Assembly: GCA_964016885.1 (NCBI GenBank) | Contig: OZ024742.1 | Span: forward strand, 92,814,001 to 92,878,000 | Source of the DNA: Eledone cirrhosa | Taxonomy: Eukaryota | Reading direction: 5' to 3' | DNA length: 64,000 bases | Shown here: in pieces, positions 1 to 64,000 of the stretch | Layout: each line of letters begins with the position of its first letter | How positions within the stretch are numbered: position 1 is the stretch's first letter | Notes under the pieces: model-generated | The model's input: the letters and a program-made list of their open reading frames with translations, nothing else | Told to the model about the DNA's origin: nothing | Database searches by the model: none | Made by a program: the position numbers and the translations under genes

Positions 1-566
1 AGCCTTGATTGTTCTGTCAGTTTTCACAGGGAAATCCCATAGAATTGTCACATTCTCGCCTCCTGTTATTGCATCTGGGTGATGGTTGTGCCATTTTTCC
101 TTCCGTTTTCAGTCCATAAAACCTGCATATTATTCAGTGTAAATATTGCCCCATTCTATCATGTCTTGTTTTATATTCCTGAGGAGCTAAGACTTTGCAG
201 CCTGAAACAAGGTGGTCAATGGTTTCAACATGCTCATTACAAAACCATCACTTTGGGTTAATTTTATTTATGATCACATTTTGGCTTGAAAGTTGCATGT
301 TGAAAAACACTGATCTTGTGCAGCCAAGAAGAAGCCCTCACTCTCTGCCTTTAGCCCAGAACCCCACAGCCACTAATGGGTGAGAGTTTGATCCACATCA
401 GGTTTCTGCTACAGAGAGTATATTGCCCATGTAAGGATTTTTGTTCCCATTTAGTGCACAGTCTCTGTTAACCTTCATTTTGCCAACATTTTGATGTTCT
501 TTGCAGGATCGCCATCATTTTAAAAGTATATTCCAAACCCATGCTAGCGTGGAAGATGGACGTTAA

Positions 567-613
<47 letters not shown>

Positions 614-2935
614 ATTCCCAATTTTTCCACAAACTTCCTACTTTCTTTACTGACTGAAAGTAACCTCTTCTTCATTTTGTGATCTGCAACCATTTTCATC
701 AACCAGTTATCTGCAGTTTTAAAGTACTGATCAAGTCCAATAATTGAAATTTTGCAAGACAGCTCAAGCTGGATCCTTCATTTTGTCTAGGGAGATAGAG
801 GCGATCCACATCTGCTTTTGGATGATGTATTTTTATTTTATTACAGATCAGAAGTTTTTTGATTTTAGTATCCATTTTCTTTATTTCATTAATATTCCAA
901 TTTGTGATATTGAAACTATAGGTGACAACTGGGATTGCAAGCACATTTATGGCAAATAGTTTATTCCTTGATTTAAGCTTAGTTTTCAAGACAGCACATA
1001 CTCTCCAGTAGCATTTCTTCCTGATTCTCTCTTTTATGTTGGTGTGGTGAATACCTTGGCCTTCATTAATCCCTAGATATCTGCAGGCTTATTCTTGTTC
1101 TATTTTCCTAATTGTTGTATTCACATCTATTTCCTCTGAGTTTGTGCTTGTCATTCTGCCTTTCTTGAATGTTGCTTTAGGACATTTTTCCAATCCAAAC
1201 TCCATCATGCATAATTGCTAGACCTCTTAACTGTCTTCAATATTCCTTCCAATTCACTTTCATTTTTGGCATACAATTTCAAGTCATCCATATAAAGGAG
1301 GTGATTTATGTTTTGCTATCTATTTTGAGCGCTAAAGACAGCAGTGTGAGTGCAATGCAAAATATCAGAGGAGAAAATGAATCACCTTGAAAAATACTAC
1401 AGTTAATACTTATGCTGCTGGAATTTATAGTTCCATCACTGTGTGACAGTGATAGATTTGTATTCCATTCAGACATGTTGAATTTCAGGAAGTTTGATAT
1501 TACTGGGGAAATTTTCAGAACATTTAAAGGTTTCAAAATCCACGAGTGGGGAACAATAAAAGGCTTTTTTTTATAGTGAATCCAATCAGTACCCAAACGT
1601 CTGTGCTTGTTATTCCAGTTTTCCAGAATCATATAGTTGATGCAAAGTTGGTCTTTGCACTTATAAGATCCATGGCAACAATATTTCTGCTCAATAGGAA
1701 AAAGATGATTTTCATCCATAAATTTGTAGGTTGTCACAGTCAAGATTGAGGTGAGAATTTTGTATGATGTGGGAAGTCAAATTATAGGACAATGATTATT
1801 TAGAATATTTGTTTCTATTGATTTTGGCCAGAGATATGTTATGCTTTGTGCAAACCAATCAGGAGTTTTCTCAGGATTTTATATTATTTCATTCTAAAAT
1901 GTTACCAACATATCATGGGTAGGAGTTAAAGAAGATAACAAGAAGTTTGGCACTTCATCAATGCCAGGAGATTTCCATTTGTTGGTGTTCTTCTTCCATT
2001 GTTATGTCTTGCCAAACCTGCCTTTCTAAATTATTGGAGATTCTAAATTGAAGGAGGTTCCTTTACTTGAATTGCCAATGACCCAATTTATCTGTAAAAC
2101 CTTTTTGCATCTGACATAAATAGCTTATTTTTCCTGTAAAACTTGTTTCGCTTTTCATATCTTCTGATTCTTTGAGCTGTTAGCTTTACTTTCTGTTTCA
2201 GGGTTTCTTTGATTGATCTAATATCAGGTTTTGAAGTTACTTTGTATTTCTTAGTCATTTTCCTTCTTTTTCTTAACTTAACAGACTTCCCAGTAAATAT
2301 TTCATCCAAGATCGATATTTCTCCCTTCATCATTTCAATTTCTTTCAACAATTTTATCTTCCAGGGTGGTTTTCTGTCAATGTTGTGACCTGTTTGTTTT
2401 TTGTTTCTGTTACCAATGCTGCTGCATAAATAATCCCATTCAATTGTGATATATCAGGCTCGATCTCTTCAATTATTGCTTTATTAGCCTGATTTCCATT
2501 TCTTATGTGTCTTTTGTTCTAGTTGTTGTTTGTCAATTTTTGCAAGGACTCTCTTTCACACACACACACTAATAATTAAAAAAAAAATTTCCAAGTTCAT
2601 TGAGAATTTCTTGTTTTGTTTGTTCTATTTGATCTTTATGTTCATGAGTAGAAATATGTTTGACCATATTGTCAATCTGTCTTTTAGCTTGACCCTGCTC
2701 TGTTGTGTTTCTCAGACCCTTAATTTTCTGTGAAATCTCTCCTGATAACAACATAGTCAATACATTTCATGGTGTATCTTCTATCACATTCATTTCCACC
2801 TCCTTCTGATATTGGTATTCCCAAATTTTTTTCATCATTCTTCCTAATTTCATATAACTCTGTTAATCTCTTGTTTCTAAGAATATCTCCTTTTGCATTT
2901 GCAAGTTTGTTTTCATCCATGTTTGGTCTCATTAT
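1..2935 (-). mobile_element. Degenerate R4/Dong-clade non-LTR retrotransposon (RT + CCHC + restriction-like endonuclease), running off the left edge
   Basis: Minus-strand fragments give IFQGDSFSPLIFC (1306-1743), HLLYMDDLKLYAKN (~1262-1305), LAIPVVTYSF...HHPKADVDRLYLPR (699-989), the knuckle FCNEHVETIDHLVSGC..RHD (~160-250) and ILWDFPVKTDRTIKA at the edge. Many stops and frameshifts. Confidence 0.85.
533..613 (+). mobile_element. RTE-type 3' tail fragment with (GAT)n, inserted in the R4 element
   Basis: CCAAACCCATGCTAGCGTGGAAGATGGACGTTAAA(TGA)n matches the RTE 3' ends at 23910-23960 and 37550-37610. Confidence 0.75.
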
Positions 2936-2960
2936 AATTGTGTGTGTGTGCACGTGTGGA

Positions 2961-3388
2961 TGTGTGAACTACCAAACAGCAGTAATTCATTGAAGTGTAG
3001 TAGACATGGGACAGCTAACGCCCTGATGGTCAGCAGACTGGTACCTGTGGTCAGAATTATGATGACGTAGACAACCAGCAGCCAATCACAGGACGCGTGA
3101 AGAGGATGAAGTTTTTGACGGTACTGGCCTAGAGGATCAGATACCCGAGTGAGAGAATATGCTCCGAAATCATTAGAAATGTCTGTCGAACCTGCGGGTC
3201 CAGAATCAAACAGATCCACACAATGATCGCGTCTCGAGCTGTCCGTCTGCAAAACAATTGTAACACACAATAAATTGAGTTCAGATGCATCACTGATTTT
3301 TCGTTTTCTATTATATCATACTCTGCTCTGTAAGAGCATAGAGTGCTCAACTGTCATACCACCTATGGAAGCATCTTAGCTACCATCA
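2961..3388 (+). mobile_element. Possible solo LTR-like segment
   Basis: CpG-rich ~430 bp that starts TG and ends CA, with a CCAAT box (~3081) and AATAAA (~3269). No clear TSD. Confidence 0.3.
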
Positions 3389-3913
3389 GACACACACATA
3401 TATATATATATATATATGTATGCTTGTGTATGTGTATATGCATGTATAAATACATGCGCACATACATACATACACACACATATATTTATACATGATAGAA
3501 AGAAACTGTCATAGATCCATACAACTCCAGCATTGGTTCATTGATTACATTCTGAGTATTTGCTTATTGATAAAAATCAATAGTTTATTAGAAATCTATT
3601 GGCCAACTCTGGAACCATGATCCAATACAGATTTGTGTAATGATATAACAGCATGGGGAGATTTTAAAATGAATTATTGCCATCTAGACTTGTGTTATCC
3701 TCAATCCCAAGACTTTTCTGTACAATTAGGAGGTCATATCACCTGAAGAAGTAGCCCCACGAGGGGAAATAGCTGATACTGTTGGTATAATTGCCTGTTC
3801 TCTATGGCAATGCTTTCACCATCATGTTACCATAACACAGCTGAGATGTACTGGCCAGTCAAGAATCTAGAATTTACATCACCTCCACATTTTTCCTCTT
3901 TGTATTTAAATTT

Positions 3914-4150
3914 TTATTCACTTTTTCTTTTTCCCCACCCTTTTAATTTCTTTTCTCCTGTGATGATGAGGATGACCTTGATCTCATGACAGTGCCAAAT
4001 CCTTTTCAGTTCCCACTCTAGATCCTGGTACTGGTAAATTTTCTCCTCTTTTTCTTGCTCTCTTGTGTCAAAGGGGCAAGCTACATTTCTAATCAAGCAA
4101 GATCTGATTTTCTTGTCAAAAACCAGTAGGTCAGGCCAATTGTGTTTTAA
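3914..4150 (-). mobile_element. R4/Dong-like RLE domain fragment
   Basis: KHNWPDLLVFDK..CLIRNVACPFDT..EEKIYQYQDLEWELKRIW matches the PD..D/E-K-Y pattern of restriction-like endonucleases. Confidence 0.7.
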
Positions 4151-4169
4151 TATTTTATCTGTTTTGTTT

Positions 4170-4790
4170 TATCCATCATCATCTCATCATTGTTTTATTC
4201 ATCATCATCATCATCATTGTTTTATTCATCATCATCCTCATCATCATTGTTACCATCACTGTTATTGTCACCATAGCCATCATGACGATTAGCATTGTTA
4301 GCACCATTATCACTAGCACCATCATATCACCACTATTATCATTATGACAATTACCATTGTCTTCAATATCATCTCCAGCATCATCATCATGACCACAACC
4401 ATCACTACTATCATCACAACAGCCATCATCCATCAGCTTACTATCACCATTATAGCCACAACCATCATTATTATTTTCATCATCATCACCACCATCATCA
4501 CTACAACTATCACCACTGCCATAATATTTGATAATCACCATTACCACTGGAACCATTACCATCATCATCATCATCATCACTGTTACAACCATCACCACAA
4601 TCATGACAAGCATCATTATCATCATGATCACCATCATCATCATATCTACAACCATCACCACCATCATCATCACCACAACCATCTTTATCACAGCCATCGA
4701 CACCATCATAATCGCTGTCACAATCTTCACTATAATTATCAACACCATCATCACAATAATAACTATCACCACTGCCTTCATCATCAAGGA
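4170..4790. repeat. Imperfect (CAT/CAC)n low-complexity tract
   Basis: Visible trinucleotide periodicity. It explains the His/Ile/Met-rich ORFs. Confidence 0.9.
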
Positions 4791-5099
4791 AAAAATTGTT
4801 TATATATAAATTTAAGAGGAAAAAGTGAGGTTCCAATATACTGAGTGGGCTACACTGGTTTGATTCAGTGTTGGTTACTTTTCACTATACTGAGACCATA
4901 ACTAAAGAGGGAGAGGGGAAGATTGGTCAGGGGTTGTGGTGTGATGTGGGGGGGGGGGTGTATATGGGGTGGGGGTTACTTGCCTCAAGTTATAGTTATT
5001 TTATTTTGCTCTGTTACTTATAAAATGGGTTTGTTCATTTAAAAGTTTATAGTAACATTACTACTGAACAGATTGTTTTACATTAGCAATATTAGAGTA

Positions 5100-5282
5100 A
5101 ATGTAAAATGCCATTGTAGTATTTGTTACATTCTGACTTCAAATCCTGTTGAGGTCAACTTTGCCTTTCTTCATTCTGGGGTCGATAAAATAAAGTACCA
5201 GTCATGTACTCAGTTGATTTAATCAAAATTTGACCTTACCTTAAATTTGCTGACCTTGTGCCTAAATTACAAATCAATATTA
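5100..5282 (+). mobile_element. tRNA-derived SINE (family B)
   Basis: B-box-like GACTTCAAATCC followed by GAGGTCAACTTTGCCTTTC...GCTGACCTTGTGCC. Homologous to the copies at 40.5, 50.6, 51.3, 52.8 and 55.7 kb. Confidence 0.7.
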
Positions 5283-7089
5283 GTGTAAAGACTTTAATTT
5301 TTAATGTAATGTTGTCATAGTGTTGTTTTATATTTCTCAAGAATGTCTTGTTAATGTGGTTTTATGTGGTACAGGATATTAAGAGTTAATCTAGCTAGCT
5401 TACGTTGCTATCATGTTCAGGAAATGGAAAGTCAGAAAAATCATTTTAAAAGTAATTCAAATGATGGGATTTCTTTTAATAAAGATTGTTGTGTAATACT
5501 ATTTATATTGTGAGGGATTCTTAGGGTTTTAGGGTCAACATGACCAACTAAATACCTTCAATGTAGTGCCTCAGAATAGTCACAGGCAATTGAAATAAAT
5601 AATTGAATAAAAAAATGCATATGTACATTGATTTAGATGTAAACCAAACATATACTGGAAATTCACTTGCTAGGTATATTGAAGGACAGATAGAGCTTGG
5701 TTCTATTAACATCCTGTAATAATTTAGCAGAAAATATGTAAAAGCGGGTTATGTTTATAGTATCTTTACTACTGGACAAGTTCATAATTTTTATCATCAT
5801 CATTAAAATGCTACAAGGGTTGGGTGGACTGTTTCAGATCAAATCAGTACTCAAGTGAAGCTTTGATCTATCAGATGGGCTCAGAACCTGCATATCACTT
5901 ACTCTTTTATGCGTTCCAGCTAACAGGCCATGCTGGGCACCAACATTTACTGACATTCCCATGATCTAGTGAGTGCATTTTAATGTGGCACCAGCACTAT
6001 AATGTTATAAAAATTCTAATTTTCAATATGATGCAGTCCAAATGCTGCTTTATACTTTTCATGGTTTCATGTGATAGAGGGCGTCACAAATTACTCTATC
6101 TTGCTTATGTTGCTATCTAGTTCAGGAAATGGAAAGTCACAGAAAAATCATTTGAAAGGTTATTCAAATGATGGGATTTCATGTAACAGAGAATGTTGTT
6201 AAGCAATGCCATTGATACTATGGATTCTGCTTTATAGTCTATAATAATGGAATGAAGTAACCCATAAGTCTGAACCCTCTTGTCATCTGGATGTGGGTTG
6301 TGTGGGTGATAGATAGAGATTATAGGAAACAGCAGAAATGCATAGTGAGTGATAGCCTTAAAAGGGAAGTTATAGAGAAGTAAATGGTAAGTATATGAAA
6401 CAAAATTGCACACACACCACGCATAAATGCATCTAGCCAGAGTTAGATGATATACAATTATATATAAAACCAAAAACAAAACTACATATATATGCATATT
6501 TATTCATAGCATAGATATTTACACACAGATGATGATGATGATGATGATGAAGATGATGATGATGATGATGATGATGATGAGATGCAACACATATATATGA
6601 GCAAAAGAGCGGAAATGAGGGAGGAAAAGAGTTATAATGCTGTAAGGTATCATTTAGAGCTATCATCCTTTGTGTACAGTCAAATCTTTTACAAGATAAG
6701 ATATTCCTGCAAGGAATCTAGCTAGTTGTTCATAAAGAATGGAAATGATGGAATATGCCTTGGGTTCTTTGGATTTGAAAAGATCTCAAGAATAGTAGGA
6801 ATTAGGATATTTTGGTTCCTGGAGCTGTCTGTTATCTTGATAAATTTGTTTTATAACCCAACATTACTAAACAACAAAATTAAATGTTTTACATCATGGA
6901 AGAGTCATTTTGGCCATTGAAAAAAACAAAACAAAACAAAAAACATACAAAACTATTAATTTCACTTTATATTTATCATTTATTTCTTGGTGTTAAAATG
7001 TAGAACTATTTGCAATCTGGTTATTGATACAATTACACAGCGACCAGGTTGCAAACAATGTGAGAAAAATGTTGGCATAAAAACCCCAA

Positions 7090-7243
7090 TCATCATCATC
7101 TTCGCTTAACGTCCATCATCCACGCTAGCAGGGGTTTAGACGGGAATTGTCCTGCTAGAGGCAAGATTGGTCGGGTGACCATGTCTCGCTCATATAGGAC
7201 TGTCTGGTAGGTTTTCTACGGCTGGATGCCCTTCCTAACACCA
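7090..7243 (-). mobile_element. SINE/RTE 3' tail fragment
   Basis: (CAT)n-AACGTCC...CACGCTAGCA and GGCTGGATGCCCTTCCTAACACCA motifs. Confidence 0.7.
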
Positions 7244-7699
7244 ATGATAATGTAAAATGAAATTAACAGTTTGATGTGTTCTTTTGAATGGCTAAATGGA
7301 CTCTTCCACAATGTATTGTATATACTTGAATATAAGCCGAGGAATATGTGATGCCAAAATGGATGGTAAAATGGAAGTGGGGGAGTCGGCTTATATACAC
7401 CATCTAAACAATGTGGCTTATAAAGGGAATTTGGATCTTTGCCCATTTCTCAGACATGGGATCTGATGCAGTGTGCAATGTTATGAATATGTGATGTACA
7501 TGGAAGATGTCAACTGTAAAAAAAAAAAAAGATAAGATGAGAGTATTGGCAGGAAAGCGTCACTTGCTGAGTAGTTAGTTACTATGGTGATGTATGTAGA
7601 GAGCTATATAGAAGAATACATGATTGCCAGATAGTTTTATACAAAGCTAAATGTGTTTATGTAGTATAAATATATACATATACATACATACAAAAAGAG

Positions 7700-8340
7700 G
7701 AATCAATAATCTGGATACTTAAATGTGGAATGTTACGCGATAGGACCTCCCCACAGCCCTGGCAGACAGGATGGAGAAGGCGTTCCCACGGAGGACGGCA
7801 AGGGAAATGCACTGGAAAAGCCACTCCAACTCGTGGGGTTCAGACCTGCGGCTGGTCAGCTCAGCGCCTATGGTGGTGAGTAGAGAGGTATCCCTAGGGC
7901 CGAGGACACCAGAAGTCTCTGCTGCCAGGGGTACAACCACAAACCTGTTGGAGAGCGACCGGTATTTGAGGAGCTTCGCCTCCTCAGCCCAACGTGCAGC
8001 AGAACCTGGATTAGTCGCAGACTGCACCAGGTTGCGGCTGCAGAAAGTGTCAGTGCAAGTGGCATCCCAGACGAGGGGTTTGCCACCGTGGAACGGGAAG
8101 ATGGTTATGCCATCTGGCCTTTTGCCGTCCCCTCGGTCCAGTCCCACCGGCTCGAGCTGGGAAGGGAAGCCCTCAGCATCCAAGCCATGCTTTATGACCT
8201 CGGTGAGGGCAGCATGGCGTGGAAGGTGGCCGGCACTGTGGCGACAAGAAAGCGGGTGGAGGCCGAAGAGTCCACGGTGGATCTGCAGCGACATTGGTGT
8301 GGCTCGCAGATCTGGAGGCCGAGCCTCAAGGAAACGGTGA
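7700..8340 (-). mobile_element. 5'-truncated CRE-clade non-LTR retrotransposon, C-terminal RLE domain (ORF 7719-8294)
   Basis: HPLSC..RHAAL..LEPVGL..GKRPDG..LVWDATC..AEEAKLLKY..VPLAAETSG is the CRE-type RLE signature. GC-rich island. Confidence 0.85.
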
Positions 8341-8384
8341 TTATATCTATCTTTCGTTAAAAAAAAACTAGTTTGAAACTTATA

Positions 8385-8775
8385 TCATCATCATCATCAT
8401 CATGACCGTTTTACGTCCGTTCTTCCACGCTAGCATGGGTTAGACAGGTTGTCCTGTTGTGGGCAGTGTCCGGTCGGCTGACCTTGTCTTGCTCATATAG
8501 GAACTGATTCTGGCTTGATTTCTACAGCTGGATGCCCTTCCTAACACCAACCTCATTTACAGTGAGTGCTGGGTGCTTTTTTTACCGTGGAACCTCCACG
8601 ACCACTTTGCAGTGGAATGATATGGACCCCAGTCCTATCATCTCATTTCTACAGCTGAGTAAACTGGAGCAATTTGAAATAAAGTGTCTTGCTCAAGGAA
8701 ACAACACATCACCCGGTCTGAGAACTGAACTCACAACCTTTTGATTGCAAGCCCAATGCTTTAACCACTAAGCCA
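8385..8775 (-). mobile_element. Near full-length tRNA-head CORE-like SINE with RTE-type tail (family A)
   Basis: Reverse complement reads TGGCTTAGTGGTTAAAG (A box), GAGTTCAGTTC (B box), CCTTGAGCAAGACACTT..CTCAGCTGTAGAAATG (CORE-like), AAGGGCATCCAGCTGTAGAAA, GGACGTAAAA(TGA)n. Confidence 0.85.
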
Positions 8776-9431
8776 AATATAGAAATGGAAAAATAGGAGG
8801 GTGTTCTTATATTTGAGTATATAAGGTATTTGCTTCAGTTTCAACTTATTCTCCAACTAAATCACTTACCAGACAAATACAACTCCCAAATATGTTTTCA
8901 TACATGCAATTTACTCAGTAAATAGCATTGATCATAGTTACTATCACAGCTTTCTTATATACTTTCCAGTCTCTGGCTCACAGATGTATGTCTTCTCTCA
9001 CTGCTTTTCCTATCATTAATGCAATAGTCTCTGCTCCCCGGAGCTTGCTGAAATCAAGCTACCTTCACTCAAATACTTCCTGTCTCACTTGTCTCTCTTC
9101 CTCACATCGTTCATGTTGTGTCAATCTTCCCACCAGGCACTTATGCATTGTTCTTTCTGCCCAGAATCTTGGCCATCTATAACTCCCTCCCTACTCATGT
9201 ATTTCCTAAAGGAACAATTTAAACAGATTACCAACAGCATCGATTTCCCTAGTCTTAGAGGATCTGCAAAAACCATGGGTCTTGCCCCTTCCTCCAAACA
9301 AACCAAATAAAAAAAAGTAATGTCTTAGAATAATGGTTGTCTCTTGAGATAAATCTTCTCAGTTGTTTAGTTAATTAACTGTAATGCTATCTCATTCAAT
9401 ATGGATGTATTCAGAAGTGGGAACTTCATCT

Positions 9432-9695
9432 TTAACTCTTTTAACACCAACCCACATGAAACCACCCTTGGTTCTATGATACAAAGTTGTTTATTTTAAA
9501 GTGTTTATACATATTTAAAACCCTTCCGTCATAATTTTATGCAAGAACCTTTTTAAAATTATGTTTCAAACATCAGATAAATAATAAGATAGTTAGTTAT
9601 ATTACTAAATCCTTCCCAATTCTTGATTATTTTCAAAATAATTTGAAAATATTAAGCAGTCTCTTTCATTAGAAATATAATAAGGAAAGGATTAA
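9432..9695. mobile_element. piggyBac-like MITE (TTAA-bounded), with partial copies at ~10720-10902, ~51100-51227 and 51261-51680
   Basis: Ends TTAACTCTTT...AAAGGATTAA. Other copies end AAAGGGTTAA or start TTGACCCTTT and share internal AAACACCAGCTTAA / AGAAATATGGTAATGAAA. Confidence 0.55.
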
Positions 9696-10261
9696 CATTG
9701 ACACTATAACATTTCAAAATGAGTTTATTTAGAAGTGAGTGCTTCCTCTTTAACATTGGCATTGTAACATTTCTTACTTGTACTTCCCCCTCATACATGC
9801 TTGTTATGGCTTTGACCCTAAATAGGGTTGGGTGTACCAACAAAAGTATGATGGTATAACCCTTCAAACTGCTCATCTAAAACTTCCTTTATGTGTCTGT
9901 TCTGAGATTTGGCAGCTACTAGTGGTGCTGACCTCTGCATCTGTTAGTATCTTATGGCAAGTCTCTGCTTCCTATTAAGTCCAAGGTAAATCTGTCCTGA
10001 TTGATATTCAGCAGTTTCTTTGGTTGTTTTGCCCACTGTGACTTGACATTCAATGGCAAGGAGTGCTGTTTTGGCACATACTATCCCAAAGTGTGTATGT
10101 TTGTGACTGGAAACTGCTTATGAAAACCCTATCTCCAATGAAATTCGATAATACTACAAGGGTGTTGGCTTCCCTCAAAAGTTTCCACTGACTCTTATGG
10201 TGTGTGACCAATTGATGTGCTTACCGTTGAATTGATGTATTTTCCTCACTTTGATTATATA

Positions 10262-10647
10262 TGTGTAGTGACCTACATTCCGCGGGCTCACATACATTCT
10301 CTGTGCGTGATTTGGCTCAGCTCAGCCAATAAGCGCCAGTAGAAGAGGATGTATCCCTACGCGCCCTGAGGGAGAAATTCCCTGCGAAGATTTGAAGAAT
10401 CTCTCTCTCACACCCGGAACTTCGAACCAGCAAAACGTACATGTCACGATGAGATTTTGCACTTTGGCCTGCCGGCTTTCCTTGGGCCTGGCACAATGGC
10501 ACATTCCCTTTTGTAACCTCATTTTATGTGTAACTTCAACCATACAAGTTAACAAACATTATTTGTGCTACAATAAAAATAAACATACATTTCATCTCTA
10601 ATTTCTGCTGTTGACATCATTATTATGTTACTCGTGTCTCAATAACA
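10262..10647 (+). mobile_element. Possible solo LTR-like segment
   Basis: CpG-enriched ~385 bp with TG...CA ends, CCAAT (~10326) and AATAAA (~10572). No TSD confirmed. Confidence 0.3.
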
Positions 10648-11138
10648 TTTATATACTACGCTGCTAAATAAGTTTGCGTATTATATTTATAAGGTTCCTA
10701 GCAATAATTAATTGATTATATTTATGAACTTCTATTTAATCTCATCATTTTATGTAGGAACCTTTCTGTTTCAAACACCAGCTTAATATTGAGAAATTTA
10801 GTTATATTATTAAACCTCTTCAAATTCTTGATTATTTAAAAAGTTTTTTTGAAAAATATAGACATTGGATTTCATTAGAAATATGGTAATGAAAATGTTA
10901 ATAATAGACTAAAATAATTCAGAGTAAATATGATTGTCAAAGTAAATTCTGCATTCAAACATTGCGATCAAGTGATTAAAGCCATTTTCACCGTCAGAAC
11001 AGGGCTCAGCCACGCAGCTGTCACAACAGGCTTCATACTCAATGTGGATTCATTTTTGAGGCAATTATTTATGGCCAGGGGCTTTTCTGTTGGCAATCCT
11101 TTTAGGTGCTTCTTACAAGCAGGAATATAGTATACCTA

Positions 11139-14100
11139 TTCCAAACTGGATACACTCAATCACCAAACCAGATACACACAATCACCAAACCAGATACACT
11201 CAATCACCAAACCAGATACACTCAATCACCAAACCAGATATACTGAATCACCAAACTAGATATACTCAATCACCAAACCAGATACACTCAATCACAAAAC
11301 TGGATACACACGATCACCAAACAAGATACACTCAATCACCAAACCAGATACACTCAATCACAAAACTTTATACACACAGTCACCAAACCAGATACACCAA
11401 TCACCAAACTGGATACAATCAATCACCAAACCAGATACACTCAATCACCAAACCAGATACACACAATCACCAAACCGGATACACTCAATCACCAAACTGG
11501 ATACACTCAATCACCAAACCAGATATACTCAGTCACCAAACCAGATACACTCAATCACCAAACCAGATACACTCAATCACCAAACTGGATACACTCAATC
11601 ACCAAACCAGATACACTCAATCACCAAACCAGATACACACAATCACCAAACCAGATACACTCAATCACCAAACCAGATACACTCAATCACCAAACTGGAT
11701 ACACTCAATCACTAAACCAGATACACTCAATCACCAAACCAGATACACACAATCACCAAACCAGATACACTCAATCACCAAACCAGATACACTCAATCAC
11801 CAAACCAGATACACTCAATCACCAAACCAGATACACTCAATCACCAAACTGGATACACTCAATCACCAAACCAGATACACTCAATCACCAAACTGGATAC
11901 ACTCAATCACCAAACCAGATACACTCAATCACCAAACCAGATACACTCAATCACCAAACCAGATACACTCAATCACCAAACTGGATACACTCAATCACCA
12001 AACCAGATACACTCAATCACCAAACCAGATACACTCAATCACCAAACCAGATACACACAATCACCTAATCAGATACACTCAATCACCAAACCAGATACAC
12101 TCAATCACCAAACTGGATACACTCAATCACCAAACCAGATACACTTAATCACCAAACCAGATACACTCAATCACCAAACAAGATACACTCAATCACCAAA
12201 CTGGATACACTCAATCACCAAACCAGATACACTCAATCACCAAACCAGATACACTCAATCACTAAACCAGATATACTCAGCCACCAAACCAGATACACTC
12301 AATCACCAAACCGGATACACTCAATCACCAAACTGGATACACTCAATCACCAAACCAGATACACTCAATCACCAAACTAGATACACTTAGTCACCAAACC
12401 AGATACACTCAATCACAAAACTGGATACACTCAATCACCAAACTGGATACACTCAATCACCAAACCAGATACACTCAATCACCAAACTGGATACACTCAA
12501 TCACCAAACTGGATACAATCAATCACCAAACCAGATACACTCAATCATCAAACCAGATACACACAATCACCAAACCGGATACACTCAATCACCAAACTGG
12601 ATACACTCAATCACCAAACTGGATACACTCAATCACCAAACCAGATATACTCAGTCACCAAACCAGATACACTCAATCACCAAACCAGATACACTCAATC
12701 ACCAAACTGGATACACTCAATCACCAAACCAGATACACTCAATCACCAAACCAGATACACTCAATCACCAAACCAGATACACTCAATCACCAAACCAGAT
12801 ACACTCAATCACCAAACTGGATACACTCAATCACCAAACCAGATACACTCAATCACCAAACGAGATATACTCAGTCACCAAACTAGATACACTCAATCAC
12901 CAAACCAGATACACTCAATCACCAAACTGGATACACTCAATCACTAAACCAGATACACTCAATCACCAAACCAGATACACACAATCACCTAACCAGATAC
13001 ACTCAATCGCCTAACCAGATACACTCAATCACCAAACTGGATACACTCAATCACCAAACCAGATACACTTAATCACCAAACCAGATACACTCAATCACCA
13101 TACAAGATACACTCAATCACCAAACTGGATACACTCAATCACCAAACTGAATACACTCAATCACCAAACCAGATACACTCAATCACCAAACCAGATATAC
13201 TCAGCCACCAAACCAGATACACTCAATCACCAAACCGGATACACTCAATCACCAAACTGGATACACTCAATCAACAAACCAGATACACTCAATCACCAAA
13301 CCAGATACACACAATCACCAAACCAGATACACTCAATCACCAAACCAGATACACTCAATTACCAAACTGGATACACTCAATCACCAAACCAGATACACTC
13401 AATCACCAAACCAGATACACACAATCACCAAACCAGATACACTCAATCACCAAACCAGATACACTCAATCACCAAACTGGATACACTCAATCACCAAACC
13501 AGATACACTCAATCACCAAACCAGATATACTCAGTCACCAAACTAGATACACTCAATCACCAAAGCAGATACACTCAATCACCAAACTGGATACACTCAA
13601 TCACTAAACCAGATACACTCAATCACCAAACCAGATACACTCAATCACCAAACCAGATACACTCAATCACCAAACCAGATAAACTCAATCACCAAACTGG
13701 ATACACTCAATCACCAAACCAGATACACTCAATCACCAAACCAGATATACTCAGTCACCAAACTAGATACACTCAATCACCAAACCAGATACACTCAATC
13801 ACCAAACTGGATACACTCAATCACTAAACCAGATAAACTCAATCACCAAACCAGATACACTCAATCACCAAACCAGATACACTCAATCACCAAACCAGAT
13901 ACACTCAATCACCAAACCAGATACACACGATCACCTAACCAGATACACTCAATCACCAAACCAGATACACTCAATCACCAAACTGGATACACTCAATCAC
14001 CAAAGCAGATACACACGATCACCTAACCAGATACACTCAATCACCAAACCAGATACACTCAATCACCAAACTGGATACACTCAATCACCAAACCAGATAT

Positions 14101-17100
14101 ACTCAGTCACCAAACTAGATACACTCAATCACCAAACCAGATACACTCAATCACCAAACTGGATACACTCAATCACTAAACCAGATACACTCAATCACCA
14201 AACCAGATACACACAATCACCAAACCAGATACACTCAATCACCAAACCAGATACACTCAATCACCAAACCAGATACACTCAATCACCAAACCAGATACAC
14301 TCAATCACCAAACTGGATACACTCAATCACCAAACCAGATACACTCAATCACCAAACTAGATACACTTAGTCACCAAACCAGATACACTCAATCACAAAA
14401 CTGGATACACACAATCACCAAACCAGATACACTCAATCACCAAACCAGATACACTCAATCACAAAACTGGATACACTCAATCACCAAACTGGATACAATC
14501 AATCACCAAACTGGATACAATCAATCACCAAACCAGATACACTCAATCACCAAACCAGATACACACAATCACCAAACCAGATACACTCAATCACCAAACC
14601 AGATACACTCAATCACCAAACCAGATACACTCAATCACCAAACCAGATACACTCAATCACCAAACTGGATACACTCAATCACCAAACTGGATACAATCAA
14701 TCACCAAACCAGATACACTCAATCATCAAACCAGATACACACAATCACCAAACCGGATACACTCAATCACCAAACTGGATACACTCAATCACCAAACTGG
14801 ATACACTCAATCACCAAACCAGATATACTCAGTCACCAAACCAGATACACTCAATCACCAAACCAGATACACTCAATCACCAAACTGGATACACTCAATC
14901 ACCAAACCAGATACACTCAATCACCAAACCAGATACACTCAATCACCAAACCAGATACACTCAATCACCAAACCAGATACACTCAATCACCAAACTGGAT
15001 ACACTCAATCACCAAACCAGATACACTCAATCACCAAACGAGATATACTCAGTCACCAAACTAGATACACTCAATCACCAAACCAGATACACTCAATCAC
15101 CAAACTGGATACACTCAATCACTAAACCAGATACACTCAATCACCAAACGAGATATACTCAGTCACCAAACTAGATACACTCAATCACCAAACCAGATAC
15201 ACTCAATCACCAAACTGGATACACTCAATCACTAAACCAGATACACTCAATAACCAAACCAGATACACACAATCACCTAACCAGATACACTCAATCGCCT
15301 AACCAGATACACTCAATCACCAAACTGGATACACTCAATCACCAAACCAGATACACTTAATCACCAAACCAGATACACTCAATCACCATACAAGATACAC
15401 TCAATCACCAAACTGGATACACTCAATCACCAAACTGAATACACTCAATCACCAAACCAGATACACTCAATCACCAAACCAGATATACTCAGCCACCAAA
15501 CCAGATACACTCAATCACCAAACCGGATACACTCAATCACCAAACTGGATACACTCAATCAACAAACCAGATACACTCAATCACCAAACCAGATACACAC
15601 AATCACCAAACCAGATACACTCAATCACCAAACCAGATACACTCAATCACCAAACTGGATACACTCAATCACCAAACCAGATACACTCAATCACCAAACC
15701 AGATACACACAATCACCAAACCAGATACACTCAATCACCAAACCAGATACACTCAATCACCAAACTGGATACACTCAATCACCAAACCAGATACACTCAA
15801 TCACCAAACCAGATATACTCAGTCACCAAACTAGATACACTCAATCACCAAAGCAGATACACTCAATCACCAAACTGGATACACTCAATCACTAAACCAG
15901 ATACACTCAATCACCAAACCAGATACACTCAATCACCAAACCAGATACACTCAATCACCAAACCAGATAAACTCAATCACCAAACTGGATACACTCAATC
16001 ACCAAACCAGATACACTCAATCACCAAACCAGATATACTCAGTTACCAAACTAGATACACTCAATCACCAAACCAGATACACTCAATCACCAAACTGGAT
16101 ACACTCAATCACTAAACCAGATAAACTCAATTACCAAACCAGATACACTCAATCACCAAACCAGATACACTCAATCACCAAACCAGATACACTCAATCAC
16201 CAAACCAGATACACACGATCACCTAACCAGATACACTCAATCACCAAACCAGATACACTCAATCACCAAACTGGATACACTCAATCACCAAAGCAGATAC
16301 ACTTAATCACCAAACCAGATACACTCAATCACCAAACAAGATACACTCAATCACCAAACAGATACACTCAATCACCAAACCAGATACACTCAATCACCAA
16401 ACCAGATAAACTTAATCACCAAACTGGATACACTCAATCACCAAACCAGATACACTCAATCACCAAACCAGATATACTCAGTCACCAAACTAGATACACT
16501 CAATCACCAAACCAGATACACTCAATCACCAAACTGGATACACTCAATCACTAAACCAGATACACTCAATCACCAAACCAGATACACTCAATCACCAAAC
16601 CAGATACACTCAATCACCAAACCAGATACATTCAATCACCAAACCAGATACACACAATCACCTAACCAGATACACTCAATCACCAAACCAGATACACTCA
16701 ATCACCAAACTAGATACACTCAATCACCAAACCAGATACACTCAATCACCAAACCAGATACACTCAACCACCAAACCAGATACACTCAATCACCAAACCA
16801 GATACACTCAATCACCAAACCAGATACACACAATCACCTAACCAGATACACTCAATCACCAAACCAGATACACTCAATCACCAAACCAGATACACTCAAT
16901 CACCAAACTAGATACACTCAATCACCAAACCAGATACACTCAATCACCAAACCAGATACACTCAGCCACCAAACCAGATACACTCAATCACTAAACCAGA
17001 TACACTCAATCACCAAACTGGATACACTCAATCACCAAATCAGATACACTTAATCACCAAACCAGATACACTCAATCACCAAACAAGATACACTCAATCA

Positions 17101-20100
17101 CCAAACTGGATACACTCAATCACCAAACAAGATACACTCAATCACCAAACCAGATACAATCAATCACCAAAACAGATATACTCAGCCACAAAACCAGATA
17201 CACTCAATCACCAAACCGGATACACTCAATCACCAAACAGGATACACTCAATCACCAAAGCAGATACACTTAATCACCAAACCAGATACACTCAATCACC
17301 AAACAAGATACACTCAATCACCAAACTGGATACACTCAATCACCAAACCAGATACACTCAATCACCAAACCAGATACAATCAATCACCAAACCAGATATA
17401 CTCAGTCACCAGACCAGATACACTCAATCACCAAACCGGATACACTCAATCACCAAACTGGATACACTCAATCACCAAACTAGATACACTTAGTCACCAA
17501 ACCAGATACACTCAATCACCAAACTGGATACACTCAATCACCAAACTGGATACACTCAATCACCAAACCAGATACACTCAATCACCAAACTGGATACACT
17601 CAATCACCAAACTGGATACAATCAATCACCAAACCAGATACACTCAATCATCAAACCAGATACACACAATCACCAAACCGGATACACTCAATCACCAAAC
17701 AGGATACACTCAATCACCAAACTGGATACACTCAATCACCAAACCAGATATACTCAGTCACCAAACCAGATACACTCAATCACCAAACCAGATACACTCA
17801 ATCACCAAACTGGATACACTCAATCACCAAACCAGATATACTCAATCACCAAACTAGATACACTCAATCACCAAACCAGATACACTCAATAACCAAACCA
17901 GATACACTTAGTCACCAAACCAGATACACTCAATCACAAAACTGGATACACACAATCACCAAACCAGATACACTCAATCACCAAACCGGATACACTCAAT
18001 CACCAAACCAGATACACTCAATCACAAAACTGTATACACACAGTAACCAAACCAGATACACTCAATCACCAAACTGGATACACTCAATCACCGAACCAGT
18101 TACACTCATTCACCAAACCAGATACACACAATCACCAAACCAGATACACTCAATCACCAAACCAGATACACTCAATCACCAAACTGGATACACTCAATCA
18201 CCAAACCAGATACAATCAATCACCAAACCAGATATACTCAATCACCAAACTAGATACACTCAATCACCAAACCAGATACACTCAATCACCAAACTGGATA
18301 CACTCAATCACTAAACCAGATACACTCAATCACCAAACCAGATACACTCAATCACCAAAACAGATACACTCAATCACCAAACCAGATAAACTCAATCACC
18401 AAACTGGATACACTCAATCACCAAACCAGATACACTCAATCACCAAACTGGATACACTCAATCACTAAACCAGATACACTCAATCACCAAACCAGATACA
18501 CTCAATCACCAAACCAGATACACTCAATCACCAAACCAGATACACTCAATCACCAAACCAGATACACTCAATCACCAAACCAGATACACACAATCACCTA
18601 ACCAGATACACACAATCACCAAACCAGATACACTCAATCACCAAACTGGATACACTCAATCACCAAAGCAGATACACTTAATCAGCAAACCAGATACCTT
18701 CATTCACCAAACAAGATACACTCAATCACCAAACTGGATACACTCAATCACCAAACCAGATACACTCAATCAGCAAACCAGATACAATCAATCACCAAAC
18801 CAGATACACTCAATCACCAAACCAGATACACTCAATCACCAAACTGGATACACTCAATCACCAAACCAGATACACTCAATCACCAAACCAGATACAATCA
18901 ATCACCAAACCAGATATACTCAGCCACCAAACCAGATACACTCAATCACCAAACCGGATACACTCAATCACCAAACTGGATACACTCAATCACCAAACCA
19001 GATACACTCAATCACCAAACCAGATACACTTACTCACCAAACCAGATACACTCAATCACAAAACTGGATACACACAATCACCAAACCAGATACACTCAAT
19101 CACCAAACCAGATATACTCAATCACAAAACTGGATACACTCAATCACCAAACCAGATACACTCAATCACCAAACTGGATACACTCAATCACCAAACCAAA
19201 TACACTCAATCACCAAACCAGATACACACAATCACCTAACCAGATACACACAATCACCTAACCAGATACACTCAATCACCAAACCAGATACACTCAATCA
19301 CCAAACCAGATACACACAATCACCTAACCAGATACACTCAATCACCAAACCAGATACACACAATCACCAAACCAGATACACACAATCACCTAACCAGATA
19401 CACTCAATCACCAAACCAGATACACTCAATCACCAAACTGGATACACTCAATCACCAAACCAGATACACTTAATCACCAAACCAGATACACTCAATCACC
19501 AAACAAGATACACTCAATCACCAAACTGGATACGATCAATCACCAAACCAGATACACTCAATCACCAAACTGGATACACTCAATCACCAAACCAGATACA
19601 CTCAATCACCAAACCAGATATACTCAGTCACCAAACTAGATACACTCAATCACCAAACCAGATACACTCAATCACCAAACTGGATACACTCAATCACTAA
19701 ACCAGATACACTCAATCACCAAACCAGATACACTCAATCACCAAACTGGATACACTCAATCACCAAACCAGATACACTCAATCACCAAACCAGATATACT
19801 CAGTCACCAAACTAGATACACTCAATCACCAAACCAGATACACTCAATCACCAAACTGGATACACTCAATCACTAAACCAAATACACTCAATCACGAAAC
19901 TGGATACACTCAATCACCAAACCAGATACACACAATCACCTAACCAGATACACTCAATCACCAAACTGGATACACTCAATCACCAAACCAGATACACTCA
20001 ATCACCAAACCAGATACACTTAATCACCAAACCAGATACACTCAATCACCAAACAAGATACACTCAATCACCAAACTGGATACACTCAATCACCAAACCA

Positions 20101-22860
20101 GATACACTCAATCACCAAACCAGATACACTCAATCACCAGACCGGATACACACAATCACCAAAGCAGATACACTCAATCACCAAACCAGATACACTCAAT
20201 CACCAAACCAGATACACTCAATCACCAAACCAGATATACTCAGTCACCAAACCAGACACACTCAGTCACCAAACCAGATACACTCAGTCACCAAACCAGA
20301 TACAGTCAATCACCAAACCAGATACACTCAATCACCAAACCAGATACACTCAATCACCAAACCAGATACACTCAATCACCAAACTGGATACACTCAATCA
20401 CCAAACTGGATACACTCAATCACCAAACCGGATACACTCAATCAACAAACTGGATACACTCAGTCACAAAACTGAATACACTCAATCACCAAACCAGATA
20501 CACTCAATCACCAAACCAGATATACTCAGTCACCAAACCAGATACACTCAATCACCAAACCAGATACACTCGATCACCAAACTGGATACACTTAGTCGCA
20601 AAACTGGATACATTCAATCACCAAACCAGATACACTCAATCACCAAACTGGATACACTCAGTCACCAAACCAGATACACTCAATCACCAAACTGGATACA
20701 CTCAATCACCAAATCAGATACAGTCAATCAACAAACCAGTTACACTCAGTCACTAAACCGGATACACTCGATCACCAAACCAGATACACTCAATCACCAA
20801 ACCAGATACACTCAATCACCAAACCAGATATACTCAATCACCAAAGCAGATACACACAATCACCAAACCAGATATACTCAATCACCAAACCAGATACACT
20901 CAGTCACCAAACCAGATACACTCAATCACCAAACCAGATACACTCAGTCACCAAACCAGATACACTCAATCACCAAACCAGATACACTCAATCACCAAAC
21001 CAGATATACCCAATCACCAAACCAGATACACACAATCACCAAACCAGATATACTCAATCACCAAACCAGATACACTCAGTCACCAAACCAGATACACTCA
21101 ATCACCAAACCAGATACACTCAGTCACCAAACCAGATACACTCAATCACCAAACCAGATAACTCAATCACCAAATCAGATATACTCAATCACCAAACCAG
21201 ATATACCCAATCACCAAACCAGATACACACAATCACCAAACCAGATATACTCAATCACCAAACCAGATACACTCAGTCACCAAACCAGATACACTCAATC
21301 ACCAAACCAGATACACTCAGTCACCAAACCAGATACACTCAATCACCAAACCAGATACACTCAATCAGCAAACCAGATACACACAATCACCAAACCAGAT
21401 ACACTCAATCACCAAACCAGATACACTCAATCACCAAACCAGATATACTCAATCACCAAACCAGATATACTCAATTACCAAACCAGATACACTCAATCAC
21501 CAAACCAGATACACTCAATCACCAAACCAGATATACTCAATCACTAAACCAGATACACACAATCACCAAACCAGATATACTCAATCACCAAACCAGATAC
21601 ACTCAGTCACCAAACCAGATACACTCAATCACCAAACCAGATACACTCAATCACCAAACCAGATATATTCAATCACCAAACCAGATACACACAATCACCA
21701 AACCGGATATACTCAATCACCAAACCAGATACACTCAATCACCAAACCAGATACACCCAATCACCAAACCAGATATACTCAATCACCAAACCAGATACAC
21801 ACAATCACCAAACCAGATATACTCAATCACCAAACCAGATACACTCAATCACCAAACCAGATACACTCAATCACCAAACTGGATACACTCAATCACCAAA
21901 CCAGATACACTCAATCACCAAACCAGATATACTCAGTCACCAAACTAGATACACTCAATCACCAAACCAGATACACTCAATCACCAAACTGGATACACTC
22001 AATCACTAAACCAGATACACTCAATCACCAAAGCAGATACACACAATCACCAAACCAGATATACTCAATCACCAAACCAGATACACTCAATCACCAAACC
22101 AGATACACTCAATCACCAAACTGGATACACTCAATCACCAAACCAGATACACTCAATCACCAAACCAGATATACTCCGTCACCAAACTAGATACACTCAA
22201 TCACCAAACCAGATACACTCAATCACCAAACTGGATACACTCAATCACTAAACCAGATACACTCAATCACCTAACCAGATACACTCAATCACCAAACCAG
22301 ATACACTCAATCACCAAACTGGATACACTCAATCACCAAACCAGATACACTCAATCACCAAACCAGATATACTCAGCCACCAAACCAGATACACTCAATC
22401 ACCAAACCGGATACACTCAATCACCAAACTGGATACACTCAATCACCAAACTGGATACACTCAATCACCAAACTGGATACACTCAATCACCAAACTGGAT
22501 ACACTCAATCACCAAACTGGATACACTCAATCACCAAACCAGATATACTCAATCACCAAACCAGATACACTCAATCACCAAACCAGATACACTCAATCAC
22601 CAAACCAGATACACTCAATCACCAAACCAGATACACTCAATCACCAAACCAGATATACTCAGCCACCAAACCAGATACACTCAATCACCAAACCAGATAC
22701 ACACAATCACCAAACCAGATACACTCAACCACCAAACCAGATATACTCAATCACCAAACCAGATACACTCAATCACCAAACCAGATACACACAATCACCA
22801 AACCAGATTCATACAGCCACTGAACTGGATATGCATAATCACTGAACCATAGATGCACAG
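11139..22860 (+). repeat. 22-bp satellite array (ACTCAATCACCAAACCAGATAC), roughly 530 copies
   Basis: Continuous 22-bp periodicity with point variants and degenerate units at both borders. Confidence 0.98.
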
Positions 22861-23246
22861 CTGAATAACCTAAAATAAAGGTAAAGAGCCCTTAATTCCT
22901 GATGGAGTCATAGGGATGCCACCACAACACATTGCATGTTTTGGGTATTTGAAACCTAACAGAGTTTATCCTTCTCTAGGTTGGCACACAGCTGATTTCT
23001 TCCAGATGGAGAATGACATGACAACAGTATTTAAAAACAACAGAAGGGTGAATTTGAAATATTTTTTTAATGTTGCAAAATCACAAACATATTTCTATAG
23101 CCTAATTACATCATTGGATCATGAGGTATGACTTTGGCGATGTCATCAGGTGTGGATTGCAAAGATTTGGTAATTGATCACAGGATTACGGGAAACAGTA
23201 AGAACAGAGAGTGGACTTGATTCAGAGATGGCCAGCCAATTTGGTG

Positions 23247-23289
<43 letters not shown>

Positions 23290-23291
<2 letters not shown>

Positions 23292-23960
23292 AACGAACTA
23301 AGGAACTAAGGAAAAAATTAGAAATAAGAGGGATCAGATGTTGTTTACTCGAGAGAAGGCTACGTTGGTATGGTCACGTGATGCGCATGAAAGACGACAG
23401 CTGTATAACAAAGTGCAGGGCAATAAAGATAGACGGTAGCCACGGAGTAGGCAGACCCAGAAAAACCTGGGACGAGCTGATAAATTCCGACCTCACACAC
23501 TTACACCTCTCCAAGACAATATCACTGGACCGAGACCTTTGGCGGTACTCAGTAATAGAGAAGACCCGCCTTATCTAAATACAAAGTAAAACCTACTACA
23601 GTCAGTAGGCATCTCTAACAAAATACACCCCCGTCCCACCACTCCCACCCCATCCACACCGCCCCTTTCAATGTAGTTATGTTGGTGCCACAACATCCAG
23701 GCCGAAACAAATGAAATCGTGTAGGTGTCACGACAAAAAAACACACAGTCCACGCTGTAATGTGGCCATGTAGGCAACACGGTAAAAACCTTCCAGCCCC
23801 ACACTGTAAATGTGGTTGGTGTTATGAAGGGCATCCAGCTGTAGAAAACCTGCCAGACAGTCCTATGCGAGCAAGACAATCACTCTTGCCTCAAGTGGGA
23901 AAACTCCCGTCCAAACCCATGCAAGCGTGGAACACGGACGTTAAACGATGATGATGATGA
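23290..23960 (+). mobile_element. 5'-truncated RTE LINE (C-terminus + 3' UTR + (GAT)n) inserted in (TA)n
   Basis: RRLRWYGHVMRM..GRPRKTW. Nearly identical to 36860-37610. Confidence 0.9.
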
Positions 23961-24639
23961 TATATATCATCATCATAGTTTTTATAACCCCTATATCATG
24001 CTGGTATCAGTTTGAATGGAATGGTTTGAGACAGTGTTCCACAGCTGGATGCCTGTCTTTTTATCAACTCATTTAGTTGCCTCTTATGACATGCAGAGAT
24101 ATGGTGTATGTGTGTTTGTGTGTTTATGTAATGCGTGTATATAAATAATTTTCTACTGTCCACATAGTTTATCACCAAGATGGCAACAACATTCTCTCTG
24201 TATTGTGGATAGATATATAAAGATATAAAACATTTTGTGTTATGCCGTGTCTTTTGGCCTATTGTTGTAACTGACTAAACATCTCGTATCTATTTAGAAA
24301 CAACCTATTGATGGCTTACATCAATGTTGAAATTGCCTGGAGGCTGTGAATCTCAGACACAAGAGGCTTGCTTCATTATAGCTATAGTAATGGTTGACAA
24401 TTTTACCTTTCTGTAAACAAGTTTCTTTCTCTCTTTTGTCAGGAATTTGACCTGGCAAAAATCTATAGAAATGATTCAATGATTTAGGTTCATTTTTGTT
24501 TTGTCACTTCTGTCAGAAAAACATTGCAGACTTTCTTCTCTTGAAATGAACTGAAACGAATAAAATTAAGTTGTACCAAATCTGCCTGGAGGGTAAAAAT
24601 GTTGGGTCATATATCTAGATTTAAATGGTCACTCCTTAA

Positions 24640-24824
24640 TGTCTGTTGTGTACATGTGTGTATATGAGTGTTTTTATGTGTATATGTATGTGTGTATCTA
24701 TGTGTGAGTATGTATATATGTGTGTATATATGAATGTGAAAGTATGTATATATGTATGTGTTTGTATTATGTGTATATCCATATATATATGTATGTATAT
24801 ATATGTGCATGTGTATGTATGTAG

Positions 24825-24873
<49 letters not shown>

Positions 24874-24894
24874 ATATATGTGTATATATATATA

Positions 24895-24941
<47 letters not shown>

Positions 24942-24985
24942 TATATAAATCTATTTGTGTGTGCGTGCATATGTATGTGTGCCTA
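24640..24985. repeat. (TG/TA)n low-complexity microsatellite
   Basis: Visible. Confidence 0.9.
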
Positions 24986-25129
24986 TAGATGAAAGAAAAA
25001 TTGTGGAACAGTTAAATCGATGTTCAAGTTGTATTTTAGTTAGATTGGCTTAGGTTTTATATTTGTAAAGTTAAATAAGAGAGATAGAAGATTATTATAC
25101 TTTGGTTGACATATATTATGAGTGCAGTG

Positions 25130-25215
25130 AAGCTGCATGGCATAGTGGTTAAGATGTTTGTCTCTTGACCATAAGGTTGTGAGTTTAATTCATATGGTGC
25201 ATTATGTTTTGAGTA
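25130..25215 (+). mobile_element. Degenerate SINE tRNA-like head
   Basis: TGGCATAGTGGTTAAG A box and GAGTTTAATTC B-box-like motif. Confidence 0.5.
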
Positions 25216-26214
25216 CAGAGAAAGAAACAAAAATAGAAAGAGAGAGGGGTAGTGAAGGTGGAGCAAGGAAAATGGAATGGAAAAAATCCACAATCAAATG
25301 ATGAGATCGGAGAAGGGGAAGGAGAGGCTGTTTTCTGTCAGTCTCAGAATAGACATAGATAAAAAAGAAGAGAAGGAAGGTGATACAAAAACAATCCCCA
25401 CCAAGTCCTATTGCCCCCAAAATTAAAACAAAATACAATTATAAATAAATATAGAATATACACATAAAAATCATTTAAAATTAAAAAAATTTAATTCCAA
25501 ATTTTAATGTTAAATCTAGAAATAATCTTCTTAAAATATATTTTGTTGCTGTTATTTTCTGTTTAAAAAAAAAAAATATATTGTATTGTCTTTTTTAAGT
25601 TTTGGTTTTATAAATATTATTACATTGTTGTTAAGTTGGCTGTGTGAGTGTGTGTGTATGTGATACATATATATAAAGAGAGAGAGAGAGAGAGAGACGA
25701 ACAGCAGACAATGTAACAACCAGAAAGAGAGAGAGAGAGAAAAAAAATTAGTGTACAAGACAGTAAGAGAAAAAAGCAGAAAGTGAGTGATAACAAGATA
25801 AAGAAAGAGATATGGGGAGTGAGAGGGAAAGTTCAAGAGACAGAATAATATACAGTCAGAGAGCTGGGCTGTATTAACCCATGGCTGGGCCACTAGGTTT
25901 TCAGGTATTTTGGATCCCCTCAAGCACTACAAACTTCCACCCAACTTCAGCAAATAAAAAAAAAAAAAAAGAAAAAGACAATCTCAAGGCTTCAACAATG
26001 TCAGCTTTATGAATAATACAGCCTGTTATAGAGAGATATAGAGAGAGTGAGGAAATGAGAGAGAGAGAGAGGCAGACAGTAATAAAAAGAAATAATGATG
26101 GAGTGAGGAGTATGGGGAAGTGGCTTTTAGAAAGAACCAAAAAGATTTATGGAATCTAACAGAGATTAAGAGCTTGTCTTAGTCTTAAACTGATGGCAGC
26201 AAAAATATAAATTA

Positions 26215-26675
26215 TCACCATGTCTTTTAGTAGATGCAGTGGAGCTGTAGCAGCTGGTGTAGACCATGTCTTTTAATAGAAAGAGATGTAGAGAAAGAAG
26301 GACCATGACTTATAGTTTGGGTGTAATGAAGAATTGGTTATGTCATGTTTTATATTGGAGGTATAATGGGGAATAGAAGATGGTAAGTCTAATATTGGAG
26401 GATGGGAGTAGTAGAGGATGGGAGAGACCATGAGTAATATTGGAGGTGTAGTGGAAGATGGGTGATGCCATGTCTTATATTGGAGGTGTAGTGGAGGATG
26501 GATGAGGTCATGTCTTATATTGGAGGAGTAGTGGAGGATGGGAGAGACCATGTCTTATATTGGAGGTATAATGAAGGATGGAAGAGACCATGTCTTATAT
26601 TGGAGGAGTAGTGGAGGATGGATAAGGTCATGTCTTATATTGGAGGAGTAATGGAGGTGAGATAAGACCATGTCT
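26215..26675 (+). repeat. Short diverged 40-bp tandem array (CATGTCTTATATTGGAGGAGTAGTGGAGGATGGGAGAGAC), about 10 copies
   Basis: CATGTCTTATATTGGAGG recurs every 40 bp at ~26470, 26510, 26550, 26590 and 26630. Confidence 0.85.
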
Positions 26676-27097
26676 GCTGCTTCTGTGTGAAAGGAAAGGT
26701 GAAGCCAGCTGGATGAGGTAACAAATAGATAGATAGACAGATAGACAAAGAAAAGGAAGAGAACTAGGTTGATTCTTAAGTTACAAGATTAAAGACCTTT
26801 GCCACACTCCCATTCCTGGTAGTAGGCCCTTAAACAAAGCCCTTTCATCCTGTAATCTTTTTATTTCTATATTCATAGAGAATGTCAGCCAACAACCTTT
26901 TGATCCAACCATCACTCTCCTGTCCTCTGTTTCAATATGTTGACAGCAGACTTTTACATGCATTTGTAAAAACAAATGCTACAAAACTTCCATTAGTTGC
27001 AGCAACAATGGCAGCAGCAGCACCACCACCACCAGAACCACCAACAGCAACAGAACACAATAAATAACTGACACCCACATTATTGACTGAATGAATA

Positions 27098-30000
27098 CCT
27101 CCCACTATCACACATGTCCACCAAACACCACACCATCCCTCCCACTATCACACATGTCCACCAAAACACCACTCCATCCCTCCCACTATCACACATATCC
27201 ACCAAACACCACTCCCTCCCTCCCTCCCTCCCACTATCACACCTGTCCACCAAACACCACTCCATCCCTCCCACTATCACACATGTCCACCAAACACCAC
27301 TCCCTCACTCCCACTATCACACATGTCCACCAAACACCATTCCCTCCCTCCCTCCCACTATCACACATGTCCACCAAACACCATTCCCTCCCTCCCTCAC
27401 ACTATCCCACATGTCCACCAAACACCACTCCATCCCTCACACTATCACACATGTCCACCAAACACCACTCCATCCCTCCCACTATCACACATGTCCACCA
27501 AACACCATTCCCTCCCTCCCTCCCACTATCACACATATCCACCAAACACCACTACCTCCCTCCCTCCCACTATCACACATGTCCACCAAAACCACTCCCT
27601 CCCTCCCACTATCACCCATGTCCACCAAACACCACTCCCTCCCTCCCACTATCACACATGTCCACCAAACACCACTCCATCCCTCCCACTATCACACATG
27701 TCCACCAAACACCACTCCCTCCCTCCCACTATCACACATGTCCACCAAATTCCACTCCATCCCTCCCACTATCACACATGTCCACCAAACACAACTCCCT
27801 CCCTCCCACTATCACACATGACCACCAAACACCACTCCATCCCTCCCACTATCACACATGTCTACCAAACACCACTCCAACCCTCCCACTATCACACATG
27901 TCCACCAAACACCACTTCATCCCTCCCACTATCACACATGTCCACCAAACAACACCCCCTCCCTCCCACTATCACACATGTCCACCAAACACCACTCCAT
28001 CCTTCACACTATCACACATGTCCACCAAACACCACTCCATCCCTCCCACTATCACACATGTCTACCAAACACCACTCCATCTTTCACACTATCACACATG
28101 TCCACCAAACACCACTCCATCCCTCCCACTATCACACATGTCTACCAAACACCACTCCATCCCTCCCACTATCACACATGTCTACCAAACACCACTCCAT
28201 CCCTCCCACTATCACACATGTCCACCAAACACCACTCCATCCTTCACACTATCACACATGTCCACCAAACACCACCCCATCCTTCACACTATCACACATG
28301 TCCCCCAAAACACCACTCCATCCTTCACACTATCACACATCTCCACCAAAACACCACTCTATCCCTCCCACTATCACACATGTTCACCAAACACCACTCC
28401 ATCCCTCCCACTATCACACATGTCCACCAAAACACCACTCCATCCTTCACACTATCACACATGTCCACCAAACACCACTCCACCCCTCCCACTGTCACAC
28501 ATGTCCACCAAACACCACTCCCTCCCTCACACTATCACACATGTCCACCAAACACCACTCCATCCCTCACACTATCACACATGTCCACCAAACACCACTC
28601 CCTCCCTCCCACTATCACACATGTCTACCAAACACCACTCCATCCCTCCCACTATCATACATGTTCACCAAACACCACTCCCTCCCTCCCACTATCACAC
28701 ATGTCCACCACAACATCACTCCATCCTTCACACTATCACACATGTCCACCAAACACCACTCCATCCCTCACACTATCACACATGTCCACCAAAACACCAC
28801 TCCATCCCTCCCACTATCATACATGTTAACCAAACACCACTCCCTCCCTCCCACTATCCCACATGTCCACCAAACACCACTCCATCCCTCACACTATCAC
28901 ACATGTCCACCAAACACCACTTCATCCCTCACACTATCACACATGTCCACCAAACACCACTCCATCCCTCACACTATCACACATGTCCACCAAAACAACA
29001 CTCCATCCTTCACACTATCACACATGTCCACCAAACACCACTCCATCCCTCACACTATCACACATGTCCACCAAAACACCACTCCATCCTTCACACTATC
29101 ACACATGTCCACCAAACACCACTCCATCCCTCACACTATCACACATGTCCACCAAACACCACTCCATCCCTCACACTATCATACATGTCCACCAAACACC
29201 ACTCCATCCTTCACACTATCACACATGTCCACCAAAACACCACTCCATCCTTCACACTATCACACATGTCCACCAAACACCACTCCATCCCTCCCACTAT
29301 CATACATGTTCACCAAACACCACTCCCTCCCTCCCACTATCACACATGTCCACCACAACATCACTCCATCCTTCACACTATCACACATGTCCACCAAACA
29401 CCACTCCATCCCTCACACTATCACACATGTCCACCAAAACACCACTCCATCCCTCCCACTATCATACATGTTCACCAAACACCACTCACTCCCTCCCACT
29501 ATCCCACATGTCCACCAAACACTACTCCATCCCTCACACTATCACACATGTCCACCAAACACCACTTCATCCCTCACACTATCACACATGTCCACCAAAC
29601 ACCACTCCATCCCTCACACTATCACACATGTCCACCAAAACAACACTCCATCCTTCACACTATCACACATGTCCACCAAACACCACTCCATCCCTCACAC
29701 TATCATACATGTCCACCAAAACACCACTCCATCCTTCACACTATCCCACATGTCCACCAAACACCACTCCATCCCTCACACTATCACACATGTCCACCAA
29801 ACACCACTCCATCCCTCACACTATCACACATGTCCACCAAACACCACTCCATCCCTCACACTATCACACATATCCACCAAACACCACGCCCTCCCTCCCT
29901 CCCACTATCACACATGTCCACCAAACACCACTCCCTCCCTCCCACTATCACACATGTCCACCAAACACCACTCCCTCCCTCACACTATCACACATGTCCA

Positions 30001-33000
30001 CCAAACACCACTCCATCCCTCACACTATCACACATGTCCACCAAACACCACTCCCTCCCTCCCACTATCACACATGTCTACCAAACACCACTCCATCCCT
30101 CCCACTATCACACATGTCCACGAAACACCACTTCATCCCTCCCACTATCACACATGTCCACCAAACAACACTCCCTCCCTCCCACTATCACACATGTCTA
30201 TCAAACACCACTCTATCCCTCCCACTATCACACATGTCTACCAAACACCACTCCATCCCTTCCACTATCACACATGTCCACCAAACACCACTCCATCCTT
30301 CACACTATCACACATGTCCACCAAACACCACTCCATCCTTCACACTATCACACATGTCTACCAAAACACCACTCCATCCCTCACACTATCACACATGTCC
30401 ACCAAACACCACTCCATCCCTCCCACTATCACACATGTCCACCAAACACCACTCCATCCCTCCCACTATCACACATGTTCACCAAACACCACTCCATCCC
30501 TCCCACTAACACACATGTCCACCAAAACACCACTCCATCCTTCACACTATCACACATCTCCACCAAAACACCACTCCATCCCTCCCACTATCACACATGT
30601 TCACCAAACACCACTCCCTCCCTCCCACTATCACACATGTCCACCACAACATCACTCCCTCCCTCCCACTATCACACATGTCCACCAAACACCACTCCAC
30701 CCCTCCCACTATCACACATGTCCACCAAACAGCACTCCATCCCTCCCACTATCACACATGTCCACCAAACACCACTCCATCCTTCACACTATCACACATG
30801 TCCACCAAACACCACTCCATCCTTCACACTATCACACATGTCCACCAAACACCACTCTATCCTTCACACTATCACACTTGTCCACCAAAACACCACTCCA
30901 TCCTTCACACTATCACACATGTCCACCAAACACCACTCCATCCCTCACACTATCACACATGTCCACCAAACACCACTCCATCCCTCACACTATCACACAT
31001 GTCTACCAAACACCACTCCATCCCTCCCACTATCACACATGTCCACCAAACACCACTCCATCCCTCACACTATCACACATGTCCACCAAAACACCACACC
31101 ATCCTTCACACTATCACACATGTCCACCAAACACCACTCCATCCCTCACACTATCACACATGTCCACCAAACACCACTCCCTCCCTCCCACTATCACACA
31201 TGTCTACCAAACACCACTCCATCCCTCCCACTATCACACATGTCCACGAAACACCACTTCATCCCTCCCACTATCACACATGTCCACCAAACAACACTCC
31301 CTCCCTCCCACTATCACACATGTCTATCAAACACCACTCTATCCCTCCCACTATCACACATGTCTACCAAACACCACTCCATCCCTCCCACTATCACACA
31401 TGTCCACCAAACACCACTCCATCCTTCACACTATCACACATGTCCACCAAACACCACTCCATCCTTCACACTATCACACATGTCTACCAAAACACCACTC
31501 CATCCCTCACACTATCACACATGTCCACCAAACACCACTCCATCCCTCCCACTATCACACATGTCCACCAAACACCACTCCATCCCTCCCACTATCACAC
31601 ATGTTCACCAAACACCACCCATCCCTCCCACTAACACACATGTCCACCAAAACACCACTCCATCCTTCACACTATCACACATCTCCACCAAAACACCACT
31701 CCATCCCTCCCACTATCACACATGTTCACCAAACACCACTCCCTCCCTCCCACTATCACACATGTCCACCACAACATCACTCCCTCCCTCCCACTATCAC
31801 ACATGTCCACCAAACACCACTCCACCCCTCCCACTATCACACATGTCCACCAAACAGCACTCCATCCCTCCCACTATCACACATGTCCACCAAACACCAC
31901 TCCATCCTTCACACTATGACACATGTCCACCAAACACCACTCCATCCCTCCCACTAACACACATGTCCACCAAAACACCACTCCATCCTTCACACTATCA
32001 CACATCTCCACCAAAACACCACTCCATCCCTCCCACTATCACACATGTTCACCAAACACCACTCCCTCCCTCCCACTATCACACATGTCCACCACAACAT
32101 CACTCCCTCCCTCCCACTATCACACATGTCCACCAAACACCACTCCACCCCTCCCACTATCACACATGTCCACCAAACAGCACTCCATCCCTCCCACTAT
32201 CACACATGTCCACCAAACACCACTCCATCCTTCACACTATCACACATGTCCACCAAACACCACTCCATCCTTCACACTATCACACATGTCCACCAAACAC
32301 CACTCTATCCTTCACACTATCACACTTGTCCACCAAAACACCACTCCATCCTTCACACTATCACACATGTCCACCAAACACCACTCCATCCCTCACACTA
32401 TCACACATGTCCACCAAACACCACTCCATCCCTCACACTATCACACATGTCTACCAAACACCACTCCATCCCTCCCACTATCACACATGTCCACCAAACA
32501 CCACTCCATCCCTCACACTATCACACATGTCCACCAAAACACCACACCATCCTTCACACTATCACACATGTCCACCAAACACCACTCCATCCCTCACACT
32601 ATCACACATGTCCACCAAACACCACTCCCTCCCTCCCACTATCACACATGTCTACCAAACACCACTCCATCCCTCCCACTATCACACATGTCCACGAAAC
32701 ACCACTTCATCCCTCCCACTATCACACATGTCCACCAAACAACACTCCCTCCCTCCCACTATCACACATGTCTATCAAACACCACTCTATCCCTCCCACT
32801 ATCACACATGTCTACCAAACACCACTCCATCCCTCCCACTATCACACATGTCCACCAAACACCACTCCATCCTTCACACTATCACACATGTCCACCAAAC
32901 ACCACTCCATCCTTCACACTATCACACATGTCTACCAAAACACCACTCCATCCCTCACACTATCACACATGTCCACCAAACACCACTCCATCCCTCCCAC

Positions 33001-35990
33001 TATCACACATGTCCACCAAACACCACTCCATCCCTCCCACTATCACACATGTTCACCAAACACCACCCATCCCTCCCACTAACACACATGTCCACCAAAA
33101 CACCACTCCATCCTTCACACTATCACACATCTCCACCAAAACACCACTCCATCCCTCCCACTATCACACATGTTCACCAAACACCACTCCCTCCCTCCCA
33201 CTATCACACATGTCCACCACAACATCACTCCCTCCCTCCCACTATCACACATGTCCACCAAACACCACTCCACCCCTCCCACTATCACACATGTCCACCA
33301 AACAGCACTCCATCCCTCCCACTATCACACATGTCCACCAAACACCACTCCATCCTTCACACTATGACACATGTCCACCAAACACCACTCCATCCTTCAC
33401 ACTATCACACATGTCCACCAAACACCACTCTATCCTTCACACTATCACACTTGTCCACCAAAACACCACTCCATCCTTCACACTATCACACATGTCCACC
33501 AAACACCACTCCATCCCTCACACTATCACACATGTCCACCAAACACCACTCCATCCCTCACACTATCACACATGTCTACCAAACACCACTCCATCCCTCC
33601 CACTATCACACATGTCCACCAAACACCACTCCATCCCTCCCACTATCACACATGTCCACCAAACACCACTCCATCCCTCACACTATCACACATGTCCACC
33701 AAACACCACTACATCCCTCACACTATCACACATGTCTACCAAACACCACTCCATCCCTCACACTATCACACATGTCTACCAAATACAACTCCATCCCTCC
33801 CACTATCACACATGTCCACCAAACACCACTCCATCCCTCCCACTATCACACATGTCCACCAAACACCACTCCATCCCTCACACTATCACACATGTCTACC
33901 AAAACACCACTCCATCCTTCACACTATCACACATGTCCACCAAACACCACTCCATCCCTCACACTATCACACATGTCCACCAAACACCACTCCATCCCTC
34001 ACACTATCACACATGTCTACCAAACACCACTCCATCCCTCCCACTATCACACATGTCCACCAAACACCACTCCATCCCTCCCACTATCACACATGTCCAC
34101 CAAACACCACTCCATCCCTCACACTATCACACATGTCCACCAAACACCACTCCATCCCTCACACTATCACACATGTCTACCAAACACCACTCCATCCCTC
34201 CCACTATCACACATGTTCACCAAACACCACTCCATCCCTCACACTATCACACATGTCCACCAAAACACCACTCCATCCTTCACACTATCACACATGTCCA
34301 CCACAACACCACTCTATCCTTCACACTATCACAGATGTCCACCAAAACACCACTCCATCCTTCACACTATCACACATGTCCACCACAACACCACTCTATC
34401 CTTCACACTATCACAGATGTCCACCAAAACACCACTCCATCCCTCCCACTATCACACATGTTCACCAACCACCACTCCATCCCTCACACTATCACACATG
34501 TCTACCAAAACACCACTCCATCCCTCCCACTATCACACATGTTCACCAAACACCACTCCATCCCTCACACTATCACACATGTCCACCAAAACACCACTCC
34601 ATCCTTCACACTATCACACATGTCCACCAAAACACCACTCCATCCTTCACACTATCACACATGTTCACCAAAACACCACTCCATCCTTCACACTATCACA
34701 CATGTCCACCAAAATACCACTCCATCCTTCACACTATCACACATGTCCACCAAAACACCACTCCATCCTTCACACTATCACACATGTCTACCAAAACACC
34801 ACTCCATCCTTCACACTATCACACATGTCCACCAAAACACCACTCCATCCTTCACACTATCACACATGTCCACCAAAACACCACTCCATCCTTCACACTA
34901 TCACACATGTCCACCAAAACACCACTCCATCCTTCACACTATCACACATGTCCACCAAAACACCACTCCATCCTTCACACTATCACACATGTCTACCAAA
35001 ACACCACTCCATCCTTCACACTATCACACATGTCCACCAAACACTACTCCACCCCCCCCCCCCACTATCACACATGTCCACCAAACACCACTCCATCCTT
35101 CACACTATCACACATCTTCACCAAACACCACTCCATCCCTCACACTATCACACATGTCCACCAAAACACCACTCCATCCTTCACACTATCACACATGTCC
35201 ACCAAAACACCACTCCATCCCTCACACTATCACACATGTCCACCAAAACACCACTCCATCCTTCACACTATCACACATGTCCACCAAAACACCACTCCAT
35301 CCTTCACACTATCACACATGTCCACCAAACACTACTCCATCCCCCCCCCCCACTATCACACATGTCCACCAAACACCACTCCATCCTTCACACTATCACA
35401 CATCTTCACCAAACACCACTCCATCCCTCACACTATCACACATGTCCACCAAAACACCACTCCATCCTTCACACTATCACACATGTCCACCAAAACACCA
35501 CTCCATCCCTCACACTATCACACATGTCCACCAAAACACCACTCCATCCTTCACACTATCACACATGTCCACCAAACACCACTCCATCCCTCACACTATA
35601 ATACATGTCCACCAAAACACCACTCCATCCTTCACACTATCACACATGTCCACCAAAACACCACTCCATCCTTCACACTATCACACATGTCCACCAAAAC
35701 ACCACTCCATCCTTCACACTATCACACATGTCCACGAAACACCACTCCATCCCTCACACTATAATACATGTCCACCAAAACACCACTCCATCCTTCACAC
35801 TATCACACATGTCCACCAAAACACCACTCCATCCTTCACACTATTACACATGTCCACCAAAACACCACTCCATCCTTCAGACTATCACACATGTCCACCA
35901 AAACACCACTCCATCCTTCACACTATCACACTTGTCCACCAAACATCACTCCATCCTTCACACTATCACACATGTCCACCAAACTAAAAT
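27098..35990 (+). repeat. 40/41-bp satellite array (CACTATCACACATGTCCACCAAACACCACTCCATCCCTCC), roughly 220 copies
   Basis: Continuous periodicity. It produces the 2836, 1544 and 1354 aa artefactual ORFs. Confidence 0.98.
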
Positions 35991-36279
35991 CCATTCACCC
36001 TGTTATCACATTCCCACCCACATAATGTAGAGAGGACTTTTCAGTTTAGTCAATGACCAAAAACTTCCCAAATGCTTGTGGTGCCACAATGCAATGGACC
36101 CAGTACACTTTGTAAAGGGGCTGGCGTTAAGAAGGACATTCAGCCATAGAAAACTCATTAAATAAAGGATTGAGAGATCTCTTTGGTCATATCAAATACT
36201 TGACAATTTCCCTAGTGCAGGTGACATGATAAAATGCACTTTGTGCCCTCTGTAGAGTGCAGGAATATATGTAAATAAA

Positions 36280-37610
36280 ATTAACCTGGCTAAGACCAAA
36301 GTTCTAGTTTGTAGGAAAGAAAATAAGGCGGCGGTCCCTTCCGGGAAGTGGCCATGCTCAGTGTGTAGGAAAGGCGTAGGTAGAAACTCCATTTTGTGTC
36401 CCAAATGCAAAGTATGGGTGCATAAAAGATGTAGTGGGATCACAGGTAAGCTAACTAAGAACACAGATTTTACATGTGGCCGGTGCTCTGGTGCAATAAG
36501 TAGCAGCAAGTGCCCACAAAATACTAGCTCTTTCAACTGCGCAGAGGGTTCTATAGAAATAGTGGACAGCTTCCGTTACCTGGGTGACAAAATCAGCAGT
36601 GGGGGAGGGTGCTCTGAAAGTACAGTAGCTAGAGTCAGAACTGGATGGAAAAAGTTCAGAGAGCTTATACCACTATTAGCCGCTAAAGGGTTCTCCCTAA
36701 AAATGAAAGGCAGGTTGTATGATGCCTGCATACGAACAGCAATGTTGCATGGCAGTGAGACCTGGGCATTGTGTGCAGAGGATATACGCAGACTAGAGAG
36801 GAATGAAGCTTGCATGCTCCGCTGGATGTGTAATAGTAATATACGTGAATGGCAAAGCATAAACGAACTAAGGAAAAAATTAGAAATAAGAGGGGTCAGA
36901 TGTTGTTTACTCGAGAGAAGGCTACGTTGGTATGGTCACGTGATGCGCATGAAAGACGATAGCTGTATAACAAAGTGCAGGGCAATAAAGATAGACGGTA
37001 GTCACGGAATAGGCAGACCCAGAAAAACCTGGGACGAGCTGATAAATTCCGACCTCACACACTTACACCTCTCCAAGACAATGTCACTGGACCGAGACCT
37101 TTGGCGGTACTCAGTAAGAGAAGACCCGCCTTACCTAAATACAAAGTAAAACCTACTACAGTCAGTAGGCATCTCTAACAAAATACAGCCCCGTCCCACC
37201 ACCCCCACCCCATCCACACCGCCCCTTTCAATGTAAAGTTATGTTGGTGCCACAACATCCAGGCCGAAACAAATGAGAACGCTGTAATGTGGCCGTGTAG
37301 GCAACATGGTAAAAACCTCCCAGCCCCACACTGTAAATGTGGTTGGTGTTAGGAAGGGCATCCAGCTGTAGAAAACCCGCCAGACAGTCCACACTGTAAT
37401 GTGGCTGTGTAGGCAACACAGTAAAAACCTCCCAGCCCCACACTGTAAATGTGGTTGGTGTTAGGAAGGGCATCCAGCTGTAGAAAACCCGCCAGACAGT
37501 CCTATGCGAGCAAGACAATCACTCTTGCCTCAAGTGGGAAAACCCCCGTCCAAACCCATGCAAGCGTGGAACACGGACGTTAAACGTTGATGATGATGAT
37601 GATGATGATG
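36280..37610 (+). mobile_element. 5'-truncated RTE LINE with PHD-type finger (ORF 36361-37149) and an internal 3' UTR duplication
   Basis: NLAKTKVL..WPCSVC..CPKCKVWVHKRC..CGRC..FRYLG..RRLRWYGH..GRPRKTW, ending in a (GAT)n tail. Confidence 0.92.
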
Positions 37611-37759
37611 AGATATCTCCCCTCAAGAGTCCCATCTATGATGTCAGTAGCTCCAATTAGGTACTAACTTGGTTTGTAATGAGTCATCCAATCCTTGCTT
37701 CTAGAGAAAAAAACGGTTGTTAAATGATGATGATGTAGTACAATGTGCTTCTACACAGC

Positions 37760-37890
37760 TTTGGTCTACTAAATTTCACTTACAAGGTATTGGTCAACCC
37801 AAGACTTTACCCAAGCTGCTGTATTATAGGACTGAATTTGAAACCACTTGGTTGTGAAGCAATCTCCTTAATCACAGAGATATACCTGCA
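37760..37890 (-). mobile_element. Degenerate SINE head (third family), with a related copy at ~55300-55430
   Basis: Reverse complement has a tRNA-like GGTTTCAAATTCAGTCC followed by CTTGGGTAAAGTC. Confidence 0.45.
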
Positions 37891-37892
37891 CT

Positions 37893-38245
37893 TATTTGGC
37901 TACTATTTTTAACAAATATTTCAAAGCTCCCATGCTGACTGGACATCAATATGGTTTGATTTGAGTGAGATATGGCTACTATTTCTAGTAAGTTTTGGGT
38001 GACCAAATAGAATATCTTGTGCTGGTTCAACATAACAAGGGTGTTGAGAGAGATTTGCTTACTATTTCAAGCATGTTGACTCAATTTTGCTAGAGTAAGA
38101 TTTGCGGGAGAATTTGCTGTTATTTCTAGTAAATATCTTGAGTAACTTTTTAGAGTTTCCCTTATTGCCTGAATAATGCTAGGTTGTGATTAGAGGAAAA
38201 TTTGGTTACTATTTCTAGCAATCACATATTCTCCTATGCTGGCTC
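37893..38245 (+). repeat. Diverged repeat, about 5 copies of TTTGGCTACTATTTCTAGCA spaced 60-90 bp
   Basis: Motif at ~37895, 37972, 38053, 38112 and 38200. Confidence 0.55.
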
Positions 38246-38809
38246 AACACTATAGCAATAAAATTAGTAGACACAAACACATAAATTCTTTTCCTTAAAA
38301 CCAAACCAAAATCAGAATCATCAATAAAATATTTTGATCTAGTAACTTCCATTTGTGTTGGAAATTTGGGAATTGCACTAACACATTAATGTCACCTCAG
38401 AGGTGACTGAAAAGAATATGGGAAATTTCTATATATATTCATAGCTTGACCTAACCTCAAGGGTACATTCAAAGGTTGTAAAATCATTGTTCGATGTCCC
38501 GGGAGGAAGATTTTGACAACATAATGAGAAAAAAGAAAATTACACTTTAATTTATGATCAGTAATTCTTGTTTTCATATTATTTTTTCCTCCCTAGATCC
38601 TCTCCTTTCTTAAATTCTGGTAAGGTAGCACCTCAACCCCACAGACCTTTGTTTATGTTTTGTCTGTTAAAGCCAAAGGTATTGTTTTGATTCTGATTAG
38701 TAGATCGGTAATTTGGTATCTATATTTTACTTCATTTTTCTGTACAATGATAAAAATGATGATTTTGATCATCATATTCTTTTTCATTGTCACAATAATT
38801 AATGTTATC

Positions 38810-39260
38810 GTCATTATTGGTGCTACTTTTGTGGGCAGCGGGCCAAATACTTGCCTTATTGTGTTGTATAATGCCTTCTCTGCAGTTATAAACTCTCTGC
38901 ATCTCTGCAGAAACTTCAGACCACCAATTATTCTTCATCTTTCGAATTTTACATTGCCATTTTGACTTTGTTTCTTTGAAGGCCTTCTCAAATATGGTCT
39001 TCACTGGACCCTCTGCAGTATGGCACTTTTCAAACAACTTGTTTTTCTCTTCAAGGGGATTACAGCATCATGATTACAGCATCATCATCATCATCATCAT
39101 CATCAAACCAGTCTCAGCATTTTGTCTTCTTAAGACTGAGTACATCAACTCCAACACTGTAAACCCATTTTTTAAACTGCTCCTAAGAGCCATCAACGAC
39201 AATGTTATCAAGTGCATTATGAAGAGTATCTCGCATTTCTAGACTTTGCAGTTTGGACAC
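38810..39260 (-). mobile_element. Old RTE/BovB-like LINE fragment (linker between APE and RT)
   Basis: Minus strand reads FKKWVYSVGVDVL..DWFDDD..KIRKMKNNWWSEVSAEMQ. Confidence 0.65.
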
Positions 39261-39317
39261 ATCTATACGTTTCAGCACATGCCCCTGCTTCCATCACTTA
39301 CATATATGCATACATAC

Positions 39318-39455
<138 letters not shown>

Positions 39456-39484
39456 AATATGAATATATATGAATATATATATAT

Positions 39485-39870
39485 GAAGGCACATGGCTTA
39501 GCGGTTTGAGCATTCGATTTGCAATCTTGAGGTTGTGCGTTTGATTCCTGAACTGTGTGATGTGTTGTGTCCTTGAGCAAGAAACTTTATTTTATGTTAC
39601 TCCAATTCACTCAGCTGCAGAAATGAGTTTTATTGGCCTTTGCCTTTCTCTTGGACAACATTAGTGGCTTAAAGATGGGTGACTAGTATGCAAAAACACC
39701 TTGCCTGGGGAAGGGCATCCGGCTGTAGAAATCAAGCCAGAATCAGTTCCCGTATGAGCAAGACAAGATCAGTCGACCAGACACTGCCCACAACAGGACA
39801 ACACATCTAACCCATGCTAGCATGGAAGAAAGGACGTAAAACGGTGATGATGATGATGATGATGATGATG
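39485..39870 (+). mobile_element. tRNA-head CORE-like SINE with RTE-type tail (family A variant)
   Basis: TGGCTTAGCGGTTTGAG, GTGTCCTTGAGCAAG, CTCAGCTGCAGAAATGAG. The tail matches the 8385 copy. Confidence 0.85.
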
Positions 39871-40504
39871 ATATATATTTATATACACATACATATATAT
39901 ATATATATATATGTATATGTAATGGTGCCCCAACATGGCTGCAGTCAAATGTCTGAGACCATTAAAAGAGTAAATATATACATGCATGCATATAAACATA
40001 TACAGAAACTTACATACATACATACATAGATACATATACAGATACATACATAGATAGATACATAGATATATATACATATATATAGCTTCTATAACTTATA
40101 TAGTTGTTCATTTTATTTATTTTTATTAAAGAAAGCCAAATAAAAAAAACAACAAAAATATATTTGTTGCCAGTTTAATTGACATTTGTATTGGTTATAT
40201 CTCCTACTTCGTGTAACCATATAATCAATACTTGGAGTTCTAATCCTGTCTTGATTGGCTTGCTTTGCTTCACTGAATATTGGTATTTAACTCATGATCT
40301 GTGTTGATTAGCTACGCTCCTCGTGCTTTCTTTCCCCTACTACTTTCACTTACTTCTCACCCCAAATCTATAGAGTTTCACATCCATTGCACCTTGAAAA
40401 ACTTATTTCCTTAATATTACCACCATCAATCAATGCCACAAACAGCTGTACTCCATTTGCCATTTCTTACTGACTACATAAGCACCATTACTACTGTTGT
40501 AATA

Positions 40505-40641
40505 TTAATAATAATAAAAATAATGTTTCTACATTTGGCACAAGGCCAGCAATTACCCCAGTGCATTTCTGATACTTTATTTTATTGACCCCCGTAAGGA
40601 TGAAAGGCAAAGCTAACCTCGGCAGGATTTGAACTCAGTAC

Positions 40642-40642
<1 letters not shown>
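40505..40642 (-). mobile_element. SINE family B, cut just upstream of its B box by the Tx1 tail
   Basis: Nearly identical to 51305-51428. Confidence 0.8.
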
Positions 40643-40692
<50 letters not shown>

Positions 40693-40935
40693 TTTTCTTT
40701 ATTAACCACAAGGGTTTACATAAAGTAGACATTAAGGACAGTACAGGACAATACAGGGCGGTACAAATGGGCATTTCTGCGTGTAAAAAAAACAGAGGTT
40801 GAAATAAAATAACAAAGAAAAATTCCCCAATAGGGGGGAGACTTCCGAGTGACATTTGTGGAGAAAGCCCATTAAAAGACCACAGTGGCCCTGACCACCA
40901 GGGCAAGTGCCCTCTCCCAGTTTTCCACCTTTAAT

Positions 40936-43900
40936 TTACAGACACATACTCAGAGAAGGCCCATTCACTCGGGCCATACTTGCTTCTCTCACCCATCTTT
41001 CAACAAAATGCTGGGAAGAGAGCACTTCCCTCTCTACCCTGATTTTCCTTTTCAAATGAAATTTGAAAAAGTCAATCAGGGTATCACCGAAGAGGTAAGT
41101 GCTCGTCTTCAGCCGTTTCAAACGTGTCCACCATACTATCTCTTTCGCCATGACCACCAGACAGATAAAAACTGCCTGCCCTTCCAGGCTAAAGGAAGGG
41201 GGCGGGGCAATCCTCACGATGGACTCAGCTGATAGCTGGATCCGTCCTACACGTGACAGCAGGTGTTCGACATAAACCCACAAGTCAGCAATGCTCGGAC
41301 ACTGGACGAGTACGTGCAGGACGGTTTCGTCGCCCTGCGCGCATCTCGGACATGCCCGGCTGACGGCACCTCCATGCCTGTAGAGTTTATCCCGAACTGG
41401 CAAAGCTCCTCGGTAGCACTGCCAGGCCAGGAATTTCTGGAAGTTGTCCATAGGCCCCGGCCCGAAAGTCCTTCCGAAGAGATTGGCCAGTTGATTTTCG
41501 TCGACGCCTAGAGTTTCTCCAAGTACGTCGTCGCTCTTCCCCTCCACTAATCCCCTATAGAACGCCAAGGTGGAGTTTCCACCGATCACATTGCCCGATT
41601 GGTCGAGGGCTGTGAGCGCCTGAAGACATTCCAGTCTCCAAGCGCTCCCTCTCGGTCTTCGCCTGACCCAGGACTGCAGCTCCGTCAAGGAGACGCGCTG
41701 GGGGAAAACGTGTCTAGCAAACGGCGACCACACTTGATCACCGTCGAGGAAGAGGTGGAGATGTCGTAGCCTGAGCGCGTGTCTGCGCATCATCAGCCAC
41801 GGCATGCCCAGCCCTCCACGTAGCGGGTGTTGACAGCAGATGGACCGCCTGACCATCGGAGCGCGTCCCTTCCACAAGAAGCGAAAGAGCAAATGCTCCA
41901 GCGCAGTCAGGCGGGGCTTAGGACAAGGTACGACGGTCAGGCGGTAGTAGATGACGGATGCGATGTACGCATTCGCCACCTCCGCTCGACCTTTCAGGGA
42001 TAGCTTCCTCTCGGCCCATTTCTGGGTGAGAGAAGACACCTTGCTCGTCACCTCGTCCCAGTTTTTGTCCGTCTGGAGGTCTGGACCGAACCAGACCCCT
42101 AGCAATTTAACCGGTCCGTCCGTCCAGCGCCCGACGACGCTGTTGGACGGCATGGACCTGCCTCTCCAGGTGCCGAGCTGCAGGCCCACTGACTTTTCCT
42201 GGTTGATCATTGCTCCTGTCACCGCTTCGTATTCTCTTAGTGTAGTGCCGATCGCCTCGATGTGTTTGGCGTTCGACACCACTACGGTGACATCGTCGGC
42301 ATATGCTGACACTGATCTTCCGCATCCTAGTTCGCGCGGGACCCCCCTCAACGTCTCCAGTTTGTGCAGTAATGGCTCGAGAGTCAATACGTACAATAGG
42401 GACGAGAGGGGACATCCTTGGCGGACCGAGCGCATGATGTTGAACGGTTCCGAAAGGTGACCGTTCACTCACACCACAGAGCAGATGTCGCTGTGCATGG
42501 CAGCGATCCAGCCTCTGAAGACGGGCCCAAAGCCAGCCGCCCTCAGGACTGCCGCTAGGTAACGATGGTCGACCCTATCGAAGGCTTTCGACTGATCTAA
42601 ATTGATCAAAGACCCACCCGTGCCAGGTTCCCGAGCTACCCTCTCTACGATGTATCGCATGAGGTGGAGGTTGTCGTGGATGGATCTGTCGGGAATGGCG
42701 CATGTCTGTGCCTCTCCCACCAGACCATCAACGACAAGCGCCAACCTCTTTGCTAGCACCTTGGCCAAAATCTTGAACTCTGTGTTTAGCAGAGTTATGG
42801 GCCTAAAATTATCTATGTTATCCCCTTTGTTCGGATCCTTTCTCAGCAGCGCCACAGCTCCTCGTCTCACAGAGCTGGGAATTCTCCCGTTCTGTTGCCA
42901 GTTGCAGTAGACGTCCGCCAAGAGGCCTCCGAACAAGTTTGGCATTTGTACGTAAAGTTCATAGGGCAGACCATCCAAACCAGGCAATTTACCCCTTGTG
43001 CAACTAGTCATTGCATCCCGTACTTCAGCGGTTGTTATCGGCTTTTTGCAACACTCCGCCTCAGTGGCCGAAAGCCGCGGCAGTCCGTCGAGGTAGACAC
43101 TAAAGTCCATCCCTCGATCCGGCCCGCCACTGCCCCCGAACAGTTGAGCGAAGTGTCGCTGAAAAGCTTCACACATTTGCCCGGGATCGAGTAGCATGCG
43201 CCCGTCGTGGTCCACCAAAGACCCGATCATGGCTTTGTTGCCACGACACGCCTCCGCCACTCGGGCCCATTGAACGGCTTTCGCCCCCTCGTGTCTGAGA
43301 GCACGCACCCTAGCTCTGACAACGCAGCCTTCGTGCTTCGCATTGAAGAATTGGTCAAGGGCCAATTTCGCCGCAAGTACGTCGGTCGCGATGCCTTGGC
43401 TAAGCGCCTCATCTAATTTTCTAACTAATTCTCCCTCTGCTCTATTTTTCTCTATTGCTAAAGTCTTACTAAACCTAATGGACTCTATTCTAATTGCTCT
43501 TTTCAGAGCAAACCACCACTTGTTGTTGACGATGGCCCCCGTCAACGCCCGCTTAACTAGTTCGCTAATCCGGTCTCTGTAGGCCTTGCGCGCTGGTAAG
43601 GACGCGTTTAGCTTCCAGTAGCCGGGTCCTCGTCTATGAAGCCTATCTAAGTCAAGCACACAGATCACGAATTTGTGGTCCGTGTAGCTGACTATCTTGA
43701 ATTGTGGACAGCCTATGCTAGCCCTATCTATTTCCCTACAAAATACTCTATCTAGATATGATCTGGATGACCCTATGCGATTTGTCCAAGTCCACATTGG
43801 TACATTCCGGAAATCCATTCGGTACCTGTCAGACAGTTCAAAACGTCTGAGCAGGTTGGTGAGACTCTTGCACCCTCCTTCCCTATCCACTAATCCCACA

Positions 43901-44356
43901 CAATCCCAGCGTGCATCTAAGATCCCGTTCCAGTCGCCCACTAACACTAAAGAGCGGGACGTTCCAAGAAAGGTCTCCAGACGCCGGAAGAAATCAGGCC
44001 GCCCTGCTCCTGTCGGGGCATAGACGGCCACTAACCTGAAAGCTTGCCCGTCTCCGCTGGTCACGTCCAGTACCACCAACTTACCTTCTGGGTCCAGGAA
44101 GATGGCCCGTATGGCAAGATCCAAACCTCTCCGAAAAAGCACAGCAACTCCTCCCCCCCGATCCCGGACGGCTGGGAGATGCGTACACATCGTAGCCGCC
44201 GAAGATCGGTGCGAAAGCCTGTGCTTCGGAGATTCTGGTCTCGCTGATGGCCACTACATCTATGTTTAGTGACCTGAGGTCGTTGAGCAGGTGGCCCTGC
44301 TTCCATGACGACCCCAAGCCACGCGCATTTATGCTGCCTATTCTGAGTGAGGTCAT
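40936..44356 (-). pseudogene. Tx1 ORF2 (APE endonuclease, RT, C-terminal CCHC) with one frameshift (~44150) and one nonsense codon (42469-42471)
   Basis: SINARGL..AISET, GDWN, YLDRV, TDHK, PGLDG, FRPITLLN, LDQSKAFDRV, RQGCPLS, YADD, CPRC..H..C. The second copy has AGA where this one has TGA. Confidence 0.92.
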
Positions 44357-44390
44357 GTTGAAAAGGAGTGGAAAAGATGGGAAAGACCAC

Positions 44391-46365
44391 TTACCTTACT
44401 TCTCGTAGGGGAAGGACGGTTTTTCCATCCTTTTCACTGCTTGTGGCCTCCTCAGGAAGGATGTCCTTATAAATCCTCCTGGAGAGTGCTTGTCGGAAGT
44501 CTCCGATGTCTTTGGGGAATTTTTGTTTTAGTGTCATGTACGTTTTCTGTGTGATGCGAGTGATTTGTATGTGTGGAGGTGGTGTGAATTTTGGGGTTGT
44601 TGTGTAGTCTTTTTCTGTGATGCTGGTGTTGTGTTGGATGTAGTGTAATAATTGCTTGTTGTTCAAATTTAATGCTGTGTAGTGTGTATCGTTTTGGTTG
44701 TTTTGTTTTGTTTGCGTTTGTTGTGGGTTTGTTTCTGTTTCGCATTTTGGTGACTTTTGTGGTGTAGGTGATGGTGGTGCTGGGGTTAATGATGGTGATG
44801 GTGTTGGTGTTTGGGTTGATGGGGTTGGTGATGCTGGTGTGGATGGTGGCATATCTGTCCTCACTTTTTTGTTTCTTAATTTATTTGTTTCCCTCTGTAT
44901 TTTGTTTTTGGAGGGGGAAGGAAGAGAATTTTTTCTTTTTTGGTTTCTTTTTTTTTTCCTGATACCGTTTCCCACTCCTCGTCGTCACAATCTGTCTCCA
45001 GTTGTGATAGGCCGGGAAGTGGAAAATCCTCCACAGCCGTTAGTTTTGGTTGTGGTGTGGTGGATGGTGTTGGCGCTGGTGCTAGTTATGGTGCGTTGGA
45101 TGGTGGTGGTGTTGGTTTTGCTACTGTTGCTGGGGTTGTTGCTGTTATAGTTGCTTCTGTTGTTGCTGCTACAGTTGTTCCTGCCATCTCTGCTACTGGT
45201 GGTGTTGATGGTTGTGTCACTGGGGTGGGTAGGAAAGGTGGCCTCAACCTTTTAGCCTGAGGGCAGAAAGCCCTTAGGTGGGTTCCTTCACCACAAACGA
45301 CACACCTAGGTCTTCTGCCCTCGACAATTACCGTGAGGTGGCTGCCGTCAGTGAGGTCTATTACCTCTGGGATCTCCTCAATGCTTTTTTGGTCCGCTTG
45401 GATTAGGAGCTCCATCCCAGATCCGGACCAGTTTTCCTGCTTTTCTTTTGCTATTGCTATTATTTTCGTGTTGGCTTCGATGCCGGCGAGGACAGCCGCT
45501 ATTAGCCAGGGAATTTCGATGGCCGGTGGAACGTGGGTCACCCTGATCTTTACGAGTCTCTGGCCACAATAGCTTGGGACGAGTGTGAAGTCGTCACTTT
45601 TTAATGAGGCCATGGAGTGTTCTCTAGCCTCCTCTGGTGTTTCAAAGAACACATCCACGGTTCCATACTTTTGCCCACGTCTGATGTGGGTTTTTCTTGC
45701 CCACACATGTCCCAAAGCTTTTTGGATTTGGGACTCGGATGCCCGTTCCACTCGGCGCGATTTTACATTTATTGTTCTATACGACACGGTGCATAGGCGC
45801 CGATGCTCCATTTTATTAGGTGGGGTGGGTGGGGGGTGAGGCTGACCCTGTACCCATCTTTCTTTACCATTTGTTTGGCATTTTCTAAATCCTCTTGAGT
45901 TACCGTGAATGCTTCGAACTGTTTTGCTATTATGGCGAAACTGAGGGTCGGTTTTATAATGTCATTGTTGTTGTTGTTGCTATCGTTATTTGTGTTAATA
46001 TTAATTTTAGTTTCAGTTGTGGTGGTGGTGACGTCAGTCGTCTTTGGTGCGGAAGAGTCCATTTTGCTTGATTTCATTTCGACATCACGAGTTAATTTAT
46101 TTTTTTCTTCTTTTGTTTCTGTTGTCGCGGTGGTGGTGGGGGTGGTGGTTGTCGCGGTGGTGGTGGTGGTGGAGGCTTTAACACCTGCAGTCATTGGTAA
46201 TGGCGGGAAATGAATGTCTGCCTGAGACAAATTAAAAATATTGCTACTGCTTATATTTTTTTTTGTGTTGGCAAACGTAGTAACATTTACAATGGTGGTG
46301 TCGGTGTGAGGTGTTATTTTGTGAGGAAGGCTTTCAGCTGCTTCGTGCAGAGGGGAATTAGCCAT
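44391..46365 (-). pseudogene. Tx1 ORF1 (gag-like, CCHC knuckle), split by frameshifts
   Basis: Pieces 45769-46365, 45086-45811 (RPRCVVCGEGTHLRAFCP) and 44391-44975. Confidence 0.8.
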
Positions 46366-46590
46366 TTTTTTTCAAATAAATTTTTGGATAATAATAAAAG
46401 TTAAAATTTTGGGCACAAGGCCCCAATCTTTTTGGGTGTCCTTTTCGGAAAACAACGTATGTGTGCTTATAAACAGTTAACAATAAAATTTTCCATAAAT
46501 GGCAATTTTTAACAAACGGAAATAACAAACCTTTGCGGAGCTCACGATGATACGATTTACTACGTAGGTCGCCAATAATAATAATAATAA

Positions 46591-46700
46591 TGATTTCTTT
46601 ATTGGCCACAAGGGCTGACATCAAGAAAAACATTACAGACGGCACAGGACGGTACAGGACGGTACAATGTGGGTTTTGTGCGTGTAAAGATTTTTATTAT
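46591..46700 (-). mobile_element. Short 3' end of a related Tx1 subfamily
   Basis: TTTCTTTATTGGCCACAAGGG...ACAGGACGGTACA..GCGTGTAAA parallels 40693-40785. Confidence 0.7.
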
Positions 46701-46757
46701 TTATATAAGAAAATAAAAAATAAAGAGAGAAACATATATATATATAAACAATAAAAA

Positions 46758-49327
46758 TGCTTTCTTTATTAACCACAAGGGTTTACATAAAGTAGACATT
46801 AAGGACAGTACAGGACAATACAGGACTGTACAAATGGGCATTTCTGCGTGTAAAAAAAACAGAGGATGTAATAAAAAATGACAATGAAAAATTCCCCAAT
46901 AGGGGGAGACTTCCGAGGGACATTTGTGGAGAAAGCCCATTAAAAGGCCACAGTGACCCTGACCACCAGGGCAAGTGCCCTCTCCCAGTTTTCCACCTTT
47001 AATTTACAGACACATACTCAGAGTAGGCCCATTCACTCGGGCCATACTTGCTTCTCTCACCCATCTTTCAACAAAATGCTGGGAAGAGAGCACTTCCCTC
47101 TCTACCCTGATTTTCCTTTTCAAATGAAATTTGAAAAAGTTAATCAGGGCATCACCGAAGAGGTAAGTGCTCATCTTCAGCCCTTTCAAACGTGTCCACC
47201 ATACTATCTCTTTCGCCATGGCCACCAGACAGATAAAAACTGCCTGCCCTTCCCGGCTAAAGGAAGAGGGCGGGGCAATCCTCATGATGGACTCAGCTGA
47301 TAGCTGGATCTGTCCTACATTTGACAGTAGGTGTTCGACATAAACCCACAATGGACGAGTGCGTGCAGGCCCTGCGCGCATCTCGGACATGCCCGGCTGA
47401 TGGCACCTCCATGCCTGTAGAGTTTATCCCGAACTGGCAAAGCTCCTCGGTAGCACTGCCAGGCCAGAGATTTCTGGAAGTTGTCCATAGGCCCTGGCCC
47501 GAAAGTCCTTCCGAAGAGATTGGCTAGTTGATTTTCGTCGACGCCTAGAGTTTCTCCAAGTACGTCGTCGCTCTTCCTCTCCACTAAACCTCTATAGAAC
47601 GCCAAGGTAGAGTTTCCACCGATCACATTGCCCGATTGGTCGAGGGCTGTGAGCACCTGAAGACATTCCAGTCTCCAAGCGCTCCCTCTTGGTCTTCGCT
47701 TGACCCAGTACTGCAGCTCCGTCAAGGAGACGAGTTGGGGAAAGACGTGTCTAGCAAATGGCGACCACACCTGATCACCGTCGAGGAAGAGGTGGAGATG
47801 TTGTAGCCTGAGCGCGTGTCTGCGCATCATCAGCCCAGCCCTCCACGTAGTGGGTGTTGACAGCAGATGGACCGCCTGACCATCGGAGCGCGTCCCTTCC
47901 ACAAAAAGCAAAAGAGCAAACGCTCCAGTGCAGTCAGGCGGGGCTTAGGACAAGGTACGACGGTCAGGCGGTAGTAGATGATGGACGCGATGTACGCGTT
48001 AGCCACCTCCGCTCGACCTTTCAGGGATAGCTCCCTCTCCGCCCATTTCTGGGTGAGAGAAGCCACCCTGCTCGTCACCTCGTCCCAGTTTTTGTCCGTC
48101 TGGAGGTCCGAACCGAACCAGACCCCTAGCAATTTAACCGGTCCGTCCGTCCGGCGCCCGACGACGCTGTTGGACGGCATGGACCTGCCTCTCCAGGTGC
48201 CGAGCTGCAGGCCCACTGACTTTTCCTGGTTGATCATTGCTCCTGTCACCGCTTCGTATTCTCTTAGTGTAGTGCCGATCGCCTCGATGTGTTTGGCGTT
48301 CGAGACAACTACTGTGACATCGTCCGCATATGCTGACATGGATCTTCCGCATCCTAGTTCGCGCGGGACCCCCCTCAATATCTCCAGTTTGTGCAGTAAT
48401 GGCTCGAGAGTCAATACATACAAGAGGGACGAGAGGGGACATCCTTGGCGGACCGAGCGCATGATGTTGAACAGTTCCGAAATGTGACCGTTCACTCTCA
48501 CCACAGAGCAGATATTGCTGTGCATGGCAACGATCCAGCCTCTGATGACAGGCCCAAAGCCAGCGGCCCTCAGGACTGCCGCTAGGTAACGATGGTCGAC
48601 CCTATCGAAAGCTTTCAACTGATCTAAATTGATCAAGGACCCACCCGTGCCAGGTTCCCTAGCTACCCTCTCTACAATGTATCGCATGAGGTGAAGGTTG
48701 TCGTGGATGGATCTGTCGGGAATGGCGCATGTCTGCGCCTCTCCCACCAGACCACCAACGACAAGCGCCAACCTCTTTGCTAGCACCTTGGCCAAACTCT
48801 TGAACTCTGTGTTTAGCAGAGTTATGGGCCTGAAATTATCAATGTTATCCCCCTTGTTCGGATCCTTTCTCAGCAGCGCCACAGCTCCTCGGCTCACAGA
48901 GCTGGGAATTCTCCCGTTCTGTTGCCAGTTGCAGTAGACGTCCGCCAACAGGCCTCCGAACAAGTCTGGCATCTGTACGTAAAGTTCATAGGGCAGACCA
49001 TCCAAACCAGGCGATTTACCCCTTGTGCAGCCAGTCATTGCCTCCCGTACTTCAGCGGCTGTTATCGGCTTTTTGCAACACTCCGTCTCAGTGGCCGAGA
49101 GCCGCGGCAGTCCGTCGAGGTAAACACTAAAGTCCATCCTTAGATCCGGCCTGCCGCTGCCCCCAAACAGCTGTGCGAAGTGTCGCTGAAAAGCTTCACA
49201 CATTTGCTCGGGATCAAGTAGCATGCGCCCGTCGTGGTCCACCAAAGACCAGATCGTGGCTTTGTTACAACGACGCGCCTCCGCCACTCGAGCCCATTGA
49301 ACGGCTTTCGTCCCCTCGTGTCTGAGA
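46758..49327 (-). mobile_element. Second, 5'-truncated Tx1 copy with small deletions
   Basis: Highly similar to 40691-43300. ORFs 47830-49509, 47315-47911 and 47004-47390. Confidence 0.93.
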
Positions 49328-49650
49328 ATGAGTGTTGTATTAGAAAAGGCAGAGCACTTGAAGTTGATGGGAAGACATGGGATGAAATTGTGAAGAATGA
49401 CCTTAGGCACCTTAATTTCATGAAGGAAATCACACTGGACATGGAGATGCTGGACAGGGTTGATGGGAGATATGCAATAATATAAAAGATCAACACTACC
49501 ACCCCACAATATGCCTTTTATCAGGACATCAGTACAATTACCTTACAGGGTAGCTTGGGTATTTATTGTCATGGCACCAGAAGGATCACCTTACAGAGTG
49601 GACAAAGTGCTTTTTGTTGTGGTACCTCTATGACCACTTTACAAGGTGGC
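49326..49650 (+). mobile_element. Old RTE C-terminal/3' UTR remnant
   Basis: ECCIRKGRALEVDGKTWDEIVKNDLRHL parallels the RTE C-termini at 23.4 and 37.0 kb. Confidence 0.6.
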
Positions 49651-50569
49651 TTTTTGCCATGGAAAGAAAATAGTTCAAGAGGAAAATAAAAAAAAATTAT
49701 GGAATTGGCAAAAATGTACTATTGTGCATTATTTCTACTTCGTTTGGTTGTCACTGAGTCGATATACGATTCAATTACTAAACTTCTTCAGATGTGTTTT
49801 AAATATTCTCAAATTGTTGCAATGTCAACAACCAGCATTTGAATGATTTCTCAAACAGTTATGGCACACATGTTTTTTTGTTACTTCTAGTATCTTTCCT
49901 GTAGATAATTTCCAACAATAGAAAATATATCCATTTGTCTTAACTTTTCATTGTTTTTTTTCTTTGTTTTTATTTTAACACTTCTTCTCCTTCTTGTTCT
50001 CGCCTTTCTCCTTCTTCTCTTCCTTCTCCTCCCTCTCCTCCTCATTCTCCCACTCTTGTTGCCACCACCATCTACATCATCATCATCATCACCACCATCA
50101 TCTTCATCACAATCTTCATGATTTACTTACTTTTTCTTTTTAGATCCTTCATTTCTATTGGGGGAGATTTTCAAGAGAAATATTGCAGTATAGATTTAGA
50201 AGTGGTCTCTTCACTCCTAGCTTGATTAATGTATAGTCAGTTTAAGTGGCCTTGTAACCAAATATAATGTCATATCAGAGAATAAATGATGTGTTAACTA
50301 CTTTTCATTGTTTTTAAGGCTAGAAGCCTTTAACATGGACAGTTAACACTAGGAGAAAAGACCAGAACATTATGGAATAAATCCACATTTACTCTTTCAA
50401 ATGATATTATTGTTTTTATTCTTCTACTGCTTTTGGTCATTTGACATGAAAGCAAAAGTGGTGTTGTCAAAAGGGTTAATGATACAAAGCTGTTTGCTTT
50501 AAAATGTGTATATTTATAAAGAAATGTAAGGACCATTAAGTTATTTTTCAAACATCAACTAATAATTGT

Positions 50570-50790
50570 TTATAATATTAGCCCCCCCCCCCCAAGGACA
50601 GCAATTTTGGAAAGAGGAAAGTTGATTATATTGATCTAAGTACATAACAGGTAGTTTGTTTTATCTACCCTAGAAGGATGAAAAACAAAATTGGTATTGG
50701 TGGAATTTGAACTCAGAAAGTTAAATGTCATAACCAAACACCATAAAGCATTTTGTCCAAAGTTCTATCGATACTGCCAATCCACTGCTC
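50570..50790 (-). mobile_element. SINE family B (diverged)
   Basis: AGAAGGATGAAAA..GAATTTGAACTCAGAA..AAGCATTTTGTCC..GATACTGCCAATCCACTGC. Confidence 0.65.
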
Positions 50791-51304
50791 TGCACAAGCC
50801 TAATGAGAAAGTTAGTTATTGTCCTAAAACTTTTCAAATTGCTGATTTTCAAAATTATTTGAGCATCATAAGCTGTGTTTCATTGCAAACGTGGTTATGA
50901 AATGAGTAAGCTGTGGTCATGCTGGGGCACCATCTTAAAGGAATTTATTTGATATATTTACCTTAGTAATTATTTTTTGAAGTCTGGTACTTATTTTATT
51001 GAACCACTAAGTTACAGAATGTAAACAAACAGTAAATGTACACATAGACACACACACATAGACACACACACACAAGCAGCCAGTTCACCCTATAAGGTGG
51101 TTGTTTTGTTGCCATGATAAAAAGTTAGTTATATTATTAAATCCATCCAAATTGTTCTTTATTTTGAAAACTATAAACAAATTATAGGCAGTGTCTATTG
51201 TTAGAAATATGGTAATGAAAGGGTTAATATAAACTTCAGCCAGACAGAAGTGATAGCCTTTTGACCCTTTTGATAACAAACTGTCTGAAATTACCCTGGT
51301 CATA

Positions 51305-51500
51305 TAATTGTTTCTACTTTTTGGCACAAGGCCAGCAATTACCACAGTACATTACTGATGCTTTATTTTATTGACCCCGTAAGGATGAAAGGAAAAGCTA
51401 ACCTCGGCAGGATTTGAACTCAGAACATAAAGGGCCATAACCCTATGCTGCAAAGCATGGTGTTTGGCACCCTACTGATACTGCCAACCCACCGCCCTCA
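51305..51500 (-). mobile_element. Full-length SINE family B inserted in a piggyBac-like MITE
   Basis: Reverse complement reads GGCGGTGGGTTGGCAGTATC...GAGTTCAAATCCTGCCGAGG...GCTGGCCTTGTGCC. MITE sequence continues on both sides. Confidence 0.8.
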
Positions 51501-51851
51501 TATAATAAAAAGTTGTCTTTTAAAATGTTCAATCATAATTTTGTGTAAGAACTTTTGTTAAGTAATGTACCAAACACCAGCTTAACAATGAGAAATTTAG
51601 TTGTATTTTTAAAACTCTTGAAATTCTTCATTATTTTCACAATTATTTGATAATTATAGAGTGTTTCTATTATAAACTATGGCCAGACTGAAGAAACTAA
51701 AATATACCCAAGTAGTTATCTCAGGTGATACTTGATGCTAGTTTAATTTGCTTGTCACCTCTAGACAAACAATTAGGAATAGAATCTAAGATATATGTCT
51801 TCGATATTGTCACACAAACGTACATACACACATAAACATGCATACACACAC

Positions 51852-51852
<1 letters not shown>

Positions 51853-51882
<30 letters not shown>

Positions 51883-51965
51883 TGTATGTATGTATGTATG
51901 TATGTATGTATGTATGTATGTATGTATGTATATATATATACACATACATATATGTGTGTGTGTGT
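51853..51965. repeat. (TATG)n microsatellite
   Basis: Visible. Confidence 0.95.
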
Positions 51966-52599
51966 ATATGATGGCTGCAACTTGATTTCGAGTAATGCCA
52001 TCGCTTGATAGTTAAGCATGAGTATCATGGACATGGCCTTTTAGTCCTGCTAGGGACTTGCCTATGGCCAGCAATACCATGCATCACAAAAATTGTTACA
52101 TATCAAGCGATGTATATGCTAGAAGCTTTTTTAAGTGAGGAATGGTTATGCATGGGGTCAATCCCACTCTCTGAACATTGAATGCATTTGCCCCAAAAGA
52201 ACTGGTCTACATCATTGGATGCAAATGAAGTCGCAGGTTTTATATCAGAGTGACCTTCTCCTAGAGAGATATCTTAATGAAGACTAGGAGTCTCTTGCTC
52301 CACAAAAACTTTATTCGATGGCTGTTGACTTTCCTGAGTTTCTCCGTCTTTTTTTTTTCTTGGATATGTTACTAACTACTTCAGTACAAATCTTAAGAAC
52401 CTAGGCTTCACAAAACCAGAAAATACATGGTTAGTTAGGAAATTTCAAGTACAGTCCATAATGGAACCGGAACAATATGTAAATCATTTCAGAAATTCAG
52501 TATGTAATAACTGCATATATACATGTATTGACACAGAAACATATGCACGTGTACTAATATAACTCATAAAATAACAAAAACAAGAAGAGCATACATACA

Positions 52600-52801
52600 T
52601 ATGAGGGTCATTTGAAAAGTTTATAGGCTGACTATGAATTAGTGATGTTAGTGCTGTGAAATCTTGCATGCATTCATTTTAACTCTTCTTATTAATAACT
52701 GCTTTGTTTCTTTCCAGGGACTATGTTGAAAGATAAATCTCATTTGGTCATTCCATGAGTGTATCTTTATCAGCCTATGACCTTATCAGCTGACCCTCAT
52801 A
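52600..52801. mobile_element. Mariner-like MITE with ~30-bp TIRs and TA target duplication
   Basis: TA-TGAGGGTCATTTGAAAAGTTTATAGGCTGA ... TCAGCCTATGACCTTATCAGCTGACCCTCA-TA. Confidence 0.8.
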
Positions 52802-52819
52802 CATACATATATCCATACA

Positions 52820-52960
52820 TAAGGTGAATTGGTTGAGTCATTAGAGTATTTGATAGAATGCTTTGCAGCAATCATTCTAGGTTTGAGATCTAATCCTACC
52901 AAAGTCAACTTTGCATTTGATCCTTTTGTTGTTGATAAAGTACCAGCCTTGTATAGGGGT
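52820..52960 (+). mobile_element. Degenerate SINE family B
   Basis: GAGATCTAATCCTACCAAAGTCAACTTTGCATTTGATCC..GATAAAGTACCAG. Confidence 0.55.
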
Positions 52961-53867
52961 GATTCTTTTATATCTTTTTCTTACTCTCTCTGGAAGAAAT
53001 TACTACTCACTTAACAATAGTTAAGTGAGTAGTAATTTAGTAATACAAGGGTCAGCTGTATTTAATGTAGTGAGCCATAAGAAAAGCCAAATAGAAATAA
53101 TAATGCAGTGAGGAAAAGACAGTGTTTATAAACATTCAACAAATTCTTCTTTTAGAAATTCTTGTATCTTTTGCTTTCATTTTTGGCATGCTACTCTCAA
53201 CCACCTGGCTAGTGGCACCACCACCACCACCACTACCACCACCACTTCCACTACTACTACTACTGGCAATAGTTATCAAGGCTGGTGGAACTTTATAATG
53301 AATCTCTTCATTGTTTATGATGTATTTTTGTGAGAATTGTCAGTGATGTAATTGCACTGTGGCTTCTATGTACAGGTGTTAAGTAATTGCACTTGAGCAG
53401 GCTACCAGACTGCACTTTATAATGCAATAACAGAGATATAAGATATAAGATTATTACTGCAGCAGAATAACATTGAAATTGTAGTTATAAAGCCAATAGG
53501 AGACGATATTAATAGAAAATACAACAATAACTACAACAAAAGCCGGAGAAGTAATTACAACAACAACAAGCAATGACGACAAGAACAAAAACAACTACAA
53601 CAAAAATAACAAAATAACAGAAGCAATAACAACAGTACCACCATTAATAACACATCCACTACACCACTGATAACAATAATACCACTACTATCACCACCAC
53701 TACCAACAACAGTAACACTACCACCACCAACACCAATAGTACCCTCCACCACCATCAATAACAACAATCGATCAAGTTAAGCCTAAATGGTCAATTACCA
53801 GTTTCCATTTACTTATCCAAGATATAGTAAGTTTTAAATGTTAAGTCAACTTATTTCATTATATAGA

Positions 53868-54350
53868 CTAGCAGAAAAAACACCCTTCGGGTGGTTTTCT
53901 GCTAGCATGTGTATTGTGTATATTGATATTATACGCAAGTATATATGCATCTAGATATGATACATCAAATAAAATCGTAATTGACAATATACACAGAAAT
54001 TGAACGAAGACTGTGTTACACTGCCTTATGTAATCACTAACGTAATCCATGATACATTAAAAAAAGACGATATCATATATAAACCGCATTAGGATAAAAT
54101 TAGTGACAGAAATATATGAATGTTTATTTAAACGATCGCTAACCGGAAGTGTTGACATTTGAAAATTTTAAAGAAGTGAATCTTTAAATAAGTAATAAAA
54201 TATATTTAATGAACAGCCACGAAATTTAGTAGTTAAGTTATGTAATATTCATTCATTATTTATTCAAAGTTATCCAACTTATTTTACTAAGGGGATAAAA
54301 AATTATAAACCGTATGCAATCCCGCGCTTCTTACTTTATTATAGTTTAGA
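53868..54350 (-). mobile_element. Non-autonomous Helitron
   Basis: Minus strand has an A|TCTAAACTATAATAAAG 5' end and a 3' hairpin CACCCGAAGGGTG followed by CTAG|T. Inserted between A and T with no TSD. Confidence 0.85.
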
Positions 54351-54409
54351 TAGTAGTAACATCATAGATAGAATATTTATTATAAGATGATACAGACATG
54401 ACTCTTCCT

Positions 54410-54880
54410 AACACCAAATAATCTGTAAAGTGGTTGGTGTTAGGAAGGGCATCCAGCCATAGAAACCATGCAAAACAAAGAGCCAAGAGGTTTCTTAGTT
54501 GTGTCAAAGACATGGAAATCTCCTTATTGCTGGTACCATGATGAAATGAATCTGTAAAGTGGTTGGTATTAGGAAGAGCATCTAGCCATAGAAACCATGC
54601 AAACAAAGGGCCAAGAGGACTCTTAATTGTTTCTAGGAGATGAAAACCTCCCTAGTTCTGCTACCATGATAAAATGCACCCAGTACACTCTGTAAAGTGG
54701 CTAGTGATGGGGAAGATATACAGCTGTAGAAACCATACTTAAACCAGATTGTATGTAAGCAAGTCATTGTCCCCAGCTCATCTGGAAATATAGTAGCTCT
54801 GATAAAGTAGTGATTTGGTCTGTGATGACTTATCCAACCCATGCCAACAAAGAAAAACAGAGTTTAAACAATGATAATGA
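54410..54880 (+). repeat. Three tandem copies (~130-140 bp) of the SINE/RTE 3' UTR module
   Basis: CTGTAAAGTGG..GGAAG(G)GCATCCAGCCATAGAAACCAT at ~54423, 54552 and 54690. Confidence 0.65.
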
Positions 54881-55679
54881 TTGATGTTCCTGAAGCAGAT
54901 GATTCCAAGTTCAATCCTATCATGTAGCACCTCAGACAGTTGTTTTCTCATGACAAATCTTCCATTGGTTTTAATGATGAGCATTGTCATTCAACCAACT
55001 GATCATTTGATAATCAAATTCACATGTAAGTGATTGTGTATTCCACTGATATGTACAGAATCAGTCTTACACAATATAGTCAATCTTACATAATAGAGAG
55101 GCAATATTATGCAACACAGAGCCACCATTCCGTAATACAATCACCATTACGTATTATAAAGACATCATTAGACAATACACAGTCAATATCACGCAATGTA
55201 GAGTCAGTATTACATAATATAGAGTCGGTATTATGTAATATAGAGTTGGTATTGCATAATATGTGGCAAGACTGGAATTTTGAATGACAGGTAAAATCTG
55301 ACAGTTTGTTTTCTACATAGTTTCTCTCAACCCAGTTTCACTCACACGGCAAGAGTCAACCTGAGGCTATAAGAAAGACATTTACCTAAGATGTTACACA
55401 GGGGGATCAAACCCAGGACCTCATAATGACAAAAATTACACACACACGTGTATAAATATAAAGCAGAGAGATTTAATGATATTTAGGTTCAAAGCCAGCA
55501 TGGAAAGATGAACATCTCTCAGCAGTGTATTGCCAGACGTTGCTTGCAGTATATTTTCCCATGTCACGTTTGGGGCCTCCAGTTTGCAAAGCTAATTTCT
55601 TAATTACTCAGACATGCCTACTGGATAGTAGATATATATCTACTCATGATTAGCTGACATACTTAAGAACAATATGGTT

Positions 55680-55822
55680 TCTAATTTAGGCACAAAGCCA
55701 GTAAATGTTTTGAGGAGGAAGGGAAGAAAATTAGATCAAATCTAATATGTGACTTGTTCATTATTTTATTGACCCTAGAAGGATGAAAGGCAAAGTTGAT
55801 CTTGGTGATATTTGAACTTAGA
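55680..55822 (-). mobile_element. SINE family B, 3' part. Its head lies at 57958-58005 on the far side of the CR1.
   Basis: AGGATGAAAGGCAAAGTTGATCTTGG..TTTGAACTTAG. The head remnant TACTGCAAGGCATTGTGTAC..ATTCTACCAATCC aligns to 50740-50785 and 51445-51492. Confidence 0.65.
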
Positions 55823-57957
55823 AAATAGTAATGAAAATATTGTGTACAGTGCTCAGGTGCACTACAACTCATCAAAAGTGTATGTATAGTACATACGGTA
55901 ATGTACAAACGTCAGGAAAATGAACAGTGCATGAGTTATGATATACACATGTGTGCATGTGTATGGAAGGGGGACATCAGGTGTAGTTTTGGCAAATTTC
56001 GAGAAGCATGAGGGTTTTAAAGGATGCAGTGTCTCGGCAGCTAACAACTGATGCAGGCAGTTTGTTCCATGCTTCAGCAACTCTAAGCGTGAAAAATGTT
56101 TCCGAAAGTCATGGGAGCTGTGCTGTTTTCTGACTTTGTAGGCATGTCCACGTGTGTTAGACACATGGAGATCAAAAAGATGCTCAGGATTGTTGATGGC
56201 GAGATGGTTAATAACTTTGTGGGAGTTTACCAAGTCCATTGCCAGACGTCGGAGCTTCAATGAATCCATGCCCAGGGAAGGAAGGCGTTCAGAGTATGGT
56301 AGGTGTCTGATGGAGGGTATGCACTTGGTTGCACGTCTCTGAACAGTTTCCAGGAGGTCAACGTTCTGAGCAAGATAGGGGTTCCAGACTGATGATGCGA
56401 ATTCCAAGTGTGGTCGTACCATAGCTGTATACACCTTTAAATAGATGGCTGGAGAGCGGCTAACAAAGGTCTTGTTGAGTGATGCCAAGACACCCTTGGC
56501 CTTCTTGACAATTTTAGAGACATGCTTTGTCCAACGCAAATCTCTGCTGACAGTAATGCCCAGGTCATGTTCACAAGAGGACTTCTTGATATCAGTGTTG
56601 TGGAGGGAGTATGTGGACGCTGGATTTTTCTTCCCAAAATGCATGGTGGTACACTTGTCCACAGCCAGCTTCAGCTGCCAGTCTGTGATCCATTGCTGCA
56701 TTGTGTCCAAGTCTGATTGTAGGAAAGAGTTATAGATTTCAGGATCTGTCCTTTTGATTTCAAGGTGCAGCTTGATGTCATCTGCATATTTCAGTACTGT
56801 GGCATTCTTTAAGTTGGCATCTATGTCATTAATGTATGCAACAAACAAAAGGGGACCAAGAACAGATACCTGTGGTACACCAGATGACATCTCATATGGT
56901 GAAGAATGCTGTCCTAGAACCTTGACTACCTCTTTTCGGCTGAGAATGAAGGATTTCAACCAGTTAAAAAGATCATCCCTCACACCCATTGCAGAGAGTT
57001 TCGCCATAAGTCTTTTGTGTGGCACAGAATTAAAAGCCTTAGCGAAGTCAAGGTAAACAACATCCACCCATGAGCCGCTGTCAGTGATCCGGGTAATGTC
57101 TTCAAAGAACTCGATAAGCTGATCACAGCAGCTGGAGTTAGGGATAAATCCAAATTGCAAAGGCCAGATGAGGCTGTGAGAGCTCCAGAAGTTCCAAAGT
57201 GTTTCTCTGACACAGGATTCCATCAGTTTGGCAATACAGCTAGTAAGACTGGCTGGACGATAGTTGACAGGGGACGTGCCATCGCCCTTTTTGAACAGGG
57301 GAATGACACTGGCAGTTTTCCACTGCTCCGGAGTAGCACCATTGTTGAGACAGTATTGAAAGAATAAAGAAAGCTGGTGTAAAAGTAAGTACCCGCCACG
57401 TTTGAGAAGCAGGTATGTAACACCATCAAGATCAGGGGAGGCATAGCTGCGCTTATTCTTAAGGTGACGTCGCAGCATTGCAGGTGTAAATTCCATAGTT
57501 GTTATGGAATTTGATGTTAGAGATGGTGGAGATGGTACATTCTGGTTTTCAACAGTAAAAATGCTTGCATAGCACTCAGCAATGAGTTCTGAGCATTCTT
57601 TGGGATCGTCAGTGATCTGGCTTGTGTGGGGATTGCGAAGAGGACCAACTGGAGAGCGAGGTCTCTGCTTTGAATGTACATATTTCCAGAACACCTTACT
57701 GTCAGGATTGATTGCTATGCACTGTTCAAATTCAAACACTGCCTTTTTTGTCACTTGTTTGAGATGGTTGGAAGATTTATTCCGTTTTTTTCTGTTGGCA
57801 TCTGATTTATGCAGTTTATATTCCCGTTCAGCATCCCAACGTTCTTTCCTGGCAAGTCGGACCGCTGAAGTTGCCCAAATTGCACTTTTGGAGTGGGTTT
57901 TTTTCTGCTTACGGGGCACTGATGCTGCAGACGCTATCCATATTGAGACCAGGATGC
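55823..57957 (-). mobile_element. 5'-truncated CR1-clade LINE (RT and C-terminus; ORF 55862-57982)
   Basis: NYRPASLTS, YLDFAKAFNSV, SGVPQVSVLGPLLF, KYADDIKL, VRPHLEFAS..VWNP, VQRRATK, TRGH. Confidence 0.92.
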
Positions 57958-58079
57958 TACTGCAAGGCATTGTGTACAACACTCAAATAATTCTACCAAT
58001 CCAGTCTTTTATAACCTTTCTTCTCTCTTTTTTTCATGTTCTAGTCAATTGCAATAATATTTACAGCAACAACCACAAT

Positions 58080-58480
58080 AATTGCACCAGCAGCAGCAGC
58101 TCCACCACCATCACCACCACCACCAGCACTGTCTTCACAGCCACCACCAGCACTGCCATCATGGCCAGCCCCACCACCATCACAGACACCAGCACTGCCG
58201 TCACCCATCACCCCCAACATTGCCATCATGGCCACATCACCATCACCACAACCATCAACGTCACAGACACCACCACCACCACCACCACCACCACCACCAC
58301 CACCACCACCACCACCACCACCACCACCACCACCTCCTCAACCACCACCACCACCACCACACCACCATCACAGCCTCCCCCACCACTACAACCACGACCA
58401 TCATAGCCTCCTCCCCCACCAACACCAACACCACCACTACAACCACTACCACCACTACAACCACCACCACCACCACCAAT
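58080..58480. repeat. (CAC)n-rich low-complexity tract
   Basis: Visible. Confidence 0.9.
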
Positions 58481-58776
58481 ATAATGAGAAAATGGCAACA
58501 ATTAGTAAAGTAATGCATGTTTAATGATTGTCTTCTTCTAGATGTCACAGCTGATTAGAACATATTTTTTAATTGACAGCTTTAATATGGTTTATTAATC
58601 CCACAACTTTATTGGACATCTCTATAGGCTAACAGAAACACACAGTTCACATATATACATGTATAAATACACACATCTCTGTGGTCAATAAAATACACAG
58701 ATGTGTAGACACATATATACATATATACACATACACATAGACACACACACATATATATAAAATTACACATACACAA

Positions 58777-58828
<52 letters not shown>

Positions 58829-58874
58829 CTGGATCTTAACCATCTATTATGTCAGGGTATGTCATGCATCATCT

Positions 58875-58941
58875 TATTTTATCTGATGAGGACGTACTGT
58901 TAAAGTTAGCTCAGTACCTCTGAAATATGTATAATAGAATA
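58875..58941 (+). ncRNA. Type I hammerhead ribozyme (Penelope-type) in a ~250-bp segment flanked by (TA)n
   Basis: TATTTTAT-CTGATGA-GGACGTACTG/CAGTACCTCT-GAAA-TATGTA-TA-ATAGAATA gives an 8-bp stem I with one G-U, a 10-bp stem II with one mismatch and a short stem III. Confidence 0.75.
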
Positions 58942-59079
58942 TACTTGATCACAAGAAGTTCTATTTTTGTTAATATTTTGAATTAATATTAATAACTCCG
59001 GAAAACCAATTTTGTTGAGTGCTTCCAATCTATTGTAAAACTGATTCTTTGATTTATTCATTGAACCTTGTTTAACCTT

Positions 59080-59116
<37 letters not shown>

Positions 59117-59119
59117 TTC

Positions 59120-59870
59120 GTTTTTGTACATATATACTTCGCTTTTGTTTTATCTGAAAACATGTGTTGAAACAGATATTGTTATAATTTGGGAGAGTCA
59201 TGCTGCCAATAAAAACACACATACACCTGTTGGTTTTAACTTCAATTTATTACAAATATTCAGTTGGTTGGTTCAATAACTGGATGGTTGTTTATATATT
59301 GTCAAAGCTCTTTCAACACACATTCTGTGACCTCCTAAGTTATTGATTTGTTATTTTGTGTCTCTCCTTTTGTTCTGTCCTACACCATCTTGTTTTTATG
59401 TGTTGTGTGCTCTGTACTTGGTTTGCGCATGCATTATATCCGAGTGTGTGGTGTTTATTTATTCATTTATGTATATTTTATTGTGACTAGTTGGTCGCTT
59501 GTTCTATCTGTGAGTGTCTAATTTGTTTTATTAGTTTGGTTCTTGTGTGTCTCTGTATGTCTTTATCTTGTCCTTACTTACTAGTTGTGATGTTGCTATT
59601 CCACTCATGTTTTCTGTTTGATTTTGGTTGGAGTTCATTTATGTTTATCGCTTCTGTAATTTGTGGGAGCATTGCATCTTTTCTATGTGTGGATATAATT
59701 TTTATCTCTGTGTTCTCTAGTGACAAATAAATAAACATATAGATAAATAAATAAAGACACACCCACCCAGATATAATGCATGCGCAAACCAAGTATACAG
59801 CTGGCAATACACAAAACCAAGATGGTGTAGGACACAACAAAGGAGAGACACAAAATAACAAATCAGTTAC
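59120..59870 (-). mobile_element. Penelope-like element remnant: GIY-YIG C-terminus plus pLTR, with an inverted pLTR piece at the 5' break
   Basis: IKIISTH.KDAML.QITEAININELQPKSNRKHEW (59574-59720). Inverted repeat 59340-59490 vs 59717-59870. Degenerate hammerhead-like motif at ~59300-59340. Confidence 0.7.
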
Positions 59871-59877
59871 TGCATAT

Positions 59878-60200
59878 CATCATCATCATCATCATCATTT
59901 TACGTCCGCTTTTCCCTGCTGGCAAGGGTGGGACGGGAACTGATTCTGGCTTGATTTCTACAGCTGGATGCCCTTCCTAACACCAACCTCATTTACAGTG
60001 AGTGCTGGGTGCTTTTTTGCCGTGGCACCTCCACGACCAGTTTACAGTGGAATGATATGGACCCCAGTCCCTATGATCTCATTTCTACAGCTGAGTAAAC
60101 TGGAGCAATGTGAAATAAAGTGTCTTGCTCAAGGAAACAACACATGACCTGGTCTGAGAATTGAACTCACAATCTTTCGTTTGCAAGGCCAATGCTCTAA

Positions 60201-60202
<2 letters not shown>
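59878..60202 (-). mobile_element. SINE family A carrying the 3' tail of the adjacent RTE
   Basis: Body nearly identical to 8500-8768. The tail 59898-59937 is the reverse complement of 62622-62661 (39/40). Confidence 0.88.
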
Positions 60203-60245
<43 letters not shown>

Positions 60246-60247
<2 letters not shown>

Positions 60248-62688
60248 CAGCGGGACAGGCAGATAGTGTCTAATACCAAGGCATACCCTGGGGAAGAATG
60301 TACCCCACAGCATAGGTTAGTTGTTAGTGATATCTCAGTAAGCAAGAGATGGAATGAGACATATAGGAAGGTGTGGAGAAGAAAGGTCTGGAAGCTAAAA
60401 GACCTTTCACTAAAATACAAATTTAGGAAAGCCCTTCAAGATGTATATGACGAAAAAGAAGACGATTTAGAGACGTTTGACATAGATAATAACTGGAAGT
60501 TCTTACGTGACAACTTGCTGCAGGCTACTGATGAAACCTGTGGCTGGAGCAGAGCTCCAACCAGACAGAGAGTGACCTGGTGGTGGAACAGCACAGTAGA
60601 TAAGGCTATTAGAGACAAAAGACTAGCATGGAAGGCTTGGAAAAAGGGTGGGAGTAGGGAAGAATATACAGCCACTAAGAGAGAAGCTAGACGTCAGGTG
60701 TACTTAGCACGCAGGGAGGCAGAGAGTAGGAGATTTGCCAATGTTCTGCGACAGGAAGATCAGAGGCGTGCGGTGTTCCACATTGCAAGGCAGTGTGTCA
60801 ATGCAAATCAGGATGTTGTTGGAGATAAATGTGTCCGGGATGATGCCGGTGTACTTAGTGTCACGAATGACCAGAAAAAGGAGGCCTGGAAATGTCATTA
60901 TGAGAGACTGATGAATGTGGAGAACGAATGGGAGAGAGAGAAATTACCCTTGGTAGATCCGACAGAGCGACCAGCTATTGAGATTGACGAATATAGGGTC
61001 CAAGAGGCGATTAGGGAAATGAAAAATGGTAAGGCGGCCGGACCATCGGGAATAGTTGCTGAGATGCTGAAGGCATCAGGGGACGTAGGCACTAAACTGG
61101 TTGCACGCATCATCAATCAGGCTATATATGGTGGTGTCATACCCAAAGACTGGTGCAGCAGTATTCTCATAAATTGCTACAAAGGTAAAGGGGATGCTTT
61201 GGAGAGGAGCAATTATAGGGGTATAAAACTGATAGATCAGGTTATGAAAGTGGCAGAAAGGATTTTAGCACAACTAATTAGAGAAAGGGTCAAACTAGAT
61301 GAGATGCAGTTTGGTTTTGTGCCTGGGAAGAGTACAACAGATGCCCTCTTCTTGGTGAGACAAATGCAAGAGAGGTTCTTAGAGAAGAATAAGCCACTAT
61401 ACTTAGCCTTTGTTGACCTAGAGAAGGCCTTTGATAGGGTACCCCGATCTGTCATCTGGTGGTCCCTAAGGAAGCTAGGTGTTGAGGAATGGCTTGTGAG
61501 GACAGTGCAAACTTTGTACAGAGGTACTCTCAGTAAAGTCAGGGTAGGAATGGAGTTTAGTGAGGAATTCCAGATACAAGTAGGAGTACATCAGGGTTCA
61601 GTCCTCAGCCCGCTCTTGTTCATTATAGTCCTCCAAGCCATAACAGAGGAGTTTAAGACTGGCTGTCCATGGGAACTTCTCTATGCTGACGATCTGGCTC
61701 TTATAGCAGAATCAGTAGAGGAGCTAGAGAATAAATTCCGGCTATGGAAACAGCAGTTGGAAGCAAGAGGACTGAGAGTAAATCTAGCTAAGACAAAAGT
61801 GTTGATGAGTAGAAAAGAGGACAAAACCCTGATTCCGTTAGGGAAATGGCCATGTTCGATATGCAGAAAAGGAACTGGCATAAATTCTATAAAATGCACA
61901 CAATGCAGGTCCTGGGTACACAAGAGATGTAGCGGGATAGCAGGCAAACTAACAGGTAGGGAGAAATATGTATGCAGTAGATGTACAGGGAAATTAGACA
62001 GTAGAAGTCGCACTGATAGACACATTTTTCAAATGCGAGAGGGCGCTATAGAAGTGGTGGATAGCTTCCGGTACCTAGGAGATCAGATTAGCATGGGAGG
62101 AGGGTGTTCCGAGGCCATAGTATCTAGAATAAGGACGGGTTGGAAGAAGTTTAGGGAGCTGCTTCCTCTGTTGACGAAGAAGGGTTTCTCCCTGCGTACG
62201 AAAGGCCGGTTGTATGATGCCTGTGTGAGGAGTGCGATGCTGCATGGTAGTGAGACATGGGCAGCAACCGCAGAGGATATGCGACGGCTGGTGAGAAATG
62301 AGGCAAGCATGCTCCGTTGGATGTGCAGTGTAAATGTGCGTGAACGACCCAGCATAAGTGTGTTGAGAGAGAAACTGTGTCTGAGAGGGATAGAATGTAG
62401 TGTACGGGAGAGGAGACTGAGGTGGTATGGACATGTGATGCGCATGGAGGATGACCGATGGGTGAAGAAGTGCCAGGAAATGCCAGTTGCGGGAAGACGT
62501 GGTAGAGGTAGACCACGAAAAACATGGGCGGAGGTGGTGAGAACAGACCTCAGATCATTGAAGCTCACGGTGGAGATGACGAGGGACCGTGACGAGTGGA
62601 GAGTTGCTGTGCTGAATAAGACCCGTCCCACCCTTGCAAGCAGGGAAAAGCGGACGTAAAATGATGATGATGATGATGATGATGATGA
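60246..62688 (+). mobile_element. 5'-truncated RTE LINE with an uninterrupted ~800-aa ORF (end of APE, RT, PHD-type finger)
   Basis: TPQHRLVV, KAAGPSG, NYRGIKL, FVDLEKAFDRV, GVHQGSVLSP, LYADDL, FRYLG, RLRWYGHV, GRPRKTW. (TA)n on the 5' side and a (GAT)n tail. Confidence 0.95.
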
Positions 62689-62862
62689 TACATATATATA
62701 TATACACACATACAGGTACACATACATATATGCACGTGTCAGTTTAGCGGACGCTTATTATAACGCCGCTTTGTTCGTTTGTAAACAAACTGAACAGCCT
62801 GAATTTATGCCGTACGGTGTTAAGGCAACCACGTCACCTTTTTGTTCAACACTGACACAGGA

Positions 62863-62905
62863 ACGATGTACTAGTTTCAAGCTTGTTAGCTATCATCAGC
62901 ACCGT
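62863..62905 (-). ncRNA. Minimal type I hammerhead ribozyme, copy 1 (extended stem I spans 62844-62930)
   Basis: Minus strand ACGGTG-CTGATGA-TAGCT-AACA-AGCTT-GAAA-CTAG-TA-CATCGT. Confidence 0.88.
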
Positions 62906-63141
62906 ATACCCTTCTGCCAGATAGTTGAACGTTCGAAAGTATATACTTTCCTTATGAAAATTAACGGCTGAGCAGCCTAATTTGCATATCGAGTGAGTTA
63001 AGTCGGTCAGGCATACCGAAAACGATAAGTTGAAATAAAATGAAAACGAAATTTCATTTCTCACTCTTAGTACGGCACTTACTTAAATGTAAGTATGTAT
63101 GTATACGTACATACATATATGTATACAGACGTACAGTAGCA

Positions 63142-63209
<68 letters not shown>

Positions 63210-63359
63210 CAGGTACACATACATATATGCACGTATCAGTTTAGCGGACGCCTATTATAACGCCGCTTTGTTCGTTTGTAAACAAACTGAACATCCTGAA
63301 TTTATGCCGTACGGTGTTAAGGCAACCACGTCACCTTTTTGTTCAACACTGACACAGGA

Positions 63360-63402
63360 ACGATGTACTAGTTTCAAGCTTGTTAGCTATCATCAGCACC
63401 GT
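63360..63402 (-). ncRNA. Minimal type I hammerhead ribozyme, copy 2
   Basis: Core identical to copy 1. Confidence 0.85.
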
Positions 63403-63599
63403 ATACCCGTATATACGTCTGTATACCCGTATATACGTCTGTATACCCGTATATACGTCTGTATACATATATGTATGTACGTATACATACATACTTACAT
63501 TTAAGTAAGTGCCGTACTAAGAGTGAGAAATGAAATTTCGTTTTCATTTTATTTCAACTTATCGTTTTCGGTATGCCTGACCGACTTAACTCACTCGAT

Positions 63600-63607
63600 A
63601 TGCAAAT
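63600..63607 (+). promoter_or_regulatory. Octamer ATGCAAAT upstream of the hammerhead (also 62980-62987 on the minus strand)
   Basis: Perfect octamer about 80 bp 5' of the ribozyme core in both longer units. Function unproven. Confidence 0.35.
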
Positions 63608-63681
63608 TAGGCTGCTCAGCCGTTAATTTTCATAAGGAAAGTATATACTTTCGAACGTTCAACTATCTGGCAGAAGGGTAT

Positions 63682-63724
63682 ACGGTGTTGATGATAGCTA
63701 AGAAGCTTGAAACTAGTACATCGT
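63682..63724 (+). ncRNA. Hammerhead ribozyme, copy 3 (C3U variant; extended stem I spans 63657-63743)
   Basis: ACGGTG-TTGATGA-TAGCT-AAGA-AGCTT-GAAA-CTAG-TA-CATCGT. Confidence 0.75.
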
Positions 63725-63874
63725 TCCTGTGTCAGTGTTGAACAAAAAGGTGACGTGGTTGCCTTAACACCATACGGCATAAATTCAGGCTGTTCAGTTT
63801 GTTTACAAACGAACAAAGCGGCGTTATAATAAGCGTCCGCTAAACTGATACGTGCATATATGTATGTGTACCTG

Positions 63875-63921
<47 letters not shown>

Positions 63922-63956
63922 GTACATACATATATGTATACAGACGTACAATAGCA

Positions 63957-64000
<44 letters not shown>

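Follow-up and report, generated by a model that had tools for sequence, protein, structure and literature searches.

A hammerhead-bearing repeat family of Eledone cirrhosa with the features of a non-LTR retrozyme and an insertion anatomy resembling that of Penelope-like elements

Small non-coding repeats with hammerhead ribozymes are described in animals as non-LTR retrozymes (Cervera and de la Pena 2020, PMC7229834; review PMC7761336). Animal retrozymes make abundant circular RNAs, and both the circles and their ligation by RtcB have been demonstrated in other animals (PMC7229834); the literature consulted here does not demonstrate the route by which circles return to the genome. A connection to Penelope-like elements (PLEs) was proposed (PMC7229834, PMC7761336 and the preprint of Li, Clavereau and Pollet 2026, 10.64898/2026.07.22.740005), the helper role of PLEs resting so far on co-occurrence and, in Xenopus, on sequence likeness; according to the accessible text of the review, retrozyme repeats bear no motif pointing to their helper (PMC7761336). 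Hammerheads with a weak palindromic stem III are reported to cleave in multimers and not in the monomer circle (PMC4209133). Regarding PLEs themselves, PAc, the only one studied in vitro, initiates reverse transcription (RT) internally at two sites; its hammerhead is dispensable and uncleaved RNA is the main template (PMC11167929). Genomic PLE insertions carry a recognizable signature consisting of a partial tandem, an inverted 5' copy and a tail on one end (PMC8557442, PMC3846280).

The window considered here is a stretch of 64,000 nucleotides (C3:92,814,001–92,878,000) from the 3.0 Gb genome of Eledone cirrhosa, the end of which had been predicted to hold a ~497-bp tandem repeat with a hammerhead ribozyme. 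The cut sites predicted in copies A and B are indeed 497 nt apart, but there is no array of full units: what is found is a single insertion with two arms. Taking as the unit the reverse complement of 62700–63150 (451 nt, with the core at 252 and the cut after 282), the minus-strand arm comprises the full copy A (62700–63150, unit 1–451 descending from 63150 to 62700) and the 5'-truncated copy B (63197–63408, unit 240–451), and the plus-strand arm comprises the back-to-back copy C (63454–63887, unit 18–451). A tail corresponding to unit 1–126 (126 nt) lies on the plus strand just outside the window, at about 64012–64137 in window numbering, and ends in TA. The minus arm is tail-free and its outer (TA/CA) end (62688–62699) abuts the (GAT)n tail of a neighbouring LINE. 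A hairpin followed by TTAT, at unit 87–126, is read through in this locus (63025–63064, minus strand); in other copies it is a fixed insertion end, and we infer that it is an RT start site. The (TA)n spacer between the units (63145–63209), which forms the tip of a long hairpin made by the two ends of the unit, would be a second one. The 5' ends of B and C, which have a GTATAC palindrome in common, meet at an inversion junction (63401–63466) with 3.3 copies of a 20-bp word, presumably a product of template slippage. Further on, a fold-back piece of 41 nt (63920–63960, minus strand), which repeats about 40 nt from the beginning of the tail, sits between two TA tracts, the second of which (63961–64000) continues past the window end; this piece and the tail have one private base change in common. 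As originally noted, the copies are nearly identical (97–99%) and the unit codes for no protein, its reading frames being short or TA-derived. The locus is nevertheless an unlikely source of the RNA that it had been proposed to release, because a transcript reading through both arms would fold into a long duplex, and because of the mutation in copy C.

The neighbouring LINE (60246–62689, plus strand), which we take to be RTE-like, is 5'-truncated, encodes RVT_1 and PHD domains within a single open frame, is bordered by TA tracts, and has no end in common with the element. Elsewhere in the window, strand-skewed minisatellites occupy 11141–22808 and 27098–35984 (22 bp × 530 and 40 bp × 220), and a tRNA-like match at 8717–8776 on the minus strand (29.3 bits, just at the gathering score) probably represents a SINE head.

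The type I hammerhead motif is present as it had been described, on the minus strand in copies A and B (GAAACTAGTA at 62869–62878 and 63366–63375, respectively) and on the plus strand in copy C (63709–63718). In hammerhead position numbers (C3, U4, N7 etc.), A and B contain CUGANGA, GAAA and UH with stems I–III in type I order, whereas C departs at C3. The core is intact in A (62861–62907) and in B (63358–63404), with predicted cuts at 62869/62868 and 63366/63365, and the distal arm of stem I is absent from B. In copy C, whose hammerhead spans 63680–63726 with AAGA as loop II, a T replaces C3 at 63688; this ribozyme is probably inactive for that reason, and the cut forecast at 63716–63718 is unlikely to occur. 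The extended stem I (62844–62930 in copy A, minus strand) belongs to the predicted fold with z-scores of −2.7 and −2.9 (1 and 3 of 200 shuffles as good), which agrees with the earlier view that it is unlikely to occur by chance. The whole 451-nt unit folds with z −8.5, none of 100 shuffles being as stable, partly because its AT-rich ends pair; a U.U mismatch is found at the base of stem II. At the gathering score, which is a library threshold outside the definition of the ribozyme class, an Rfam search found no hammerhead in the locus. The Hammerhead_1 model proposed for this check is not listed, and HH9 gave matches below its threshold of 52 bits only (23.4 bits for copy B, 17.6 for copy A, none for copy C). 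Rfam microRNA matches were rejected as TA-repeat noise. The window also contains, at 58875–58945, an isolated hammerhead-like motif (CTGATGA, long stem II, GAAA, TATG, TA) with an AT-rich stem I and a fold that is not significant (z −1.3); a similar motif occurs at L038:7435.

Scanning the genome on both strands with an exact 40-nt word from the core yielded 10,122 copies (control: 0), and matches to the unit are spread over many chromosomes. The first 100 core matches listed fall into about 50 loci across 69.6 Mb of C1, which suggests that the family comprises thousands of loci. Two sister subfamilies are homologous to the unit over the full length, the mean column identity of the three being 72%: subfamily 2 has a unit of about 422 bp (8,405 matches of its hairpin word, tails counted too) and subfamily 3 one of 465–468 bp (5,217 core matches). 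The family is dispersed, multicopy and found alongside PLEs, with a unit of a few hundred bp, GC below 50%, no LTR and no ORF. An array of about 100 units on C4 (C4:212,912,000–212,961,000, L031–L036) has higher-order repeats and 95–99% identity to the unit; it is heterogeneous, includes several core-mutated units, is unlike the dispersed insertions in this and looks as if grown at the DNA level. Subfamily 2 forms arrays of alternating A and B units at L174–L177 (C1:19,314,000–19,317,500), stem I of B being weakened, and alternating units recur, at a spacing of 842 bp, at C1:49,584,000–49,588,000. The alternation was considered as proof of dimer circles and rejected, given that L142 has singletons only and that the first unit of L176 differs from the later ones; likewise, a stretch of subfamily 3 at L036 taken for a pseudo-LTR (pLTR) was found to be a tandem family. 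Contigs from four sequencing runs are uninformative on expression (three cover part of the unit, one none); those under two organism labels include the hammerhead, with variants of subfamily-2 type. We also observed another tandem family, of ~310 bp and unrelated to this one, whose hammerhead has CGCG as stem III (L048:8550–9700; L031:5880–6520); it has inverted arms and two alternative ends lying in (TA)n, and appears as a second retrozyme-like lineage.

Conservation of the core was read from genome-wide counts because the C1 sample had been chosen by exact core match. Single changes number 23 at U4 against 747 at the free N7, and 69 at C3 against 537 at the loop II C, in counts that cover four positions and in which the tolerated variants come from few subfamilies and are not independent events. 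The mutant rate at U4 (0.23%) equals the per-copy decay implied by divergence within insertions, so that these mutants match decay after insertion. As for the 69 C3 mutants, the change is common to four adjacent pairs at monomer spacing and to one opposite-arm pair, from which it follows that dead monomers are sometimes multiplied. Across 10 variant rows from the three subfamilies the core is invariant, 6 of 13 stem pairs have changed on both sides (0 of 500 shuffles), stem I position 6–42 shows four pair types, and pairing of the stems reaches 91.5% compared with 17–44% for slid controls; these rows were hand-picked, their relatedness inflates the result, and most of the stem II signal comes from one row of subfamily 3. 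Preferential conservation of the core, anticipated in the original prediction, is borne out by its invariance over the subfamilies and the rarity of U4 and C3 mutants, and on these sequence counts the ribozyme core is under purifying selection.

In order to describe the insertions we took 49 loci in order along C1 and kept 50 clusters from 48 loci; the identity cut-off dropped L139 and a second cluster at L124, both of which fit the pattern. There are 28 clean back-to-back clusters, 21 single-armed ones and 1 with an older neighbour. In 23 of the 28 two-armed clusters, unit 126 is the end of one arm and (TA)n that of its partner, with the tail on a single arm, so that the combination of a partial tandem, an inverted 5'-truncated copy and a one-sided tail is the rule. 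Among the remaining five, three end at TA on both sides and two have one tail and another kind of end, one cluster of each sort being cut by the edge of the locus. Two-tailed clusters are absent from the 28 of the C1 sample, and one likely two-tail insertion was seen among the first 100 listed ends of the junction variant. Single arms end at unit 126 in 13 of 21 cases. The insertions sit in (TA)n and ends at unit 126 continue into TA; for the junction variant of the window, 433 copies stop there and pass into TA, and 569 read through. In all three subfamilies the hairpin stands directly before the end at unit 126, with compensated pairs in subfamily 3. The inversion junctions mostly show overlaps of 0–3 nt or lie at palindromes. 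Because the flanks of the C1 clusters are (TA)n, a target-site duplication is unreadable. A third TA-like arm end, a little upstream of the hairpin (about unit 60–85), occurs at L202:210, L036:5920, L006 and L050; arms ending there raise the possibility that RT start sites may be picked through short pairing with the TA target.

The same sample informs on the template. The cleavage site is crossed by 67 of 79 arms, by 25 of them at least twice, and 39 are longer than one unit; at least two consecutive complete motifs are therefore present in 25 of 79 arms, as in copies A and B of the window. All 79 5' starts lie inside the unit, and one of them lies within 5 nt of the cleavage site, about 2 being expected at random. 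No deletion was found at unit 279–286 in 119 units, and the junction length is unchanged in 111 of 117 (5 not assessable; 1 with a deletion 7 nt downstream). The arms crossing the site, the rarity of ends at it and the lack of indel scars indicate a template that is continuous across the cleavage site, that is, a ligated circle or an uncut multimer, both of which yield identical genomic sequence; a cleaved linear monomer copied with template jumps is rejected on the same three observations. Units diverge by 0.45% within an arm (127 pairs) and by 0.52% between opposite arms (82 pairs), compared with 3.41% between loci (6,447 pairs from 116 units in 48 loci), with L147 contributing over half of the within-locus pairs. 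Opposite-strand pairs diverge by less than 1% in 12 of 18 loci and by 2.3–3.4% in 4 of 18, and some loci are mosaics. At L202, which belongs to subfamily 3, all 18 of 18 monomers of 468 bp on both arms are identical and differ by 3.6% from another copy of the subfamily; every long array with two arms keeps a constant period of its own. Opposite arms cannot be homogenised by tandem duplication. Gene conversion or assembly smoothing could act in this way, and the unequal ends and unique flanks favour real insertions; one template per insertion is the best reading of these sequences. The circle is preferred over the multimer because the core is under selection and the units are homogeneous, selection for cleavage together with scar-free read-through being most simply satisfied by a circle.

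The genome contains 10,597 GIY-YIG candidates, of which 150 were scored, and 50 PLE loci or regions were looked at (30 GIY-YIG loci and 20 long-frame PLE regions in the partner search). The autonomous family P1 has RVT_1 and GIY-YIG domains, a CxxxxCxxC linker like that known from Neptune and Nematis, and ORFs that reach about 98% likeness between its closest copies. One short end and one long end, one per arm, are present in 7 of 7 opposite-strand pairs of P1, and family P2 follows the same rule in its single pair. P1 bears a hammerhead with a palindromic ACCGGT stem III (L181:930–960 and 5910–5940, minus strand; also L049, L112, L182, L186 and L038) in which position 3 is U and position 8 is A, presumably a compensated core pair; the U3.A8 core variant also occurs in a further PLE family (L075, L121). 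The bases before the short end of P1 bear a weak likeness to those preceding unit 126 (1, 45 and 86 of 500 shuffles for the three subfamilies, in 21 comparisons), and the P1 version of this end does not form the hairpin. BLAST of the unit against PLE ends gave no similarity in 51 PLE loci, nested copies of subfamily 2 aside, and none of the 50 C1 clusters continues into an ORF, though a low-copy parent may exist. In the loci examined the unit is accordingly not joined to a Penelope ORF, and the alternative once offered for the repeat, stacked Penelope pLTRs, is left unsupported. A search for the hairpin pattern with altered upstream bases returned 119 matches, one pair of which, 4.3 kb apart, was examined; it turned out to be a duplicated block of old sister copies and no pLTR-ORF-pLTR arrangement.

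We consider it likely, on the evidence of genomic sequence, that the family is a non-LTR retrozyme, its monomer being ligated into a circle that a Penelope-like protein reverse-transcribes, cleavage and circle being predicted; a self-processing, non-autonomous family probably moved by Penelope RT, as had been suggested, is thereby favoured by the genome-wide evidence. Multi-unit arms would be transcribed; no promoter was found, inspection by eye for polymerase III boxes giving none that is convincing, and internal T runs are present. Adjacent hammerheads would then pair by means of their palindromic ACUAGU and cleave after GUA, which would set free a monomer of about 460–510 nt. The motif and its conservation are observed here; cleavage and the need for a dimer are expected by analogy with the hammerheads of PMC4209133. 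Ligation would close the monomer into a circle, which a lone hammerhead with weak stem III could not reopen, as the systems of PMC7229834 and PMC4209133 would lead one to expect. The GIY-YIG endonuclease of a PLE would nick both strands of a (TA)n target and RT would start internally, at unit 126 behind the hairpin for one strand and in the (TA)n spacer for the other; the positions of the ends are observed, the enzymology is borrowed from PMC11167929. By circling the template through the cleavage site, RT would produce from one to more than 10 identical units per arm, and the two cDNAs would join head to head through 0–3 nt overlaps or palindromes, an anatomy that the genome displays directly. 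Some arrays may grow later by DNA-level duplication, as exemplified by the C4 array and L176. More tentatively, and with somewhat less than even confidence, the loci can be seen as a fossil record of rolling-circle retrotransposition, in which a PLE would prime the two target strands at two different internal sites of one ribozyme-made circle and deposit, in one event, two opposed arms with up to 20 or more identical monomers; at least three subfamilies (with marker counts of about 10,000, several thousand and 5,000) and the unrelated 310-bp family would compete for PLE proteins, and P1, young and with its U3.A8 hammerhead, would be a candidate driver.

Other templates and other helpers have to be weighed against the circular monomer. 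That an uncleaved linear multimer serves as template, the hammerhead being kept for another step (5' trimming, stability or folding) and circles being uninvolved, is rather unlikely in our view, but it has arguments on its side: insertion in vitro was not impaired when the hammerhead was mutated, and the principal substrate was RNA that had not been processed (PMC11167929), the lowest-energy monomer fold is predicted to trap the core, with GCUG paired to UAGU, a dimer would by rough estimate gain little (−59.4 vs −58.8 kcal/mol), and there are mosaic insertions in addition to the five pairs that share a C3 change. Active hammerheads would, however, destroy such templates, yet the core is kept over three subfamilies; moreover, arms of identical units numbering 7 and 13 or more call for a long uncut transcript of a uniform parent, whereas most loci hold 1–4 units and the 100-unit C4 array is heterogeneous with core mutants. 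It is very unlikely that the units are pLTRs shed by 5' truncation of an autonomous PLE outside the sample. Their head-to-tail order with no ORF, the 79 5' starts within the unit and the outcome of the search of PLE loci all speak against this, and the PLE frames near copies at L049, L111 and L112 belong to P1 and have their own, different pLTR, separated from the copies by (TA)n; on the other hand, hammerheads of this sort are borne by PLE pLTRs (PMC4209133), there is a resemblance between Xenopus retrozymes and pLTRs (preprint 10.64898/2026.07.22.740005), and PLE frames do stand near several copies in a genome where 150 of the 10,597 candidates were scored. An ancient origin from a pLTR is possible and would leave the present status of the family unchanged.

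Spread at the DNA level, by unequal exchange or extrachromosomal DNA circles with the hammerhead as a relic, is suggested by the C4 array with its higher-order repeats and by the alternating units of L174–L177 with their different first unit, and DNA circles could also yield identical units. Such a satellite would not be expected to have polar fixed ends (126 and (TA)n), scattered 5' ends, one-sided tails and selection at ribozyme positions, so that this origin is disfavoured for the dispersed copies and highly improbable as a general account. We give the least credence to mobilisation by a LINE such as the neighbouring one in place of a PLE: LINEs are named as possible helpers in PMC7229834, and one with an 833-codon open stretch touches the window copy, but there is no common 3' end, the LINE ending in (GAT)n, no 3' end falls at the cleavage site, and the rule of two ends and one tail fits the PLEs of this genome and the published signature (PMC8557442, PMC3846280).

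Comparing the circular-monomer retrozyme favoured here with the described systems, it appears that every feature testable by sequence fits a non-LTR retrozyme. Retrozymes and this family have in common non-coding tandem units of GC below 50% that each bear a single type I hammerhead, a stem III that is palindromic and weak, copy numbers in the thousands, a strongly self-paired monomer, no LTR (retrozymes also lack PBS and PPT) and co-occurrence with PLEs; a U.U at the base of stem II has likewise been described in an axolotl family. The kind of element is already known, although it had been considered possibly undescribed. The family differs in its unit of about 460–510 bp with an internal (TA)n spacer and in its insertion into (TA)n with no visible target duplication, and also in its fixed ends, head-to-head arms and one-sided tail, for which the accessible literature on retrozymes, mostly non-subscription papers, contains no description, nor does it describe this family. 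Expression and circles have been shown for the retrozymes of coral, mussel and axolotl, whereas the present family is known from sequence alone; 21 of 57 Xenopus families match a pLTR and for this family no match was found. Its young and numerous insertions let the mechanism be read in terms of start sites, a one-tail rule, scar-free passage, identical units and selection, and yield a concrete in vitro test of the circular-template model and of the role of the PLE hammerhead. With PLE insertions the family shares an AT-rich target, two alternative 3' ends, a tail on a single arm, head-to-head inversion, microhomology or a palindrome at the junction and a hammerhead upstream of the ends; it differs in having no ORF, a tail of (TA)n plus 126 nt compared with 30–40 bp, and arms of up to more than 10 identical units. 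MRC1 and similar non-autonomous elements of Chlamys are likewise described as non-coding parasites of PLEs with head-to-tail multicopy insertions (PMC8557442), but they are without canonical hammerheads and usually have 3' sequence in common with an autonomous family; here the hammerhead is conserved and the search gave no clear common end. What is unusual in the family of Eledone cirrhosa is the legibility of the evidence on its insertion mechanism.
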